Source: a virus | Length of the DNA stretch: 64,000 nt | Virus record (IMG/VR): IMGVR_UViG_3300017991_000049 | Span: 1 to 64,000 of that record | Direction: 5' to 3' (one strand) | Part shown: positions 1-64,000 of the stretch, piece after piece | Position numbering within the stretch: position 1 is the first letter of the stretch | Layout: each line of letters opens with the position of its first letter | Program-made: the position numbers and the translations under genes | Notes under the pieces: generated by a model | What the model was told of the DNA's origin: nothing | Database searches by the model: none | The model's input: the letters and a program-made list of their open reading frames with translations, nothing else

Positions 1-29
1 AGTACCACGAAGTCTAGCAGGTGCATGTC

Positions 30-260
30 CTATTTTCCTTTACGTCGACCTTGTCGTCGATCCTGGTCCGCTTGTGCGAAACCTTTGGCAGCATGGAACG
101 CCATGAATAGCGCGCCACCAACGATCAGCAGCGGTATCAGCGACTCGATGCCAGCGATCATGAATGCGATCAGCAAAGCAATTGCGAGCATACCGGCTGC
201 CATTTTCGCCCACTCGTCGAACATGAGTTCAGCCCTCTCAAGTCCATACGGTCTGGTCAA
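30..260 (-). CDS. small membrane protein with two predicted TM helices (holin-like?)
   Basis: 76-aa ORF. Hydrophobic segments MAAGMLAIALLIAFMIAGI and LIPLLIVGGALFMAF. No homolog recognised. Confidence 0.3.
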   Translation of the reverse strand: MTRPYGLERAELMFDEWAKMAAGMLAIALLIAFMIAGIESLIPLLIVGGALFMAFHAAKGFAQADQDRRQGRRKGK

Positions 261-308
261 TATTTACAGCGAACCCCGCTGGGGCGCTACTTTCGGTCTT
301 CGCATTCA

Positions 309-330
309 CGCAAGACCTATGCTATCTTGC
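309..330. promoter_or_regulatory. inverted repeat TTGCTAT-AG-ATAGCAA (operator-like) in the divergent intergenic region upstream of terL
   Basis: Perfect 7-2-7 palindrome, seen directly, between the minus-strand small ORFs and the plus-strand terminase. Confidence 0.3.
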
Positions 331-471
331 TATAGATAGCAAACCACCATACAAATTACCCAGACCACCAGCAGAGCGATCCAGAACTTCTTCGTATGTG
401 ACCAGACATGACCACAGTATCGTTCGAAGGACTCGAACTTTTCCAGGTCATCACTCTTAGGACCATCCTCC

Positions 472-2367
472 ATGTCTTCTGACTCTCCAGTCTTCGACGA
501 ACCGATTGCGCTAGAAGGACTCCTGGCGCAAGCGAAAACAGTGTTCAATCCCGATGAAAACTCTCGAATAACGTCCACCGACCAGGTGGCCGCCTACAAT
601 AAGCTGTTGCGCACAGGCCAGGTAGATACCCTGGCGCACGCGCTACCGCTTATGTTGAACCTCAAGGGTAATCCGTACACCCTGAACGACCACTTTCCTT
701 TCGAGGAAATCTTCCGGTTCCACATGCCGTCGGCGCTGATCTACAAGACCGGCCGGCAGGTGTCCAAATCTACATCTCTGGCAGCGCACGGCGTCGTTAC
801 GTCGATCTCGCTGCCGAACATCACCACGCTGTACGTCATGCCGCTCTTCGAGCAGGTGCGCCGTTTCAGCACGATGTTTGTGCAACCATTCATCGACCAA
901 TCGCCGGTCAAGAAGCTCTGGACGGGCACGGACACCGTGAACAGCGTGCTCCACCGCAGCTTCCACAACCATTCGAAGATGCTCTTCTCGTTCGCGTTCC
1001 TGAACGCAGACCGTATCCGCGGTATTTCCGCGGACAAGATGGCGGTCGACGAAGTCCAGGACATGAACCACGAGCACATCCCCATTATACGCGAAACGAT
1101 GTCGGCAAGCCCGTGGGCCTTCCGACAATTTACCGGAACGCCCAAAACGCTCGACAATACGCTGGAAGCGCTCTGGGGTGAGTCGTCCCAAGCAGAGTGG
1201 TTTGTGCCGTGCATGCACTGCACGACCAACGGCGCGCCGACCTGGAACATCCCCACAATGGAGTTCCACCTGGAGAAGATGATCGGGCCCTACCGCCCAG
1301 ACATCTCCGAGGCGCATCCGGCAACGATCTGCCACAAGTGCGGCAAAGCGATCAGCCCACGCCTCGGCCGGTGGGTGCACAGATACCCTGATCGGATTTG
1401 GGATCAGGCGGGCTATCACGTGCCGCAGGTCATAATGCCGCTGCACTATGCGAAACCTGACAAGTGGGCAGAACTACTTGCCAAGATGGCCGGTAAGGGC
1501 AACACCCCGCTGAACGTGTTCTTCAACGAAGTGCTGGGCGAATCGTACGATACGGCAGCCAAGCTCGTGACGCTGACCGAGATCGACGCGGTGTCAAACC
1601 TTGGCGAGAACACCATCAACGCAGCGCGCGCCCGCCGGGGTATGTACAGCATGGTTGTGCTGGCAGTCGACTGGGGTGGCGGCGGTGAGAAGGGCCTGAG
1701 CTTCACGACGGCTGCCGTGTTGGGTATGCGCCGAGACGGCACCATCGAGGTCATCTACGGCAAGCGCCTGCTGACGCCACACGACCACCTGCGCGAGGCT
1801 CGAGAGATCAAGCAGCTCTGGGAGATCTTCAAGCCCACGATACTGGCGCACGACTACACAGGCGCCGGTGCGCTCCGCGAGACGTTCCTGATCCAGGCTG
1901 GTGTGCCCACGCGGGCCACGATGCCTTGCCAGTACGTCCGCTCGGCGTCGCAGCAGCCGTGCTACCACGTGGCGCCTACGCTGCAGCACCCACGCTCGCA
2001 CTACCGCGTTGACAAGAGCCGCTCGCTGTTGCTCACCTGCGCGATGATCAAATGCCGACGGCTCAAGTTCTTCAACAAGGACCACAATAGCAAGGAAGAC
2101 CCAGGACTCATCTGGGACTTCTTGGCCCTGGTGGAAGACAAGGTCACCACGATGGCTGCGGGCGAGATCTACCGGATCACGAAGCAGCCGGGCTTCACCG
2201 ACGACTTCGCGCAAGCTGTGAACCTGGGATGCGTCGCAATGTGGTATCGCACCCGCAGATGGCCAAAGCTTGACGAGATCGCCGAGTACGCCATCACGGA
2301 CGACCAGCTACGCGCGTCGGTGCCGCAGCACGACTCCGACTGGGACGACGAGCTACTGCCAGGCTAG
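472..2367 (+). CDS. terL: terminase large subunit (ATPase plus nuclease)
   Basis: 631 aa. Walker A-like GRQVSKST, Walker B-like MAVDEVQDM, C-terminal RNaseH-like nuclease region (VLAVDWGGGG). Size and architecture typical of phage TerL. Confidence 0.85.
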   Translation: MSSDSPVFDEPIALEGLLAQAKTVFNPDENSRITSTDQVAAYNKLLRTGQVDTLAHALPLMLNLKGNPYTLNDHFPFEEIFRFHMPSALIYKTGRQVSKSTSLAAHGVVTSISLPNITTLYVMPLFEQVRRFSTMFVQPFIDQSPVKKLWTGTDTVNSVLHRSFHNHSKMLFSFAFLNADRIRGISADKMAVDEVQDMNHEHIPIIRETMSASPWAFRQFTGTPKTLDNTLEALWGESSQAEWFVPCMHCTTNGAPTWNIPTMEFHLEKMIGPYRPDISEAHPATICHKCGKAISPRLGRWVHRYPDRIWDQAGYHVPQVIMPLHYAKPDKWAELLAKMAGKGNTPLNVFFNEVLGESYDTAAKLVTLTEIDAVSNLGENTINAARARRGMYSMVVLAVDWGGGGEKGLSFTTAAVLGMRRDGTIEVIYGKRLLTPHDHLREAREIKQLWEIFKPTILAHDYTGAGALRETFLIQAGVPTRATMPCQYVRSASQQPCYHVAPTLQHPRSHYRVDKSRSLLLTCAMIKCRRLKFFNKDHNSKEDPGLIWDFLALVEDKVTTMAAGEIYRITKQPGFTDDFAQAVNLGCVAMWYRTRRWPKLDEIAEYAITDDQLRASVPQHDSDWDDELLPG

Positions 2368-3077
2368 TCATCCCATTCCTCGATCCGGTAGCCAAGGAAC
2401 TCGAACAGCTGATCGTTGGGCTCCCTGTAGACGTCCGCCAGCCGCTGGCGCATCTTAGCGCGCATAGGCGGATACTTCCGTCGGTAGTTACGCGTATGGG
2501 GCAGCTTGCACCCAGCCAGCCCAAGCCACGCGAAGACGTCGTTCGTGGTGCGGGCGCTGTCAATACGCATGCGCTCGTTCACGATGATTAGCTGTTGCTC
2601 ACGTGGGTAGAATTCCGTGAGTACCTTGAGTTGTTTAGCGTACAGCCCGCGTCGGATACAATCGAGCTCGCCGCGCAGCGTAAGCTCTTTGTCGACATCC
2701 GGCAGCTCTTCGTTGATAAACTCGCGGAACGAACGGCCTTTTGCGCTGCCGCCGCGCCGTGCTAGTTGGTACTGCGAGTAGCACCGATCAATCGGGTTAC
2801 GTAGCACCATGATCAGCTTGACCTGCGGCAGCACTGTATGCATGCGGGCGATGTGCGTCCGGTGCAGCATGTATCCGGGTGTCTTCTCGCCGCAGACGCG
2901 TCCGCGACTGCCGTTGAACTGCCGTACGTACCAGGCTACGCCGCGGTCCCAATGCATATCAAAGAAGTGCAGCTCCTTGCCTGGAAAATAGACGGCAGGA
3001 TGTTGCTGCATATTGGACACCAGCGCGGTGGTGCCGCACTTCTGCGCTCCCGCTATCACAAAGTATGGTAGTTGCAT
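2364..3077 (-). CDS. PAPS-dependent sulfotransferase
   Basis: 237 aa. 5'-PSB motif IAGAQKCGTTAL and 3'-PB motif RNPIDRCYSQY of the sulfotransferase fold. Stop overlaps the terL stop by 4 nt. Confidence 0.8.
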   Translation of the reverse strand: MQLPYFVIAGAQKCGTTALVSNMQQHPAVYFPGKELHFFDMHWDRGVAWYVRQFNGSRGRVCGEKTPGYMLHRTHIARMHTVLPQVKLIMVLRNPIDRCYSQYQLARRGGSAKGRSFREFINEELPDVDKELTLRGELDCIRRGLYAKQLKVLTEFYPREQQLIIVNERMRIDSARTTNDVFAWLGLAGCKLPHTRNYRRKYPPMRAKMRQRLADVYREPNDQLFEFLGYRIEEWDD

Positions 3078-3138
3078 AGCTACTCCTGGTTAAGGTCCGC
3101 CATGATCGTTGCACGCGCATAGGTACCTCCTTATGCAT

Positions 3139-3160
3139 GAAAAAAGCCCCTTTCGGGGCT
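3139..3160 (-). terminator. rho-independent terminator between the tRNA array and the sulfotransferase gene
   Basis: Minus-strand RNA AGCCCCGAAAGGGGCU hairpin followed by UUUUUU. Confidence 0.6.
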
Positions 3161-3164
3161 AGGT

Positions 3165-3234
3165 GGCTGGAGGGATTTGAACCCTGCTCCTTCAGCGCCA
3201 CAAGCTGACGTGCTGCCTGGTACACCACAGCCAC
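3165..3234 (-). tRNA. tRNA-His (anticodon GTG), with extra 5' G-1
   Basis: Minus-strand cloverleaf read by eye. T-arm GGGUUCAAAUCCC. Anticodon stem UCAGC/GCUGA, loop UUGUGGC. Confidence 0.75.
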
Positions 3235-3236
3235 AG

Positions 3237-3307
3237 TGGCCCCACTAGGAATCGAACCTAGACCTGACGGTTAAGAGCCGCCTGCTCGACCTTCGAGCTA
3301 CGGAGCC
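3237..3307 (-). tRNA. tRNA-Lys (CTT)
   Basis: Acceptor GGCUCCG/UGGGGCC. T-arm CUAGGUUCGAUUCCUAG. Anticodon loop CUCUUAA. Confidence 0.75.
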
Positions 3308-3332
3308 AATTTTGTTCATATGATCAAGATCC

Positions 3333-3400
3333 GCCACACGGAGTTGAACCGTGTCCTCCGGCTTACCATGCCGGGCTCGTACCAGTCCGAGCTCTGGCGG
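3333..3400 (-). tRNA. tRNA-Thr (GGT)
   Basis: T-arm CACGGUUCAACUCCGUG. Anticodon stem CCGGC/GCCGG, loop AUGGUAA. Acceptor has one mismatch. Confidence 0.65.
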
Positions 3401-3415
3401 AAAACAGCCCTAAGA

Positions 3416-3485
3416 TCCGAGGGCAGGAATCGAACCCGCACCTGCTGAGTACGAAACAGCTGTTCTGCCGTTAAACTACCCCGGA
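3416..3485 (-). tRNA. tRNA, probably Thr (CGT)
   Basis: Acceptor UCCGGGG/CCCUCGGA. T-arm GCGGGUUCGAUUCCUGC. Anticodon loop read as UUCGUAC but the stem assignment is ambiguous. Confidence 0.55.
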
Positions 3486-3488
3486 TCA

Positions 3489-3590
3489 TCAGCGGAAGAG
3501 TATCCAAAACATGCCCAACACCACGATCCCAACAATGACATCGCGCGCTACGTCAGGCCAGGTGGTGGCCTCCGCAAGCAACATTTCCAT
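3489..3590 (-). CDS. 33-aa hydrophobic peptide between tRNAs (MEMLLAEATTWPDVARDVIVGIVVLGMFWILFR)
   Basis: Below the ORF-track size cutoff. ATG preceded by AAAGGAGG at ideal spacing. Single TM-like segment. Confidence 0.3.
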   Translation of the reverse strand: MEMLLAEATTWPDVARDVIVGIVVLGMFWILFR

Positions 3591-3613
3591 GACAAACCTC
3601 CTTTGTTAGTCAG

Positions 3614-3684
3614 TGGTCCCACTAGGAATCGAACCTAGACCCGCTGCTTAAAAGGCAGCAGCTCGACCTTCGAGCTATAGGACC
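3614..3684 (-). tRNA. tRNA-Lys (TTT)
   Basis: Acceptor GGUCCUA/UAGGACC. Anticodon stem GCUGC/GCAGC, loop CUUUUAA. T-arm CUAGGUUCGAUUCCUAG. Confidence 0.75.
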
Positions 3685-3689
3685 GTAAG

Positions 3690-3765
3690 TAGCGGTGGAC
3701 GGATTCGAACCGCATCTTCCGCAGGGGCTACCCACGGCGCTCTACCTGACGACTACCGACCCCGC
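3690..3765 (-). ncRNA. tRNA-like element (Asp-like D-arm); acceptor pairing not resolved
   Basis: T-loop GGUUCGAAUCC and D-arm-like GGUAGUCGUCAGGUAGAGC are present, but no clean 7-bp acceptor helix could be found by eye. Confidence 0.35.
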
Positions 3766-3930
3766 AGCCCGTGGATGTGACGTCACCATCCGGGACCCGA
3801 TCGCGCAGACGAATGTTCACGCCCTCGACGTGTACTTTGTCTCAGACGCTTCATTTGAGCTACACCGCCATAAGACGGCCGCTAGGACCACATCTTTCCT
3901 GAATGCGTTATTTCAGCACGCAGCCAAGTC

Positions 3931-3999
3931 GCTCCGCTCGGGGTCGAACCGAGACCACTGGATCATGACTCCAGCACACTGCCAATTATGTTACGGAGC
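3931..3999 (-). tRNA. tRNA-Met (CAT), elongator or Ile-lysidine type
   Basis: Acceptor GCUCCGU/GCGGAGC. Anticodon stem CUGGA/UCCAG, loop GUCAUGA. T-arm CUCGGUUCGACCCCGAG. Confidence 0.75.
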
Positions 4000-4003
4000 A
4001 GTC

Positions 4004-4070
4004 GGATGCCTGGGTTTCGAACCCAGCTCGGGGGCCTTATAAGAGTCCCCTAGGTCCCAAGCCTGCATCC
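4004..4070 (-). tRNA. tRNA with probable anticodon TAT (Ile2-like); irregular D and anticodon stems
   Basis: Acceptor UGGAUGC/GCAUCCG 7/7. T-arm CUGGGUUCGAAACCCAG. Loop CUUAUAA has U33 and A37. Confidence 0.45.
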
Positions 4071-4071
4071 A

Positions 4072-4620
4072 TCATAGCTTCACAGCCCAAGTCGTGTCCT
4101 CGAATACGTCGACGCGGTCCGCGAATTCCCTATCTACTGCTTTCATCACGCCACGGAAGCGCTTGTCGTAGTCATGCCCGGCGATGAACCGCGTGCAATG
4201 CGGCAGCCACAGCTTGATTTGCCGTGACACAGCTGCGTCCGTATGCACAGCGTCGATGTACACGCCGTCGACCTTACCGATGAACGGTTCAACGTCCATG
4301 TCGAAGGCGTTTATCAGCATGACGTTACGCTGATTGTACGTGTTCTTGTGGGCTTGCGCATGCGCCCAGCGCATGTCGCGCGGATGCATCTCCGCACCGA
4401 CACAGTCGCCAAGCGTTTTGTCGATTGTTAGTTCCCACGGATCGACGCCGAGCACGTAGTCGAAATACTTGGCGTGGACTAGTGTGCTTTCGCCCTGCCA
4501 TACGCCCAATTCGACCAATGTTCCACCGCCGTACTTACGGCCAAACGCGTGCAGGCCTTCCGTTAGGCCGGGCGCGGCGCGCATGCACAATCTAGGATCG
4601 TCGAGCTTGTTCTTTGTCAT
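4072..4620 (-). CDS. class I SAM-dependent methyltransferase (Methyltransf_24-like)
   Basis: 182 aa. Gly-rich SAM-binding segment GTLVELGVWQGEST. Acidic residue after beta-2. Size fits small O- or C-methyltransferases. Confidence 0.55.
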   Translation of the reverse strand: MTKNKLDDPRLCMRAAPGLTEGLHAFGRKYGGGTLVELGVWQGESTLVHAKYFDYVLGVDPWELTIDKTLGDCVGAEMHPRDMRWAHAQAHKNTYNQRNVMLINAFDMDVEPFIGKVDGVYIDAVHTDAAVSRQIKLWLPHCTRFIAGHDYDKRFRGVMKAVDREFADRVDVFEDTTWAVKL

Positions 4621-4633
4621 TTGTTCCTCCAGT

Positions 4634-4706
4634 AGGCGATGCAGGACTTGAACCTGCCGCCTCCACCGTGTCGAGGTGGCGCTCTGGCCTGATGAGCTAA
4701 TCGCCT
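4634..4706 (-). tRNA. tRNA-Val (GAC)
   Basis: Acceptor AGGCGAU/AUCGCCU. Anticodon stem CCACC/GGUGG, loop UCGACAC. T-arm GCAGGUUCAAGUCCUGC. Confidence 0.7.
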
Positions 4707-4708
4707 GC

Positions 4709-4807
4709 GGATCCGGTAGGGGCTTGCCCGGGGCGGGGCCCCTAGGCCGGACTTCGAACCCGTATTATCGCTCCTCCATTCCCCTAGTTGTTAAGGAGTC
4801 CCGGATC
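4709..4807 (-). ncRNA. about 99-nt tRNA-like RNA with non-canonical architecture
   Basis: Palindromic 7-bp terminal helix GAUCCGG/CCGGAUC encloses a T-arm-like ACGGGUUCGAAGUCCGG plus two extra hairpins (CUCC...GGAG and UAGGGGC...GCCCCUA). It is not a standard cloverleaf. Confidence 0.35.
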
Positions 4808-4810
4808 AGT

Positions 4811-4883
4811 CTGGGTAGCAAGATTTGAACTTGCGTCCTCGCGGTCCCGAACCGCGCGCTCTGCCAGGCTGAGCTACACCCAG
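4811..4883 (-). tRNA. tRNA-Pro (CGG)
   Basis: C1-G72 acceptor CUGGGUG/UACCCAG. Anticodon stem CGCGG/CCGCG, loop UUCGGGA. T-arm GCAAGUUCAAAUCUUGC. Confidence 0.75.
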
Positions 4884-4884
4884 A

Positions 4885-5475
4885 TTACAATTCTTGTATG
4901 CGTTCCTGCTTGAGCCACTTGCGTAGCAGCGCTTGCTCGGAATGCGCGTCGTGTCCTTTGAAGTTCGCATTGTACCCGAAGCAGGCGATCTTTATCGTCC
5001 AGTACGTGTACGCCGGATTGTCGACCAACCACTTCAAGATCCAAACGCCCGCGCTCGGATTCACGTTCTGCTCTACACCGAAGTTGCGTTTGTATCGCCG
5101 TACCCACGCGCAATGGCGCCTGTCAACGAATTCTACGCGCGATTCTTTGAGCGCCGGATAGCGTTTGAAGAACGGACAAAGGTCCATCTTGGTTAACTGG
5201 CTAGGCCGGAGCTTTTCGCGCTGTGACGGCATAATCCACAGATGCGGCTGCGCTTTCACGACTTCTGGGACGAGCCTAAGGCGCCCCATCGCTATCAACT
5301 CTCCATGGCCTTTCGCTGCACCACGTAGCGCCAGGTGTGTCGTACGTTTGCCGATCAGCCCGGTCTCGTAGAACGGTGTCGTCTGGAAGCGCGCAACAGC
5401 GTCCGCCGCATCTATAGCTGCGGACATGTCTTCGGACGGCTTGCTGTTGCCGACTACGACGATGGTTTTTGACAT
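4885..5475 (-). CDS. GT29-like glycosyltransferase (sialyltransferase-like), paralog 1
   Basis: 196 aa. N-terminal VVVGNS...AAIDAADAVARFQ matches sialylmotif L (VVGNSG...IDxHDxVxRxN). C-terminal CFGYN...GHDAHSEQ resembles the S/VS motifs. Confidence 0.5.
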   Translation of the reverse strand: MSKTIVVVGNSKPSEDMSAAIDAADAVARFQTTPFYETGLIGKRTTHLALRGAAKGHGELIAMGRLRLVPEVVKAQPHLWIMPSQREKLRPSQLTKMDLCPFFKRYPALKESRVEFVDRRHCAWVRRYKRNFGVEQNVNPSAGVWILKWLVDNPAYTYWTIKIACFGYNANFKGHDAHSEQALLRKWLKQERIQEL

Positions 5476-6119
5476 AATCCGGCTCCAACGTGCTCCGCAA
5501 GCTCCCAGTCAGCCTCGGTGTCAATGTCGACCAGTTCGGTGCCGCGCACTTCTTGGAACCATGGATGGAAACCGATGCGCCGTCCGTGCTCACGCATGAA
5601 AGTGCGCCGAAGAATCCAGAAGCCATCCGACTCAATGAAGATCGGCGCTTGCGTTTGCGTCGGCGGACATGTACGTGGGTCGTGGTTGATTGACTGGTAG
5701 TGGCAGTTCCACAGACGTCCGCGGACGGCTTGCATGCTGGCGGCCGAATCAAAACCGCTAGCGATGACAGCATTCATGGCGGTGCGGATACTGTCCACGC
5801 GAATGAACGGCGACGTCGCGTTCTTGATGCAGCACCACGTCGCTTTCTCTGGAACGGCCGCCAGCATATCGCGAAACATTCTGTTGCTGTCCTGTATCTC
5901 CATGACGGTCCGCTCGGGATACAGCACGACGTCGGACGGGACGTGATCCATGATGGCGGGTTCGCCGTAGACGCCGATCTCGTCGATAAGACCCTCTTCA
6001 CGCAGCTGGCGTAGCGGTTCCAGCGTCCATTCGTACAGCGGGCGTCCGCACAGTTCGCGGAAGTTCTTGCCGGGCACACGCTCGCTGCGCATCTTCAGGG
6101 GTGTGACAGCTATTCGCAT
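5454..6119 (-). CDS. CMP-nonulosonic acid synthetase (NeuA/KdsB-family acylneuraminate cytidylyltransferase)
   Basis: 221 aa. N-terminal IAVTPLKMRSERVPGKN (canonical IAxIPAR-SKRLPGKN). C-terminal VDIDTEADWELAE. Confidence 0.8.
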   Translation of the reverse strand: MRIAVTPLKMRSERVPGKNFRELCGRPLYEWTLEPLRQLREEGLIDEIGVYGEPAIMDHVPSDVVLYPERTVMEIQDSNRMFRDMLAAVPEKATWCCIKNATSPFIRVDSIRTAMNAVIASGFDSAASMQAVRGRLWNCHYQSINHDPRTCPPTQTQAPIFIESDGFWILRRTFMREHGRRIGFHPWFQEVRGTELVDIDTEADWELAEHVGAGLCQKPSS

Positions 6120-6745
6120 GGTATGTCTCCCATGTTACCGATCGGGTGCAACCGGCCGCCACGCACCCAACGTTTCAGCAGCTCACGCTCCAGGCCTTCT
6201 GGATGATGACCGCGAAAACCGCCCGTGAAGCCGGTAACCTGTATGGTATACTCTGCAAACTCCGTTTGCGATAGCAGCCATTGTAGCACCCATAAGCCGC
6301 CCGTTGGCTCCACATGGCCTTTGAAGCGCCGTCGCCTCCAAAAGTATGCTTTCAGCGCCGTACGTGCTGACATATCCACGAAGCGTATCGGCAGCTCGCT
6401 CATCTGCGGATAACGTGCGAAGAAGGGCGCAACCTCGACGTGATGCAGATTGCACCACGACAACTTACGCGGCGCATGCATGCCCCAGCCGTCGCTGCGC
6501 ATGACCCACAGCTCTGGTCTGGCAGCTAGTGCCTCCTGCGATAGGGGCAGCTTGCCTGTACTCAGATCTTTGCCAGTCCCTGTCGAGGCGCCGCGGAATG
6601 CCAACGCCGTTGTCTTAGTGCCGGTCAGCCCTAACGGGTAGTAGAAAGCCATCTGGAAGCGTACGACTTCGTCAGCGTCGTCGATGATCTCCGACAGGTC
6701 GACAGTCGGCTCAGCGTTTCCGACGACTACCATAGTCTTGGCCAT
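6110..6745 (-). CDS. GT29-like glycosyltransferase, paralog 2
   Basis: Start moved to MAKTMVVVGNAEP because the upstream part of the ORF overlaps tRNAs. Shares VVVGN...IDDADEVVRFQ and GF-x-G-x-HH-x-E motifs with 4885-5475. Confidence 0.5.
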   Translation of the reverse strand: MAKTMVVVGNAEPTVDLSEIIDDADEVVRFQMAFYYPLGLTGTKTTALAFRGASTGTGKDLSTGKLPLSQEALAARPELWVMRSDGWGMHAPRKLSWCNLHHVEVAPFFARYPQMSELPIRFVDMSARTALKAYFWRRRRFKGHVEPTGGLWVLQWLLSQTEFAEYTIQVTGFTGGFRGHHPEGLERELLKRWVRGGRLHPIGNMGDIPCE

Positions 6746-6759
6746 GACGCCTCCGTGCG

Positions 6760-6845
6760 AGTGCGCGCAGTCAGGATTCGAACCTGCATTTCTCCGTTGG
6801 CTACACTTAGGTTCCGGCAGCGCTACCTTTCCCGTTCTCGCCCGC
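6760..6845 (-). tRNA. long (about 86-nt) tRNA-like gene, possibly a type II tRNA; isotype not resolved
   Basis: T-arm CAGGUUCGAAUCCUG and Leu-like D-arm GGAAAGGUAGCGC. Acceptor and anticodon helices ambiguous by eye. Confidence 0.4.
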
Positions 6846-6878
6846 GGTTGACTGTCCAATCAGCCTATACGCGCGAAG

Positions 6879-6952
6879 TCTAAGTGGCAGGATTCGAACC
6901 TGCGGCCTTCTGGCCCCCAGCCAGACGCTCTACCAGACTGAGCTACACTCAG
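6879..6952 (-). tRNA. tRNA-Pro (GGG)
   Basis: C1-G72 acceptor CUGAGUG/CACUUAG. Anticodon stem UCUGG/CCAGA, loop CUGGGGG. T-arm GCAGGUUCGAAUCCUGC. Confidence 0.7.
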
Positions 6953-7569
6953 ATTAGCCAATCGTTTTCATCCTGCATACGCTGGATTTTCTTGGTCTGC
7001 TTGATATGCCAGTTGTAGTGGCACATATAGCGATTCTCGCTCAGCTGACTGTTCAGCTGGTACCACCCAGACGGGTACATCAGCGGGTCCAGCATGACCA
7101 TGTCCACGACATCAGGCTCTTTCCGCAACCTGTGCTGGATACGCATCTGATCGTCGCAGTATTGGCGGCGCCGGCGGTACTTAGGCAGGTTCGCAGGGTC
7201 CAGCAGGTCCAGCGTCGCTGGCGTCGGTGCCGCGGCGAAGAATCCTGCGCACACCTTGTTGTCGCCGTCCGGACAGTCACGTTGGAAGACGATGTCGTGG
7301 CCTTCAAGCGTGCGCTCCAAATCCTTACGCGGATCACGGCGGAAAACGACGTCGACGTCGGTCCAGATGACGACCTCGCCTTTCAGAAGCTCCTTGCGTA
7401 CGAGCCTGACCTTCTGCATCATCATCTGTTCGAACAGCTCGGTACCGTACGGCTCGCCGTGCACCTGCATATCGTGGATCTCGATGCCAACGCCGATGCG
7501 CTTCAACGACGCGAGCATGTTTTGCACCAGCGGACCCACTCTTTCGGTGCACATCGAAATCAATTTCAT
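6949..7569 (-). CDS. nucleotide-diphospho-sugar (GT-A fold) glycosyltransferase
   Basis: Start set to MKLISM because upstream codons overlap tRNA-Arg. Motifs VVIWTDVDVVF (DxD) and DIVFQRDCPDG. About 206 aa. Confidence 0.45.
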   Translation of the reverse strand: MKLISMCTERVGPLVQNMLASLKRIGVGIEIHDMQVHGEPYGTELFEQMMMQKVRLVRKELLKGEVVIWTDVDVVFRRDPRKDLERTLEGHDIVFQRDCPDGDNKVCAGFFAAAPTPATLDLLDPANLPKYRRRRQYCDDQMRIQHRLRKEPDVVDMVMLDPLMYPSGWYQLNSQLSENRYMCHYNWHIKQTKKIQRMQDENDWLI

Positions 7570-7577
7570 AGGTGAAG

Positions 7578-7649
7578 TACCCTCGGTAGGATTCGAACCC
7601 ACGTGGAACGGTGTAGAAAACCGTGGCCTATCCTCTAGGCTACGAGGGC
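7578..7649 (-). tRNA. tRNA-Arg (TCT)
   Basis: Acceptor GCCCUCG/CGAGGGU. Anticodon stem ACGGU/ACCGU, loop UUUCUAC. T-arm GUGGGUUCGAAUCCUAC. Confidence 0.7.
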
Positions 7650-7658
7650 ATTATATCA

Positions 7659-7731
7659 GTCACCCCACCAGGAGTCGAACCTGGGCCTGCGGCTTCGGAG
7701 GCCGCCGTCTTGTCCTCTCGACTATGGGGTG
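7659..7731 (-). tRNA. tRNA-Arg (CCG)
   Basis: Acceptor CACCCCA/UGGGGUG. Anticodon stem GCGGC/GCCGC, loop CUCCGAA. T-arm CCAGGUUCGACUCCUGG. Confidence 0.7.
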
Positions 7732-7859
7732 TGAACGCGACGGCCCGGACCTCTATTTCAGTACGGCCTGGGATCATTGCGGGTGTCTAAGGTTACGCCG
7801 TCGAGTGCGTGACGAAACGACGACTCCCACTCCAGTACGTCACGATACTCCGCCGCGAG

Positions 7860-7932
7860 CAGCCCCGGCAGGATTCGAACCTGCATTAACCTGGCTTAGG
7901 ACACCAGTGCCTTTCCGTTAGGCGGCGGGACT
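7860..7932 (-). tRNA. tRNA-Arg (CCT), tentative
   Basis: Acceptor AGUCCCG/CGGGGCU. Anticodon loop GUCCUAA (G32 atypical). T-arm GCAGGUUCGAAUCCUGC. Confidence 0.55.
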
Positions 7933-7939
7933 GAGGCCG

Positions 7940-8668
7940 TTAGGCCAACGCTTCTGAAACTTCAAGGCGCTTGCCCTTGAAATTGGGTTCGTTCCAGACC
8001 TCCAGGTAGAGATCCATCCACTCGCCGCTCTTCGACGTCGGTATGCGCCATATCAGGAACGGATCGTGTGTGCGCGACAGTTCGCAGATATGGAACGTGC
8101 CGAAATGACACCGCTTCGAGATGTCTACTGCGGACTGCAATGCGAACTCGGGCACAGGGCGCTCGTAGCCCTTGAGTGGCACAATGCCCCAGTCTGGCGC
8201 ACCAATATTCATCGCGATGAATGCAATGACGAACGACACACACGTCGGCAGCCACGCCCAGCACCATGTCGCCCAGACATACGTGGGTATAACACCCCCG
8301 CCGAGGAACATACAGAGAGACACGATGCCAGCGAACAACGTGGCCAATGACCCGCACACGAACACCGCGCACGTGACCCTGTCGAGCAGCCAGAATGCGC
8401 CACCCCAGCCGTAGGCCGACAGCGCCAGCGTCTTGATCTTGTACCGGTTGACGGACTTCGGATCGAACGGCCGGATGTCCAACTCTTCCAGCACAGCGAT
8501 TGCTTCGCATTTGCGCTGATGTTCCACACCCAACGCGCCTGCTTTGTCGCGCAGCGGCTTGTAACCAAGTCGCACATGCGCTTCCTCTCCAAGCGACGGC
8601 GAAACGTCGCACTCTTGCGGCCGGATAACGGTCTCTGGCGGCACACGCACCAATGTAGTGCTACTCAC
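7940..8668 (-). CDS. integral membrane protein (4-5 predicted TM helices)
   Basis: 242 aa. Hydrophobic core AFWLLDRVTCAVFVCGSLATLFAGIVSLCMFLGGGVIPTYVWATWCWAWLPTCVSFVIAFIAMNIG. Confidence 0.45.
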   Translation of the reverse strand: MSSTTLVRVPPETVIRPQECDVSPSLGEEAHVRLGYKPLRDKAGALGVEHQRKCEAIAVLEELDIRPFDPKSVNRYKIKTLALSAYGWGGAFWLLDRVTCAVFVCGSLATLFAGIVSLCMFLGGGVIPTYVWATWCWAWLPTCVSFVIAFIAMNIGAPDWGIVPLKGYERPVPEFALQSAVDISKRCHFGTFHICELSRTHDPFLIWRIPTSKSGEWMDLYLEVWNEPNFKGKRLEVSEALA

Positions 8669-8702
8669 TGCAGACTCCTTCCTTTAGAACAAGTGACCAA
8701 GT

Positions 8703-8775
8703 ACGGGTGCAGGGAATCGAACCCTAGACTTCTGGTTGGAAGCCAGATGTGTTGCCACTAGCACCACACCCGCAT
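8703..8775 (-). tRNA. tRNA-Gly (TCC)
   Basis: Acceptor GGGUGUG/UGCACCC. Anticodon stem UCUGG/CCAGA, loop CUUCCAA. T-arm CUAGGGUUCGAUUCCCUG. Confidence 0.7.
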
Positions 8776-8941
8776 AAGAGGAGCAAGAACTACTGACCCT
8801 AAGCTACTGACCGGGGGCGACCCGGTCGCACTCTCAGGGCAACACGAGTATATCTCTCCGGAGCCATCCGGAGCCTTCACGCACTACTTCGTCCTCAACC
8901 GCACGCGAATGCGGTACCCGCTGGCAAACGGGGCTCCTCAG

Positions 8942-9014
8942 TACGGCGCCGGAGGGTCGAACTCCAACCTCGACGTTGGCAACGTCGCGTGCACAGCCGG
9001 TACACTAGCGCCGC
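8942..9014 (-). tRNA. tRNA-Gly (GCC)
   Basis: Acceptor GCGGCGC/GCGCCGU. Anticodon stem CGACG/CGUCG, loop UUGCCAA. T-arm UGGAGUUCGACCCUCCG. Confidence 0.7.
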
Positions 9015-9154
9015 AAAAAGCAGAACGGGCTACTCACGCCGCGGCCCAGCTGGAAGCTACCCAGCCGGGGTGCGCGGATGTAGGGCTCCGGACAGATGTA
9101 TCACGGTACCCATCAACACCGCCGGGCAACCCAGCTTCCCCGCTCTGCTGTACG

Positions 9155-9898
9155 TTACTCTTGATCGCTGTATTGTATCGGTTCCTCGGGGCACGTACAG
9201 GGATGCGCGTCTCGGATTGCGCTTGCCGACGAGTTCTTCTGACAATCAGCATTGCGAGGATCATGCCGCTTCGGGATGAACGTAACTCTGTCACACGTGC
9301 ATGGCTTGAGCGTGCCATGCGACAACGCCTTAGCGCCGTTCCAGGGACAATCCTCGTTATCAGGGTTGTGATTCTGGATGTACGCGTTCGGCAGCGCTGC
9401 GACCGGCGTTACCTTAGGGCACGTGCAGCCGGCTGGTTTGTCCTCCGTTGCAGAGTTCCACAGGCAGTCCGGGTTGTCCGGATCGTGGATGCGCCCGTCG
9501 GTGCCGATCGTCCGCGGTTGTACGTCGCCCGGCCACTCCCACACAAAGTTCTGTGTGAATCCGCCATGCGTCTTGCGCTTCATGGCTGCAGCTTGCTCAG
9601 GATCGAGATAGCGGTGCCACTGTTGCCCTACGTAGCGTAACGCCTCGTAGACGTCGCCGATCTCGCGCTCGATAGCCTTGAACACTTCGGCACGTTTCGG
9701 ATCCAAGTCTTGTCGTACAGGCAAGCGCTGGTACTCGCGAATGGCGTCCAGCAACTCTTGCGCCTCTTCGACTACCTTCTCTGCGCCGAGCAGCTGTCTG
9801 CTCTCGCCGGGTGGAATCTGCCGGATCGTTCCGTTGAGCGGACCCTCGCCGGCTAGTCGTCTACCGGGCACAAAGTCCCGGACCAGTTTGCTTCCCAT
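9155..9898 (-). CDS. MazG-like nucleotide pyrophosphohydrolase with a C-terminal triple Cys-rich repeat
   Basis: N-terminal KLVRDFVP...EEAQELLDAIREY resembles MazG/HisE-type NTP-PPases. C-terminus carries three copies of (D/N)P(D/R)N-x-DC-x-(W/K)N...C-x-C. Confidence 0.5.
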   Translation of the reverse strand: MGSKLVRDFVPGRRLAGEGPLNGTIRQIPPGESRQLLGAEKVVEEAQELLDAIREYQRLPVRQDLDPKRAEVFKAIEREIGDVYEALRYVGQQWHRYLDPEQAAAMKRKTHGGFTQNFVWEWPGDVQPRTIGTDGRIHDPDNPDCLWNSATEDKPAGCTCPKVTPVAALPNAYIQNHNPDNEDCPWNGAKALSHGTLKPCTCDRVTFIPKRHDPRNADCQKNSSASAIRDAHPCTCPEEPIQYSDQE

Positions 9899-9910
9899 CG
9901 TATCTCCTTT

Positions 9911-9926
9911 TTGATCATGAGATCAA
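9911..9926. promoter_or_regulatory. conserved motif TTGATC-N4-GATCAA (+ATTTTACCA), copy 1, immediately upstream of the RBS and ATG of 9155-9898
   Basis: Seen directly. Same 16-mer at 17272, 29053, 59511 and a variant at 39185. Confidence 0.5.
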
Positions 9927-9928
9927 TT

Positions 9929-10207
9929 TTACCAGCGGATTTCGGTGAACGGCCGCGAGCACGGATGCCCGGGGTCTGGGTCGTCATGCCGAATCACCTC
10001 GAAGCCGTCTTGGCGAAGCCGCATGAACACGGCGCGCTCCTCTGCCGGCGTCGGATGCTTTTTGAAGTTTGTGAACGGATTCATTATGCTGCTGCGGCCT
10101 TGCAGCGCAGCGCCTTTGATCCGTTCGTAGATAGACGCCAGGATCGGTTCGATCACCGGCCCTTGCAGGTTCTTGCGCGTGATGTCGCGCGCTTCATCAG
10201 CTTTCAT
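9929..10207 (-). CDS. hypothetical protein (92 aa)
   Basis: ORF in a co-directional gene run. No motif recognised. Confidence 0.4.
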   Translation of the reverse strand: MKADEARDITRKNLQGPVIEPILASIYERIKGAALQGRSSIMNPFTNFKKHPTPAEERAVFMRLRQDGFEVIRHDDPDPGHPCSRPFTEIRW

Positions 10208-10514
10208 CGTCGTCTCCGTGCATGGCCGACAGCAAACCGAGCAGCTCGAAGACGCGCTTGGCGTCTATGGGCTTATCGGGCGTTAGCTGTTCGGGCTGGA
10301 TTTTCTCGTCGCCGAAGTAGCTGTAGCCGTGGGCGACGTCCGGACTCAATGTCAGCTTGGTTTCGACCCACTTGTCGAAATCGTCGCCGAGTTCGTCTTC
10401 GGCTTCTGCGAGCAGCTTGCCGAGTTCATGGGCCCGCAGCAGTAACGCTCGGCCCATGCGCATCACACCCAGATGGTGCTGATGGATCTTGCCTATGGTT
10501 TCTTCAGACATCAC
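10197..10514 (-). CDS. hypothetical protein (about 106 aa)
   Basis: Start chosen at MSEETIGK to avoid overlap with the downstream gene. Acidic C-terminus. Confidence 0.35.
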   Translation of the reverse strand: MMSEETIGKIHQHHLGVMRMGRALLLRAHELGKLLAEAEDELGDDFDKWVETKLTLSPDVAHGYSYFGDEKIQPEQLTPDKPIDAKRVFELLGLLSAMHGDDDES

Positions 10515-10771
10515 TTTCCTTTCTCTGCTAGCTCTGCTAGCGTATCGCCGTGACAGGCCTGCGGGGCGCAATAACAACCAAGCACTTTGCCGCGCAGTGT
10601 TGGCAAAAGCCATAGCAAATGCGGCTGCGTTTGCAACCATGCTCGATATTTGGCAATCACCTCTGCGCGTGTACCATCTGGGCCAATACGAAAAGGATTG
10701 CCCCAGATGCTCCCACGTCCGATATAGATATCGAACGGCTCGCGTTTGCAATGTACGACACGTGTAGTCAT
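10511..10771 (-). CDS. DUF4326-family protein
   Basis: Start at MTTRVVHCK; the upstream part of the ORF overlaps tRNA-Ser. Motifs VVHCKREPFDIYIGRG-x-WGNPF and LGCYCAP-x2-CHGD are typical of DUF4326. Confidence 0.55.
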   Translation of the reverse strand: MTTRVVHCKREPFDIYIGRGSIWGNPFRIGPDGTRAEVIAKYRAWLQTQPHLLWLLPTLRGKVLGCYCAPQACHGDTLAELAEKGK

Positions 10772-10773
10772 AG

Positions 10774-10857
10774 CGGAAGCGGCAGGGCTCGAACCTGCAA
10801 CGGGTATTTCACCGCGACTGGCTTCCAACCAGTTTCCTATCCATTCGGCTCGCTTCC
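10774..10857 (-). tRNA. tRNA-Ser (GGA), type II
   Basis: Acceptor GGAAGCG/CGCUUCC. Anticodon stem CUGG/CCAG, loop UUGGAAG. Long variable arm CGCGGUGAAAUACCCGUUG. Confidence 0.75.
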
Positions 10858-10969
10858 GGGACCGCATGGGCTAAGCAAGGCCCTCTCGTCGAGCGGCTGC
10901 GACGGGTTGTGAGTATGGCGTCCCTCACTCATCCACGGACGGTCGGTGATACCCGCCGACAGGTCTCGA

Positions 10970-11055
10970 GAGTGGGAGCGGAAGGATTTGCACCTCCATT
11001 AGCACACGTTGTGCAACCGCCGTACGAACGGCACGTCCTCCTGGGACAGCACTCC
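10970..11055 (-). ncRNA. tRNA-like RNA with non-canonical T-loop (UGCAAAU) and two internal hairpins replacing the D and anticodon arms
   Basis: Acceptor GGGAGUG/CGCUCCC 7/7. T-stem GGAGG/CCUUC. Internal UUCG-type hairpin GCCGUUCGUACGGC. Confidence 0.35.
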
Positions 11056-11261
11056 CATAACCGCGCGCCAAGGCTAACACGGCAGCGGCCAGGCCTGACC
11101 GCCACGGTGCGTTACGTTGGCATACGCTGGCGCGGTCAGCGGCCTTGTGCCCATGGCAGGGCAGAGGAACAGTTACTCGCATCGAACTGACAAGAAGTCG
11201 CGGCTGATGCTCTCACCACGCGAGGAGGCTGGTGTTATCGTACACCTGCAAAAACGTCGAG

Positions 11262-11343
11262 CGGAAGCGGGAGGAGTCGAACCTACCTACCGTTTGACCG
11301 GCGACCGGCTAGCAACCGGCTTGCCCCCGTGGGCCACACTTCC
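11262..11343 (-). tRNA. tRNA-Ser (GCT), type II
   Basis: Acceptor GGAAGUG/CGCUUCC. Anticodon loop UUGCUAG. Long variable arm. Confidence 0.7.
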
Positions 11344-11348
11344 GTCAG

Positions 11349-11431
11349 CGGAGGGAGAGGGAGTCGAACCCACAAGGCTTGCGCTCGACGGTTTTCAAGA
11401 CCGCTGCAGTCTCCGATCTGCTTGTCCCTCC
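11349..11431 (-). tRNA. tRNA-Ser (TGA), type II
   Basis: Acceptor GGAGGGA/UCCCUCC. Anticodon stem GCGGU/ACCGU, loop CUUGAAA. Long variable arm. Confidence 0.7.
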
Positions 11432-11631
11432 TAGTCTTCATCCCAGTTGTCACTGGGTAGCACGAATCCATGTTCTGTGTTGTCGTCGAATACCAGCTTG
11501 ATGCATGGCTCTTCGCCGAAAGCGCCTTCTACCTCCGTTTTGTAGATGGCTACGATGGTCTTGCCCACCACGTCTTCTAGGGCGCATTCGCCGCTAGGTT
11601 CGCCCGGCAACTGCCCTGCGATCAGCTTCAT
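11431..11631 (-). CDS. hypothetical small protein
   Basis: Start chosen at MKLIAGQ. Acidic C-terminus. Confidence 0.4.
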   Translation of the reverse strand: MKLIAGQLPGEPSGECALEDVVGKTIVAIYKTEVEGAFGEEPCIKLVFDDNTEHGFVLPSDNWDED

Positions 11632-11890
11632 CCTTCGGTTCCTTCGGTAATGAGTCTCCGGTGTTTTCACGGTGCGTGCGCACCGCCTTCTGTATGTCCG
11701 GTATCTTGCCGGACGTCTCGCCCACGAACGTCACGACCCAGCCATCTGACCAACGGCCGTAATCGTCCTGCAGTTTGACAACGCCGCCCAGCTTGGCGAA
11801 CTTCTTCGGTATGAAGGAGACGATCTTGGCGCGCTTGTCGTCACGCCATTGCTCTAACACACACTGGCGATAGTCAGTCTTCTTACTCAT
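11594..11890 (-). CDS. hypothetical protein (99 aa)
   Basis: Start at MSKKTDY; the upstream part of the ORF overlaps tRNA-Val. Confidence 0.45.
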   Translation of the reverse strand: MSKKTDYRQCVLEQWRDDKRAKIVSFIPKKFAKLGGVVKLQDDYGRWSDGWVVTFVGETSGKIPDIQKAVRTHRENTGDSLPKEPKDEADRRAVAGRT

Positions 11891-11905
11891 GGCTTCCTTT
11901 CGAGT

Positions 11906-11978
11906 AGGCCCAGTTGGATTTGAACCAACGTCCACCGCGGTGTAAACACGGCACTCTGGCCGGGCTGAGTTATGGGCC
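11906..11978 (-). tRNA. tRNA-Val (TAC)
   Basis: Acceptor GGCCCAU/CUGGGCC. Anticodon stem CCGUG/CGCGG, loop UUUACAC. T-arm GUUGGUUCAAAUCCAAC. Confidence 0.7.
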
Positions 11979-12161
11979 TTTGTAGTAAAACGAGGGCAAA
12001 GGTGGTGCCAACGGCGGGACAGCTTGAACGCCGTACTGCGCTCCTGCCACATATCGACCAACCACGGCGTCCAGCGCAGGCTCCGACGAGTACGCATCCG
12101 AGCAGCGTTAATGCACCGTAACTAGCTTTCTTATCCTCCCACCTTCACCGTCGTGGGCGCA

Positions 12162-12323
12162 TTAGCCCTTAGGCTTATCATTCGTTGCGTCGATGTACGG
12201 GCCATTGCCCACGGCGAATTCGCCGCACTTATGGCAACATAGCGTCAACGCAGCGTCGCTAATCCGTATCAGTTCTCGGCGGGCGCGATCGCCACACCAC
12301 GTACACGCATCCATGTTCTTCAT
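12162..12323 (-). CDS. small Zn-ribbon protein (MKNMDACTWCGD...CCHKCGEF)
   Basis: 53 aa. Two CxxC pairs. RBS AAAGGA upstream. Confidence 0.45.
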   Translation of the reverse strand: MKNMDACTWCGDRARRELIRISDAALTLCCHKCGEFAVGNGPYIDATNDKPKG

Positions 12324-12352
12324 CGCGTATTCCTTTCGTTGGGAGAAGTGAG

Positions 12353-12424
12353 CAGGTCCTAGAGGAGTCGAACCTCTTCTTGCGGTTTCGTAGACCGCCG
12401 TGCATCCAGCACACCCAGGACCTA
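12353..12424 (-). tRNA. tRNA-Arg (ACG)
   Basis: Acceptor GGUCCUG/UAGGACC. Anticodon stem GCGGU/ACCGC, loop CUACGAA. T-arm AGAGGUUCGACUCCUCU. Confidence 0.7.
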
Positions 12425-12487
12425 GCCCAGTAGGGAATGGTACGGCCCCTACTGGCACAGCGCCGAAGCGCCACGGTGCTGCCACCG

Positions 12488-12643
12488 TTAAGTTCGCTTT
12501 TCGTTTGGACAGCCGCGCTCGTGGCACGGCTTGCCGTTGATGACCATTGCGTTGCATTTGGAGCATTTGACGTCACAGTAACCCTCTCCGCGCGGCTTAG
12601 ACGATAAGTCGAAACCAAGGCGTTTCAGTTCTTGCGTAGTCAT
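12488..12643 (-). CDS. 51-aa Zn-ribbon protein (MTTQELKRLGFDLSSKPRGEGYCDVKCSKCNAMVINGKPCHERGCPNEKRT)
   Basis: Not in the ORF track (<60 aa). GGAG RBS 8 nt upstream of ATG. C-x3-C-x2-C...C-x4-C pattern. Followed by two hairpins. Confidence 0.5.
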   Translation of the reverse strand: MTTQELKRLGFDLSSKPRGEGYCDVKCSKCNAMVINGKPCHERGCPNEKRT

Positions 12644-12660
12644 TATAGTCTCCTTTCAGA

Positions 12661-12729
12661 CGCGCCGTTGGGATTCGAACCCACTTTGACGGTTTTGCAG
12701 ACCGCCGCCCGGCCACCGGAAGCGGCGCG
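12661..12729 (-). tRNA. tRNA-Cys (GCA)
   Basis: Acceptor GCGCCGC/GCGGCGC 6 bp. Anticodon stem GCGGU/ACCGU, loop CUGCAAA. T-arm GUGGGUUCGAAUCCCAA. Confidence 0.65.
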
Positions 12730-12908
12730 TATGTTAATCCGGCAGGTACACCTTACGGTAAGCACGCTGTCCTAACCAGGCAGCTCCTTCTACCCATTCC
12801 TGTGCTTCTTCAACCGTCTTGACTGATTCACCCGTCGGCTTCGGTGACGAGAACATAGTGCCGTCGCCGTCCTCCATCAGCACATAGATGTAGTACATGT
12901 CTCCTCCT

Positions 12909-13397
12909 TTATGCTATCCGTCCCGCCAGCCAGTTGGAAGGTGGCCGCCAGTTGTTGTAGTCGCGGTAATGCACGACGGTGTAGAACAGGCCGCTGGCCG
13001 CCACGTCGTCTGGTTTCAGCCACCGCGGGTCAGCGCCACGCGCGCGCTTGTACGCCTTGCGCACAACGCTTACACAGTTCTCGCCACGGCGTTCGCGCCG
13101 CAGGAACCGAAAGATCGAGGCGATCTTACGGTACTTGGTGCCTACAAGGCTGCGCGCATGTTGCGCTGCTCGGTAACCTAGCTGCGCATCTGGATTACGC
13201 AACAGCAGAAATTCTGGATACCGCGCTATGAAATCTGCAAGGTGTACGGCGATCACCGCATTGGGCTTGGCCTGCGCCTCGATGACGTACGTCCCGGCGG
13301 ATATGGCGGCGTGGTTCCAGTATCCAGGACTATCGTTGCCCACTGCGTCGGTGTTCCGGGTGAGGAACACGTCGCCAGCTCGACTAATGTGTGACAT
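12909..13397 (-). CDS. hypothetical protein, possibly a permuted papain-fold (His...Cys order) hydrolase
   Basis: Start at MSHISRAG because upstream codons overlap tRNA-Phe. His in GYWNHAAIS precedes Cys in ENCVSVVRKAY. Weak resemblance only. Confidence 0.3.
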   Translation of the reverse strand: MSHISRAGDVFLTRNTDAVGNDSPGYWNHAAISAGTYVIEAQAKPNAVIAVHLADFIARYPEFLLLRNPDAQLGYRAAQHARSLVGTKYRKIASIFRFLRRERRGENCVSVVRKAYKRARGADPRWLKPDDVAASGLFYTVVHYRDYNNWRPPSNWLAGRIA

Positions 13398-13417
13398 AGC
13401 TTCTCCTTCGTTGTCAG

Positions 13418-13489
13418 CGGACTGGGTGGTGCTCGAACCCACGTCTCGTGCTCTTCAGGCACGCGCTATACCGTCTCAGCTACCAGTCC
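13418..13489 (-). tRNA. tRNA-Phe (GAA)
   Basis: Acceptor GGACUGG/CCAGUCC. Anticodon stem CGUGC/GCACG, loop CUGAAGA. T-loop UUCGAGC. Confidence 0.75.
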
Positions 13490-13520
13490 ATGTTCCCGAA
13501 ATTGCTTTCGGGGACATCAT

Positions 13521-14168
13521 CTAAACCTCATGTACGCCTATGTTTACGGCCAGCGACTCGTCTTTTGCCGCCGCCGCCAGAATGTCCTGGAAGCGTACCA
13601 TCTCCTCGGGCGCCATTGTGACATGGGCGGCGACGCGGCCGTTCACGAAGAGCATGCCGGATGTGAAATAGTCGCCTTTGGCTACGTGCAGTATCTGGAA
13701 TGTCATGCGAAGGCGTTCCACCGGAGCGTTCTTGCAACCTAGGAGGAGCAGGACCTCGTTCCGGACATCTTTCAACCTGAGTCCTAGGTTCAGCAATACC
13801 TGCGACGCAGTGCCTTCGCCTTCCCGAAGCAGTCCCAGCAAGATGTGCTCGGTGCCGACGTGGTTGTGGTTGAGCAGCCGCGCCTCGTCCATAGCGAACT
13901 CTATGACCTTCTTGGCCCGGGGCGTCTGCGGCAGCTTGCCCATGGTCACCATATCGGGACCGCTCTGGACCAGCTTCTCCACCTCGAGGCGGATCTTCCG
14001 CACGTCGTAGCCTAGATTCTGCAGCGCGTTGGACGCGACCCCGCTGCCCTCCTTAATCAGTCCCATCAACACATGCTCGGTGCCGACGTACTCGTGGTTG
14101 AACCGCTGGGCCTCTTGGTTGGCCAGCTGAAACACCCGTCGTGCTCGATCCGTGAACTTCTCGTACAT
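13521..14168 (-). CDS. standalone double Clp N-terminal domain protein (ClpA/B/C N-domain repeats, no ATPase)
   Basis: 215 aa. Two repeats [37 protein letters not shown] and [35 protein letters not shown] match the Clp_N repeat signature. Confidence 0.75.
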   Translation of the reverse strand: [215 protein letters not shown]

Positions 14169-14395
14169 ACATACTCCTTCCGTGTGCGACCGCCAGGCTG
14201 GCTAAACCCAGCGGTCGCCTGATATTGGTTGACTTGTCAAAGATCATTGTTGCTGCGGAGTTCGTGTGCCATCACCTTGCTGGCGCTTACGATCCGCAGT
14301 TCGGCCAACACCGTACTCGCCGGCGCTGACCGAACGTTTGTTCCGCTGCAGACGTCGCCTGCGGCGTTCGAGTTTCTTCTGCTTCTTATTCATAG

Positions 14396-14470
14396 TGGCC
14401 CAGGTGAGATTCGAACTCACAGCATCTCGACGTTTGAAATCGAGTGGTCTGCCGGTTGCCTACCGGGCCA
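14396..14470 (-). tRNA. type I tRNA with anticodon CAA (Leu codon UUG), unusual D-arm
   Basis: Acceptor GGCCCGG/CUGGGCC, A73. Anticodon stem UCGAU/GUCGA, loop UUCAAAC. D region UAGGCAACCGGCAGACCAC. No long variable arm. Confidence 0.55.
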
Positions 14471-14574
14471 TTGGCATCAGGGGCCACCTCCTAAGGACCC
14501 CATCGTTACACTTGTGTCTCTCGCCGCCCTGTCTTTAACCAGGCACGGGACCGCACCATTGCGGCTGTAACGAG

Positions 14575-14648
14575 TAGCTCAGGTGGGATTCGAACCCACA
14601 GCATCCCGGGGTTTAAGCCCAGGTGGTCTGCCTATTGCCTACCGAGCC
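14575..14648 (-). tRNA. type I tRNA with anticodon TAA (Leu codon UUA), same unusual D-arm family
   Basis: Acceptor GGCUCGG/CUGAGCU, A73. Loop CUUAAAC. D region UAGGCAAUAGGCAGACCAC. Confidence 0.55.
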
Positions 14649-14796
14649 ATTTGCGAGCAAGGTGAGCCGCTTTCATACTCACTTCCCTCACCGTGTCGTT
14701 CATCCTATTGGTCCTAGGTCCGACAAGGATCTCCCGCACGGATTGCGCCAGCCATGACCCGGAGTCGACTCGTGGTCTAGCCATGCTCGCACGACG

Positions 14797-15513
14797 CTAG
14801 CGCCGTTTACGCTTCGTAGGATCCTTTCGGAAACTGAACTTGTTGAAGCCCTTGGCGCCGACCATCACTTTGTCGGGCACGTCCGGGATCGGTTTCTCTG
14901 GCTGCGCTTGCGCGCCCAGGTACATGGCGAGCTCTTGGAACGCTGTGTACCGGTCGAGCACTCGATAAAACTCGATGACCTCCAGTCTAGGGTTGATCTC
15001 TATCTCGTAAACGCTTTTGCGCCATACACGGGCGCGGCTGCTGTCTGCCAGGAAGATCGGCGCACCGAACTTCTCGAACAGCTCCTCGTGTTTGTCTCGT
15101 ACTGCCTCTATCTCCTCGAAGAACTTCTCAATGGAGACCCGCGTGCTCGCCGGCCAACATTCTTTCCGCCATGTCCTTCGCTTCGGTAGTGGCTTTGTGT
15201 ACGCGGCGACCTCCTTCTTATGCATGGTCGCATTCACCCACGCTAGAACCTCGTCAGGGTTGTAGCAGAACACCGGTTTGCAATCTGCTGTCTGGTACTG
15301 GGGTATCCGCACGAGCGGATACAGCTTGCCGCAGAAGCCCACGACAAGCCTTTCTGCGGGTAGTTTGGCCCAGCCACCGCGTCGCTTATGCAACGGAAAC
15401 GGGTACTCTGCAATCTCAACGTCCTCCGATTTTCTAAGGTAGATGAGCGACTGGTCCTGGCCTGCGCCTTGGATGCAGTCATAGTAGTCGTGAAACTCGG
15501 ATATTATGCGCAT
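14797..15513 (-). CDS. hypothetical protein (about 238 aa)
   Basis: Start at MRIISEFHDYYD because upstream codons overlap a tRNA. No motif recognised. Confidence 0.5.
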   Translation of the reverse strand: MRIISEFHDYYDCIQGAGQDQSLIYLRKSEDVEIAEYPFPLHKRRGGWAKLPAERLVVGFCGKLYPLVRIPQYQTADCKPVFCYNPDEVLAWVNATMHKKEVAAYTKPLPKRRTWRKECWPASTRVSIEKFFEEIEAVRDKHEELFEKFGAPIFLADSSRARVWRKSVYEIEINPRLEVIEFYRVLDRYTAFQELAMYLGAQAQPEKPIPDVPDKVMVGAKGFNKFSFRKDPTKRKRR

Positions 15514-15548
15514 GTCTCCACGTGTGTCTGTTGGTGACAGTTTTACCA

Positions 15549-15621
15549 GTAGGCGCGGCAGGATTCGAACCTGCAACATCTAGGTCCTAAACCTAGCGTC
15601 TCTGCCGTTGGACTACACGCC
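15549..15621 (-). tRNA. type I tRNA with anticodon TAG (Leu codon CUA)
   Basis: Acceptor GGGCGUG/CGCGCCU, A73. Anticodon stem CUAGG/CCUAG, loop UUUAGGA. Confidence 0.6.
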
Positions 15622-15625
15622 CAAA

Positions 15626-15709
15626 GCGGAAGCGGGAGGAGTCGAACCTCCTACGGAGTTACCCGCGACTGTTTTCGAGGCAGCTTCCTACCGTTAGGCT
15701 CGCTTCCGT
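15626..15709 (-). tRNA. tRNA-Ser (CGA), type II
   Basis: Acceptor GGAAGCG/CGCUUCC. Loop CUCGAAA. Long variable arm CGCGGGUAACUCCGUAG. Confidence 0.7.
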
Positions 15710-15713
15710 AGTA

Positions 15714-15787
15714 GCCCAGGTGAGATTCGAACTCACAGCATCGCGGGGTCTGAGGCCGCGTGGTCTGCCGATTGCCTACCGGGCTAT
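15714..15787 (-). tRNA. type I tRNA with anticodon CAG (Leu codon CUG), unusual D-arm family
   Basis: Acceptor AGCCCGG/CUGGGCU, A73. Loop CUCAGAC (or a 9-nt loop if the stem is CGCGG/CCGCG). D region UAGGCAAUCGGCAGACCAC. Confidence 0.55.
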
Positions 15788-15791
15788 AGTA

Positions 15792-15865
15792 GCAAGGGTG
15801 GGATTCGAACCCACAGCATCACGCCCTCTCAAGGCGCGTGGTCTGCCTGTTGCCTACCTTGCTAG
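15792..15865 (-). tRNA. type I tRNA with anticodon GAG (Leu codons CUC/CUU), unusual D-arm family
   Basis: Acceptor AGCAAGG/CCUUGCU, A73. Anticodon stem GCGCC/GGCGU, loop UUGAGAG. Confidence 0.55.
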
Positions 15866-15928
15866 GAGGCGGGGGTGAGTCAGGGCGGTGCACCCTTACT
15901 TAATCCGTGACTATTCCCCCGCCACACG

Positions 15929-24613: not shown

Positions 24614-25399
24614 TCATATTCTTATCAGACTGTTCGGGAAACGTCTACGCCTAGCACAGAGCCATTTGGCGTCATTGGAGCAGTCGTTGGCGATGATCGG
24701 CACCTCGTGCTCCACGATATACTCGAAGATCTTCACAGTGATTTCGCGACTCTCGCGCGGCGATAGCAGCTGCAAAGGCTCGAAGAAATAGCAGTCTCCT
24801 ACGAGTTCACGTGCGCGCTGACACCGTACGTACAGCTCCGCCAGGTTGATATGCGAGACCTGCTTGGCGACCTCGTGGATGAGTCCCTTGGTGATCAGAT
24901 TGTCGTAAACCTCTGGTATGGAAGGGACTTCGACCGTGTCGGCCCACTCCAATTTGGACATGTCCCACGTGGCTGCCAGGTTCAACCGAATCTCGTTGAT
25001 ACCCGCAGCGCGCAGGCGCTCCGCGGTCTCCTTGTTCAGCCGCAGGCCGTTGGTATAGCACCACTGCCAATCGACATCGAGCTGCTCAGCAATCTCGACG
25101 ATCTTGTCGATGTACAGCAACGGCTCACCGCCGGAGTAGCTTACGCCGCGGATATCGTACTGGTAGATCTGCGATACAATCCGATCGAGATGGCCGGGCG
25201 TGTCCAGCCGATTGCGCTCTGGACGGCTGCAGAACCAGCAGTCAGCGTTGCAGCGCTGTCCCATGAACAGGCATAGCCACGTACCATCCTTGCAGCGCTG
25301 GCATCCTTTGGACAGGTCATGAATTTCGCCGTTCGTGACAGTGCCATCTGAGATGTGGACACCAAGCTTCTCGTAGCGGTCTCGATGTTCGGGTAGCAT
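24614..25399 (-). CDS. radical SAM enzyme (QueE / activating-enzyme-like)
   Basis: 261 aa. CNADCWFC (CxxxCxxC) cluster and SGGEPLL glycine-rich SAM motif. Confidence 0.8.
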   Translation of the reverse strand: MLPEHRDRYEKLGVHISDGTVTNGEIHDLSKGCQRCKDGTWLCLFMGQRCNADCWFCSRPERNRLDTPGHLDRIVSQIYQYDIRGVSYSGGEPLLYIDKIVEIAEQLDVDWQWCYTNGLRLNKETAERLRAAGINEIRLNLAATWDMSKLEWADTVEVPSIPEVYDNLITKGLIHEVAKQVSHINLAELYVRCQRARELVGDCYFFEPLQLLSPRESREITVKIFEYIVEHEVPIIANDCSNDAKWLCARRRRFPNSLIRI

Positions 25400-25407
25400 G
25401 CATCGTC

Positions 25408-27279
25408 CTACGGCGGCGGCACAGGCGGGGGTACGAATTTGCCATCCACTCTGCAGTCAGAGTAGTATGCGCGCCACTCTGCGGTCTGTTGGGTCAACGT
25501 GTACGGGTCTTGATAGGCATAGGTCGTGTTACCTTCTACGACGCACCGATCGGCCTTGGCACCTGTACGTTTCCGCGGCAGGTGGTGCATAGTGATGGCG
25601 CGGCGCACGCCGTTACCTCTGACGCGCCGCACGGTGAACTGCGCCCGATCCTCCACGACGACAGCCCAGTCGCTCACGCCCTCATGCCAATTATCCAGCA
25701 TCATCCCATCGATTTCAATCGCCGTACTGGCGTCGCCGATGATGACTGGCGCAAAGAACATTCCGGACATACCCTCGCCGCGGATGCTCGTCCACTTGCC
25801 GAGGATACCGTTAATACGCAGCATCGGCACGCCGGACAGTATTCGCTCTGTGCCGTCGGCCTCCGAGAAATTGCTGGTATTCAGCACGTTACGGAACGGC
25901 ACTGGGTTGTCCTCGTCCCACCACGTCCACAGCGAGAACGAGTTCTCGTCGATGTATTTTACGCGCATCCAGCGCTCATTCAGTTCGACCATGCCGGATT
26001 CGGTCTCCAGCTTGATCCACATGCCCTCGGCGAGGCCATGGTTCTGGCACGTGAACACGCCCTCGACGTCGCGGGTGATCTCCGTACAGCGCCGGTAGAT
26101 CAGCTGCTTGCCTGCGATCTCGCACGGATCTTCGAGCGTGAACGACCCGATGCCCTTCGTTGACGCCACGGTGGTAGCGATGCCGCCCTTGGCTACGTAC
26201 ACAGGGTCGCCGACGGTCAGGGCGTTGTTGTAGAACGCGCATGTCAGCCTGTCGTCCGCCACTGTCGTCCACATGCCCGTACCCATACAGCCGCATTCGG
26301 ACAGCACGGACTCGAACGTACCGGTGCCGCCCTTGCAGAAGATACCGGCGCGCTCCCACGGCTTGTGCTGCACGAACTTACCTTCGTGCCAGACCGTTTC
26401 GTCGTCCGGCGCAGGGAACCACTCAGCGCGATGTCCCATCGTCCGCATCGTGTTGATCGAGCGCACAGGTGTGTTGGCTACACCGAACATGCGCACCGCA
26501 AATCCGCGACAGTTCAGCGTGAACACGTTGTCGATACGGCTGCCGAAGCACCCGATGATGTCCAAGCCGACCTGCACGGTGTGCTTCACCGTGATGTTCG
26601 GAATGCCGCGGCTGTACGTGTGGTAGCAGAAGTAGGCGCCACGGCACTTGTAACGGCCGTAGACCTCCACACCGTCGATGCAGTCGAATGCCTTGGCGCT
26701 GCTGCCGCCGGCAACGTACAGCACGTACTTCGTCGGCGCGTAGTCTCCGGTGTACTTCAAGACCGAATGGCCATTACCGCGGAGCACTACGAACTGTTTC
26801 ATACCGTGCGGAGAGTCTGGCTTGCCGCGGTGGCACGTTGTTGCGCCAGGCGCGTCGTGCTGACCCCACCATGTGGGGCGTGCAATCCAGTCGAAGCCGC
26901 TGAAGATCGAGTCGCCGCACAGATACGTCCCGCCGTCCAGGTCGACCTCGCCCACTTTGCCGACAGAACTGGTCGGATAGTGCATGCTGTCGATGGCTTG
27001 CTGGATCGGTATATGCGCATCAGGCGTGTCGGGACGAGCGCCCCAGTCCCGCGCAGCTACGCGGTTCTGCGGATTGTCGATCGCCAGCCGTACGCCGCCT
27101 GGTTGGCCTGCTGTGCGCCCCTGTTCGTCGAAGACGCGCTGGCCCAAAGGATTGTAGTACGGCTCGTGCAATGTGGCATAGACGCCAGCAGAGAGTACGA
27201 ATTCGCCGCCCAAGAAGATAATCGGCTCGTGAAATTCGGTGTCCTGTGTGATGAGTACACGCGTAGTCACGACGAGCAT
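25408..27279 (-). CDS. right-handed beta-helix (pectate-lyase-like) protein, probable tailspike or polysaccharide depolymerase
   Basis: 623 aa. IPIQQAIDSM...GGTYLCGDSI entry motif; repetitive G/N/V-rich rungs (VVEGNTTYA, IEIDGMMLDNWHEG). Confidence 0.4.
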   Translation of the reverse strand: MLVVTTRVLITQDTEFHEPIIFLGGEFVLSAGVYATLHEPYYNPLGQRVFDEQGRTAGQPGGVRLAIDNPQNRVAARDWGARPDTPDAHIPIQQAIDSMHYPTSSVGKVGEVDLDGGTYLCGDSIFSGFDWIARPTWWGQHDAPGATTCHRGKPDSPHGMKQFVVLRGNGHSVLKYTGDYAPTKYVLYVAGGSSAKAFDCIDGVEVYGRYKCRGAYFCYHTYSRGIPNITVKHTVQVGLDIIGCFGSRIDNVFTLNCRGFAVRMFGVANTPVRSINTMRTMGHRAEWFPAPDDETVWHEGKFVQHKPWERAGIFCKGGTGTFESVLSECGCMGTGMWTTVADDRLTCAFYNNALTVGDPVYVAKGGIATTVASTKGIGSFTLEDPCEIAGKQLIYRRCTEITRDVEGVFTCQNHGLAEGMWIKLETESGMVELNERWMRVKYIDENSFSLWTWWDEDNPVPFRNVLNTSNFSEADGTERILSGVPMLRINGILGKWTSIRGEGMSGMFFAPVIIGDASTAIEIDGMMLDNWHEGVSDWAVVVEDRAQFTVRRVRGNGVRRAITMHHLPRKRTGAKADRCVVEGNTTYAYQDPYTLTQQTAEWRAYYSDCRVDGKFVPPPVPPP

Positions 27280-27301
27280 TGTTGGCCTCCTAATATCTAG
27301 G

Positions 27302-27616
27302 TCACTCAGCCCACGAGATCGTCACCCATGACTTGCCCTCTCTTTGATCATACTCTTCCTTGACGGTATAGCCAAGTTCCTCTAGGCGCTTGCGCACACG
27401 CTGCTTCTGCGGCATCTCGCCTTTGAACGGCGGTAGATTAAGGCTCGTATACCCACGCGACGACGAATGCCTTATCCGCGCAAAGATGTTCTCCAGCTCT
27501 TCTTCGACCTGTTTTGACGGCGCCTGCGTGTTTGCGCGCGCCTCGTCTGCTGAGATAGGGCCGCGTGGCCCTGTTCCTAAAACCATTGCAGCCTCCTTCC
27601 GTTTGACTAAAAGCAA
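27302..27616 (-). CDS. hypothetical protein (104 aa)
   Basis: ORF with an RBS-like region. No motif recognised. Confidence 0.4.
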   Translation of the reverse strand: MLLVKRKEAAMVLGTGPRGPISADEARANTQAPSKQVEEELENIFARIRHSSSRGYTSLNLPPFKGEMPQKQRVRKRLEELGYTVKEEYDQREGKSWVTISWAE

Positions 27617-27617
27617 G

Positions 27618-27691
27618 TACCCCGTACCAGATTCGAACTGGTGATCTCCTGGCTGAGAACCAGGCGTGCTGAACCACTACACTAACGGGGC
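27618..27691 (-). tRNA. tRNA-Glu (CTC)
   Basis: Acceptor GCCCCGU/ACGGGGU. Anticodon stem CCUGG/CCAGG, loop UUCUCAG. T-arm ACCAGUUCGAAUCUGGU. Confidence 0.7.
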
Positions 27692-27737
27692 AAAAAATGG
27701 CCGCCCGGGTCATTAGCCTATATAACGGGCGGCCGGG
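27692..27737 (-). terminator. rho-independent terminator immediately 5' of tRNA-Glu on the minus strand
   Basis: Hairpin CCGGCCGCCCG...CGGGCGGCC followed by UUUUUU on the minus-strand RNA. Confidence 0.6.
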
Positions 27738-28034
27738 TGTGCTAGGACTGATCCGACTTGTTGACTTCTCCGTTTAATCCGTATGCGTGAATCTCTCGTA
27801 AAAGGCGTACTTCATTATACTACCGGGGCTCGAGCGCCGATTTGCCAGGCCGGCTCGGCGAGGCCTTTGTAGGGCACCTGCCACTGGCAGATGCCAAGCG
27901 CCCCGGGGGGAGTTGATACCCCATCTCCTAGTAGGTAAGGATAGCTACGGAATTCGATTCAACAAGTGACAACACGGGTGATCTTGAGCGATAGCTTGAG
28001 TCTGAACGTGAAGTGCGCATAGGGTTCCGTTGAT

Positions 28035-28066
28035 GGTGACGCTCTAGCAATTGAGCTACCCCACAG
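28035..28066 (-). ncRNA. isolated tRNA 5' half (acceptor UGUGGGG plus D-arm GCUCAAUUGCUAGAGC plus UCACC)
   Basis: Its acceptor strand pairs 7/7 with CCCCACA in the fragment at 28149-28183, and UCACC pairs with GGUGA there. Confidence 0.45.
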
Positions 28067-28071
28067 GAAAG

Positions 28072-28143
28072 ATCCGGCGGTGGGATTCGAACCCACGTGG
28101 GCTGGTTTACAAAACCAGTGCATGGCCTCTCTGCCACACCGGA
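28072..28143 (-). tRNA. tRNA-Thr (TGT)
   Basis: Acceptor UCCGGUG/CGCCGGA. Anticodon stem CUGGU/ACCAG, loop UUUGUAA. T-arm GUGGGUUCGAAUCCCAC. Confidence 0.7.
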
Positions 28144-28148
28144 GTAAG

Positions 28149-28183
28149 TTGTGGGGGGAGGACTCCAACCTCCAACCTTCACC
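28149..28183 (-). ncRNA. isolated tRNA 3' half (GGUGA, variable, T-arm GGAGGUUGGAGUCCUCC, acceptor CCCCACA, A)
   Basis: Complements the 5' half at 28035-28066 but lies upstream of it on the transcribed strand (permuted order). Confidence 0.45.
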
Positions 28184-28245
28184 TATGGAACCTGTATCAT
28201 GCGCGTTTTTGAGTCTGAGTCTGAACTTGTCGCTATGTAAAGCTG

Positions 28246-29010
28246 CTACGCGGTCTGCGCCGGAGCAGCAGCTTTCGCTCCTTGCGTAATGAAGTCGAAG
28301 AGCGGCCGGGCGATCTCGAAGCTGTCGGTCTGCGCCTGGTTGGCCTGTTCGCGGGCCAGCCGGATGCCTTCGATCAGCTTGTCGACGCGCTCCAGCATCT
28401 TCTCCTTCTCGTCTGCCGGTATTCTACCCGACATGAGCACAGTTTCCCACTCACCTACGACGATGTCCTCGTCGAAGCGCTCGGTCTGTGCAGGGTGCTC
28501 GGTGGTGGCTTCGTACTTCACCAGTACCTGTGGGACTTTCCGCGTCCGGACCTTGCTTGTCTTCCCCGTCACGAAGCAGTTGCGGTTGGGGTCGTGGGTC
28601 CAGTTTTCGGCGGAGTCCAGTACCGGCAGATGTGCTAGGAATGTGCGCACGTCGGTGACGTGCTTTTCCAGGAACAGCAAGCTGGTGACCGGTACGTCGG
28701 CCAGGATCAGGGCGCCATCCACCTTGATGTCGCCCTTGGCCGTGCAGTTGGCTGCGTCCTGCGTCGCGGTGACGTTCAGGAGCTTGGTCCAATGCTTGAC
28801 GGCCTTCTTGAGGCAGCTTTCCCAGGTGCACTGGATGTTCTTGTGCTCCGGCGGCAGCTGAGGCTCGTCCTCGCGCTTGGATTTGTAGGTCCGCACCAGT
28901 CCGTCGAACAAGGCAGGTTTCTGGACCTGCTTGTAGATGGTGGTGACGGCTTCCTGCGTCCGGGTTCGTTGCCCGTTCGCAACAGCGATGATCTGATTCA
29001 GTTTGGGCAT
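28246..29010 (-). CDS. hypothetical protein (254 aa)
   Basis: Strong RBS (AAAGGAGGAGG). A copy of the TTGATC...GATCAA motif lies 45 nt upstream. Confidence 0.55.
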   Translation of the reverse strand: MPKLNQIIAVANGQRTRTQEAVTTIYKQVQKPALFDGLVRTYKSKREDEPQLPPEHKNIQCTWESCLKKAVKHWTKLLNVTATQDAANCTAKGDIKVDGALILADVPVTSLLFLEKHVTDVRTFLAHLPVLDSAENWTHDPNRNCFVTGKTSKVRTRKVPQVLVKYEATTEHPAQTERFDEDIVVGEWETVLMSGRIPADEKEKMLERVDKLIEGIRLAREQANQAQTDSFEIARPLFDFITQGAKAAAPAQTA

Positions 29011-29052
29011 CCTTTGCCTCCTCCTTTGAATCTGAAACTAACGGTCCTAATT

Positions 29053-29068
29053 TTGATCTCATGATCAA
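29053..29068. promoter_or_regulatory. TTGATCTCATGATCAA motif, copy 3
   Basis: Seen directly, upstream of the 28246-29010 gene. Confidence 0.5.
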
Positions 29069-29073
29069 AAAGC

Positions 29074-29142
29074 AGTCCGGCAGGGAGTCGAACCCCATCC
29101 TGCTGATCCAGAGTCAGCCGTGCCGCCAATACACCACCGGAC
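29074..29142 (-). tRNA. tRNA-Gln (CTG)
   Basis: Acceptor GUCCGGU/GCCGGAC. Anticodon stem GCUGA/UCAGC, loop CUCUGGA. T-arm GGGGUUCGACUCCC. Confidence 0.65.
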
Positions 29143-29204
29143 AATATGACGCCACCGTCGGAACGCCGACGGTGGCGGTACTCTTTCTGCACATGGCAGA
29201 TGAG

Positions 29205-29525
29205 CTAAGCAGCAGTCAGTTCGGCCTGGACGTCTTCCATAAGGCCGGCGAGCTCCTGCATACAAGCGCTGACGTACTCTGTGATACTCTCGGTATCGGT
29301 ACCGTCGACCTCGATGCCGTCAAGGCGCTCCGCGGCAGCTTGGCCGCGCGCGATGACGATCTCGGTCATCCGATCGGACTCCAGATCATACTGGATGTCG
29401 CACTTCATTCTTCCAAAGCCAGGGGCATCGGTGCTCATGTGGAGCATGGCCTTCTTGCCGCCCGGGGCCTTGAACGAACACTTCAACTTCGCCTTCTTGG
29501 GCATGTAGCCCTCCTCCAGCCCCAT
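29205..29525 (-). CDS. hypothetical protein (106 aa)
   Basis: ORF with basic N-terminus and acidic C-terminus. Confidence 0.45.
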   Translation of the reverse strand: MGLEEGYMPKKAKLKCSFKAPGGKKAMLHMSTDAPGFGRMKCDIQYDLESDRMTEIVIARGQAAAERLDGIEVDGTDTESITEYVSACMQELAGLMEDVQAELTAA

Positions 29526-29624
29526 GCGTTACGCCCCCTTATCAAAGACGCCAAGCATGAAAAACAGCATGACGACTACACACGCAATCCAGATCGTGTC
29601 GTCCATCAGTTCCTCCTTCTGAGC

Positions 29625-29693
29625 AGCCCAACAGGGAGTCGAACCCCGTCCTGCAGGTCCAAAACCTGTCGTGCAGCCGTTACACCATTGGGC
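29625..29693 (-). tRNA. tRNA-Gln (TTG)
   Basis: Acceptor GCCCAAU/GUUGGGC. Anticodon stem CAGG/CCUG, loop UUUUGGA. T-arm CGGGGUUCGACUCCCUG. Confidence 0.7.
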
Positions 29694-29781
29694 AATAATG
29701 TGAGGCGCGTCGCTTGTGCCGATGCTGCAATCTCGGAATACGGCGCTGAGGCATAAGTAGCTTACTGTCCTCCCTCACCAG

Positions 29782-29853
29782 TACCGCGTACGGGTTTCGA
29801 TCCCGTCTGATCAGGTTGAAAGCCTGATGACCTCACCAGAAGTCGAACGCGGC
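29782..29853 (-). tRNA. tRNA-Glu (TTC)
   Basis: Acceptor GCCGCGU/ACGCGGU. D-stem GACU/GGUC. Anticodon stem UCAGG/CCUGA, loop CUUUCAA. T-arm ACGGGAUCGAAACCCGU. An imperfect duplicate of its 5' end lies just upstream. Confidence 0.65.
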
Positions 29854-29960
29854 CTGTGCGCCCCCGACCACAATTGGTCCGACCACGCGGCTTAGCGGGG
29901 GCATCGTAGGTGGCTACTCCACGGACTCGTAATGGTCTCCTTATCTGCAGGTGAACCACA
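29854..29960 (-). ncRNA. structured non-coding segment between tRNA-Glu and tRNA-Asn (7-bp GCCCCCG/CGGGGGC closing helix, internal hairpins)
   Basis: Inverted repeats seen directly. No protein-like ORF on the coding strand. Confidence 0.3.
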
Positions 29961-29969
29961 AGTGTAAGC

Positions 29970-30038
29970 TGCTCGGCTAGGAGTCGAACCTAGACCACTC
30001 GGTTAACAGCCGAGCGCTCTGCCTCAGAGCTACCGAGC
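29970..30038 (-). tRNA. tRNA-Asn (GTT)
   Basis: Acceptor GCUCGGU/GCCGAGC. Anticodon stem CUCGG/CCGAG, loop CUGUUAA. T-arm CUAGGUUCGACUCCUAG. Confidence 0.75.
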
Positions 30039-30043
30039 AAAAG

Positions 30044-30116
30044 CAGGCACCCAGGGAATCGAACCCCGCCACGCGGATTTGGAGTCCGCATCGCCAGCCT
30101 TGGAACATTGGCACCT
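30044..30116 (-). tRNA. tRNA-Trp (CCA)
   Basis: Acceptor AGGUGCC/GGUGCCU. Anticodon stem GCGGA/UCCGC, loop CUCCAAA. T-arm CGGGGUUCGAUUCCCUG. Confidence 0.7.
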
Positions 30117-30516
30117 GTAACAGTGAGTAGCGCAGACTCGAACACCGAGCAGGGGTTGACATACCGATGCGCGACTGGTGCTTGAGGAAAACGTAGGTGG
30201 GTATAGACCTTCCTGGATGTGCCAACTGCATACGGCCTGGCCCAGAGCCACCTGACTCTTTCCGACTCACTGAGCGCCCCGACGGGGTTATGATCCCCGT
30301 ACTCCGGATCGACAGTCCGGCGTTTTTCCGATTGAAACTACCGGGGCGTTTGGAGGCGCGCTGACGCAGTACGCCAAGCCACCTCCTCTAGGTTGGCAGC
30401 TACACGGATGTGACACATCCGCTCACATGCGCATACCAGGTCGCAACTGCGCTCCGCCCCGACATTGGGGGAACGGTCTACGTGTCACCAGTTGCTCACC
30501 CACTTCGAAGTATCGT

Positions 30517-30714
30517 TCACCGACCCTTTTTCGTCAAGGGCTCGGGCTTCTTGGCCTTCTTCTTCGGTACACTCGCTTTGACGACGTCCTTGCCGCACAC
30601 CGTGCAGCGATGGCCAGCGCCAGTAGCGGTTACAGTCTCGTTGCAAACTCGTCTCTTGTGCCCATACTGCGCGTCCTGGTACGGATGGTCGCACAGACAT
30701 TCCTTGATTGGCAT
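30517..30714 (-). CDS. small Zn-ribbon protein (about 65 aa)
   Basis: Start at MPIKECLCDHPYQ. C-x-C...H...C-x2-C pattern. Lys-rich tail. Confidence 0.45.
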   Translation of the reverse strand: MPIKECLCDHPYQDAQYGHKRRVCNETVTATGAGHRCTVCGKDVVKASVPKKKAKKPEPLTKKGR

Positions 30715-30822
30715 GTGTTTCCTTTCGGTGTCATACGAAAACAGCGCAGCGGAAACTGAGCTCCGCTGCGCTGTTAAGTGTCTCAAACAAAGCTGGCGGA
30801 GGTTAGCCCGCCAGCATTATGC

Positions 30823-31485
30823 TTAGACGGGCGTCTCGGTGATCCGGTTGGGCGCATTTTCTGGCCCGCGCGGTTCCATCGAGGCTTCGATCTGCGCCAC
30901 GTCGACGCGGTTGTCGTTGCCTGCGAAGGTCATCAGGTACGCGAGGATCTGTTGGTACAGACCGTAAACGCGCAGCGAGTCGTGTCGGGTGATGAACCGC
31001 GAACGCTCGCGCGAGTTGAGTCGCGTCCAGGTTACGATCACTGTGTCGACGGCCGACAACAGGATCCGGCCGTTGCCGCTCATGTTGAGCTGGCTGTTCA
31101 CCGGGATGTCGACGTCCTGGCCCGAGAAGTCCCAAGGGAGTTGGTACATCTGCGTGGCCGGCATCTGGATGTCGTCGCCACCAAACGGATTGGCAGCATC
31201 GGTGATGTCCGCAGTTGCGTCGATCGCCGTAGCGATCTTGTCGCCGAGATCAGCACCGTCTGGGTTATGAGTAACCCGGCGACGCCAGCGATCAGCGTTG
31301 ACAAGCAGCTGCAGAAAATGGTCTCTCGACGGGTCGTCGAGACCGCCTCGGTCGCGGAGATCTTCACTGTGGACAATCTCCGAGCGCAGCAACATCAACG
31401 GCTGCAGACCGGCGGCGATGTGATGGTTTCGGCATTCCGTGATTACGTTACGGAATTGTTCGACGCCAGGGTCACCTACTGGCAT
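30823..31485 (-). CDS. hypothetical protein (220 aa)
   Basis: Overlaps the stop of the upstream protease gene by 10 nt (operon-like). No motif recognised. Confidence 0.5.
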   Translation of the reverse strand: MPVGDPGVEQFRNVITECRNHHIAAGLQPLMLLRSEIVHSEDLRDRGGLDDPSRDHFLQLLVNADRWRRRVTHNPDGADLGDKIATAIDATADITDAANPFGGDDIQMPATQMYQLPWDFSGQDVDIPVNSQLNMSGNGRILLSAVDTVIVTWTRLNSRERSRFITRHDSLRVYGLYQQILAYLMTFAGNDNRVDVAQIEASMEPRGPENAPNRITETPV

Positions 31486-33245
31486 GACTGGTCTCCTTTG
31501 GTGGGAGTTGAATGATAGGTTGCTGCCGGCGCCATTTCATTGAAGCGTCTCAGCAGCGTGTCCTTCATTATACGCGCCCAGTCATTCTCAGGTCCAGAGG
31601 GCTCTTGGTCAATTTTCTTGTCAAGTTCGTCGAGAGTAAGTCGGCCGATAAGTGCATCAAGTATCGGCGAACGTCCTTCGAGCTCCGAAAGTCGTATAAA
31701 TTCCTGTGCTTCCGAGATGTCTCGGGGCACTGTGTCGTGGGTGGGAAACGTATCGGGCTCGGAAGCCCCTCCTTGCCCAGGCGGCGTCACGGGCGGGTCA
31801 ACAGGCGGTACGACAGGCGGATCTGTGGGCGGTTCGATGGGCGTAACAGGCGGCAAATCAGGCAGTTTTGGCGCAGGCTTGCCGCGGAACCAGCAGAACG
31901 CCTTGTAGATACCAAAGCCGAGCGCCAGCAATCCGCCACCACCTGCCGATCCTGTCAGTAGCCACATGAGCGCCTGCTGCACCGACGGCTTTACCATATC
32001 CCAGTTTGACGGTTCGTCCGGCTCGGTTACCGTGGGCGGCGGATCGTTATTTGTCGGCGGCTCTACAGGCGGCGTAACCGGAGGGTCAACTGGCGGCGTA
32101 ACCGGAGGGTCAACTGGCGGCGTAACTGGGGGTTGCACAGGTGGTTCGACCGGCGGCTGTACAGGTGGCGTAACCGGAGGCGTAACTGGCGGTTCAACAG
32201 GAGGTTCAACAGGCGGTTCAACCGGTGGCACCACTGGCGGCACTACAGGCGGTGGCTCAGCTGGCGGCGCAACTGGTGGCGTCACTGGTGGCACTACAGG
32301 CGGTGGCTCGACCGGCGGTGTCACCGGAGGCGTGACAGGCGGCTGTACAGGTGGCGTAACCGGAGGCTCGACCGGGGGCGTAACCGGAGGCGTGACAGGT
32401 GGCGTAACTGGGGGCACGACAGGCGGCTGTACAGGCGGCTGTATTGGCACCAGTGGCGGCCGCGGCTTTGGCGGCTGCGGGTACGGCGGGAGAATGAACT
32501 TCAACAGCGCACGCACACGCGGAAAGTAAGGTCCGCAGCAGCAGTTACCGTCAGTGCCGGTGATCAACCCTACGACTTCACCGCGCGACGTGTAGATCGG
32601 TCCGCCGCTCATGCCGCTGATTGCCGGCCCTCGGAACTCGATGACCGAGAGCGTGCGCCCTTGATCGAACGATAGCCATTTGCTGAACGTCCCCTTTGTG
32701 ACGCGGTATGTAGTATTCATCGCCCAGCCGGACGCCCAATATATCTCGCCTTGCCTGGGCGGGCCTTTTGCGAAGCGCACCGGCTTGATACCCGGATCGT
32801 CGATCTCGACGACGGCTACATCATAGAGATGGTTGTAGCGCAGCATTCGTGCCTTGAGCATCTTGCCGTTGATCAGCGTGACCGTCACAACGGCCCCAGG
32901 CTTGTAGCCATGGGCGCAGGTGATCACGTGCGCTTTACCGTCCTTCTGTGCTGCAATAAAGCCGCTGCCGGCCAGTTCGCCGAATGCTACCTTGACCACC
33001 TGTTCGCAGGGTGGTGCTGCTGGAAGTGCTGGCGGCGCTGGTGCGGCCCAGGACTGCGATGGCGATGCGCGCCATTGGGTTTCGTGCGGCAGCTGCATCA
33101 GCAGCCCGCGGTAATCCTGCCGGCTAGGCGAATTGCGCTCTTCCCAGGGAACTACTTCATAGATGTCTACAGAACGGGGCTGGCCCGCAGCTACGGTTGG
33201 CAGCAGTAGGCATGCCAACAGGCAGAAAAGCGTACAGCATCTCAT
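31476..33245 (-). CDS. secreted trypsin-like (S1) serine protease with Pro/Thr-rich repeat linker, TM helix and C-terminal domain
   Basis: Start at MRCCTLFCLLACLLLPTVAAG (signal peptide); the upstream part of the ORF overlaps tRNA-Ile. Catalytic triad context VITCAHG (His), YDVAVVEID (Asp), GMSGGPIY (Ser). About 130 residues of (PPV[TEQ]) repeats. TM LMWLLTGSAGGGGLLALGFGIYKAFCWF. Confidence 0.7.
   Translation of the reverse strand: MRCCTLFCLLACLLLPTVAAGQPRSVDIYEVVPWEERNSPSRQDYRGLLMQLPHETQWRASPSQSWAAPAPPALPAAPPCEQVVKVAFGELAGSGFIAAQKDGKAHVITCAHGYKPGAVVTVTLINGKMLKARMLRYNHLYDVAVVEIDDPGIKPVRFAKGPPRQGEIYWASGWAMNTTYRVTKGTFSKWLSFDQGRTLSVIEFRGPAISGMSGGPIYTSRGEVVGLITGTDGNCCCGPYFPRVRALLKFILPPYPQPPKPRPPLVPIQPPVQPPVVPPVTPPVTPPVTPPVEPPVTPPVQPPVTPPVTPPVEPPPVVPPVTPPVAPPAEPPPVVPPVVPPVEPPVEPPVEPPVTPPVTPPVQPPVEPPVQPPVTPPVDPPVTPPVDPPVTPPVEPPTNNDPPPTVTEPDEPSNWDMVKPSVQQALMWLLTGSAGGGGLLALGFGIYKAFCWFRGKPAPKLPDLPPVTPIEPPTDPPVVPPVDPPVTPPGQGGASEPDTFPTHDTVPRDISEAQEFIRLSELEGRSPILDALIGRLTLDELDKKIDQEPSGPENDWARIMKDTLLRRFNEMAPAATYHSTPTKGDQSCQ
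31990..32470. repeat. degenerate 12-nt tandem DNA repeats (GGCGGTGTAACC-like) encoding the (PPVT/PPVE)n linker
   Basis: Seen directly inside the protease CDS. The Gly-rich ORFs on the opposite strand are artefacts of this repeat. Confidence 0.8.
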
Positions 33246-33324
33246 CGGGGACTCCTTTGCTGAGAGACGTGCATATTCTCTCATCAGACACCGACGGAGT
33301 GGCGCTGTCAAGATCCTTGGGAAG

Positions 33325-33396
33325 TGGTAGCCCTGTGAGTCGAACACAGCACAGCGCGGTTATCAGCCGTGCTTGGGCAACCGGCCCTCGACTACC
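33325..33396 (-). tRNA. tRNA-Ile (GAT)
   Basis: Acceptor GGUAGUC/GGCUACC. Anticodon loop CUGAUAA with a 4/5 stem. T-arm CUGUGUUCGACUCACAG. Confidence 0.65.
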
Positions 33397-33464
33397 ATGG
33401 CCCTGGGCCCGGAGGCCCAGGGAGGACTTTCCATTATTTGGGATTGTCCGTTTCTCGTCCAGAC

Positions 33465-34352
33465 CTATCGGCGTCCGCCCGGCTGAGCGTTTGCCTGCGT
33501 CTCAATCGACTGCTGCAGCGTGGCCAGGGCCTGACGCTGCGAGGAGGCCTCGACAGCCGACGTGGCGATACCGCGGGCATCCTCGCGCGCTGTGGCGAGT
33601 TGTGCCTCGACGTTCTCCAGCTGCTTCTCCAGTGCGCCAATACGGGCCATCAGCGCCTGCTGTTCGGCGTTCGCCAGCTGCGCTGCGGCTTCGGCGTCCT
33701 TCTTGAGCATGGCCTTCTCGTGGGAGAACGCCTGGCCCAGCGACTTGGTGACCTCGGCCTTGGCCGTCTCGACGGCCTCCTCGATCTCGGCCGGGAGGTT
33801 CTCGACCTGAGCCTCGAGATCGGTCATCTTCGTTTCGCGCTCTTCCACGGCCTCGATGCGCTCGGCCAGGGACTTGGAAACGTCTTCCATGCGGATGCGC
33901 TCCTTGCGCTGCCGCTCCTCAGACTCCGCTTCGAACGCCGTGCGTGCGCGGTCGTTGCGCTGCTGCCGATCGTAATCGTGCTGCTCCTGTTCGCGAGCCC
34001 ACGCTTCGTCGCGCTCGGCCTGCTCGTCCTGCCACTCCTTGCGGCGCTTCCGAGACTTGTCCTTCGCGTCTTCCTCGGCCTCGTCGACCTTCTTCTTGAT
34101 CTCGTCGAGGGTGTCTGCCTGAACCTCGATGTCGTGGATGTCCGCCAACTCCTCTTTCCGCGCCCCAATGGCCGTTTCCAGATTGCGAAGCTCCTCGATT
34201 TTCTCGGTCATGGTGACGCCAAGCGCGGCCAACGTACCTTGCACGTTGGTCTGTACAGTTCCGACCTGGTCAAGCACTTTCTTGACGTCGGATTCCGACA
34301 CGGCCTTGAGAGCCGCGTCCACGTCGGTTTTCTTGCGACGTGTTGCTGCCAT
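33465..34352 (-). CDS. coiled-coil protein (295 aa), highly charged E/K/R/A-rich
   Basis: Heptad-like charged repeats throughout (EELADIHDIEVQADTLDEIKKKVDEAEEDAKDKSRKRRKEWQDEQAERDEAWAREQ...). Confidence 0.55.
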   Translation of the reverse strand: MAATRRKKTDVDAALKAVSESDVKKVLDQVGTVQTNVQGTLAALGVTMTEKIEELRNLETAIGARKEELADIHDIEVQADTLDEIKKKVDEAEEDAKDKSRKRRKEWQDEQAERDEAWAREQEQHDYDRQQRNDRARTAFEAESEERQRKERIRMEDVSKSLAERIEAVEERETKMTDLEAQVENLPAEIEEAVETAKAEVTKSLGQAFSHEKAMLKKDAEAAAQLANAEQQALMARIGALEKQLENVEAQLATAREDARGIATSAVEASSQRQALATLQQSIETQANAQPGGRR

Positions 34353-34373
34353 GCAACATTCTCCTATAGAGAC

Positions 34374-34400
34374 GAAAAAAGGCGCCCGACGTGGGCGCCT
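34374..34400 (-). terminator. strong rho-independent terminator 3' of the tRNA-Met-like gene
   Basis: Minus-strand RNA GGCGCCCACGUCGGGCGCC followed by UUUUUU. Confidence 0.7.
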
Positions 34401-34405
34401 AAAAT

Positions 34406-34477
34406 GGGGGAGACAGGATTCGAACCTGCGGTCTTCGGCGTATGAAACCGACGGGGACGGCCGCTCCCCTACTCCCC
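34406..34477 (-). tRNA. tRNA with anticodon CAT (Met/Ile2-like), 5-bp D-stem
   Basis: Acceptor GGGGAG/CUCCCC 6 bp. D-arm GGGGA-GCGGCCG-UCCCC. Anticodon stem UCGGU/GCCGA, loop UUCAUAC. T-arm GCAGGUUCGAAUCCUGU. Confidence 0.55.
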
Positions 34478-34493
34478 GATATGTTCTGTTACT

Positions 34494-34784
34494 CTACCCG
34501 CGATCTTTGTCGTCGTCAAGCGTCTTTCGGGCAGATTTGGGCACCATAGCCATGAAATTCTCGATGCGCCCGAGTATGCCTTTGATATGGCCAGCCTGCT
34601 CGAGCGTGACATTGTGGATGGTCTCCCAGCGTGCGATGCCACGCAGCTCCTTAACGGCGTTCATCGACTCGTAGACGAATCTGTCGGCCTCCTTCTCGAT
34701 AGGGATATAGGCCAGCAAGGATTCGAGATCGTCGAGTTTTTGTAGGGCTACGGCGCACAGCTTGGCCATTTTCTTGGCATTCAT
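34494..34784 (-). CDS. hypothetical protein (96 aa)
   Basis: ORF; start overlaps the stop of the upstream gene by 4 nt. Confidence 0.5.
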   Translation of the reverse strand: MNAKKMAKLCAVALQKLDDLESLLAYIPIEKEADRFVYESMNAVKELRGIARWETIHNVTLEQAGHIKGILGRIENFMAMVPKSARKTLDDDKDRG

Positions 34785-37567
34785 CGCTCACCTCCAATCA
34801 CCGTGAGTTGGCGTCGGGAAGAACGACATCGTTCGATTTGCTTATTCCACCAAGAGTCTATGATGAACCACCCAATGTCTCCATTATATTCGCATTCGCA
34901 GTCGAGCGCATTGCCCATTTTGAATGCGTCGGTGACCTTGCCCGGGTCCGCAAGCGCTAAATTTCGTTTGAGAAGCGCGTGGTCCAGGACCGTTCGGGAC
35001 AGGAAAACACTAGGAGCGCGGTCCGCCTCGGCTATCCGTATGATCGTTGGCATCTTGTACTTATGTGCTTCTTCGGCGTGGCAGAAGCGCACCGCGCCGT
35101 CTTCGATGAAGCTGTACAGCAGTTGCACAAGCTGGCCGGCCCGACACGTTTCTGAGTCGGAACCGTCGTCGATCAGACGCACACCTTCGTGTACCACCTG
35201 CGGATCACCCAGCCTGGACATCATCTCGGTCATGCTATCAGCGACACCATAAATGTGCTCGCGACACCCGGCCAGGCGCAACTTGTCCACGCACAACCAC
35301 TTGAGCCACAGCGGCAATACCAGCGGGCCGTACATACTGATTTCGGGACCAGGCTGTATCGGACTTTCGTCCTGGATGAAGCGCCAGGCGTCCAGCGTAC
35401 CCGCCAGCCGCGCCCATGGCTCCGTCATATGGACGATCGTATTGCGCGTGTAGTCGCCGTTGAACAGTGTGCTCATCAGGCGCCGCGACGCTGCGCTGGC
35501 GTCGAGGTTGAGGATCAGTGGCCAGTTGTGCTGCTGCAGGATATCCTCGATCTTGTGGGCCGTACGGGTGCTATCCATGCTCTTGTGCCCACCGATACGA
35601 AACTCTTGACAACCACTTGCCCGGGCGCTCGCACGCCCAACCATCAGCGCTCCGTGTCCAATCAGTCCGAGTCCGGATATTCTCCGGCCCGTCGCGGGTG
35701 CTACTATGTTTGCACCAAGGCAGACCGTGGACGCCCAGAACAAGCGGTTTGCAGGCGTATCGCGCAATAACGGCACGATTTTCGATGGGGTAGCGGGAGC
35801 GCCCAGGTTTTTGCCTGGCGCCCACTCATCAACGACGTGTGAGGGATCGTCGACGACTTCGCCACCTACGTGTATCGAAAACTGCGGTAGCGCGAAACAA
35901 GAATCCTTCGGTTTCCATCCGAATTTTCCGTCCTCCTTGATTACTTCTGGCTCGTGGAATTGCCGCGCGATGTCTAGCAGATATGCGTTCCACCCGCGCT
36001 TAACAACCACCAGCTTACCTGCGGCGGCGAGCAGCTTCTTGCGAAGCCAAACGCCTGGGTTTTTGTCGATGGTGTCCATTGCTTCCTGGAATGGATACTC
36101 ATCACCCTTATATAGAATGCGGCCGTTGCAGTACACATCAGCGTCCGGGTCGTCAGTGCATAACACCTTCTCGATCCTGATGATCGCGTTGGAGATGCAC
36201 TCGCTCGCCTCAGACTTGACCGACATGTACCAACCTTCGTCCGACTCTATAACCTCTTTGCCGTTGATCCGTGCTGTACCAACCAGCCGGACCCTACGTT
36301 TGTTACGATCGATTAGCTGTTTGATATCGTCTGCGCACGTGGCGACGAACGACTGCATTTGCTCTGGGGCAATCTCCAACCGGCCCAGCAGGGCCACAGC
36401 CTTGTCTTCTGGCAGCGTGCGCAAGGCGTGCTCCAGCGAGGCTGTCCAGTGTACGGCGTTCTTGTGAATCAAGTTCAGCCATACGTGCGGAGGCTTACGT
36501 CCCAGATATGTAGGTGTCTTGCTGATGCAGATCATCCCGTCGGCACGGGCTGCCATGTTGAACAGGTCTGCCGTCAGCGTAGCGCCCCAGAACGTGAAGT
36601 GCTTGTCCGGCCGCGTACGCCAGATGTCGTGTGCGACCAGCTCGCAGAGGCGTGTGATGCGCTTCACCTTGGCGTTGTACGTCCCCACCACAGGTAGGGG
36701 GAGATCTGACTCCCGCATGTGCCGTGCCTGCAGCTTCAGCGCATGGACCGGGTCGTTGAACACGAAGATACGGTCACCGAAACGATCCCGGTGTGCAGTC
36801 TGCGAATCCAGCACGTCGTACATACACAGACCAGACTCCACTTGCGGCCTGTTCGACCCCTCGCCGTCGATAATGTGGTAGGCGTAGTCCGTGTCGCGCC
36901 TGCCCTGCCGCCCGATGAATAGCCAGCCCGAGCATTGCCCGGGCAGCGTATGGAACGGAATGGTAAGCACGTCACGCCAGCCTTTGCCCTTGAAGAATCG
37001 TGCGCCCTTCTTCATCTTGTGCCAGTCGTCGTGCGGTTTGAAGAAGGTCTGGTAGACCCTGAGCCGGTCAGCCCCGCCCATAAACCGGCCCATACGTTTC
37101 GGCCAGTAGGGCTTCAGCTGGTCCGCTGGCAGCCCTGTTTGCTGCAATATGAAGTTGACCTTCACGTGCCCCTCGCTGATAGCCTCGCGAGCATCGTCGA
37201 GCAGCTTGACGCAGTTCTCCTGCATCCCGAGCACCTGCTTCTCGTACTTCGCCACGAACTCTGGCGCAGACCGTTCTTCAGGGATCGTACAGCCCGCGGT
37301 CACAAGCTTGCGCACCGCCAGCTGTATGGAGCAGTCCCAGTGGCTTGCTGCCAGTGATATCATGTCCCCTTTGGAATGACAGTCGGGACAGTGGTGCCAA
37401 TTACCGCCGAACCTGGTATCATTGAATACAGTCAACCGGCGCCCGTGGCACAACGGGCATTCGGTCAACAGCGGTATAGGTCCCTCGCGCGTCGTGACGC
37501 CTAATAGCGGCAGCACTTGATGGTAGTCGACGTGGCTGTTTAGCGATCTGCGCTTCTGGGACATCAC
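34781..37567 (-). CDS. large protein (928 aa) with N-terminal CHC2-like zinc finger (possible primase-like replication protein)
   Basis: CPLCHG...HHCPDCH near the N-terminus resembles primase-type zinc ribbons. No Walker motif recognised. Confidence 0.5.
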   Translation of the reverse strand: MMSQKRRSLNSHVDYHQVLPLLGVTTREGPIPLLTECPLCHGRRLTVFNDTRFGGNWHHCPDCHSKGDMISLAASHWDCSIQLAVRKLVTAGCTIPEERSAPEFVAKYEKQVLGMQENCVKLLDDAREAISEGHVKVNFILQQTGLPADQLKPYWPKRMGRFMGGADRLRVYQTFFKPHDDWHKMKKGARFFKGKGWRDVLTIPFHTLPGQCSGWLFIGRQGRRDTDYAYHIIDGEGSNRPQVESGLCMYDVLDSQTAHRDRFGDRIFVFNDPVHALKLQARHMRESDLPLPVVGTYNAKVKRITRLCELVAHDIWRTRPDKHFTFWGATLTADLFNMAARADGMICISKTPTYLGRKPPHVWLNLIHKNAVHWTASLEHALRTLPEDKAVALLGRLEIAPEQMQSFVATCADDIKQLIDRNKRRVRLVGTARINGKEVIESDEGWYMSVKSEASECISNAIIRIEKVLCTDDPDADVYCNGRILYKGDEYPFQEAMDTIDKNPGVWLRKKLLAAAGKLVVVKRGWNAYLLDIARQFHEPEVIKEDGKFGWKPKDSCFALPQFSIHVGGEVVDDPSHVVDEWAPGKNLGAPATPSKIVPLLRDTPANRLFWASTVCLGANIVAPATGRRISGLGLIGHGALMVGRASARASGCQEFRIGGHKSMDSTRTAHKIEDILQQHNWPLILNLDASAASRRLMSTLFNGDYTRNTIVHMTEPWARLAGTLDAWRFIQDESPIQPGPEISMYGPLVLPLWLKWLCVDKLRLAGCREHIYGVADSMTEMMSRLGDPQVVHEGVRLIDDGSDSETCRAGQLVQLLYSFIEDGAVRFCHAEEAHKYKMPTIIRIAEADRAPSVFLSRTVLDHALLKRNLALADPGKVTDAFKMGNALDCECEYNGDIGWFIIDSWWNKQIERCRSSRRQLTVIGGER

Positions 37568-37592
37568 AACCTCCGGTACAGGAACCTGAACT

Positions 37593-38816
37593 ATGTCTAC
37601 CGTACACGATCAGACCGTCGATTTGAATGGCCAAGAGCTGCATCGCATCCTCTCTATCTACCCGCTCCCGGACTTCGTGAAGAACGCGAGCCGGCAGGAT
37701 GTTTGCGGTGACGACACGCTCCCGCCACATCTGTTTGCCGATATTACTCGTCGGCGCTACCCGATCCACTCTGGCCCGGCCACCGTCATCTCGTCCGTGT
37801 TCTTCCAGGAGAAGAAGGCCGCGATGAACCCGCATCAGGCCGCCCTGATCGAGAGCAAACTGGACAAGGCCGCCGAATACTTCAAGGTGGGCGGCTACAT
37901 CCGCCGGCTTACCGAGAAGGTCGCTGAGGCCGCCACGTATGACGAGACTGCGCTACAGGATGGAACATTCGCCATCGTGTTCGAGCGCGCTGACGGGACC
38001 AAGGAGCGCCACTACCCGATGCGCAACGTCCCGGAAGTGAAGACAGCGGCCGTCTGGTTGCGCGACCACCGCGACGAGCTGCCCTTCGAGGACCGTCGGC
38101 AGATCGCCAACAAGATCCTCGAGAAGGCTGCAGAGTTCGGCGCAGGGTTGCCCGAGCACCGATACATGCTGGAGAAAACGGCTGGTCTCGGCGCGTGCTC
38201 CGGGAAAGACGCAGCCAAACTGATCCGCACGCGTATTTTCGCTGCAGGCAGCACGCACCGGCCGAGCCAGGTCCAGCAGGAGCTGGAGAAGCTGGCCAAG
38301 CTGTGCGAGGAGAGCCCGCAGGCTATTCATCATTTCTCCTCCCTGACGAAGATCGCGTCGATCGTGGATCAGTTCGACCACGAGCACGGCCTTCAGGGCA
38401 AGTACGATGACGTCATCGAGCGCCCGGAGGATGTGTTGTTCGCCGTCACCGCAAAGGCAGCGGCTGATGTCGACGATGACATCGTTGGGAACGTGCTGAC
38501 CGGCAACTACTACAAGAAGGCCGATCTGCAGACCCTTCCGATCAGGGACCTGGCCGACAACCTGGGCGACGATTTCGCACAGGAAGTCAGCACGGCAGGC
38601 GCCTGGGTCGACATCGAGAAGCTGGCGAGCATCGTGCCGACGCTGCCGCTCGGAGACGCCGAGCTGTTCGACGAGGTCGCATCCGCGGCTGGCGTAACGC
38701 CGTTCGCCACGAAGTCAGCCTCCGTCGGAATGTCGATCTCGGCAGCAGAGCAGATCGCTATGAGCAACCAGCACAAGGCTGCGCCTGGTAGCCTGTGGGC
38801 ACGCGCCAAGCGCTAA
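37593..38816 (+). CDS. hypothetical protein (407 aa); only substantial plus-strand gene apart from terL
   Basis: Long ORF with plausible composition, flanked by minus-strand genes. Confidence 0.55.
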   Translation: MSTVHDQTVDLNGQELHRILSIYPLPDFVKNASRQDVCGDDTLPPHLFADITRRRYPIHSGPATVISSVFFQEKKAAMNPHQAALIESKLDKAAEYFKVGGYIRRLTEKVAEAATYDETALQDGTFAIVFERADGTKERHYPMRNVPEVKTAAVWLRDHRDELPFEDRRQIANKILEKAAEFGAGLPEHRYMLEKTAGLGACSGKDAAKLIRTRIFAAGSTHRPSQVQQELEKLAKLCEESPQAIHHFSSLTKIASIVDQFDHEHGLQGKYDDVIERPEDVLFAVTAKAAADVDDDIVGNVLTGNYYKKADLQTLPIRDLADNLGDDFAQEVSTAGAWVDIEKLASIVPTLPLGDAELFDEVASAAGVTPFATKSASVGMSISAAEQIAMSNQHKAAPGSLWARAKR

Positions 38817-39085
38817 TCGTCCTCGACGGCTGATCCGTACTCAACGCGGGGCTCGGCGAATTGGATTCGGGACATTGTGGCGCGCCGCATAAGCTCGCCG
38901 ATAGCCTCTATCCAGTCGGCCTCGCTTGGCTCGCCCGGCATCTCCACTGGGCCGATGCAGTTGTACGTATGCGCGTAGCAGTCGTCGATGTGCGCCTGGG
39001 CCTCCTCCTCCGTATCGAACGTCGAAGGATACCATTCGGTCGACGCACCGCCTTGTTGCACTACGATGTAGATATGGTCACTCAT
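38813..39085 (-). CDS. hypothetical acidic protein (90 aa)
   Basis: ORF; stop overlaps the stop of the plus-strand gene. Confidence 0.45.
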   Translation of the reverse strand: MSDHIYIVVQQGGASTEWYPSTFDTEEEAQAHIDDCYAHTYNCIGPVEMPGEPSEADWIEAIGELMRRATMSRIQFAEPRVEYGSAVEDD

Positions 39086-39369
39086 AATTTCAACCTCTCA
39101 TCGCGGACAGTGGGCGCTGGAGGCACACGATGGCACGGCGAGGCCTCTATGGCCTTCATATTGGCCAGCTTCTCCTCCAGCTTTTTGATCACATGATCAA
39201 TATGTTCACGGCACATCCGTGCGCACTCTTCCTCAGAGGTGCACCACTTGTTCGCACCCTTATACATGCGGGTCACGCCGCCGCGTTCCTTTAGGAACAG
39301 GCAGTGCTTCGTCTCGTGGTCCAAGTGGTACACCTCTACGCGCGGCGCACCCATGTGCGACGCATACAT
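39082..39369 (-). CDS. hypothetical Cys-containing protein (about 95 aa)
   Basis: Start at MYASHMG. Upstream ORF codons are an off-frame read of the acidic-repeat gene. Contains a translated variant of the TTGATC motif (HIDHVIK). Confidence 0.4.
   Translation of the reverse strand: MYASHMGAPRVEVYHLDHETKHCLFLKERGGVTRMYKGANKWCTSEEECARMCREHIDHVIKKLEEKLANMKAIEASPCHRVPPAPTVRDERLKL
39185..39200. promoter_or_regulatory. variant motif TTGATCACATGATCAA, copy 4 (inside the CDS 39082-39369, encoding IDHVIK)
   Basis: Seen directly. Confidence 0.4.
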
Positions 39370-39391
39370 GACGTAGATGCGGGTCGGTTCG

Positions 39392-39586
39392 TCAGTCGTA
39401 CTCGTCGTCGAAGTCATCCTCGTCCTCGTCGTCGAAGTCGTCGTCCCAATCGTCGTCGAAGTCGTCGTCTTCGTCGTCGTCCCAGTCGTCATCATCATCG
39501 TCCGGGTCCACGTCGAAGTCGTCCTCTAGCTCGAAGTCGTCGTCAAGCCTCGGGGACGTTGTGGGTGGGTCTAGGGTCATCGGCAT
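39392..39586 (-). CDS. extremely acidic Asp/Glu-rich small protein (possible DNA mimic)
   Basis: Start at MPMTLDPP, then about 45 residues that are almost all D/E with W/F spacers. Confidence 0.45.
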   Translation of the reverse strand: MPMTLDPPTTSPRLDDDFELEDDFDVDPDDDDDDWDDDEDDDFDDDWDDDFDDEDEDDFDDEYD

Positions 39587-39809
39587 TTTGAATCTCCTTG
39601 AATTCCCTGGGCAGCCTGGCAAAGGTTCGGAGCGCGAATAACACCAACAGCGCCAAGGCCGTGTGTGTACACGTCTTGTCGCTGCCCGCAATCCACAAAC
39701 CGACCTGAACACCAAACAACCCAATCGTTGCCAGAATGAGCAGCAGGGACTGTATGACAGGCACCGTACATAGCTCACCGATTATCGAAAGCGTTTTCGG
39801 GGGCTGCAT
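39543..39809 (-). CDS. small membrane protein (2 TM)
   Basis: 88 aa. TM segments LLLILATIGLFGVQVGLWIAG and ALALLVLFALRTFA. Confidence 0.4.
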   Translation of the reverse strand: MQPPKTLSIIGELCTVPVIQSLLLILATIGLFGVQVGLWIAGSDKTCTHTALALLVLFALRTFARLPREFKEIQNADDPRPTHNVPEA

Positions 39810-39819
39810 GGCGCCCTCC

Positions 39820-40359
39820 TTACGAATCAGAGATGAACCCGCGATGCTCGTGGAGCATCTCGGTCACGGGTAGTATTTCTTCAAGACCAGCCAGTTGGCG
39901 CTTCATCCTGCGGTCGTAGAGTACCACGTTCACAGCAGCTGCCAGGTTCAGGCAGTGGGCGGCCGGTATGGCCAGGAACCGGTGACAATGACGCAGAGTG
40001 ACAGAACCTAGGCTGCCGTCCTCCGGACCGAACACGTAGAGCGCGTTCTCCGGATGTTCAAAGGTCGTAAGCAGCTCGGACGACTTGTTCAGCTCGACAG
40101 CCACTGGCGTAACATCGCCGTTGTACCTGTCGAAGAACCGGTCATCGTTGATGATCTGTACGTCCTTGTAGCCTTTCATGCGCTCTTCGCGCGGAAGGCG
40201 ATAACCCTCATGCGGCTCAAGGGGCACACGGTCCCCTGTGAACCACAATTGGGTTGCGCCAAAACAGGAGCACGCACGAAGCGTGGATCCCACGTTATGC
40301 GGAAACTTCGGCCGGATCAGCGCAACTGCCGGCGTCACTCCCTTCGGAGGGCGCTTCAT
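39820..40359 (-). CDS. SpoU/TrmH-family RNA 2'-O-methyltransferase (SPOUT)
   Basis: 179 aa. Motif 1 PHNVGSTLRACSCFG, motif 2 YVFGPEDGSL, motif 3 IPAAHCLNLAAAVNVVLYD. Confidence 0.8.
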   Translation of the reverse strand: MKRPPKGVTPAVALIRPKFPHNVGSTLRACSCFGATQLWFTGDRVPLEPHEGYRLPREERMKGYKDVQIINDDRFFDRYNGDVTPVAVELNKSSELLTTFEHPENALYVFGPEDGSLGSVTLRHCHRFLAIPAAHCLNLAAAVNVVLYDRRMKRQLAGLEEILPVTEMLHEHRGFISDS

Positions 40360-41164
40360 CGTTTACCTCGTTGTCCGTGGTGGCCATGGCCGCAACAGCT
40401 CGGCCTTCCTGCTCAAGCTGCGCCCGCTCCGTTGCCGACAACGGGGTGTGTACTGGCAGCGTGCACGCCGCATCGATCAGCTGAATCGCCAACCTGACGT
40501 TCTCATCGACGGGCGGGTTGCATCCGGGATGCGTATCACCGGCCATAGCCAACACTGAGAAATGCGACTCTCCGCTCAGCATGTACCGATAAGCGTAGCG
40601 GATCGCGTCCACGGCGGCTGGGATCGCCAGCGTCGGCAGCTGTGTGTTGACCAGCGTGCTCCACGGGTATTGGAGCGGCCGGCCGCCTGGTGACAGCAAT
40701 GTGCGCATGCCGGCAAACGACATGTTACGGCGGGCGTCGCCCTCCCATGGCGCTGTGCGGAACAGCATGTGTGCGGCGATTTTGCCCGGCACACGGATGG
40801 CACGCAAAGCAGCCACCGTCTTACCGAGATTCTTGTTCCACGGGTCCGTCGGATGCCGCACGGCGCCGCCAACGTGGATCGACGGCGTGCCTGTGGCGTT
40901 TTCAATGTCGGACTGCAAGAAGAACGCCAGGCCGGCCGTAATCTTCACGGTGGTGCGCCCACGGCCGCTGGGCATCAGGCCGTTGATATTATCGAATTTG
41001 CCCAACGGCGCGCTATAGACGGGCTGCATGTACCGGATGAACAAATGCTTGCCGAACGACTTCTCCTCGACGTGCGCTAGCGCCCGGCGGCACAACTCCG
41101 TAATGTCCGCCTTTGTCTTGGCAGTCTCCAAGCCGGTACGGACGATTTCACCTAGATCCGTCAT
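40295..41164 (-). CDS. hypothetical protein (289 aa); a TGT/DpdA-like fold is speculative
   Basis: ORF adjacent to the SpoU methyltransferase; no confident motif match. Confidence 0.5.
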   Translation of the reverse strand: MTDLGEIVRTGLETAKTKADITELCRRALAHVEEKSFGKHLFIRYMQPVYSAPLGKFDNINGLMPSGRGRTTVKITAGLAFFLQSDIENATGTPSIHVGGAVRHPTDPWNKNLGKTVAALRAIRVPGKIAAHMLFRTAPWEGDARRNMSFAGMRTLLSPGGRPLQYPWSTLVNTQLPTLAIPAAVDAIRYAYRYMLSGESHFSVLAMAGDTHPGCNPPVDENVRLAIQLIDAACTLPVHTPLSATERAQLEQEGRAVAAMATTDNEVNDEAPSEGSDAGSCADPAEVSA

Positions 41165-41251
41165 GGATCTGACCTCCTTATTCGTAGTGAAAACCCGCCG
41201 CCCCGAAGGGGCGACGGGCCACCGTGCGGGTTCAGGACACGGATGAGTGTG

Positions 41252-42190
41252 TTACTGAGTCGCGGGCGCGTGTCGAATGGTTTCGATCGACTCCCGCATC
41301 ATAGCGGTGTTCATCGTGGCCTGGTTGATCGCCTCGTAAGGCATAATGAAGACCACGTTGTTCTCGCCCTTGGCCATTTCGGTGGAGACGTTTTCCATCA
41401 CCTCCATCTGGCGCCACGATAAGTACGATGGCGTCAGCGACTTGGCCAAGATACCGTTTTCGTCCGCCTGGGCTTGCGCCCGGATCATACGGACTTTTGC
41501 CAATTCCGTTTCTATTCCGGCCCGCCGTTGTGCTTCCGCCATTTCGGCCTCAGCCAGGGCTGCCTTCCGTTGATCTTCCAGCTCGGCATTCTTGATAGCG
41601 TTCCGTTGCTGGATAACGACCGGCGGATAGTCGATGTTGGAGACCAACACCGCCGATACGTTCAGCGGGTACTTCAGCGCGGTCAGTCGTTTGCGTACGT
41701 CCGCCGATAGATCCGCCTCGATCTTCAATCTGTTAGGCCGGATGTCATCGGTTTCGTACGTGCTAACGATATTGCGCGTTGACGATCGAATGATGTCCCG
41801 AACGGTCATCTCGTAGAACTTGTCCAGAGACAGCTCGTGTCCGGCTACCTCAGAGCCGTCTGCTGTCTTAATCGCCGGAACTTTCTCCTTGATGAACTCG
41901 ATCGAATCTTTGTCGACCTGGAACGACAGCACGGCCTTCGTGTCGACGTCCATGTTGATATCGTCCGTACAGAGAATCTTCAGCGTCTCCTTGTACGACT
42001 TCAACTTCTGGTCAACGAAGTACAGCCGATCGCGGCCGTAGGCCTTGTACACGCCCTCGCTGACGATGGTGCTCTCACCGCTTGGGTGGAGGATGATCAC
42101 CTTCTTTCCAGGAGGCACGACGCTTCCCATGCACCCGGTCAGTGTCATCACGAAACACGCCAACAAGCTAATCAGAATCAACCTCTTCAT
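41252..42190 (-). CDS. SPFH/band-7 (stomatin/prohibitin-like) lipoprotein
   Basis: Lipobox LTGC after the signal peptide MKRLILISLLACFVMTLTGC. Central SPFH-like region and Ala/Glu-rich coiled coil (AALAEAEMAEAQRRAGIETELAKVRMIRAQAQADENG). Confidence 0.65.
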   Translation of the reverse strand: MKRLILISLLACFVMTLTGCMGSVVPPGKKVIILHPSGESTIVSEGVYKAYGRDRLYFVDQKLKSYKETLKILCTDDINMDVDTKAVLSFQVDKDSIEFIKEKVPAIKTADGSEVAGHELSLDKFYEMTVRDIIRSSTRNIVSTYETDDIRPNRLKIEADLSADVRKRLTALKYPLNVSAVLVSNIDYPPVVIQQRNAIKNAELEDQRKAALAEAEMAEAQRRAGIETELAKVRMIRAQAQADENGILAKSLTPSYLSWRQMEVMENVSTEMAKGENNVVFIMPYEAINQATMNTAMMRESIETIRHAPATQ

Positions 42191-42622
42191 CGCTCTTCGA
42201 CTCCTTTCGGTCCTTGAAGAACTGCTCTCGGAAGTCGCCGAGATTTTCCATCTTCTCTTGCTGGATCTCGGTGCCTTCCTTCCGGATCTCCTCCTTGCGG
42301 GTCTCCGGGTTATTTTGGCCTTGGAATAGCTGGCCAGGCTCCACCGACTCTTCCAAAGTGCCGGTAGGGTCTTCCTTCGAGCTGGGGATCACCCAGCCCG
42401 TCATGACGAACGCCAGTCCCCATAGGATCAGGATCCCTATGAGCACTGGGCCCATCAGACTATGCACCCACTCCCGAATCTGCTCAACGGCCTCGATGGC
42501 GTCCTCGTCACCTTCGGCACGTCCGCGCATCCATTTGAGCGCCAGCTTGGTCAGCAATACTGCGATAAGCCAGCACGCCAATAGGATTAGCAGCCCGAAC
42601 AGCAGGCTAGTCCTTACTTCGA
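42168..42622 (-). CDS. membrane protein, possible NfeD-like partner of the SPFH protein
   Basis: GTG start with AAAGGAGG RBS. Two TM helices (LLFGLLILLACWLIAVLL, VLIGILILWGLAFVMTGWVI). Directly downstream of the SPFH gene. Confidence 0.4.
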
Positions 42623-43458
42623 CTGGTGGCACGCTTGCCTCCTTTCTTGCGGTCAGTCTTGATACGCCGGTATTCGCGCTGATCGCGCTTCCGCCGTTGG
42701 TTATGAAGCAGTCGGCCCGGACGCCCTCCGAGGGCGCGTCGTACAGGATCTGCAAGTTGCTGCCGCATTAGCCACTTGCGCATCGCTGTCCAGGTTCCCC
42801 ACTTCATTCGTTTGCACTGCTCGCGCAGTGCCCACAGGTCGTCGACAGTCAGCCATTTGTAGTCGTCGGATTTATGGGTTCGATGGGCCTGGATCATTCG
42901 GCGGAATGTGCTGGGACGTGCCTGCCGAAACATGTATCGTGCCTCATCCAAATGCCGTAGAACTAGCTTGCTGATGTCGTCGCAACTCTGGCCGATGTCT
43001 TCCCAAGGGTACTTCGGCCTGTCTGATTTGAAGACGGCATTGCCTTTCAGCGCCGTCACTATGCCGTTGTTGGGGCACCACCGCCCGACCACGTGCGTAG
43101 TTGTGGTCGGCCAAGTCATCATGCCCGGATCGGTCGTCAGCATCTGTAAAGCAACGCCGACGCCGAACGGCTGCGCCCACGAATCCGACAACGTGACGTC
43201 GCGCGAGAACGCTGCCGAACTGATGTACTCGGATTTCTCCGGGCAAGCTATCCGGACCACCCCTCCCTCGAAAGGGAGAGGAAAGTCCGGATATGTTGTT
43301 CCGTGCAGCTTCAGCGCCAGCTCGTCGGCGGCATCGATAATGTGCTCGTCCACAGACGGCTCGTGGCGTAACCGCCCGGGGTCGTTTTCTCGCACAGCCC
43401 TGTTGATTACCCCGGCACGGCCGGTTGGATCACAGCTGTTGACCAGCAAAATTGACAT
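42607..43458 (-). CDS. hypothetical protein (283 aa), basic C-terminus
   Basis: ORF in a co-directional run. No motif recognised. Confidence 0.5.
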   Translation of the reverse strand: MSILLVNSCDPTGRAGVINRAVRENDPGRLRHEPSVDEHIIDAADELALKLHGTTYPDFPLPFEGGVVRIACPEKSEYISSAAFSRDVTLSDSWAQPFGVGVALQMLTTDPGMMTWPTTTTHVVGRWCPNNGIVTALKGNAVFKSDRPKYPWEDIGQSCDDISKLVLRHLDEARYMFRQARPSTFRRMIQAHRTHKSDDYKWLTVDDLWALREQCKRMKWGTWTAMRKWLMRQQLADPVRRALGGRPGRLLHNQRRKRDQREYRRIKTDRKKGGKRATSRSKD

Positions 43459-44078
43459 TGTTCGCAGTGCCTTTTCGGTTTGATACCGTTCTCAGCGGGA
43501 CACACCAAGCATCCATTGATCTTCTTCACGATAGTATCCCGTTTGACCCTGAAAACCAAGTCGCAGTAGTCAGGCACTGATTCGCCGTGTTCGCATTGCA
43601 TATAGCAAGAGCGGATCCCGTCGACCGGAGGCACACCATCGATGGAGTGCGTGATCTTGTCGCAGGAAAACCACAGGTGGAAGTTGTCCACGTTGGCTAG
43701 GTCGATGAGAGCGTCGAGCAGCTTGGCTCGGCGCCATGACCGTGTATATGCATAGAACGTCACGTCTGGGCAGCCTTGCGCGATCTGAATCCACTTGCGG
43801 ATGTAGGGCGCGCTGTAGAAATCGCCGGCAACGTGTACTCGTAGTATCTTCAACTCCAGCTGTCTGATCTCGTCGATCATCTTCTTCACGAAGTCGGGCT
43901 CCTTGGACGCGTCCCAGTTGCGCTGATGCGCAGCAGTGACGTTCGTCATCCGAAAGAACCCATTCGTGGCATAACAGTCAGATTCGCATACCTCGGTTCT
44001 ACCTGGGCAGGTCTCTACAGCCAGGATAGAGAAGCATGGAACCTCGCCAAGCTTTGAGTTGCCTGGTCGGATCAGCAA
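43407..44078 (-). CDS. Cys-rich protein, DUF5131 (phage Gp37/Gp68)-like
   Basis: N-terminal cluster CPGRTEVCESDCYA resembles the DUF5131 N-terminal Cys motif; additional CxxC pairs follow. Confidence 0.4.
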   Translation of the reverse strand: MLIRPGNSKLGEVPCFSILAVETCPGRTEVCESDCYATNGFFRMTNVTAAHQRNWDASKEPDFVKKMIDEIRQLELKILRVHVAGDFYSAPYIRKWIQIAQGCPDVTFYAYTRSWRRAKLLDALIDLANVDNFHLWFSCDKITHSIDGVPPVDGIRSCYMQCEHGESVPDYCDLVFRVKRDTIVKKINGCLVCPAENGIKPKRHCEQCQFCWSTAVIQPAVPG

Positions 44079-44170
44079 TAGAATTCTCCTGTACGCACAA
44101 CGATCTAGTAACGCCGGCGCCGCTCATCGCAGCACCGGCTCCAAGATCAGCGCGACACAGGAGTTGAAGC

Positions 44171-44398
44171 TTAATACGTGTACTCTAAGGCGGTTGCGGC
44201 TACGTCTTCCAGCAGGTCGCTGGCAAACTGCCCGCCGCCGAAACCGGCGACAATCTCATGTCCGCAGCCGGGGCAGCGCCATACGTCACCGTAATGGTAG
44301 GTGGCGGGATGCTCACCCATACCCTCGTCTTTTACGAGGAAGTCGTTCTTGGCGCAACGCATGCTGCGCCGACACGGTACACACACGGGCGGGGTCAT
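44171..44398 (-). CDS. small Zn-ribbon protein (75 aa)
   Basis: CVPC...C...CPGCGHE pattern. Confidence 0.4.
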   Translation of the reverse strand: MTPPVCVPCRRSMRCAKNDFLVKDEGMGEHPATYHYGDVWRCPGCGHEIVAGFGGGQFASDLLEDVAATALEYTY

Positions 44399-44772
44399 AC
44401 CTTCACCCGCTTTCCGAGGCGGATGTTGCGCGGTTGTCGCTCGCTGAAATCGAGCTGCTTGCGCTTGATCTGCGTGTTCTCCGGCGCGAACTCGTCGACC
44501 GGTACCATATCCGTGAACTTGCTGGCGCGTGCTTCTTTGCAGTGCCTGCAGTCCCGCGGTTTCGGATTACCCTTACCATCCTTCTTCAAAATAGCCCAGC
44601 CGCGACAATCGCAGCTCAGCACTCCATCGTTCCAAAGGATAGTCAGGTATTTCGTCAGGCCGTTGGAGCTCACTGACTCCTTGACCTTCTTCGGGCTTAC
44701 GCCCCTGGAGCTGCTGCTCCCCGCAGGGAATTTCTTCCCCTTCTTGAACGTCCACTCCAGGTGTTCCGCCAT
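44395..44772 (-). CDS. small SWIM-zinc-finger-like protein
   Basis: CDCRGW...C-x-HC pattern (CxCx(n)CxH). Confidence 0.4.
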   Translation of the reverse strand: MAEHLEWTFKKGKKFPAGSSSSRGVSPKKVKESVSSNGLTKYLTILWNDGVLSCDCRGWAILKKDGKGNPKPRDCRHCKEARASKFTDMVPVDEFAPENTQIKRKQLDFSERQPRNIRLGKRVKV

Positions 44773-44805
44773 GGAGAATTTCCTCCAGATCTTTCCAACC
44801 GGGCA

Positions 44806-45957
44806 TCAGGCTGCCACTGGTTTCTTCGGTCTGTTGCGCAGCTTGATACCGCGGAAGCGTCGTACAGCGTTCGACGACTCTTCAGCGTCGGCAGCCTCGT
44901 TGCGCACGCCTTGCAGCCCAGCAGCCAAGGCAGCGCCGATTTCGGCGTCGCCGTTCAGCATCTGGGGCGTGACGTTGTCGAGGCGCTGTCGGCATTCGCG
45001 CATGGTCCTGAGCAGTTCAGGTCCGGCCAGGAACTCGAAGCCCTCGACCATCTCGAACGCCTCGCGGACCTGGTTGATCGTACCGTTGCGGATGATACGA
45101 TCTGGGTCCTTGAGCGCGGCCATGAGGTTGTCGGCGGCGTCCATGAGCACCTGACGCGGCTCGCGGGCCATGTCCTGCAGCATTTCCTGCGTGAACTTGT
45201 GCATCTGCTCGCGCGCCTCGTCGACCAGCTCATTGGCCTCGTCGTCGGTGATCTGACGCTCACGCTGCGCCTCGGACTCCTTGAAGTTCTTCAGGGCCGT
45301 CAGCGCGTTCTTGATCGCACGTGGCCGCGCCTGCTTCAAGTCGTCGAACTTCTGCGCAGAATCGTTGATAGCGCGCTCGATGTCGCGCATCTGTGTCTCG
45401 TTCAGATTGGTGCGCCCGCCAGCCGGTATGATAGCCCAGACGATACCGAACTTATCGGCAACCTCGTCGGAGTCCGGCAGCTTGCCTTGCACCTTCTTGA
45501 ACAAGTCCTCTTCCAGCTTCTCTTCAAGCGTGGCGAGGATGTCCTCGTAATCCGCGACAAACTCGTCGCGGCATTGCTCCATCTCTGCACGGAGCGCACG
45601 TAGGCCCTGGAAGATGTCCTTCGCCCGAGCGACTGGCAACACAGCCATGCCCCTCGCGGCGAATTGAATGGATGCGTGCGACAGCAAAGAGCGCGCACGT
45701 CCCTCGAGATTGCCCAGCCGCTTGCGCCATTCCGTGGGCATGAGCTGCCACTGCGGTTTGGTGCGAAACTCCTCGGCTATCTCCTTCTTCTCTTCCTCGG
45801 TCTTTCCGTTTCCTTCGACCTTGACCTCTACGATCGCGTCGGCGATCTTGTAGGACATCTTCGGCCAGGAAATGTGTAGCATCACCAGAAATACGTGCCT
45901 GGTGATTGCGTCGAGCAGTTGCTCACCCTCAAGTGCCTGTTGATTCTCGTTTGGCAT
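44806..45957 (-). CDS. hypothetical protein (383 aa), helical and charged
   Basis: Long ORF with consistent composition. No motif recognised. Confidence 0.55.
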   Translation of the reverse strand: MPNENQQALEGEQLLDAITRHVFLVMLHISWPKMSYKIADAIVEVKVEGNGKTEEEKKEIAEEFRTKPQWQLMPTEWRKRLGNLEGRARSLLSHASIQFAARGMAVLPVARAKDIFQGLRALRAEMEQCRDEFVADYEDILATLEEKLEEDLFKKVQGKLPDSDEVADKFGIVWAIIPAGGRTNLNETQMRDIERAINDSAQKFDDLKQARPRAIKNALTALKNFKESEAQRERQITDDEANELVDEAREQMHKFTQEMLQDMAREPRQVLMDAADNLMAALKDPDRIIRNGTINQVREAFEMVEGFEFLAGPELLRTMRECRQRLDNVTPQMLNGDAEIGAALAAGLQGVRNEAADAEESSNAVRRFRGIKLRNRPKKPVAA

Positions 45958-46255
45958 TGTCTCTCAATCTGATCAAACGTGGGTTACGTTCATCTGCGGC
46001 TGGTGGTTCAGGAACGTCGAACACCATCTGCGCAAACTCTTCCGGGGAGCACTTTACGTGTTTGACGCCGTCGTCAAGCAACAATATCTCAGTCCCCGAC
46101 CACTGGTATTCTGTGTCCCAGTGATACGTGATCGCTTGGAAGCGCACAACGCAAGCAGGGTTGATCCAGATACGTTCTGTATCATGTGCTGCCACGTTGC
46201 GGCGCAAATGCGCGCTCGTCGTTACCTCAATCTCGACTATGTGCTGCACGGGCAT
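45929..46255 (-). CDS. hypothetical protein, tandem paralog A (C-terminal RNPRLIRLRDNA)
   Basis: Shares the C-terminal motif and the 21-nt upstream DNA block GGCATTGTCTCTCAATCTGATCA with 46227-46541. Confidence 0.45.
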   Translation of the reverse strand: MPVQHIVEIEVTTSAHLRRNVAAHDTERIWINPACVVRFQAITYHWDTEYQWSGTEILLLDDGVKHVKCSPEEFAQMVFDVPEPPAADERNPRLIRLRDNAKRESTGT

Positions 46256-46541
46256 TGTCTCTCAATCTGATCAGCCGCGGCTTACGGTTATCGACGGGCG
46301 GCGTTGGCGGATCCGCATACAGCCGCTCCACAAAGACGTAAGGGGTTTCGTTCGTGTACACGTCGCCGAAATCCTTGGTGACGATCTTCGTGCCTTCCCA
46401 GCGGAAACGCGTACCCGCATTGAACTCAGCTGCGCCGACCACAATGATCTGCTCGATGTTGAGCCATAGCGCGTAATGCTTACGCTGGACCGCCTTCTCG
46501 TCCGGATTCCCAACAGCCACTACTTCGATTAGGCTAATCAC
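46227..46541 (-). CDS. hypothetical protein, tandem paralog B (C-terminal RKPRLIRLRDNA)
   Basis: See paralog A; the pair looks like a tandem gene duplication. Confidence 0.45.
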   Translation of the reverse strand: MISLIEVVAVGNPDEKAVQRKHYALWLNIEQIIVVGAAEFNAGTRFRWEGTKIVTKDFGDVYTNETPYVFVERLYADPPTPPVDNRKPRLIRLRDNARAAHSRD

Positions 46542-46892
46542 GGCTTCGCTTCAGCCAGCGGTAGGTTATGTCTCTTCAGCCAGGCAATCTCAGCATTGAT
46601 CGCGGCTTTGTACTCGGCAAACGGACCTAAGACTGGCCCGCCGACAGGAGACAGATCAGCCCAGAACAGGTTCGGATCGATAGGGTCGAGGCAGTCCAAG
46701 ACCCATCGCCGTTGTTCCTGTATCCGGGCGCGCGCCTCCTCAGATAAATCGGCCCAGCTCTCCACGTGCGACGCGCGCCTCGTGGAGAGCTTAGGACCGA
46801 TGGAGGTACCGTATCTCTCAGAATCTGGGTCTACCAGATGGCGAGATGTACCGTTAGGTTCGACGACGATCTCGACGGTTCTACCCGCCACA
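46538..46892 (-). CDS. hypothetical protein (GTG start, VAGRTVEIVVEPNG...)
   Basis: Only the C-terminal two thirds of the 177-aa ORF look protein-like. GTG start proposed, overlapping the stop of 46881-47102. Confidence 0.3.
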
Positions 46893-47102
46893 GCCGCCAC
46901 CGCCCTGTTGTGATTTGATTTCGACCTCGTGCGGGTCTTCATACGCGTCAGCGGTAGCCTCTGTCTCCAGGACTTCACCAAAACGCGCCTCGTAACCGGC
47001 GGTTGCAAGTCTGCAAGCGCCGCCCTGGAGCCCGAAGGTAGTCGTCTTGGTGACGCCCTTGGGGTCCACAATAACCTCGATACGTGGTCCGTCAGCGGAC
47101 AT
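46881..47102 (-). CDS. hypothetical small protein (MSADGPRIEVIVDPKG...)
   Basis: AGGAGA RBS 5 nt upstream of ATG. Preceded by a TGATCAA half-site. Shares an (R)xVEIVV(D/E)P(K/N)G motif with 46538-46892. Confidence 0.4.
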   Translation of the reverse strand: MSADGPRIEVIVDPKGVTKTTTFGLQGGACRLATAGYEARFGEVLETEATADAYEDPHEVEIKSQQGGGGCGG

Positions 47103-47144
47103 ATGATCTCCTAATTTTGATCAGGTGAACAAGATTGGCCAGTC

Positions 47145-47555
47145 CTAGACGGAGTAGCCGCCCTCGCTCGCGCCGCCGTCTTCGGTCTCGTAGCCACCGC
47201 CGCCGAGCGGGATGGTGCACTTGATCGAACCGTCGGACAGTCTCTGCTCTTCAAACTCATGGCCTTCAACTTCGGCCTGAGCCTTCGTCGCTTCGACAGC
47301 GTAGCCCTGCTTGAGCGAGTCAAGCTCGGACTCCTTGCCCCAGCGGCCGCCGTAGTTGTCGAACACGCATTCGCCGGTGTTCGTATCGATCGTGACCGGG
47401 TTTTGCCAGTCTTTCAGCTGCACCTGATGACCGCCCATAGAGGCGCCACGTGCTTTCTGCACACGGCCCAGGTACTTAGCGCCGATACGTTCACAAGCCT
47501 TCTTGAGCGTTGCGACGTCCTTGATAGCGGACTTTCTGCGAGTGATATGGCTCAC
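47145..47555 (-). CDS. hypothetical protein (136 aa), Gly-rich C-terminus
   Basis: ORF. No motif recognised. Confidence 0.5.
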   Translation of the reverse strand: MSHITRRKSAIKDVATLKKACERIGAKYLGRVQKARGASMGGHQVQLKDWQNPVTIDTNTGECVFDNYGGRWGKESELDSLKQGYAVEATKAQAEVEGHEFEEQRLSDGSIKCTIPLGGGGYETEDGGASEGGYSV

Positions 47556-47564
47556 AGTGATCTC

Positions 47565-49271
47565 CTAGTTAAGTTCGGGTTGCGCGGCGGCTGCGGCTCT
47601 TGTTGTCGAGACCTTGCGGCTGGCGCGCGAACGTGTGGTGTCCTGCACTTTCTCGCCGTTTACCGGCTCCGTCTTATCTTGGCAGAACTTGCGGATCGCT
47701 GCAATGTCCTCAGCGTTGAGCCGGGCAACCGGGGTGATACCCTTGGCGGCTACCAACAGCTCGTCGATGGTCGGACGTACGGCATCAGCGTCTGGCATCT
47801 TGCCTTTCTTGCTGCCACCTGCTTCCCAGGTCGTCATCCGGTCGTCGTAGGCATTGCTACGCGCGGCGATGATGATTTCCTCCAGTTCGGCGCCAGTGAA
47901 CTCGTCGGTCTTGTTGACCACGCGGCTCAGCGTCTTTTGATAGACGGCTGGATCGATCCCGCGCTTGTTCAGATGAATCTGCAGGATCTCCAGGCGCTCG
48001 TCCTTATCCGGCAGATCGGTGGACCAAACGCAGTCGAAGCGGCCGGCGCGCAGAAGCTCACCAGGTACGCCCGTCGTGCGGTTCATCGTCACCATGACGA
48101 ATACACGGTTGTCGGAGTCGACGCCCATGTCCCGCTCGGATAGCCAGTTCAGGAAGTAGCTCAGCACGCGCGAGGCCACACCGCTGTCTGCGGCCTGATT
48201 CTCATGCGCACCACCGAACGCCTTGTCGATCTCGTCGACCATGAGCAAGGCGTTGGGCATGGCGGCTACCATCTGGAGCGCTGTCCTGATCTTGGCCTCG
48301 GAACCGCCGACGTACTTGTCGAACATAGATCCGATGTCCATAAGCACCAGGTCCAGCCCCATCAGCTTGGCTGCTGCCTTGGCTACGAGCGTCTTGCCGG
48401 TACCAGGCGGACCGATTAGCACCGAGCCGCGAGGCTTCTCCATGTTGAGCGATTCGGCGTGCCTGGTGTAGGCACGACTACGACAGCGCAGCCACTCCAA
48501 GAAGTTCTTGAAGCCGCCGATGACGCCCTTGCCGGGGATCGAGGCGTTGGGGATGTAGGTCAGCCCCTCCACCTTGCGGATGACCTTCGCCTTCTCTGCG
48601 GCGATGATATCCATGATCTCGTCGGTGATGCCGCCGCAGGTCGCGATGGCGTAGGCAAAGATACGCTGCGCTTCTTCGGCAGTACAGCCGAGCAGCGAAC
48701 GTGTGATCTTCTCTTCCATGTCCTCGTCGCACGCAGCGCCCTTCGACCCCTTGTTGCCCTTCTGGACAGAGTCGAGGATGAAGTCCACCACGTCGGCCTT
48801 CATCTCGTCGTAGCGCGGCAGCTGGAAGTCGATGACGTCACAATACTCCGAGATATCGGGGTGCGGCGTCGGCGTAGTTGCGATGATCACGATCGGGCGC
48901 GTGGTCTTGTCGTTGCTCAGCGCGTTGGAGATACAAAGCTCGGCCAACGTGCGCCGTAGCGCCAGATTACTCGGGCCACCGCCATTGAGATACGATCCAA
49001 GATCCTTCATTAAGACTAGGCCATGGCTGGCGATCTTGTCCCTGACGGACATCAGTGCCTTAACGGGGTCAGTAAGCTTGGCATCCCAGCTGGCGCCTGC
49101 AACGCAGTTCCAACTGTACCAGCGCAGATCGGTATCGCTCTGTTCGGTGTAAGCGTGGGCGATGCTCTTGAGCGTGCGTTCGGCACGGCCCTCATCGCCG
49201 GACAAGTACACCCAGATCACGCTGGACCCGGAGTCGATCTTGTCCATAAACGATTGTGTAAAGCTAGGCAT
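47565..49271 (-). CDS. AAA+ ATPase (classic AAA clade) with about 280-aa N-terminal domain
   Basis: Walker A GPPGTGKT, Walker B LLMVDEIDKA, sensor/arginine-finger region RAGRFD. Confidence 0.8.
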   Translation of the reverse strand: MPSFTQSFMDKIDSGSSVIWVYLSGDEGRAERTLKSIAHAYTEQSDTDLRWYSWNCVAGASWDAKLTDPVKALMSVRDKIASHGLVLMKDLGSYLNGGGPSNLALRRTLAELCISNALSNDKTTRPIVIIATTPTPHPDISEYCDVIDFQLPRYDEMKADVVDFILDSVQKGNKGSKGAACDEDMEEKITRSLLGCTAEEAQRIFAYAIATCGGITDEIMDIIAAEKAKVIRKVEGLTYIPNASIPGKGVIGGFKNFLEWLRCRSRAYTRHAESLNMEKPRGSVLIGPPGTGKTLVAKAAAKLMGLDLVLMDIGSMFDKYVGGSEAKIRTALQMVAAMPNALLMVDEIDKAFGGAHENQAADSGVASRVLSYFLNWLSERDMGVDSDNRVFVMVTMNRTTGVPGELLRAGRFDCVWSTDLPDKDERLEILQIHLNKRGIDPAVYQKTLSRVVNKTDEFTGAELEEIIIAARSNAYDDRMTTWEAGGSKKGKMPDADAVRPTIDELLVAAKGITPVARLNAEDIAAIRKFCQDKTEPVNGEKVQDTTRSRASRKVSTTRAAAAAQPELN

Positions 49272-50472
49272 CCTCTGTCTTCTTTCTGAGTCGGATGAAT
49301 CGTGCTAGCCTGTTTTCTGCACGCGGCAGCTTGTGCCGCTTCTTCGCCTTCTTCGCCGTATCGGCGTTGGCGATCTCGTTAAGGACGCGCTCCACGTCTT
49401 CCGGCGTTGTGCCGCGGAAGTCGTAGAACCGGTCCATGTAATTGACCGCGGTCTCGTAGTGGTTGCCTATGAGGATCTCGGTCAATGATCTATCTTCCGA
49501 CGCGTTGGTGGCGCTCCTGCGGCGCATGCCGAGGCGCACCAGCACTGCGTATTGCCAACCCTTGGTATGGCGCTCGTCTCGCACGGCTTGCTGTACGTTC
49601 TCGCAGACCTGCAAGATCTCGTCGAGTTCCGCGTCGCCGACATGCTCTAGGTCCCGGTTAGGTACCCAGACAGCCAGCTCTTTCAGCGTGTCGTGCAAAT
49701 CGCCACCGGTGTGCGGCGTCGGCTCAGCGATCGCGTCGCTCAGCGTAGTCACAACCTCGTCGTAGTTGGTGCCGGTCGAGCTGGCGACGCGGTCGGCCCA
49801 GCTACGGAACGATCGCCGTATGGTATCGGTAGTCAGTGTAACGATGTCGCCGGTGGCCGCGCTCGCGATCTCTTGGAAGTGTGCTAACGCCCCCACATAG
49901 GCATCACGTTGAAGGACATCGGCTGCGTCGAGCGCCGCCATGTCGTCGTGTATTGCAAGCTGGGCCTCGGTGCATGCACGCACTACGCGCTGCGCCCTGG
50001 ACAACACAGTCCACCCGTCAAGGTAGTTGCGCATGATACGATGCCAGCCAGGCTGCCGTACAAGTGGCGGCGTGTTGGTCTGGTACCAGATGTCGTCAGG
50101 GAGATAGACATACACGTGCACTCGCTCGGTGCCGCCTCGCGCCTTAATACAAATCAGGCAGACGGTACCGGGACGGACAGCAGACTGCCCGTCTCTGATC
50201 TCCAGGTAATCCCCGGCGAACATGCGAATGTTGTGTGCGTTCTGGACCACACGATCTACGCGGCGTGCCCACTGTACAGCGGCGCCGCCCGGTATCTGGG
50301 TCCTGCGTGGGACTGAGTATGACGTAGGCGCACCTGCGTCGTCCTGTGCACCAAACAACCCGGACGGCAACGGTGGCTGTCCGGGTCGTGGTGTGCGCGC
50401 GCTAGCGTCGGGATGGGGCTGTGGCGGTCTGGACGAATAATCCCGACCGGTGCCCCGCCTCGCTATTGGCAT
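49264..50472 (-). CDS. hypothetical protein (402 aa)
   Basis: Long ORF; the Pro-rich N-terminal 50 aa may be an over-extension. Confidence 0.5.
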   Translation of the reverse strand: MPIARRGTGRDYSSRPPQPHPDASARTPRPGQPPLPSGLFGAQDDAGAPTSYSVPRRTQIPGGAAVQWARRVDRVVQNAHNIRMFAGDYLEIRDGQSAVRPGTVCLICIKARGGTERVHVYVYLPDDIWYQTNTPPLVRQPGWHRIMRNYLDGWTVLSRAQRVVRACTEAQLAIHDDMAALDAADVLQRDAYVGALAHFQEIASAATGDIVTLTTDTIRRSFRSWADRVASSTGTNYDEVVTTLSDAIAEPTPHTGGDLHDTLKELAVWVPNRDLEHVGDAELDEILQVCENVQQAVRDERHTKGWQYAVLVRLGMRRRSATNASEDRSLTEILIGNHYETAVNYMDRFYDFRGTTPEDVERVLNEIANADTAKKAKKRHKLPRAENRLARFIRLRKKTEDA

Positions 50473-51185
50473 TAGACTGGTTTGAGCTCGTCGCTCTTTT
50501 CCTCCGTGCGTTTGAGCGCCGCCAGCATGTTCTTGACCGAATCCTTGGCGTCGCCGACCTGCAACGGTGTCTCGTCAAGCAGGGTGAGGATCGTCCGCAG
50601 ACGTGCCTTCACCATCTGGTTGATCTCTTCCGTCTTGGCCGCCTCGACGTCGTAGATGGCCGCGAACATCTGCGGGTCATCAGAGAACGTGTTCTGTACC
50701 TCCGCCCACACATCCTTGGGCAGGATGCCGAGCTGGAGCACGTCGGGTGGGCGCATAATGCCCTCGTCCTTGAGAGCGAACCCGATGTACTCCACGATCT
50801 TGTGGTCGAAAGGCTCTTCGTCTTGTGGGTCCGGTGGCCAAAGCAGAAGGGCCTCCGTGATACCCCAAGCTACTTCACCGGCGTCGGCCGGATCCCAGGT
50901 CTCGAGATCCAGCGTGCCGTTGTACAACGTATTGCAGAGACGGACAAACGTGGGCAGGTCTCTGTAGAACCCGTCACTTGTCACTATCTCCACGGCGGCC
51001 ATAAGTCTGTTCAAAGAGGCGGGAGGCAGCTTGGCTCCGGCCATCTCCTCCAGCTCCATCCTTACCGTCGCCGGGTCCCACGTAAGTAGTTCCTCGCTCA
51101 AAAGGTCTACGGCCAGGACTAGGAGTACGGTTGCGGGGGTGTTCCCGTCCAGGATTATTTCTTTGACTTTGGGCGTTAGCGCCAT
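50472..51185 (-). CDS. hypothetical acidic protein (start at MALTPKVKEI)
   Basis: ORF. The upstream gene 50974-51660 runs on in another frame for about 210 nt without a stop (frame conflict). Confidence 0.4.
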   Translation of the reverse strand: MALTPKVKEIILDGNTPATVLLVLAVDLLSEELLTWDPATVRMELEEMAGAKLPPASLNRLMAAVEIVTSDGFYRDLPTFVRLCNTLYNGTLDLETWDPADAGEVAWGITEALLLWPPDPQDEEPFDHKIVEYIGFALKDEGIMRPPDVLQLGILPKDVWAEVQNTFSDDPQMFAAIYDVEAAKTEEINQMVKARLRTILTLLDETPLQVGDAKDSVKNMLAALKRTEEKSDELKPV

Positions 51186-51660
51186 CTTTGGCCTCCCGTT
51201 GTACGCGCAGCCATGCAAGCTGCACCGGTATCGCCAGATTGTACGAGACACCCTCAAAGGTCAGCGGACTGCCGTCGACCATCTGGCATTGCTGCAGGTC
51301 GTAGTAATCCGTTTCTCCTGCAATTTGCACCAGTTTGCGGTCGGCAATGGCCAAGATCTGGGGCGTCAGCTCTTCCTTGATAACGAGCTGGCGTTCCCAA
51401 TATTCGGCACGCTCTAGTAACTGCTTGGAGAACAGCTGGATCACAACCATCATACCATCACCCGATATGATACCGCGAGGCACGATGGCGCTGTAGCTCC
51501 AAATTACGGCTGCGCGGGAGAATGGGATCTCCATCTTCGGGTTGAGGCCGCCTACCGGCACCCCGTCCCCGCGCAACGAGTTCAGAATTGATTGCACTGC
51601 CAGCATCCGCTGACGAATGTACGGATCGGCAGCGACGACCTGTTCTAACGTAAGCGCCAC
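50974..51660 (-). CDS. hypothetical protein with GTG start overlapping the upstream stop (TAGTG); 3' boundary unresolved
   Basis: Protein-like for about 155 codons (VALTLEQVVAADPYIRQRMLAVQSIL...NLAIPVQLAWLRVQ), then low-complexity read-through into the next gene in a different frame. Confidence 0.3.
   Translation of the reverse strand: MALTLEQVVAADPYIRQRMLAVQSILNSLRGDGVPVGGLNPKMEIPFSRAAVIWSYSAIVPRGIISGDGMMVVIQLFSKQLLERAEYWERQLVIKEELTPQILAIADRKLVQIAGETDYYDLQQCQMVDGSPLTFEGVSYNLAIPVQLAWLRVQREAKDGANAQSQRNNPGREHPRNRTPSPGRRPFERGTTYVGPGDGKDGAGGDGRSQAASRLFEQTYGRRGDSDK

Positions 51661-64000: not shown

Follow-up and report, generated by a model that had tools for sequence, protein, structure and literature searches.

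A very large phage encodes what is, by its similarity, a free ClpC-type N-terminal domain fused to a small C-terminal domain of its own and devoid of an ATPase motor, and we found this architecture, a motor-less N-domain followed by a variable tail, to be widespread in phages. The gene was analyzed in a stretch of viral DNA of 64,000 nucleotides, the whole of which is here called the window. The protease ClpC-ClpP has a central role in stress and regulation and serves as a drug target in mycobacteria and Gram-positive bacteria, and the N-domain of ClpC is the control point for adaptors, phospho-arginine (pArg) tags, and antibiotics. Standalone Clp-N proteins are already known (ClpC2, ClpT, and PHROG 35667), and the family-level pattern is more noteworthy than the single gene. 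Our literature search retrieved no prior description of phage-encoded ClpC N-domains or of their variable tails.

The gene and its ClpC-type N-domain

The initial annotation had placed a 215-aa ORF at positions 13521 to 14168 and gave no strand. These limits were exact, and the ORF list with its translation revealed a CDS on the minus strand (13521..14168; 215 codons plus stop), which starts with an ATG at 14166-14168 and ends with a TAG at 13521-13523. Past the preceding in-frame stop, no start codon is available before the ATG at 14168, with no in-frame start farther upstream, and a strong Shine-Dalgarno sequence, GGAAGGAG, can be read 5 nt 5' of it (14174..14181, minus strand). The protein begins with MYEKF, compared to MYERF in planctomycete ClpC (MYERFTDRARKV), and thus both share the same start residue. 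An identical protein (P0001) was called on six contigs, of which the one shown has a length of 226.5 kb.

The window comes from a very large phage. It harbors a large terminase gene at 472-2367 (phrog_675, E = 4e-57), has a GC content of approximately 58%, and contains 39 tRNA genes. These lie between 3162 and 34479, without exception on the minus strand, and 31 of them were confirmed by Rfam. The gene under study sits within this tRNA-rich region. Upstream of it lies tRNA-Leu(CAA) (14395-14469, minus strand); tRNA-Phe (13417-13489, minus strand) begins 31 nt past its stop codon and is followed by a weak Peptidase_C92-like ORF. Because no sigma-70-type promoter and no terminator beyond chance expectation were detected flanking the gene, it is likely cotranscribed with the tRNA array. 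Furthermore, PADLOC defense-system models gave no match to the protein at E ≤ 0.01. ClpP was not detected in the window or at the other loci, a weak negative obtained with an E. coli ClpP sequence as the query and from 64 kb of a phage whose length is 226 kb or more.

The assignment of the protein to the Clp_N family held. The Pfam profile Clp_N (PF02861) gave a significant match (E = 1.7e-30; 105 bits; cutoff, 20.7) in two separate stretches. The best one corresponds to repeat 1 (aa 16-67; 13968..14123, minus strand), which contains the first GTEH motif, and the second one to repeat 2 with the second GTEH motif (aa 91-143; 13740..13898, minus strand; limits approximate). The two repeats make up an N-terminal domain comprising aa 1-145 (13734..14168, minus strand), which is based on both Pfam and PDB matches. 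An internal duplication was also detected, as residues 6-63 of ClpC, which belong to repeat 1, additionally matched repeat 2 (window positions 13752-13925) with 52% identity. In the PDB search, aa 1-146 could be aligned over their full length with ClpC1/ClpC N-domains of known structure (E of approximately 1e-46). The ranking was led by ClpC1/ClpC (1e-46 to 1e-37) and continued with ClpB (1e-7) and ClpA (2e-3), while in NCBIfam only the N-terminal parts of the ClpK, ClpA, ClpB, ClpG, and ClpV models were matched, far under their full-length cutoffs. We conclude from these similarities that the N-domain is of the ClpC type, as against ClpA, ClpB, or ClpV.

No AAA family was matched by the ORF in Pfam or NCBIfam, and Pfam revealed no UVR (PF02151) match in the protein, the C-terminal tail of which (see below) is predicted to be beta-beta-beta-alpha-beta and not a coiled coil like that of the M-domain. 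When a 925-aa planctomycete ClpC was compared to the window by tblastn, only its residues 1-127 matched at the locus, and no remnant of D1, the M-domain, or D2 was found; a decayed clpC gene was ruled out by this search. Thus, the description of the ORF as harboring two repeats and no AAA+ module was correct according to Pfam, NCBIfam, and PDB results, with Pfam, NCBIfam, and tblastn matching the N-domain part only. Judged by these comparisons, the protein is a ClpC-like member of the Clp_N family, yet it is no ClpC, as it lacks the AAA+ modules that define one. With the N-domain of ClpC/ClpC1 (PDB 3WDB-3WDE, 6CN8, 2Y1R, and 5HBN) it shares the fold family and the full double-repeat domain. 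It differs from ClpC in being phage encoded and in having no linker, D1, M-domain, D2, and ClpP-binding part, in place of which it carries an unrelated 70-aa domain.

The N-domain of ClpC has two pArg pockets with E32 and E106, T7 and R9 being located at or near pArg1, as well as a hydrophobic groove and the residue K85 (PMC12583610). It is through occupation of these sites that the adaptors MecA and MdfA, pArg-substrates, and cyclic-peptide antibiotics exert their effects. The same sites hold the inactive resting state via contacts to the M-domain and AAA1, and mutation of anchoring residues of the T7/R9/K85 type activates ClpC (PMC12583610). All of the equivalents are present in the phage protein, in which T6, R8, E31, T82, R84, K86, and E107 correspond to ClpC T7, R9, E32, T81, R83, K85, and E106, respectively. 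The references in this residue alignment were B. subtilis ClpC and M. tuberculosis ClpC1, the latter taken from the PDB match. E31 in repeat 1 is the counterpart of E32 in the pArg2 pocket of B. subtilis and S. aureus ClpC, E107 in repeat 2 that of E106 in the pArg1 pocket, and T82, R84, and K86 are located just upstream of the repeat 2 stretch. We take T81 and R83 of ClpC to be the equivalents in the second repeat. Y2 and Q81 of the phage protein represent the planctomycete ClpC state and not the mycobacterial F2/F80. The pocket and anchor residues are also kept in 43 to 58 of 61 nonredundant viral N-domain-only proteins (mean column conservation, 0.61). To our knowledge, neither adaptors of ClpC nor an arginine kinase have been established in Planctomycetota; in the planctomycete chromosome L008, clpC has no McsB gene next to it, and nothing useful was found in the literature on McsB in Planctomycetes.

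Probable planctomycete origin of the N-domain, and an orphan C-terminal domain

The top single-N-domain relatives were the N termini of true ClpC proteins with the source label Pirellulales/Planctomycetota, at 84% identity. In a common alignment, the phage N-domain was 82.5 to 83.9% identical to six true planctomycete ClpC N-domains, 54 to 80% identical to bacterial standalone paralogs, 55 to 79% identical to other viral copies, and 55% identical to M. tuberculosis ClpC1. This similarity makes Planctomycetota the probable host. Compared to clpC of L008, the nucleotide identity of the N-domain was 75.5%, with a pS of 0.65, which is near saturation, and a dN/dS of approximately 0.08. Since synonymous sites are near saturation but dN/dS is so low, the N-domain has been maintained by selection, and we conclude from this divergence that it is an old capture under strong purifying selection.

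The phage N-domain differs from the consensus of 13 ClpC N-domains at 24 positions, 17 of which are invariant in those 13. Most of the changes are conservative (R/K, I/V, L/M, A/S, and E/D). Among the less conservative ones are M13F, which lies in the groove, as well as K50Q, D53G, Y103H, E133K, and E137N. Because 17 ClpC-invariant positions are altered, among them position 13 of the groove (M to F), the specificity of the domain may have shifted relative to that of ClpC.

The ORF had been described as consisting of two Clp_N repeats. The repeats are present, but they do not account for the whole protein: aa 146-215 (13524..13733, minus strand), 70 aa or a third of its length, constitute a separate, orphan C-terminal domain. 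AlphaFold2, run on the single sequence of the 72 aa from aa 144, predicted a beta-beta-beta-alpha-beta order with a mean pLDDT of 79.4 and a pTM of 0.61. In tail numbering, three strands are predicted at 10-19, 26-32, and 35-42; the helix then spans 44-57, and the last strand spans 63-69. The whole protein modeled with AlphaFold2 without an alignment gave a poor model (pLDDT, 40). The codon-usage score of aa 144-215 was 0.385, compared to an in-frame mean of 0.363 (standard deviation, 0.176), and no off-frame segment scored as high; the profile of GC by codon position was also typical of the in-frame genes of this phage. Based on the phage-typical codon usage and the confident predicted fold, we conclude that the tail is genuine coding sequence and, as modeled, a lineage-specific small alpha/beta domain.

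A phmmer search of the tail against 1.84 billion representatives revealed no credible homolog; two repeat or low-complexity proteins at E of approximately 1e-3 were rejected as spurious. No relative was detected with tail peptides in JGI metagenome contigs and IMG/VR, and no match was obtained by tblastn or blastp in the window, at all loci, or among all retrieved proteins. Furthermore, the 71 other viral tails contained no credible homolog, and a fold search with the tail model gave no specific match. A likeness to the tail in the 595-kb phage LR756511.1, seen by eye, was rejected (shuffle z = -0.9). A match to the tail of P0111 (z = 3.8; phmmer E = 0.069) comprised 7 identities in 39 positions and failed multiple testing.

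Recurrence in viruses and comparison to known motor-less proteins

A first scan of IMG/VR with the whole phage protein as the query yielded four loci, each with a single N-domain and a short tail. With the N-domain alignment as the query, a second scan led to 108 confirmed viral stretches. Among the best 80 of the 108, the length counted from the match was 181 to 260 aa in 52 cases, corresponding to an N-domain with a short tail, and 261 to 420 aa in 15 cases, corresponding to an N-domain with a larger C-terminal part. Another 12 were longer than 420 aa (10 of these were full ClpC with two Walker A motifs), and one was cut by the contig end. C-terminal fusions were confirmed by Pfam for HD_4 (L026), MazG (L031), and DUF2158 (L024). 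The tails of 72 motor-less proteins, which comprised 69 loci from the best 80 of the 108, L007, P0111, and the protein studied here, fell into 52 clusters at a BLASTP E value of <1e-3; 39 of the clusters were singletons, and the tail studied here was one of them. Motor-less versions were also found in the 595-kb phage LR756511.1 (208 aa), on the phage-like contig encoding P0111 (225 aa), and in the mycobacteriophages Myrna and Phabba (235 aa), the last of which defines PHROG 35667. The strand, the host-derived ClpC type, the C-terminal domain, and the wide phage occurrence with hypervariable tails were absent from the initial annotation.

PHROG 35667 (Myrna gp251 and Phabba) is phage encoded like the protein studied here and consists of a single ClpC1-type N-domain with a tail of approximately 80 aa, giving 235 aa in total. 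Its profile matched our protein with E = 6e-43, but only over positions 11-155 of 235, and the tails of our protein and Myrna gp251 were not similar (z = 0.2). The origins also differ, PHROG 35667 being derived from actinobacterial ClpC1 and the N-domain studied here, as its similarity indicates, from planctomycete ClpC. Thus, judged by the profile match, our protein joins the phage Clp_N set represented by PHROG 35667 through the N-domain only.

Motor-less N-domain paralogs are native to the probable host phylum, too. In the planctomycete chromosome (L008/L009), two such proteins are encoded approximately 2.5 kb upstream of clpC, a 194-aa N-domain with a C-terminal hydrophobic helix and a 349-aa tandem double N-domain. 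Indeed, most of the top database matches were tandem double-N-domain proteins, the tandem forms having 300 to 377 aa and four Clp_N repeats. However, the standalone Clp_N proteins of planctomycetes are tandem, membrane anchored, or UVR bearing, none has the tail described here, and the phage N-domain is nearer to true ClpC than to these paralogs.

The best functional analogy is provided by ClpC2 (Rv2667 family; PDB 8AD9 and 9P2P), which is motor-less like the phage protein. Actinobacterial ClpC2 is a free homolog of the ClpC1 N-domain and serves as a sponge for the N-domain ligands cyclomarin, rufomycin, and pArg (PMC10030653, PMC13345244). Its N-domain-like module is a pArg and antibiotic sensor that controls another function (PMC13345244). 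ClpC2 is bacterial, has one pArg site only, and represses its own promoter. In ClpC2, an N-terminal dimerization and DNA-binding part precedes the N-domain-like module, whereas the phage protein has the opposite order, its N-domain beginning at residue 1, and no sign of a DNA-binding domain was seen in it. ClpC2 is also far more distant (E = 2.6e-16 and 3.4e-11, compared to 1e-46 for ClpC1). Because of the reversed domain order and the distant sequence, we do not consider the phage protein a ClpC2. The chloroplast proteins ClpT1 and ClpT2 (PDB 4Y0B and 4Y0C) are free double Clp-N proteins as well, but are distant in sequence (E of approximately 1e-9 to 1e-8). ClpT binds the ClpP core and aids ClpP assembly. 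By sequence comparison, the phage protein is not a ClpT.

Possible functions of the phage protein

The initial annotation had proposed that the protein acts as a decoy or adaptor toward host Clp unfoldases. The idea of a decoy or adaptor is still the most economical reading, given the 82 to 84% identity to planctomycete ClpC, the purifying selection, and the intact residues, but a pure decoy is not the sole reading. We tentatively propose, as a serious possibility, that the protein is a host-derived mimic of the ClpC N-domain and competes for N-domain ligands. This proposal is based on the ClpC origin (from the probable host), the purifying selection, the intact binding sites, and the precedent of the ClpC2 sponge. 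That phages target the interface between the ClpC N-domain and its adaptors is shown by Gp53 of phage SPO1, which interferes with it (PMC6873191). Gp53 binds ClpC in an adaptor-like manner, whereas our protein would imitate the ClpC domain that is bound by adaptors, and the two are not expected to be related in sequence.

According to this proposal, the phage lineage would have taken the N-domain long ago from a Planctomycetota (Pirellulales-like) clpC gene, without the ATPase motor. Made during infection, the free N-domain would display the surfaces of the host ClpC N-domain, namely, the two pArg pockets, the hydrophobic groove, and the K85-type lysine, and would compete with host ClpC N-domains for their ligands, both adaptors and substrates that are tagged or unfolded. 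ClpC-ClpP proteolysis could thereby be damped or redirected, so that, for example, phage proteins would be spared or a degradation pathway sensitive to stress or takeover would be blocked. The 70-aa tail would be a lineage-specific add-on, which probably provides a second contact (self-association or binding of a phage or host partner) or stabilizes the free domain. The 17 altered ClpC-invariant positions and the state of knowledge on adaptors and arginine kinases in Planctomycetota speak against the proposal. For this single gene the function is a prediction, and the sequence of the N-domain itself is nothing unusual.

A tail would be superfluous in a pure decoy, yet nearly all viral copies have one, and some of the tails are enzymes, which suggests that the N-domain is a docking or sensor module for the tail. 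The N-domain would then be the constant handle or sensor, and the variable tail would be the working part. The tail could be placed beside ClpC partners or pArg-marked proteins, or binding of a ligand could switch its activity or oligomeric state, as in ClpC2. In line with this alternative, the 72 viral N-domain-only proteins have tails of 52 unrelated clusters, the C-terminal parts include HD_4 (L026), MazG (L031), and DUF2158 (L024), the tail studied here is a real domain with a confident predicted fold, and the N-domain-like module of ClpC2 is a sensor steering another function (PMC13345244). However, the searches performed identified no function, fold class, or relative for our tail, two independent host-takeover functions fused together would look alike, and the domain order of ClpC2 is reversed. 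We regard this alternative as the main rival of the mimic proposal, if a rather unlikely one. A broader form of the idea is that phages of ClpC-containing hosts (Planctomycetota, Actinomycetota, and others) share a large and so far undescribed toolkit. In it, a stolen ClpC N-domain would serve universally as a handle or as a sensor of stress, recognizing, for instance, pArg-marked proteins or ClpC adaptors, and would be combined with more than 50 unrelated modules, ranging from orphan domains of 60 to 90 aa to HD_4 and MazG nucleotide hydrolases. We regard this toolkit as speculative and rather doubtful.

The mimic could also act on ClpC itself instead of on ClpC ligands. As a regulator in trans, the free N-domain would dock on the M-domain and AAA1 sites that are used by the host N-domains to keep ClpC in the inactive resting state, and would either lock ClpC off or force it into uncontrolled activity. 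The equivalents of T7, R9, and K85, which mediate the contacts of the N-domain with the M-domain and with AAA1 (PMC12583610), are conserved in the phage protein, and planctomycete ClpC carries a UVR/M-domain. However, these contacts are intramolecular or formed between neighboring subunits and are probably weak in trans, and no in-trans experiment is reported in PMC12583610. Moreover, the same residues also bind ligands, and thus their conservation does not discriminate between the models. All in all, regulation in trans seems improbable.

It had further been suggested that the N-domain partners with the phage AAA+ ATPase at 47565-49271, and a detachable N-domain for this enzyme is conceivable insofar as an AAA ATPase of 568 aa is indeed encoded by the phage, the N-terminal 270 aa of which have no assigned function. 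This suggestion was not borne out. The ATPase is a classical PF00004 AAA protein with AAA_lid_3 (phrog_8638) and not a Clp/Hsp100 protein; its likeness to ClpC is generic, with 32% identity over 110 aa in the P-loop region only (tblastn), and its gene is 33 kb away. The phage distributions also differ: relatives of the ATPase were mostly found in Vibrio, Pseudomonas, and Rhizobium phages and in mycobacteriophages of the cluster O type of approximately 70 kb, whereas the annotated phages with Clp_N genes were Myrna and Phabba. Finally, no such ATPase was detected in the 8-kb flanks of the other Clp_N loci, and we consider the partnership highly improbable. Least probable of all is that the gene is a captured or decayed clpC left over without a function, although the N-domain does correspond to only part of a larger host gene. 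Against this argue the low dN/dS (approximately 0.08) despite saturated synonymous change, the intact start and ribosome-binding site, the clean fusion to a domain with a predicted fold and phage-typical codon usage, the lack of an adjacent AAA remnant, the identical protein on six contigs, and the presence of the same architecture in dozens of other viral contigs.

Many phages independently keep a motor-less N-domain with its binding sites intact, which argues that the docking interface of ClpC is a recurrent target in phage-host interaction. So far, SPO1 Gp53 is the only experimental case of a phage targeting this interface. With the mycobacteriophage members, such as Myrna gp251, the idea can be tested in M. 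smegmatis, and these members could be a source of natural proteins that inhibit or modulate ClpC1. In addition, new partners of the Clp system could come to light through the hypervariable tails. If phages do share the toolkit described above, the protein studied here would not be a passive sponge but a single cassette within a polymorphic system by which ClpC-dependent proteostasis of the host is reprogrammed or eavesdropped on.

The tRNA array around the Clp_N gene

The Clp_N gene is located within an array of 39 tRNA genes (window 3162-34479), all on the minus strand and with small ORFs in between. Together, the tRNA genes cover 19 amino acids; tRNA-Tyr was absent among the 39 tRNA genes within the 64-kb window. 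After the Clp_N gene and tRNA-Phe, the next ORF downstream (window 12909-13442, minus strand) showed a weak match, slightly under the cut-off (E=9e-6), to Peptidase_C92, the YaeF/YiiX family of permuted papain-like proteins. This neighbor was not kept at the other phage Clp_N loci that we examined.

The AAA ATPase and other accessory genes

The AAA ATPase (window 47565-49271, minus strand), which the initial annotation suggested as a possible partner of the Clp_N gene product, matched phrog_8638 along its entire length. A further match was to the PADLOC IetA models (E=5e-15), probably due to the generic AAA core. In Corndog-like mycobacteriophages and an Agrobacterium phage, AAA-ATPase was the sole annotation of its homologues.

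Major vault protein and Ro60 are components typical of eukaryotic-type RNPs. We observed that this phage has an 845-aa major-vault-protein-like ORF (window 19617-22154, minus strand) with matches to MVP_shoulder (E=7e-23) and Vault_3 (E=4e-9). It also encodes an orthologue of Ro60 (window 54288-56030, minus strand; TROVE, E=1e-39; vWA_Ro60, E=3e-52). An Rfam scan at the gathering threshold revealed no Y RNA or vault RNA in the window, tRNAs being the sole matches. Also on the minus strand are genes for an SPFH/Band 7 protein (window 41252-42190), a 623-aa trypsin-like peptidase (31476-33347), a GT9+GT2 double glycosyltransferase (57517-59526), and a NodZ-like fucosyltransferase (23499-24575). 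Nucleotide-sugar genes are present farther along the phage contig.

ClpC-type N-domains in viral and planctomycete loci

Genes for full-length ClpC, 818-839 aa long and with two Walker A motifs, were found at the IMG/VR loci L011, L071-L074, L085, L086, and L088-L090. Their contigs, some of 160-480 kb, are classed as viral, and the genes represent either phage-encoded unfoldases or host DNA. Other viral loci harbor ClpC-type N-domains fused to different domains. Pfam confirmed fusions to HD_4 (L026), MazG (L031), and DUF2158 (L024). By tail clustering only, L038, L060, L067, and L069 were grouped with the HD_4 fusion, L045 with the MazG fusion, and L076 with the DUF2158 fusion. The large C-terminal part of the viral proteins L025 and L044 (501 aa each) gave no family match.

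Motor-less N-domain proteins are also encoded on a planctomycete chromosome (L008), just upstream of clpC (11505-14282). The gene for a 194-aa protein with a ClpC-type N-domain (7384-7968), the hydrophobic C-terminal helix of which probably spans the membrane, adjoins that for a 349-aa tandem double N-domain protein (8001-9050). The database matches were mostly tandem N-domain proteins, some of them with a UVR domain.

Codon-position GC of the Clp_N gene

In the Clp_N gene (window 13524-14168, minus strand), the third-codon-position GC was 0.82 in the N-domain part and 0.71 in the tail; the value for the long genes of the phage was 0.73. This apparent difference may be a relic of the N-domain's origin in the host.

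Follow-up and report, generated by a model that had tools for sequence, protein, structure and literature searches.

Short leucine tRNA genes in a tRNA-rich uncultured phage and a predicted structural variant among them

In the textbook view, a long variable arm is a fixed trait of bacterial tRNA-Leu. Within a stretch of viral DNA of 64,000 nucleotides (IMG/VR record IMGVR_UViG_3300017991_000049, positions 1 to 64,000; this whole stretch is hereafter the window), a sequence-only reading had proposed, between positions 14,396 and 15,865, five type I tRNAs with short variable arms that together carry all five leucine anticodons (CAA, UAA, UAG, CAG and GAG). Are these structurally unusual leucine tRNAs, a family of another identity or molecules with 9-nt anticodon loops? 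Our analysis of sequence and predicted structure indicates that they are probably five working Leu-decoding tRNAs of a tRNA-rich uncultured phage, derived from type II tRNAs by loss of the arm and charged by the host leucyl-tRNA synthetase (LeuRS).

Five tRNA-Leu genes with short variable loops

ARAGORN and the Rfam tRNA model (RF00005) both bore out the five type I genes and their leucine anticodons. The ARAGORN calls, all on the minus strand, lie at 14395-14469 (caa), 14574-14648 (taa), 15549-15622 (tag), 15711-15785 (cag) and 15789-15863 (gag); each is 74-75 nt long and none has a long variable arm. The Rfam matches cover model positions 1-71 and all five exceed the 29-bit gathering score (39.3-60.2 bits). 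The coordinates first proposed proved correct to 1-3 nt, with the genes on the minus strand, and reading the sequence confirmed both the discriminator A73 in all five and the anticodon loops assigned to them. The atypical D region that four of the tRNAs had been said to have in common is indeed there, as part of a body with the variable loop AUGCU that we call class A; the fifth tRNA, a conventional type I cloverleaf, is referred to as class B.

14396..14469, minus strand: tRNA-Leu(CAA), class A, 74 nt (ARAGORN; Rfam 45.3 bits; class A model 91.9 bits); anticodon 14434-14436 (plus strand TTG), helix CUCGAU/GUCGAG, loop UUCAAAC, variable loop AUGCU, A73, without encoded CCA
14575..14648, minus strand: tRNA-Leu(UAA), class A, 74 nt (ARAGORN; Rfam 41.8 bits; class A model 94.8 bits; minimum-free-energy fold); anticodon 14613-14615 (plus strand TTA), helix CCUGGG/CCCGGG, loop CUUAAAC, variable loop AUGCU, A73
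15550..15622, minus strand: tRNA-Leu(UAG), class B, 73 nt (ARAGORN; Rfam 60.2 bits); anticodon 15587-15589, 5-bp anticodon stem, loop UUUAGGA, variable loop AUGUU, A73
15712..15785, minus strand: tRNA-Leu(CAG), class A, 74 nt (ARAGORN; Rfam 39.3 bits; class A model 90.1 bits); anticodon 15750-15752, helix CGCGG(C)/(C)CCGCG with a loop-end C.C mismatch, loop CUCAGAC (A37), variable loop AUGCU, A73
15790..15863, minus strand: tRNA-Leu(GAG), class A, 74 nt (ARAGORN; Rfam 43.8 bits; class A model 91.5 bits); anticodon 15828-15830, helix CGCGCC/GGCGUG, loop UUGAGAG (A37), variable loop AUGCU, A73

With variable loops of 5 nt (AUGCU in four of the five, AUGUU in one), these tRNAs lack the feature that defines type II, a variable arm of >10 nt forming a stem-loop, and an Rfam scan of the whole window found no type II tRNA-Leu. 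CCA is not encoded in any of the five because the bases after A73 are CU. The motif TAGGCAANNGGCAGACCAC occurs four times in the window against 0.13 expected, a count that 0 of 100 shuffles reached. The class B tRNA-Leu(UAG) scores merely 53.8 bits against the class A model; its D arm has three pairs (G10-C25, U11-A24 and C12-G23) followed by C13.A22, with the D loop AACGGCAG, and the gene is 73% identical to the gag tRNA of a related contig, L001.

A remodelled body with a predicted 7-nt anticodon loop

The class A body has a D stem of two Watson-Crick pairs, the D loop AAnnGGCAG, the variable loop AUGCU and an anticodon helix in which an invariant C:G pair is stacked above five covarying pairs. 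In the CAA, UAA, CAG and GAG tRNAs (39.3-45.3 bits), Rfam flags two non-standard D-stem pairs and surplus anticodon-arm bases. Across 35 class A sequences, 97.6% of the cells pair and both-side changes occur in 15 of 20 pairs, values reached by none of 500 shuffles; the pairs changed on both sides comprise 7/7 in the acceptor stem, 5/6 in the anticodon helix and 3/5 in the T stem, the D-stem bases being fixed by the retrieval pattern. The C:G extension pair is formed in 34 of the 35 sequences.

Because the retrieval pattern fixed its bases, the class A D arm draws no support from covariation; it is thermodynamically weak, and minimum-free-energy folds fail to recover it. Homology suggests that it is a shortened Leu D arm, with one pair fewer than in ordinary tRNA-Leu, which would leave G10-C25, G11-C24 and C.A. 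The anticodon helix would have one extra stacked pair, the invariant C:G, alternatively readable as a Watson-Crick 26:44 pair, so that the combined length of the D and anticodon helices would be kept. Two other pairings were rejected: that of the variable-loop UGC with the D-arm GCA would run antiparallel, where the canonical core has these strands parallel, and the minimum-free-energy pairing of G6 G7 U8 with ACC conflicts with the covariation of positions 6 and 7 with 67 and 68, ACC being invariant.

The size of the anticodon loop is where single sequences and the family differ. Alternative 9-nt loops had been proposed for the tRNAs beginning at 14396 and 15714. In the latter, the CAG copy, a C.C mismatch takes the place of the loop-closing pair, and its minimum-free-energy fold does have 5 bp and a 9-nt loop, as in no other copy in the window; the former, the CAA copy, closes its loop with U.G and folds with a 6-bp stem and a 7-nt loop. 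Rfam places surplus bases into the class A anticodon loop, and the closing pair is broken in 5 of 35 family members, so the notion that some copies combine 5-bp stems with 9-nt loops and decode unusually, by frameshift or four-base reading for instance, has points in its favour. Against this, the closing pair is formed in 30 of 35 sequences by five pair types (GC 16, UA 7, CG 3, AU 2 and UG 2) and is therefore a selected pair, and U33 and purine 37 are correctly placed only in the 7-nt register. These observations support class A loops of 7 nt at the family level and leave hardly any chance for the 9-nt reading.

Distribution of the class A family

The class A body was found in more than 40 copies, some on IMG/VR phage contigs and others in densely packed tRNA arrays of Planctomycetota metagenome-assembled genomes (MAGs). 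The 15-base retrieval pattern GGCAANNGGCAGACCAC is too loose by itself, most of its 240 loci being chance matches, and a full-length regular-expression filter was applied. Searching with a covariance model built from the family yields 50 hits that score 71.9 bits or more, the next being at 59 bits. All intact hits above this gap carry Leu anticodons; the single exception (L191, 7210-7301) has an insertion that interrupts the anticodon loop. The 38 distinct sequences carry CAA (10), CAG (10), TAG (9), TAA (5) and GAG (4) and no other anticodon; family members are related, and these counts are of non-independent events. An apparent nearest-neighbour link of the class A D arm to 'SeC' tRNAs was rejected, the latter being class A Leu(CAA) genes that ARAGORN had read with a one-base shift.

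All 11 class A genome hits sit in dense tRNA arrays of Planctomycetota MAGs, and it is solely from where the family occurs that we infer Planctomycetota as a candidate host phylum. Searches of 50,697 phage records by megablast and blastn, with the region and with single tRNAs, returned no class A relative, only T-arm-level matches and unrelated short Leu tRNAs. Two related phage contigs, L001 and L005 (terminase 76% identical), have the same two bodies, class A and class B, with other Leu anticodons, as expected if the charging enzyme ignores the anticodon.

Leucine identity and predicted charging

The LeuRS identity set of Escherichia coli consists of A73, U8:A14, A15:U48 and the G18G19/A20a elbow, with the anticodon and variable arm ignored (PMC9976931). 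Comparison with these rules, a check that the sequence-only reading had put forward, shows that all five window tRNAs have A73, U8, the D-loop AA, GG, an A preceding G21 and a terminal U in the variable loop, agreeing with the E. coli set at A73, U8:A14 and the elbow. U8:A14, G18G19 and A20a are provided by U8 and the D loop AAnnGGCAG, for which the UAG tRNA has AACGGCAG; both are invariant in the family. For A15:U48, the terminal U is present in 5/5 and A15 is clear in the UAG tRNA; class A would have A15 only under a numbering that takes the C of the C.A mismatch as position 13, making the two As 14 and 15. All five anticodons belong to the Leu boxes (NAG, YAA). The D-loop motif AA..GG.AR was dropped as a test for leucine, not being Leu-specific.

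Might class A nevertheless have another identity, served by another synthetase with Leu codons re-read, or be a tRNA-like family of separate function? Its body is unlike every textbook Leu tRNA in lacking the long arm, in its odd D arm and in the extension of its anticodon helix, and at least one natural type I tRNALeu is rejected by E. coli LeuRS. On the other side, the class A body occurs with Leu anticodons alone, throughout the 38 distinct sequences and the intact model hits, with all five represented; A73 is found in 81 of 87 short Leu tRNAs of the sampled clusters, and the synthetases of other amino acids that use A73 need anticodon bases that are varied or missing here (general identity rules, PMC9976931). 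With another identity for class A, moreover, the phage would have no Leu decoder. We give this possibility very little weight; the evidence supports the other option that had been raised, namely that the phage uses structurally unusual Leu tRNAs.

As leucine tRNAs, the five would be co-transcribed with the other tRNA genes of the minus-strand cluster and then trimmed, would receive CCA from a CCA-adding enzyme and would be charged by the host LeuRS through A73 and the tRNA core. In Streptomyces coelicolor, the type I tRNALeu(CAA), with a variable loop of 5 nt, is leucylated by its own LeuRS; it is not charged by the E. coli enzyme, and a particular part of LeuRS, the leucine-specific domain (LSD), is needed (PMC6614811). 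The predicted charging of the window tRNAs therefore depends on the host enzyme. No aminoacyl-tRNA synthetase gene (LeuRS included) or tRNA enzyme was found among the 40 window ORFs scanned with Pfam.

Loss of the variable arm

Ordinary type II tRNA-Leu would be the ancestors of the five genes, the variable arm having been lost and a 5-nt loop that ends in U left in its place. One pair of genes illustrates such a step, the 75-nt cag tRNA of L213 being the 84-nt cag tRNA of L222 less 10 nt of variable arm, and the string GCAAnnGGYAGAC is common to long Leu, class B and class A tRNAs. In the sampled clusters, 97 Leu tRNAs are short and 22 long, whereas 49/49 Ser and 17/20 Tyr tRNAs are long; the short majority among Leu (97/119) comes from a biased sample, its loci having been gathered by means of the class A motif. 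Arm loss is specific to Leu in these clusters.

The Ser tRNAs that ARAGORN calls in the window are 83-85 nt with long arms, and two further tRNA-like genes lie near the leucine genes:

15628..15707, minus strand: type II tRNA-like gene, read as tRNA-Ser(CGA) by eye and by fold (best Rfam match tRNA-Sec, 33.2 bits, below gathering); 14-nt variable arm, G73, loop CUCGAAA; missed by ARAGORN
16316..16402, minus strand: tRNA-like gene with anticodon GUA (Tyr), from its fold and the Rfam tRNA-Sec model (29.3 bits, below gathering); loop CUGUAAA, A73, long variable region, degenerate D arm; uncalled by ARAGORN

With the Ser(CGA) candidate, Ser long arms would be retained inside the very same cluster; the Tyr candidate is the sole candidate decoder for tyrosine in the window.

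Two opposite explanations can be envisioned for the purpose of the loss, as distinct from the identity of the tRNAs: neutral shrinkage, tolerated by an arm-blind LeuRS, and adaptation against host defence. The variable-arm stem is dispensable for the LeuRS of both E. coli (PMC9976931) and S. coelicolor (PMC6614811), a simple 10-nt deletion turns a long Leu tRNA into a short one with nothing else changed, and the same arrays hold short and long Leu tRNAs side by side, all of which fits neutral shrinkage. Conversely, arm loss is never seen for Ser and rarely for Tyr in the same clusters, although a dependence of SerRS on the arm would equally explain its retention in Ser; defence systems that cut the type II variable loop do exist, Septu and retron-Eco7 acting on tRNATyr (PMC13096335); and the conserved remodelling of class A exceeds a plain deletion. 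Neutral shrinkage comes close to an even chance. More tentatively, and rather improbably, class A may represent a distinct, horizontally mobile, Planctomycetota-associated Leu tRNA lineage, whose core was rebuilt, by deleting the arm, shortening the D stem, lengthening the anticodon helix and fixing the variable loop as AUGCU, under selection to escape host nucleases or toxins that recognise the type II shape or the variable arm while LeuRS still accepts it.

Decoding capacity of the window

Together, the five anticodons read all six Leu codons, every one of which the phage uses (Leu accounts for 8.5% of codons). Decoders for all 19 remaining amino acids are present in the window, and there is no further Leu tRNA; the tRNA genes are spread across 31 kb among phage genes. 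No Y RNA adjoining the Ro60 gene was found with Rfam.

Rather than yielding translation substrates, the five genes might be pseudogenes in decay, or their products might be decoys that titrate LeuRS or the host enzymes that cleave tRNA. Phage tRNAs have been proposed to counter host tRNA nucleases (PMC10264068), and cluster pseudogenes occur in other systems, with 3 of 26 tRNAs in Anabaena in a 2021 account (PMC8421152). However, compensatory changes preserve the helices across distant contigs (D-stem bases fixed by the retrieval pattern), the T loop, G18G19, U33 and A73 are intact in class A, which speaks against decay, and the set covers exactly the six Leu codons in phage use. Such a non-translational role appears very unlikely.

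Comparison with known tRNAs

The premise that in bacteria and their phages a leucine tRNA is invariably type II, on which the five genes had seemed anomalous, is wrong: short phage genes have been annotated, a mycobacterial cluster contains one, and the S. coelicolor tRNALeu(CAA) is leucylated. The last (Fan et al. 2019, PMC6614811) resembles the window tRNAs in its 5-nt variable loop, which includes nucleotide 48, in U8:A14 and in being accompanied by type II tRNAs of other identities. It is one chromosomal type I isoacceptor beside four type II Leu tRNAs, whereas all five in the window are short and phage-borne; its variable loop is ACAGC rather than AUGCU or AUGUU, and its description sets it apart from the four window tRNAs with a shortened D stem and an extended anticodon helix. 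A further group comprises the short tRNA-Leu genes annotated in the cultured mycobacteriophages MrMagoo and ScoobyDoobyDoo and the cyanophage P-SSM7, together with one mentioned for a mycobacterial tRNA cluster (Behra et al. 2019, PMC6582537), which are 73-77 nt long, lie in phage or mobile clusters and have A73 and a 5-nt variable loop. They have a 3-bp D stem with a 13.22 mismatch, a conventional form to which the window UAG tRNA also belongs; none of those examined shows the D arm of class A, its invariant C:G extension or the AUGCU loop.

With canonical bacterial type II tRNA-Leu, the window tRNAs share anticodons, A73, the D loop AAnnGGYAG with C13.A22 and the T loop, and long and short forms that are neighbours in the same arrays may differ by the arm alone; the type II variable stem-loop of 13-17 nt is missing in the window, and class A differs further by one D-stem pair fewer and one anticodon-helix pair more. 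Metazoan mitochondrial tRNA-Leu, also type I, has a short variable loop and the identity elements A73 and A14 but belongs to another lineage with relaxed cores and a dedicated mitochondrial LeuRS, whereas the window tRNAs keep the full bacterial elbow (G18G19, UUCGAAU). Class A recalls tRNA-Sec and tRNA-Pyl in its six stacked anticodon-helix pairs and compact D region; its acceptor stem, however, has 7 bp and not 8 or 9, its variable loop 5 nt and not 3 (Pyl), its anticodons are those of Leu and not UCA or CUA, and the Rfam tRNA-Sec model never beats the tRNA model for any of the five tRNA-Leu. The class A arrays also resemble those described in PMC8421152, where 20-34 dense tRNA genes spread horizontally and occur in phages too; these are packed, whereas the window tRNAs are dispersed.

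Implications

No publication devoted to phage type I tRNA-Leu turned up in our literature search, which yielded just the Streptomyces study and a single sentence about the mycobacterial cluster. The short phage Leu tRNAs are a real finding but only a moderately new one, and class A is a new structural variant. In the sampled phage and mobile clusters, retrieved with the class A motif, the short form is the majority of Leu genes, and isotype-specific annotation models may mis-score such genes. Short tRNA-Leu bear on substrate recognition by LeuRS and on the debate over why phages carry tRNAs, and the class A body amounts to a natural test of how much rearrangement a tRNA core can bear while one synthetase is still served. 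Its restriction to Planctomycetota arrays hints at the host of a phage group that is otherwise unplaced. If arm loss is counter-defence, the story of the tRNATyr variable loop would extend to leucine, and if class A was indeed rebuilt for escape, it would supply an entire six-codon family with naturally occurring replacements that resist defence.

A complete set of short leucine tRNAs

By ARAGORN, the window has 39 tRNA genes, which lie between 3162 and 34479, every one on the minus strand; among them are five short leucine tRNA genes (74-75 nt), none of which encodes CCA:

14395-14469, minus strand: tRNA-Leu(caa)
14574-14648, minus strand: tRNA-Leu(taa)
15549-15622, minus strand: tRNA-Leu(tag)
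15711-15785, minus strand: tRNA-Leu(cag)
15789-15863, minus strand: tRNA-Leu(gag)

The sequence-only reading had proposed such a set, five type I (short variable loop) tRNAs with five leucine anticodons, and it was borne out: all five also exceed the threshold of the general Rfam tRNA model, and an Rfam scan of the entire window found no long-armed (type II) leucine tRNA. Their anticodon loops, variable loops and A73 likewise agree with that reading. The five anticodons cover all six leucine codons, each of which is in use in the window ORFs (CUG 40%, CUC 21%, UUG 16%, CUU 12%, CUA 8% and UUA 3%), where leucine accounts for 8.5% of codons. Within the window, the short form is specific to leucine, since all four serine tRNAs keep the long arm.

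Two tRNA bodies and an unusual fold

The UAG tRNA (60.2 bits with the Rfam model) is a conventional type I cloverleaf, with a 3-bp D stem plus a C13.A22 mismatch, a 5-bp anticodon stem, the D loop AACGGCAG and the variable loop AUGUU. The other four (39.3-45.3 bits), 76-85% identical among themselves, share an unusual body, class A, in which the Rfam model flagged two non-standard D-stem pairs and surplus anticodon-arm bases; the motif TAGGCAANNGGCAGACCAC occurs in four copies in the window against 0.13 expected. Specifically, class A has an acceptor stem of 7 bp followed by U8 and A9, the stretch GGC AAnnGGCAG ACC and an unpaired A; its six stacked pairs lead to an anticodon loop of 7 nt, and AUGCU, a normal T arm and A73 complete the body. 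In an alignment of 35 class A sequences, 97.6% of cells are paired and 15 of 20 pairs show two-sided changes; neither shuffles nor slid registers came near the observed pairing. The top pair of the anticodon helix is C:G in 34 of the 35 and can be described as a sixth stem pair or as a Watson-Crick 26:44 pair, both labels fitting the sequence, and the following five pairs all covary. Together with this covarying helix, the loop-closing pair, formed in 30 of the 35 with five pair types, argues for a 7-nt anticodon loop. The 9-nt loops considered in the sequence-only reading thus do not hold for the family and would apply at most to single copies, such as the window CAG tRNA, which has C.C at the loop-closing position. 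By homology rather than covariation, GGC AAnnGGCAG ACC suggests a leucine-type D arm without the 12-23 pair; the D arm reads GUGC AAUUGGUAG ACAC in long leucine tRNAs of the same tRNA arrays and, for example, AUGC AAUUUGGCAG ACAU in conventional short ones. The weak class A D arm is absent from minimum-free-energy folds.

Bacterial tRNA-Leu(CUN) normally carries G37, as m1G37. The CUN-reading CAG (15712-15785, minus strand) and GAG (15790-15863, minus strand) tRNAs of the window instead have A37, a feature they share with the long Leu(CAG) tRNAs of the arrays and with the majority of class A.

Class A beyond the window

Class A sequences were retrieved by exact-pattern scans and a full-length regex filter, with a pattern that fixed the D arm and not the anticodon or variable loop. 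The resulting 38 distinct sequences, from 19 IMG/VR contigs and 11 bacterial MAG contigs, all have leucine anticodons (CAA 10, CAG 10, TAG 9, TAA 5 and GAG 4), although these counts exceed the number of independent events because the members are related. The AUGCU variable loop recurs in 35 of the 38, though the pattern left it free. A family covariance model gave 50 matches at or above 71.9 bits in 422 kb, separated by a gap from the next at 59 bits; the additional matches include D-arm variants missed by the pattern, again with leucine anticodons, the sole exception above the gap being a copy with extra sequence inserted into its anticodon loop. An insertion of 20-25 nt that forms a hairpin (CGGGCACCGAC...GTTGGT) occupies this place in several leucine-type bodies, including one of class A, and may represent an inserted element or a small intron; in ARAGORN output these bodies appear as tRNAs of 93-96 nt without an assigned type. 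Such bodies lie in two Planctomycetota MAG contigs:

L191, 7105-7302: anticodon-loop insertion
L191, 7853-7948: anticodon-loop insertion
L198, 921-1016: anticodon-loop insertion

Each of the 11 genome matches for class A falls within a densely packed array of 10-34 tRNA genes from a Planctomycetota MAG; two of the contigs concerned measure 1.14 Mb and 0.89 Mb. Long tRNA arrays are on record for this phylum (PMC8421152). From class A in these arrays, the sole clue, we infer that the phage host may belong to the Planctomycetota.

The phage and its other genes

The window, which comes from an uncultured phage, encodes a gpA-type large terminase and a GP88-family protein. Megablast against 50,697 phage records returned no close relative, and the best terminase match among them is 33% identical; two IMG/VR contigs, L001 and L005, are relatives (terminase 76% identical). 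Decoders for all 20 amino acids are present, counting two tRNA-like genes that ARAGORN missed (15628-15707 and 16316-16402). These two and other genes are:

15628-15707, minus strand: type II tRNA-like gene, read as tRNA-Ser(CGA), with a 7-bp acceptor stem, G73, a 14-nt variable arm, the loop CUCGAAA, A8 instead of U8 and two anticodon-stem mismatches
16316-16402, minus strand: Tyr(GUA)-like gene, below the Rfam threshold, with the loop CUGUAAA, A73, hardly any D arm and a variable region roughly 27 nt long; the sole tyrosine decoder candidate in the window
19617-22154, minus strand: 845-aa protein in which a major vault protein shoulder domain (E 7e-23) is accompanied by a vault repeat, unusual in a phage
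41252-42190: SPFH/Band 7 protein
54288-56030, minus strand: Ro60/TROVE protein with a vWA domain (E 1e-39 to 3e-52)
13521-14168, 24614-25399 and 2364-3077, minus strand: genes interspersed with the tRNAs

Among the products of the interspersed genes are a radical SAM protein, a cytidylyltransferase, a sulfotransferase and a NodZ-like fucosyltransferase, together with a double Clp_N domain protein that is conserved in L001 and L005. Pfam gave no match for the ORF that lies between two leucine tRNAs (14797-15579). A Y RNA was looked for beside the Ro60/TROVE gene, and none turned up. A weak YrlA-like match (28012-28204, minus strand; 29 bits against a gathering threshold of 69) overlaps tRNA-Thr(UGU), far from that gene.

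Comparison with known short leucine tRNAs

The premise that bacterial and phage leucine tRNAs are type II fails, because short ones are annotated in cultured phages: Mycobacterium phages MrMagoo (tag, 77 nt; caa, 76 nt) and ScoobyDoobyDoo (cag and gag, 75 nt; caa, 74 nt) and Prochlorococcus phage P-SSM7 (UUA, 73 nt). Behra et al. (PMC6582537) remarked on the short variable loop of tRNALeu(TAG) in a mycobacterial cluster. Streptomyces type I tRNALeu is biochemically characterised. We found no description in the literature of a complete five-isoacceptor short set or of the class A architecture, nor did blastn recover any class A sequence from cultured phage records.

Origin of the short form and charging

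Two Leu(CAG) genes from separate Planctomycetota arrays are near-identical except that one (contig L213, 812-886, 75 nt) lacks 10 nt of the variable arm of the other (contig L222, 3829-3912, 84 nt); this pair is a direct instance of a type II to type I change. Across all tRNA clusters fetched, 97 leucine tRNAs are short and 22 long, while serine (49 of 49) and tyrosine (17 of 20) tRNAs are long, counts biased by the retrieval of loci with the class A motif. The arm may have shrunk neutrally, a change that a LeuRS blind to the arm would tolerate, or its loss may protect the tRNAs from host enzymes directed at type II tRNAs. Precedents for such protection concern tRNATyr and anticodon nucleases rather than leucine: the tRNATyr variable loop is cut by Septu and retron-Eco7, phage T5 tRNATyr resists such cutting through a different loop (PMC13096335), and evasion of anticodon nucleases has been suggested as a role of phage tRNAs (PMC10264068).

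E. coli LeuRS requires A73, A14, A15:U48, G18G19 and A20a, whereas the anticodon and variable arm are dispensable and arm-less constructs remain active (PMC9976931). Checked against these identity rules, all five window tRNAs have A73, U8, the D-loop AA and GG, and A before G21, and in all five the variable loop ends in U. Given these matching elements, the five would be leucine acceptors for the host LeuRS, decoding all six leucine codons. No synthetase gene was found among 40 window ORFs scanned. The natural type I tRNALeu(CAA) of S. coelicolor, whose variable loop is 5 nt long, accepts leucine from its own LeuRS and from the human mitochondrial enzyme, whereas E. coli LeuRS does not charge it, and the leucine-specific domain of LeuRS decides the outcome (PMC6614811); charging of the window tRNAs would thus hang on the host enzyme. 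In the related contig L001, class A bodies carry TAG and TAA, and conventional bodies GAG and CAA, a pairing unlike that in the window. Judging from these combinations, anticodons have evidently been exchanged freely, but only inside the leucine set, the pattern expected if the synthetase is blind to the anticodon.

Follow-up and report, generated by a model that had tools for sequence, protein, structure and literature searches.

Proteases of the HtrA family (DegP/DegQ/DegS and HtrA1; MEROPS S1C) combine a chymotrypsin fold with a His-Asp-Ser triad and act outside the cytoplasm, DegS from an anchor in the inner membrane. In TonB-type spacers a rigid, Pro-rich stretch holds a functional domain out across the periplasm from an anchor in the inner membrane. 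In Mycobacterium tuberculosis, MarP (Rv3671c), an S1 protease tethered to the membrane on its periplasmic side, cuts the NlpC/P60 hydrolase RipA (PMC6628586), and the anti-sigma factor RsgI9 (PDB 7SJY) couples an extracytoplasmic S1C-type domain to a cytoplasmic partner. On the phage side, lysis cassettes encode factors that act on the envelope: the spanins (Rz/Rz1 and u-spanin), disruptin, LysB and LysZ. The spanins and LysZ reach into the envelope from a membrane anchor, and LysZ combines a Pro-rich linker with a helical body (10.1101/2025.06.24.661397); LysB shows that the outer-layer step of lysis can be carried out by an enzyme (PMC5707550); and the roughly 15% of phages that lack spanins use other outer-membrane disruptors (10.1101/515445).

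The locus described here lies in a jumbo phage, within a stretch of 64,000 nucleotides that is called the window below. It encodes a predicted membrane-anchored S1 protease and, directly downstream, a 220-residue protein (ORF220), and comparison across loci shows the two to be a conserved phage two-gene module in which ORF220 occurs only beside proteases that bear a particular C-terminal tail. This module is new: an earlier, sequence-only reading had recognized the protease and missed its downstream partner. The features of the unit, in the order of transcription, are as follows.

33433 to 33461, minus strand: promoter-like site TGGACG-17-AATAAT (consensus scan, 9 of 12 matches; a pattern match only)
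33324 to 33396, minus strand: tRNA-Ile (GAT) called by ARAGORN, immediately upstream of the protease gene
33252 to 33257, minus strand: Shine-Dalgarno sequence AAGGAG, read directly
31476 to 33245, minus strand: complete protease coding sequence, 589 amino acids and stop (open reading frame list, Pfam, public assemblies)
33186 to 33245, minus strand: predicted signal peptide, residues 1-20, MRCCTLFCLLACLLLPTVAA (hydropathy, short basic n-region, small residues at -3/-1)
33006 to 33185, minus strand: mature N-terminal region, residues 21-80, poorly conserved, with a Pro/Ala-rich stretch and Cys80 at its end
32481 to 33005, minus strand: S1/Trypsin_2 domain with C-terminal helix and PPY motif, residues 81-255 (Pfam, triad alignment)
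32052 to 32480, minus strand: Pro-rich stalk of about 33 PPVx units, residues 256-398, predicted periplasmic (composition, repeat parsing)
32103 to 32126, minus strand: polymorphic 24-nt unit GTTACGCCGCCAGTTGACCCTCCG (VTPPVDPP), compared in four assemblies
31887 to 32051, minus strand: acidic juxtamembrane segment (399-420) and Gly-rich putative TM region (421-453), followed by K/R (hydropathy, AlphaFold)
31779 to 31886, minus strand: short second PPVx tract, residues 454-489, on the predicted cytoplasmic side (repeat parsing)
31479 to 31778, minus strand: C-terminal domain, residues 490-589, predicted cytoplasmic (AlphaFold with alignment)
30823 to 31485, minus strand: partner gene ORF220, 220 amino acids, overlapping the end of the protease gene by 10 nt
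30792 to 30815, minus strand: terminator-like hairpin, 9-bp stem with 7 GC pairs and a T-rich tail (pattern match only)

The listed open reading frame of the protease (31476 to 33347, minus strand) starts at a GTG. The best gene model is 31476 to 33245, because the Shine-Dalgarno sequence stands 6 nt before the ATG at 33245 and the longer GTG form would overlap the tRNA-Ile; public gene calls for the same phage give 589 or 581 residues. The sequence-only reading had chosen these coordinates, and its description of the layout proved right in every particular: signal peptide, S1 domain, repeat tract (the stalk), TM helix, second Pro-rich tract and a C-terminal domain, which here takes the form of a three-helix tail. 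The tRNA-Ile is not among the Rfam tRNA matches at gathering threshold, where nothing but tRNAs was found, and is thus less certain than most of the tRNA array. The promoter-like site upstream of it and of the protease gene possibly marks the start of the transcription unit, and the hairpin, 8 nt past ORF220, likely marks its end.

In the protease domain, Pfam matches PF13365 (Trypsin_2) at residues 93-227 over the full profile (1-144) with E=1.5e-17 and 65.1 bits against a cutoff of 27.6, which bears out the Trypsin_2 assignment suggested earlier. The proposed catalytic residues, whose failure to align would have counted against that suggestion, all align: His112 (codon 32910-32912, minus strand), Asp142 (32820-32822) and Ser213 (32607-32609) fall on the HtrA1 triad motifs TNAH, DIALIKID and GNSGGP and are invariant in a 19-member family alignment (A2). 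Profile and triad together assign the domain to PF13365 and to S1 in MEROPS clan PA. The analysis as a whole supports an exported, membrane-anchored and catalytically plausible S1 enzyme. "Trypsin-like" is apt for the fold and not for the specificity: Pro207 and Ala208, not the trypsin pocket Asp, stand 5-6 residues before Ser213.

Among described proteases the HtrA family is the nearest in fold, with HtrA1 as the best solved match (E=3e-6), and the phage enzyme shares with it an extracytoplasmic, and with DegS an inner-membrane-anchored, predicted placement. Unlike these enzymes, it has no PDZ domain (no Pfam match at E<=1) and carries a putative cytoplasmic tail along with a partner gene; the anchor is N-terminal in DegS and C-terminal here, where a long stalk separates it from the protease. 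NCBIfam scores fall well outside HtrA/Deg membership (43 bits versus 416 for the DegP model TIGR02037; 23 bits versus 408-423 for the DegS models). MarP, another membrane-tethered periplasmic S1 protease, is the best NCBIfam match, at 49 bits against a cutoff of 250 (NF033740), which again places the phage protein outside the family; MarP has four N-terminal TM helices and lacks a Pro-rich stalk, a cytoplasmic tail domain and a partner gene, whereas the phage N-terminus holds only a signal peptide.

How is the enzyme placed in the cell? The signal peptide and TM helix were called from hydropathy, charge rules and family conservation. Residues 1-20 have a Kyte-Doolittle hydropathy of 2.2 and could be cleaved after VAA (before G) or after AAG (before Q), and an N-terminal hydrophobic segment recurs in about 133 of 151 family members (~88%). 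The N-terminus is of the signal-peptidase-I type and has no canonical lipobox. A lipoprotein signal at LLAC (residues 9-12) was considered and ruled out: the Cys lies too near the N-terminus and is absent from homologues. Relatives carry conserved Cys residues, and the QCxxGxC motif of the homologues' N-terminal region is absent from the window protein. The TM helix is moderately hydrophobic (Kyte-Doolittle 1.38 over 426-444), and helices at 414-430 and 436-453 appear in a single-sequence AlphaFold model of the whole protein, whose pLDDT of 44.5 confines its use to the helices near the membrane. In homologues the TM helix is followed by a conserved poly-Arg run, and in the window protein by basic residues; acidic residues on its N-terminal side and K/R on its C-terminal side fit an N-out/C-in topology. 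Both membrane features appear as the earlier reading had them. Its suggestion of display on the infected cell is supported too, in that the predicted placement of the enzyme is outside that cell's membrane, facing the envelope.

Between protease and membrane lies the stalk, 50% Pro, 24% Val, 9% Thr and 0% Ser over residues 256-398 and built of PPVT (12 units), PPVE (7), PPVQ (4) and other units. Tandem Repeats Finder reports periods of 12, 24, 48 and 72 nt at 32068-32443, with 65-81% match, in agreement with the earlier description of about 130 residues of Pro-Val-Thr/Glu repeats encoded by degenerate 12-nt repeats. The composition does not suit the label "mucin-like" given to it; the stalk looks like a polyproline-II spacer and resembles the Pro-rich spacers of the TonB type more than it does a mucin tract rich in Ser/Thr. 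TonB itself differs in its N-terminal anchor, (Glu-Pro)/(Lys-Pro) repeats, non-enzymatic C-terminal domain and ExbBD partners, and no sequence relationship to the phage stalk was found. At about 140 residues, a polyproline-II helix could extend up to about 40 nm and might thereby reach or cross the periplasm. The whole spacer from protease to TM helix measures 168 residues here versus typically 80-160 in relatives, in which it is Pro-rich or coiled-coil sequence. Repeat length indeed varies, as the sequence-only reading expected: the 1.77-kb gene is nucleotide-identical in four assemblies of the same phage save for one 24-nt repeat unit, which is present in two copies in the window and L111 and in one copy in L110 and L112, and which coincides with a 35-nt exact internal repeat. 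The stalk would serve as a spacer whose length drifts through gain and loss of repeat units.

Beyond the membrane, the second PPVx tract leads into the C-terminal domain, modeled with an alignment at pLDDT 75 as three helices (model residues 15-27, 32-52 and 57-76) with a core at about 504-565 (about 505-575 conserved, roughly 70 residues). Foldseek found no PDB match for this generic helical bundle at E<=0.001. An iterative search recovered the three-helix tail in 17 of 153 family members, and it is the tail that travels with ORF220: homologues of the partner, at 28-83% identity, lie directly downstream of the tail-bearing protease in all 16 other loci, so that the two genes adjoin in 17 of 17 with the window included, the tail of L104 being known only from its last residues at a contig edge. 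The collagen-type relatives without a TM helix (L001 and L084) have no ORF220. The window shows every feature of the module, namely the protease with its C-terminal helix and PPY motif, the TM helix with basic residues, the three-helix tail and the adjacent ORF220. Relative to the closest relative, L096, the partner is the most conserved part (83%), ahead of the tail (54%), the protease (45%) and lastly the linker. ORF220 is rich in invariant Arg, has neither signal peptide, TM helix nor lipobox, and gave no match in Pfam (even at E<=1, including Sigma70 and HTH), PHROGs, PADLOC, NCBIfam, the PDB or GenBank phages.

The protease belongs to a large unnamed family of metagenomic and viral proteins, with 362 clusters at 50% identity found at E<=1e-10 and with members on IMG/VR viral contigs. 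The usual layout is a signal peptide, the protease, a spacer, and then either a TM helix and tail or a collagen-like tail, so that an architecture earlier called unusual for a phage protein is the norm here. Recent acquisition from a host, the other possibility that had been raised, is not borne out: the third-position GC of the protease (0.69) and partner (0.74) lies near the 0.71-0.80 of five other phage genes, at the low end, and a narrow, pattern-based scan of 185,579 species genomes found no close relative, only generic Trypsin_2 proteases at 24-35% identity. A word-indexed protein search gave one real relative for the protease part and none for the tail, with nothing but short fragments when the tail alignment was the query, and a scan of IMG/VR with the whole protein returned only L003, a match driven by the repeats. 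GenBank phages yielded no relative of the protease (two weak Listeria matches) or of the partner, and nucleotide searches matched tRNAs only. We found no description of the protease family in the literature. TerL gives no guide to the host, its relatives being from Vibrio, Salmonella and Bacillus phages at 22-33% identity. A GT9 heptosyltransferase-like gene is the one sign that the host may be diderm.

What might such a pair do? The reading that we place first, if tentatively and at somewhat less than an even chance, is that a type-I inner-membrane protease partnered by ORF220 takes part, late in infection, in proteolysis directed at the envelope, as a component of lysis or an aid to it. The N-terminal part would be exported by Sec and its signal peptide removed, leaving an HtrA-like S1 protease without PDZ in the periplasm; the single TM helix would anchor the protein, with the second PPVx tract and three-helix domain staying in the cytoplasm. 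There the tail would bind ORF220, a contact suggested by their co-occurrence, and so couple a cytoplasmic component to the periplasmic protease. The enzyme might then sever the proteins linking wall and outer membrane or, alternatively, process a wall hydrolase, and the timing or activity of this proteolysis may be set from the cytoplasm via ORF220.

The argument for lysis comes from gene neighborhoods. In seven related loci (L091, L092, L094, L095, L104, L107 and L004) the consensus order is an HTH/Zn-ribbon gene, a permuted NlpC/P60-like gene, the protease, the partner, an 83-95-residue protein with a TM helix and coiled coil, a ParB-like gene and TerL, although some loci of this clade of smaller relatives lack one or another gene. 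In L096 and L101, too, the NlpC/P60-like gene stands immediately before the protease. Small TM proteins, common as they are in phage genomes, come after the protease in L084 and a short way downstream in L100. In the seven-locus clade, the placement of the pair between the NlpC/P60-like gene and the small TM gene, shortly ahead of the terminase, hints at a lysis cassette. The NlpC/P60-like gene has 3KW0 and YiiX as its top two PDB matches, both weak (E=0.015 and 0.85), and the related protein of L001 received no Pfam call; its recurrence next to the protease echoes the action of MarP on RipA (PMC6628586). Against lysis stand the absence of any holin-, endolysin- or spanin-like gene adjoining the module in the 64-kb window, where it lies amid the array of tRNAs and the lysis-like genes seen in synteny elsewhere are all missing, and the strong conservation of a cytoplasmic partner, which a lysis enzyme would not obviously require. 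Known lysis factors differ from the pair: spanins, disruptin, LysB and LysZ include no protease, have other topologies and no partner of the ORF220 type, and show no detected homology. An i-spanin is defined by an N-terminal TM helix and periplasmic coiled coil with a lipoprotein partner, and a u-spanin by an N-terminal lipobox and a C-terminal TM helix; neither the protease nor ORF220 has a lipobox, and a simple regular expression found no lipobox o-spanin candidates near related modules, which is weak negative evidence. A bolder form of the lysis proposal, and an unlikely one by our own estimate, is that the pair constitutes a previously unrecognized system for breaching the envelope or controlling lysis, in which a protease held out over the periplasm on a molecular ruler would do the job of spanins, disruptin or LysB, either by severing the protein connections between the outer layers or by activating a wall hydrolase, and would be armed or timed from the cytoplasm via ORF220 bound to its tail.

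Of the alternatives, all of which we consider improbable to differing degrees, superinfection exclusion or envelope remodeling ranks highest, though still as an unlikely candidate. Here the protease would degrade periplasmic parts of receptors or transporters, or ejection proteins from incoming phages, with ORF220 as an accessory or effector. The extracytoplasmic part evolves fast (30-45% identity versus 63-83% for the partner), as would befit a conflict surface, the stalk is polymorphic in length, at least one carrier (L092) is temperate, as judged by its integrase, and in the window the pair resembles a self-contained insert, with tRNAs on either side and its own promoter-like and terminator-like sites. 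However, PADLOC-DB v2 relates only the protease domain to defense components (RT-Protease_XI, LmuA and Avs1b; E 7e-8 to 6e-4), finding nothing for ORF220 and no known anti-phage system with all components matching; no exclusion system based on an S1 protease is known to us; and exclusion leaves the recurrent NlpC/P60-like and small TM neighbors upstream of the terminase unexplained.

Anti-sigma-like signaling across the membrane is another reading, which we rate as distinctly unlikely. An ectodomain that senses or cleaves an envelope signal, and a tail that sequesters and releases ORF220 as a regulator or effector, would agree with the strict co-occurrence of tail and ORF220 and with a partner that is predicted cytoplasmic, about 220 residues long, highly conserved and endowed with invariant Arg. 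A precedent exists in RsgI9, an S1C-type membrane protein with a cytoplasmic partner, whose ectodomain matches the protease domain (7sjy, E=4.8e-5). The topology, however, is the reverse of that of known anti-sigma factors, with the C-terminus rather than the N-terminus inside, and the cytoplasmic anti-sigma domain of RsgI9, which binds SigI, has no detected relation to ORF220 or to the three-helix tail. ORF220 lacks any Sigma70, HTH or other Pfam match (E<=1) and any PDB sequence match, the tail has no fold match, and the full conservation of the triad points to actual proteolysis, not to sensing by itself.

A quality-control protease of the HtrA/DegS type, derived from a host, active in the periplasm and kept as an auxiliary gene for envelope health during a long jumbo-phage infection, is very improbable. 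The best-scoring solved or curated relatives are indeed HtrA1, DegQ, DegS, MucD and MarP, but PDZ is missing, the NCBIfam scores lie far under their cutoffs, the closest relatives are metagenomic or viral rather than cellular (within a species-genome scan limited by its pattern), the third-position GC of the protease is near that of other phage genes, and the phage-specific partner would go unexplained. Least probable of all is the virion-associated enzyme of the sequence-only reading, digesting the host envelope at entry: TM-less collagen relatives in L084 and L001 do adjoin tail-fiber-like, pectate-lyase-like and GDSL-like genes, and collagen-like repeats are common in tail fibers, but the predicted cleavable signal peptide, stop-transfer TM helix and partner-coupled cytoplasmic tail of the window protein argue for the host inner membrane, no structural genes flank it, and tailed-phage virions, being assembled in the cytoplasm, would not be expected to contain a membrane protein that is exported.

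Should the pair prove to act in lysis, the known routes for breaching the outer envelope would gain a step that is proteolytic and controlled from the cytoplasm, and phages without a recognizable spanin might be accounted for in part. The PPVx stalk offers a natural case of spacer length changing by whole units within one phage population, a polymorphism that makes the effect of stalk length directly testable. Finally, the three-helix tail domain and the 220-residue partner define two unnamed conserved protein families that occur together in a range of uncultivated phages and are represented in none of the curated libraries searched, and, whatever their role, they are concrete targets for structural and functional work.

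The protease fold is ordinary; the main new fact is the strict co-occurrence of its tail, the C-terminal cytoplasmic three-helix domain (residues 490–589), with ORF220, the 220-aa product of the next gene (window 30823–31485, minus strand). ORF220 overlaps the end of the protease gene by 10 nt, lacks a signal peptide and TM segment, and ends 8 nt ahead of a GC-rich hairpin of 9 bp that runs into T-rich sequence. Its homologues lie directly 3′ of protease homologues in the related loci L004, L091–L095, L096–L103 and L107, and contig L104 starts within the final codons of the tail domain, upstream of an ORF220 homologue. With the window counted, a tail-bearing protease has an ORF220 homologue beside it in 17 of 17 loci; in L001 and L084, where the protease has neither TM nor tail, there is no ORF220 either. 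Identity to L096, the closest relative, drops from 83% in the partner to 54% in the tail and 45% in the protease domain, and the linker is unalignable. Such strict pairing suggests that the tail and ORF220 bind each other, by which the cytoplasmic end of the protease may be coupled to its partner. Searches of Pfam (E ≤ 1), PHROGs, PADLOC, NCBIfam, PDB sequences and GenBank phages gave no match for ORF220, and the structure model of the tail found no fold match in the PDB. In three loci a small gene follows the partner (L097 1648–2085, L098 7292–7666, L099 4065–4481), with a motif that we take to be DUF1353-like; a presumably DUF1353-like domain is joined N-terminally to the protease in the family member P0016, and this adjacency and fusion suggest a further functional link. 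Just past the terminator-like hairpin of the window pair lies a small ORF that encodes a Zn-ribbon and a Lys-rich tail (30517–30786, minus strand; 65 aa in the gene calls of public assemblies), whose likeness to the Zn-ribbon of the regulator upstream of the module elsewhere is statistically insignificant (E = 0.38).

The protease lies in a single long minus-strand ORF (31476–33347). The sequence-only reading had placed the gene at 31476–33245 (589 aa), and this model stands because a Shine–Dalgarno-like AAGGAG sits 6 nt upstream of the ATG at 33245, the longer GTG-start form would run into a predicted tRNA-Ile (33324–33396, ARAGORN), and public gene calls for the window phage give 589 or 581 residues. 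The product (31476–33245, minus strand) comprises, in order:

Residues 1–20: classical Sec signal peptide (Kyte–Doolittle hydropathy 2.2; cleavage motifs VAA↓G or AAG↓Q)
Residues 93–227: S1 protease domain (Pfam Trypsin_2, E = 1.5e-17, 65 bits; cutoff 27.6)
Residues 256–398: PPVx stalk (50% Pro, 24% Val; about 33 PPVx units)
After the stalk: acidic segment, Gly-rich hydrophobic helix, then K/R residues
C-side of the TM helix region: second PPVx tract, 36 residues
C-terminal domain: three helices (structure model built with an alignment, pLDDT 75)

The signal peptide, S1 triad, repeat linker, TM helix, second Pro tract and C-terminal domain had all been proposed from the sequence, and each was borne out, the protease assignment by the Trypsin_2 match and by PHROG 9683 ('protease', 1e-9). 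The motifs VITCAH, DVAVVEID and GMSGGP align on the catalytic His, Asp and Ser of HtrA1, and H112, D142 and S213 are invariant across 19 relatives; judged from these residues, the enzyme is probably active. The acidic segment before the Gly-rich helix and the K/R residues after it are compatible with an N-out/C-in orientation, and a topology in which an exported protease is anchored in the inner membrane, borne on a rigid spacer and continued by a cytoplasmic tail is well supported.

The stalk is encoded by degenerate 12/24-nt DNA repeats, in which neighbouring 12-nt units are only 65% identical and GC3 is 0.52, against 0.69–0.80 for other genes, indicating that most of the array is old and has diversified at synonymous sites. 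A single 24-nt unit is duplicated in perfect tandem, creating a 35-nt exact repeat. The expectation that the repeat would be a hotspot of length variation proved correct precisely where the DNA repeat is still perfect: across four independent assemblies of the window phage the whole gene is nucleotide-identical except for the presence or absence of this unit, giving 589 aa (the window and L111) or 581 aa (L110 and L112). Two Logan contigs (k = 31) begin inside it, as would be expected when an exact repeat exceeds k in length. No part of the protein varies more among homologues than the spacer, in both length and composition. Opposite the repeat runs a Gly-rich antisense ORF (GGSTGGVTGG...; 31966–32529, plus strand, 187 aa), which mirrors the CCN-rich coding strand and is most likely no gene; the local GC rise and GC-skew flip at 30–34 kb have the same cause.

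The protease belongs to a large, unnamed family: a profile scan of 1.84 billion cluster representatives (HMMER) recovered 362 proteins with E ≤ 1e-10, and 4 with E ≤ 1e-30. The 150 of these 362 that were examined are built alike. They open with a signal peptide, behind which a QCxxGxC motif usually stands; the S1 protease comes next, then a C-terminal helix bearing ...PRVRxxLRFLLPPYPNRPG and a Pro-rich or coiled-coil spacer. Two endings predominate past the spacer: a collagen-like GXY tract and a small C-terminal domain, without TM, or a TM helix with a basic run and then a cytoplasmic domain. Simple hydropathy and motif rules identify an N-terminal signal in about 133 of 151 members, a C-side TM in about 83 and collagen repeats in about 46; an iterative search placed the tail domain in 17 of 153 sequences. 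The protease-to-TM spacer mostly spans 80–160 residues, and that of the window (168, nearly all PPVx) is close to the family's long end. The top match, P0005 (45% identity), has the full window architecture, including the C-terminal domain. True members are present on IMG/VR viral contigs, and the only hits of a pattern scan across 185,579 species genomes were generic proteases (24–35% identity); the family is likely phage-specific, though not proven to be so because the scan used narrow patterns.

The window is phage DNA, with a gpA-type large terminase at 472–2367 (phrog_675, 4e-57), and has no close relative among 50,697 GenBank phage records. Public contigs as long as 226,656 bp encode an identical ORF220 protein, which marks a jumbo phage; the phage is also assembled as L110 (ENA ERZ27256796 k141_2629452; 226,517 bp), and related fragments are present in several JGI, ENA and Logan samples. 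ARAGORN predicts 39 tRNA genes between 3162 and 34479, all on the minus strand and representing most amino acids, of which 31 exceed the Rfam gathering threshold. Sugar and envelope genes lie at 57517–59526, 23499–24575 and 24614–25399 (minus strand), encoding a GT9 heptosyltransferase-like + GT2 fusion, a NodZ-like fucosyltransferase and a radical SAM protein; the GT9-like gene, the sole host hint in the window, hints at a host with LPS. An 845-aa ORF (19617–22154, minus strand) carries a major vault protein shoulder domain (PF11978, 7e-23) and a vault repeat (PF17795, 4e-9); a vault homologue inside a phage genome seems unusual, and our literature search on vault proteins in phage genomes returned nothing relevant. 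A Ro60/TROVE + vWA protein (54288–56030, minus strand; TROVE 1e-39, Ro60 vWA 3e-52, phrog_850) is also encoded, and no Y-RNA-like family reaches the Rfam gathering score anywhere in the window. A 928-aa ORF (34781–37567, minus strand) shows a zinc-finger motif (CxxC...CxxC) at its N-terminus and matches no family significantly.

Seven viral contigs (L091, L092, L094, L095, L104, L107 and L004) share a consensus order, some loci lacking some genes: HTH/Zn-ribbon, permuted NlpC/P60-like, protease, partner, small TM + coiled-coil, ParB-like, ATPase (phrog_11143), TerL. For the ~200-aa protein encoded before the protease, the profile's two best PDB matches are both permuted NlpC/P60 enzymes, 3KW0 (E = 0.015) and YiiX (E = 0.85); the small protein 3′ of the partner (83–95 aa) has an N-terminal TM and a coiled coil. 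Lysis genes occupy such a place in lambdoid genomes. Other loci point the same way: the NlpC/P60-like gene is directly 5′ of the protease in L096 and L101, two small TM proteins lie within 1.4 kb downstream in L100, tail genes, a collagen-type protease and two small TM ORFs follow one another in L084, and in L001 TM proteins, pectate-lyase-like and GDSL-like genes accompany a related NlpC/P60-like gene. No o-spanin candidate turned up near related modules in a simple lipobox scan, and the seven-contig block looks like an unconventional lysis cassette without a recognisable spanin. The window has none of these lysis-like neighbours, and its pair stands alone within the tRNA array.

Superinfection exclusion and an anti-sigma-like signalling device are both live alternatives for this membrane-anchored protease and its partner. 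A virion-associated enzyme, as the sequence-only reading had entertained, is unlikely for a protein of exported, inner-membrane-anchored topology. A borrowed housekeeping HtrA is likewise unlikely: Pfam detects no PDZ domain, and scores against MarP (49 bits; cutoff 250), DegP (43; 416) and DegS (23; 408–423) allow superfamily-level placement only. The stalk, TM and three-helix tail architecture, the obligate, strongly conserved partner, and their spread across uncultivated phages are not described in the libraries or literature searched. MarP, a membrane-tethered S1 protease acting on the NlpC/P60 hydrolase RipA (PMC6628586), offers a precedent for the pairing of a tethered S1 protease with the NlpC/P60-like gene beside it in related loci. 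Considering the recurring lysis-cassette-like context in smaller relatives, the periplasm-spanning design and the precedents for non-spanin, enzymatic or stalked lysis factors (10.1101/515445; PMC5707550; 10.1101/2025.06.24.661397), we favour a role in envelope-directed proteolysis that would be tied to lysis.

Follow-up and report, generated by a model that had tools for sequence, protein, structure and literature searches.

An SPFH-family predicted lipoprotein and a conserved two-helix membrane protein that is not NfeD form a two-gene unit in a large tailed phage

Background

In the SPFH-NfeD operons (QmcA-YbbJ, FloA/FloT-NfeD, and PH1511-PH1510), an SPFH gene is translationally linked to the gene for a membrane protein of about 150 aa that has transmembrane (TM) helices at its N terminus. 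The order of the two genes differs: in Bacillus subtilis the NfeD gene comes first and the SPFH gene second. According to the available text of PMC2636767 and PMC13086221, NfeD is linked to the SPFH1, SPFH2, and SPFH5 subfamilies and is the only class of SPFH partner described; the QmcA-YbbJ cage, which has been characterised, is cytoplasm-facing. For SPFH proteins on the other side of the membrane, the available text of PMC2636767 reports no NfeD homologue, neither for the periplasm-facing HflK/C nor for a prohibitin-like subfamily presumed to face the periplasm; the SPFH4 'prokaryotic prohibitins' are presumed to be periplasm-facing and have no NfeD partner, and a lipoprotein anchor or a conserved two-TM partner like those described below is not mentioned for SPFH4 in that text. 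The HflK/C complex of Escherichia coli (PDB 7vhq, 7wi3, 9cz2) is a hetero-oligomer encoded by two adjacent paralogues, HflK and HflC (SPFH3), and is built as a cage around FtsH, with the SPFH domain on the periplasmic side, beside an N-terminal TM helix, and a long helix following the SPFH core.

SPFH genes have also been reported on mobile elements, among them T4-like and RaK2-like phages (PMC1524935, PMC7760394) and a prophage island of Pasteurella multocida that encodes the HflK/C-like SPFH protein PM0222 (PMC9872710). PM0222 is released in outer-membrane vesicles and acts through TLR1/2 signaling, and its location is therefore likely to be the envelope (PMC9872710). The function studied, host inflammation, is uninformative for an environmental phage. 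Here, we compare with these systems a two-gene unit found in the window, that is, the whole 64,000-nucleotide stretch of DNA analysed (positions 1 to 64,000 of IMG/VR virus record IMGVR_UViG_3300017991_000049).

Results and discussion

The carrier of the unit is a large tailed phage: the window encodes a terminase large subunit at 472-2367, and a protein 99% identical to the small membrane protein of the unit, here called the partner, is found on a contig of 226,656 bp. A relative of the window in IMG/VR, contig 3300010413_000009, was found with an alignment-based scan, which was needed because a scan with the SPFH protein as a single sequence returned no confirmed relatives.

Both genes lie on the minus strand, with the partner gene 5′ of the SPFH gene. 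The partner gene (42168..42632, minus strand; 154 aa) starts with GTG at 42632-42630 and ends with TAG at 42170-42168, and its ribosome-binding site, read off the sequence as AAAGGAGG (42638..42645, minus strand), is located 5 nt ahead of the GTG; alignment with homologues backs this start. The SPFH gene (41252..42190, minus strand; 312 aa) overlaps the partner reading frame by 23 nt (42190-42168), and its own ribosome-binding site, AAGGAG (42201..42206, minus strand; also read off the sequence), is located 10 nt ahead of the ATG and within the 3′ end of the partner gene. A terminator-like, 12-bp GC-rich hairpin, GCCCGUCGCCCC UUC GGGGCGGCGGGU followed by UUUU (41190..41219, minus strand), is present between the SPFH stop codon and the ribosome-binding site of the next gene. 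It was found in the centroid structure from RNA folding and was missed by a consensus terminator scan because its T run is only 4 bases long. The same layout is found in phage pf16, with an annotated promoter ahead of the small two-TM gene and an annotated terminator after the SPFH gene. An earlier note on this DNA had described a GTG-initiated two-TM protein with a ribosome-binding site next to the SPFH gene, and the GTG 5 nt after AAAGGAGG and two hydrophobic helices bear this out. It had placed that gene downstream, whereas with both genes on the minus strand it is upstream, and it had ended the locus at 42622, 10 nt short of the start codon. The partner-first order is the reverse of that of qmcA-ybbJ.

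The SPFH protein begins with MKRLILISLLACFVMTLTGC, in which a basic n-region (MKR) and a hydrophobic core are followed by the lipobox L-T-G-C at residues 17-20. The sequence and its homologues thus mark residues 1-20 as a predicted lipoprotein signal peptide ending in Cys20 (42131..42190, minus strand). The lipobox fits the bacterial pattern [LVI][ASTVI][GAS]C, and G19 and C20 are each conserved in at least 90% of 36 SPFH homologues; one homologue (locus L011) lacks a Cys at the lipobox position and has, in place of a cleaved signal peptide, a hydrophobic N-terminal anchor that stays uncleaved. Pfam Band_7 (PF01145) matches the protein with an E-value of 4.1e-14 and 53.5 bits, above the cutoff of 23.6, aligning residues 24-216 with profile positions 2-175 of 176, and phrog_200, 'lipoprotein', matches residues 1-277 (E 1.9e-32, 113.8 bits). 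The search for homologues (E<=1e-3) returned 130, and PF01145 was found in all 120 among the matches listed. No second Band_7 gene is present at the locus in the window or at any related locus, and NCBIfam and PADLOC scans of the SPFH protein and the partner gave nothing usable, the only match being a chance-level one to Csn2 (E 0.016).

In the AlphaFold2 (AF2) model of the SPFH protein (pLDDT 84.5), a mixed alpha/beta SPFH core, corresponding to the Band_7 alignment at residues 24-216 (41543..42121, minus strand), is joined to a long Ala/Glu-rich helix at residues 190-251 (41438..41623, minus strand; DSSP on the model) and a further helix at residues 254-273. Foldseek matched this model to prohibitin, HflK/C, stomatin, erlin, QmcA, and flotillin with a probability of 1.00. 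The top matches are full-length cage subunits, namely prohibitin (8rrh and 9o9z, E 2e-12), HflK/C (9cz2 and 7vhq), stomatin (9z7u), erlin, and QmcA (8z5g), and, by alignment along the full length with HflK/C and prohibitin cage subunits, the long helix is the counterpart of the segment that forms the coiled-coil wall of SPFH cages. Prohibitins give both the best structural matches and the closest sequence matches in the PDB (PHB1/PHB2), the latter marginal with an E-value of only about 4e-3. Membership of the 312-aa protein in the SPFH superfamily is therefore solid, and the description of an SPFH/Band-7 lipoprotein with an LTGC lipobox in the earlier note, which had named the Band_7 HMM as a check, agrees with the Band_7 and phrog_200 matches and with the conserved lipobox Cys.

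Comparison with HflK/C raises the possibility that the phage protein is a mimic, a periplasmic SPFH ring that captures or fences the host FtsH, or a different membrane protease that has a periplasmic domain, and thereby retunes the turnover of host membrane proteins in infected cells. The order of SPFH core and long helix is shared along the full length (Foldseek E 6e-12 to 1e-10), HflK/C-FtsH cages (9cz2, 7vhq, 7wi3) are among the best structural matches, the predicted orientation, with a periplasmic SPFH domain right beside the anchor, is that of HflK/C, and many homologues are annotated by JGI as 'regulator of protease activity HflC'. Sequence identity to HflK/C is only ~15-17%, however, and the best sequence matches are to prohibitins at the marginal value given above. 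The window has a single SPFH gene in place of the HflK/HflC paralogue pair, a predicted lipidated Cys in place of the N-terminal TM helix, and a small two-TM protein as partner with no linked FtsH-like gene. A nearby AAA ATPase (47565-49271) was considered as an FtsH-like client and rejected, as it has neither a TM segment nor an M41 peptidase domain. We regard a mimic of this kind as rather unlikely; it is a sub-case of the ring-plus-partner model set out below and does not contradict it.

The partner has a TM helix at about residues 10-28, a basic loop of ~30 aa, a second TM helix at about residues 59-77, a disordered linker at residues 79-108, and an acidic C-terminal helix at residues 109-148; N107 and a DFR..FF motif are conserved in its C-terminal region. 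The AF2 model, of moderate confidence (pLDDT 65.6, six sequences), has helices at residues 4-38, 43-78, and 109-148 and no strands. Summed over 17 members of the family, the inter-helix loop contains 100 Lys and Arg residues, compared with 4 for the N-terminal segment and 35 for the 15 residues that directly follow the second TM helix. By this charge counting alone, a two-helix hairpin with both termini outside is the most likely topology. We define the partner family by a length of 120-180 aa, two TM helices, a basic inter-helix loop, an acidic tail, a conserved Asn, a terminal aromatic-basic motif, and a position directly upstream of an SPFH lipoprotein gene, and the window protein shows all of these features in jackhmmer and HMM searches, alignments, and charge counts. 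An exhaustive HMM search placed 46 representative clusters in the family, all unannotated, and each of the 46 representatives is 121-180 aa long, matches over nearly its full length, and carries no fusion. The size of the family is seen only with that search, as word-indexed searches returned 2 proteins with a single sequence and 5 with a 17-sequence profile. No Pfam, PHROG, NCBIfam, or PADLOC match to the partner was obtained, and tblastn against 50,697 phage records returned none.

The earlier note had likened the arrangement to NfeD. In a true stomatin-NfeD operon, of the QmcA-YbbJ or FloA-NfeD type, the small membrane protein would be a short NfeD that binds the SPFH protein through a C-terminal OB-fold. 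Some features agree with this: a protein of ~150 aa with two N-terminal TM helices adjoins and overlaps the SPFH gene in an operon, its size is near that of E. coli YbbJ (152 aa), and one of the structures that the SPFH model matches is the QmcA-YbbJ cage (8z5g_A, E 3.4e-8). PF01957, however, matches none of 17 partner-family members, including the window protein, at E<=1, against 3.5e-12 for E. coli YbbJ as a control; hhalign of a 37-sequence partner-family profile against YbbJ gives a probability of 0.5%; and where the OB barrel would be expected the AF2 model has a disordered linker and one helix with no beta strand. The two checks that the note itself had set, an NfeD HMM match and an OB-fold on modeling, thus both gave negative results. 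The SPFH protein, as a predicted lipoprotein, would also be periplasmic, on the opposite membrane side from the cytoplasmic NfeD-linked SPFH proteins. We conclude that the partner is not NfeD, and give an NfeD operon almost no credence, as it is already contradicted. The partner is probably a dedicated co-subunit, as NfeD is in SPFH-NfeD operons, although it has no OB-fold domain.

The pairing itself, also claimed in the earlier note as operon-like, is conserved. A two-TM ORF of 120-166 aa is present directly upstream of the SPFH gene at every related locus for which upstream DNA was available (16 of 16), and jackhmmer joined 15 of these 16 ORFs as one family; this recurrence of the same pair is beyond chance. 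The genes around the pair differ among loci, with neighbors not conserved beyond close relatives. Pairwise identities of the SPFH proteins and of the partners are correlated (Mantel r 0.87), with none of 5000 permutations as high: the two proteins have diverged together. Joint inheritance of both genes can produce such a correlation by itself, with no physical contact between their products. The window SPFH subfamily is closer to genes on Lentisphaerota and Kiritimatiellota chromosomes (42-47% identity) than to the phrog_200 proteins of isolated phages described below. Lentisphaerota chromosomes are among the loci that carry the cassette, and at two loci (L012 and L008) its neighbors, none of them phage genes, are the housekeeping genes for DnaG, Asd, Obg, IspG, and an M50 peptidase.

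This distribution bears on two further explanations, both of which start from the phage context. The residue after the lipobox Cys is Met in the window protein and Gly in most homologues, not Asp, and under E. coli sorting rules, which may not be those of the host, such a residue would direct the lipoprotein to the outer membrane. Such sorting would make the geometry a bridge across the envelope rather than a ring on the inner membrane. A lysis module could be built in this way, with an inner-membrane protein and an outer-membrane lipoprotein spanning the periplasm as spanins do, or with a two-TM protein like a class II holin. The order of membrane protein and then lipoprotein, in overlapping frames, is that of overlapped two-component spanins, and the charged C-terminal tail of the partner, with its helix, is probably periplasmic. 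The lipoprotein is, however, a 312-aa SPFH scaffold where an o-spanin is short and proline-rich, and the partner has two TM helices where an i-spanin has a single N-terminal TM domain, so that the pair does not have the makeup of a two-component spanin. No endolysin or holin family of Pfam or PHROG was found in the flanking ORFs scanned (~37.6-53 kb), and the same cassette is present among housekeeping genes in Lentisphaerota chromosomes. A role in lysis appears to us very unlikely. In superinfection exclusion or receptor masking, the SPFH lipoprotein would alter the envelope and block further phage injection, like T5 Llp or Cor. An exported lipoprotein encoded by a phage outside its structural gene blocks, with homologues scattered across large phages that are not related to one another, a pattern typical for accessory genes, would be consistent with this. 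Known receptor blockers are small single proteins, less elaborate than a scaffold of the SPFH type and its obligate partner; the pair does not resemble known exclusion proteins and gave no PADLOC match, and in bacteria the cassette is a chromosomal gene pair outside any prophage context. We consider exclusion improbable.

SPFH proteins of viruses are not rare, contrary to the statement in the earlier note that they are uncommon in phages. In addition to the T4-like and RaK2-like phages cited above, the phrog_200 family itself, 20 isolated phage records with the window subfamily, and 29 viral SPFH models in BFVD at E<=1e-3 attest to this. The phrog_200 proteins of isolated phages (PA1C, PS119XW, Psa21, D6, pf16, ACP17, and others) have 25-29% identity to the window SPFH protein over 85-95% of its length, and all carry a lipobox as it does (VVTGC, AMVGC, LLAGC, or LLAAC); one phage homologue is annotated as 'prohibitin family protein'. 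A small two-TM ORF is located directly upstream, as in the window, in five of seven annotated distant isolated phages (PA1C, pf16, Psa21, D6, and vB_PseuGesM_254) and is missing in ACP17 and Boevelstad. These ORFs, at 85-116 aa, are shorter than the window partner and are not matched by the partner-family HMM, so the likeness is one of architecture only.

The window also encodes a protein resembling the major vault protein (MVP) at 19617-22154 on the minus strand (MVP_shoulder, 7e-23), as the earlier note had reported in proposing a membrane theme for a vault-like module. The SPFH pair might accordingly work with the MVP protein, for example as its membrane docking site. Both genes occur in the window and in its close relative, contig 3300010413_000009, MVP structures are matched in fold by the SPFH model, with 9z4w_3 in 38th place (E 1.9e-6), and eukaryotic vaults have lately been seen on membranes (PMC13100048). 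On the other hand, the two genes are ~19 kb apart with many genes between them, and hhalign of the SPFH profile against the window MVP gives a probability of 0.4%, with no significant similarity. The MVP protein has no signal peptide and is presumably cytoplasmic, while the SPFH lipoprotein would be periplasmic. The distributions are separate as well: the MVP-carrying huge phages LR756500/501/503 have no match to the window SPFH subfamily, and the isolated phages with SPFH and the bacterial chromosomes with the cassette show no MVP. A link between the two is highly improbable; its support is shared presence in close relatives only, and the SPFH finding has no bearing on the vault-like module.

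We lean, with some reserve, towards an SPFH ring that is lipid-anchored on the periplasmic side, has a dedicated partner in the inner membrane, and was acquired by large phages. The locus would be a bicistronic envelope module of a large tailed phage. Its first gene would encode an inner-membrane two-helix hairpin ending in an acidic tail of ~75 residues with a terminal helix, and its second an exported SPFH protein presumably lipidated at Cys20. As the SPFH core starts within ~8 residues of the lipid anchor, it would have to lie flat on the periplasmic face of the membrane. If the protein behaves like HflK/C, prohibitin, and stomatin, neighboring subunits may line up through their cores and 62-residue helices to form a ring or half-cage around a membrane patch. 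The partner would be located in or at this patch, with its periplasmic tail docked to the ring, a contact that we infer. Unrelated to NfeD in sequence and fold, it would thus have the general role that NfeD has for cytoplasm-facing SPFH proteins, that of a small, dedicated co-subunit in the membrane. No client protein, such as a protease or a channel, was identified for the ring. The module appears native to some diderm bacteria, as suggested by the Lentisphaerota and Kiritimatiellota chromosomes, and would then have been acquired by large phages, where its presumed role is to organise or stabilise the envelope of the infected host.

Conclusions

A broader proposal, which we regard as possible and hold tentatively, is that the two-TM family is a so far undescribed class of partners dedicated to SPFH proteins with a lipid anchor and a periplasmic orientation, and would correspond to NfeD on that side of the membrane. 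The pair would then build a cage on the envelope membranes of diderm bacteria, or a bridge between them, which large phages deploy for envelope remodeling in the infected host. The phrog_200 family is an accessory family common in large phages, and this locus gives a testable handle on its function, with an analogous pair carried by the tractable phages PA1C and pf16. SPFH cages (HflK/C, prohibitin, stomatin, flotillin, and erlin) have been solved only recently. A second, unrelated partner family that strictly accompanies periplasm-facing SPFH lipoproteins would offer a two-gene system simple enough for studying the nucleation of such rings and their contents.

Gene pair and SPFH lipoprotein

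The two genes lie on the minus strand and overlap. The upstream gene (42632..42168, minus strand) begins with a GTG, favoured over an upstream TTG by alignment with homologues, is preceded at 5 nt by AAAGGAGG, and on translation gives a 154-aa membrane protein with two transmembrane (TM) segments, hereafter the partner. The SPFH gene (42190..41252, minus strand) begins with an ATG within the final 23 nt of the partner gene, with AAGGAG 10 nt before it, and encodes a 312-aa protein. The N-terminal sequence of this protein, MKRLILISLLACFVMTLTGC, constitutes a classical lipoprotein signal peptide and contains the lipobox L-T-G-C. RNA folding placed a GC-rich, 12-bp hairpin running into UUUU at 41219-41190, between the SPFH stop codon and the next gene's RBS and ATG. 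The lipobox SPFH frame, the GTG-initiated two-TM frame and the RBS that an earlier note had described at 41252-42622 were all found in the sequence, but the membrane protein is encoded upstream of the SPFH gene and not, as stated there, downstream, and the interval ended 10 nt short of the partner start codon.

The Band-7 lipoprotein assignment made in that note was correct. The Pfam Band_7 check that it proposed gave a match at E 4.1e-14 (53.5 bits against a cutoff of 23.6), and the PHROGs family phrog_200, 'lipoprotein', matched at E 1.9e-32. A large protein collection yielded 130 homologues at E ≤ 1e-3; PF01145 was present in 120 of 120 among the matches listed, and the lipobox Gly-Cys was kept in at least 90% of 36 aligned homologues. 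In an AF2 model built from the 36-homologue alignment (pLDDT 84.5), an SPFH core of alpha/beta structure is followed by helices at 190-251 (62 residues) and 254-273. Its best Foldseek matches in the PDB were full-length SPFH cage subunits, with prohibitin (8rrh, 9o9z) at E about 2e-12 and HflK/C (9cz2, 7vhq, 7wi3) also found, along with stomatin, erlin, flotillin and QmcA-YbbJ (8z5g; 3e-8). By sequence, the nearest solved proteins were prohibitin 1/2, at an E-value of only about 4e-3; the protein is a divergent SPFH subfamily.

Conserved pairing with an unannotated partner family

Exact look-up and alignment-guided scans provided 17 related loci. Their sources are metagenomic contigs as long as 472 kb, viral contigs from IMG/VR, the complete Lentisphaerae bacterium WC36 chromosome, and contigs of MAGs classified as Kiritimatiellota, Lentisphaerales, Victivallaceae, Desulfobacterota and other groups. 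Directly 5′ of the SPFH gene, all 16 loci with upstream DNA carried a 120-166-aa ORF whose product has a charged tail and two hydrophobic helices, and jackhmmer linked 15 of these 16 to the window partner. Neighbouring genes vary from locus to locus: two close relatives (L001 and L013) share the window order of GP88, a ~280-aa protein, partner, SPFH, a ~300-aa protein and SpoU, while the pair is surrounded by kinases, an epimerase and NAD-salvage genes at L002, adjoins an ion channel at L003, and lies near DnaG, Asd, Obg, IspG, an M50 peptidase and MraZ at L012 and L008. Searched exhaustively with the HMM, 1.84 billion representative proteins yielded 46 partner clusters at E ≤ 1e-3, all of 121-180 aa and aligned over nearly their full length. 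The family falls into two subgroups, and both of them show the conserved Asn and the terminal aromatic-basic motif. Divergence is much faster in the partner than in the SPFH protein (mean identity 19% versus 50%), and the pairwise identities of the two correlate across 14 loci (Mantel r 0.87, with 0 of 5000 permutations as high), indicating that the genes travelled together as a unit. Judged from sequence, this is the pattern expected of interacting proteins, although not proof of contact. The result is a conserved family, so far unannotated, that partners an SPFH protein of the lipoprotein type.

Two of the loci, on the WC36 chromosome (L012, CP085689.1; 5986-6901, 77 + 231 aa) and at L017 (5819-6771, 79 + 228 aa), have the SPFH gene broken into a pair of ORFs that overlap or adjoin. 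A frameshift, a sequencing error or a pseudogene may account for this, and each locus retains an intact partner ORF upstream.

The partner had been read as NfeD-like in the earlier note. Pfam searching of the window partner produced noise matches only, and NfeD (PF01957) was absent from all 17 partner-family members examined, even at E ≤ 1; the control, E. coli YbbJ, of the same size (152 aa), matched NfeD at 3.5e-12 over residues 94-148. Alignment of a 37-sequence family profile to YbbJ with hhalign gave a probability of 0.5%. The AF2 model of the partner (pLDDT 65.6; 82-88 in the TM hairpin) has helices at 4-38, 43-78 and 109-148, disorder at 79-108 and no beta strand, so that the NfeD OB-fold is lacking. 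This was an outcome that the earlier note had set as refuting its reading, and we rejected the NfeD identity. The distribution of NfeD described in PMC2636767 points in the same direction, since there NfeD goes with the SPFH1, 2 and 5 subfamilies and was not found with the periplasm-facing HflK/C subfamily or with the prohibitin-like subfamily, which the authors presumed to face the periplasm.

Membrane topology

Across 17 partners taken together, the N-terminal segment has 4 Lys and Arg residues, the inter-helix loop (17-39 residues) 100 and the first 15 residues past the second helix 35, a distribution that, under the positive-inside rule, favours an N-out/C-out partner. The 62-85-residue tail would then share the periplasm with the SPFH domain. 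As the SPFH core starts about 8 residues past the predicted lipidated Cys, the domain must adjoin the lipid-holding membrane on its periplasmic side. One homologue (L011) has an uncleaved hydrophobic anchor in place of the lipobox, which fits a membrane-tethered, periplasm-facing protein. The +2 residue of the SPFH lipoprotein is not Asp, so the membrane that holds it may be the outer one, with a bridging geometry.

Phage context

The terminase large subunit (472-2367, plus strand; phrog_675, 4e-57), the occurrence of a 99% identical partner on a 226,656-bp contig and a relative in IMG/VR indicate a large tailed phage. The terminase gene, among the few on the plus strand, is the clearest phage marker of the window. 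Phage SPFH proteins, thought uncommon in the earlier note, are more widespread than that: the window subfamily matched 20 isolated phage records, including the jumbo Pseudomonas phages PA1C, PS119XW, Psa21 and D6 as well as pf16, ACP17 and others, BFVD contains 29 models of viral SPFH proteins (E ≤ 1e-3), and SPFH genes of poorly understood function have been reported in T4-like and RaK2-like phages (PMC1524935, PMC7760394). As in the window, a small two-TM ORF lies directly 5′ of the SPFH lipoprotein gene in PA1C, pf16, Psa21, D6 and vB_PseuGesM_254, and the pf16 annotation places a phage promoter before this ORF and a terminator after the SPFH gene. The partner-family HMM did not match these upstream ORFs, so the likeness is one of architecture and homology is not claimed. 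The closest chromosomal SPFH copies are from Lentisphaerota and Kiritimatiellota (42-47% identity), and the module appears to have been taken by large phages from diderm hosts, or exchanged with them.

The proteins flanking the pair, of 283 aa upstream (42607-43458, minus strand) and 289 aa downstream (40295-41164, minus strand), gave no significant match in Pfam, PHROG or PADLOC. The former has visibly conserved homologues beside the pair in the close relatives L013 and L001, for the downstream ~300-aa ORF the comparison, with L001, covered position and size only, and neither was seen at more distant loci. Two genes upstream of the pair is a 223-aa GP88 protein (43407-44078, minus strand; PF17338 3.5e-38, also DUF7227), of a phage family of unknown function. 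All on the minus strand as well are a 568-aa AAA+ ATPase (47565-49271; Pfam AAA 3e-24, phrog_8638 2e-93) without TM segment or peptidase domain, syntenic with the SPFH region in L001; a 623-aa Trypsin_2 protein (31476-33347; 2e-17) with an N-terminal hydrophobic segment, possibly an exported or periplasmic phage protease, about 8 kb from the pair; overlapping ORFs containing extended low-complexity stretches, of 138 aa (39082-39498; Thr-rich N terminus) and 128 aa (39392-39778; Asp/Glu-rich tail), either frame being a candidate gene; and a 669-aa protein (57517-59526) with family-9 (heptosyltransferase-like) and family-2 glycosyltransferase domains that may modify the envelope or LPS.

Relation to the vault-like protein

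The window does encode an 845-aa MVP-like protein (19617-22154, minus strand; MVP_shoulder 7e-23, Vault_3 4e-9), as the earlier note had it, and the SPFH model resembles MVP at the fold level by Foldseek, MVP entering only at rank 38 (2e-6). The membrane-association theme suggested as a link between the two gained no support: some 19 kb separates the genes, the SPFH profile aligned to the window MVP with an hhalign probability of 0.4%, and co-occurrence did not extend beyond the window's close relative, where synteny alone suffices to explain it. Matches to the window MVP among 50,697 phage records were confined to huge uncultured phages, LR756500 (462 kb) and LR756501/503 (735 kb), with 39% identity, and these phages had no match to the window SPFH subfamily; no MVP was seen in the isolated phages and bacterial chromosomes with the cassette. 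A 65%-identical MVP copy is on IMG/VR contig 3300010413_000009. A cytoplasmic MVP shell and a periplasmic SPFH lipoprotein would occupy separate compartments. The window further encodes a 580-aa Ro60-like protein (54288-56030, minus strand; TROVE 1e-39, Ro60 vWA 3e-52). In the vault protein TEP1, too, TROVE serves as RNA-binding module, and the presence of both the Ro60-like and the MVP-like gene suggests a module for an RNA-protein particle.

Proposed function of the pair

We propose that the two genes share a transcript and are probably coupled in translation, and that the SPFH protein would be exported, lipidated and assembled through its core and long helix, as in HflK/C and prohibitin, into a ring or half-cage lying against a membrane on its periplasmic side. 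The partner hairpin would sit in the inner membrane with its periplasmic tail docked on this ring. The partner may thereby fill the role that NfeD has for cytoplasmic SPFH proteins without belonging to that family. Candidate roles during infection are envelope stabilisation, control of a membrane protease, exclusion of other phages and lysis timing, and the partner family is directly testable in those cultured phages in which the analogous pair occurs.
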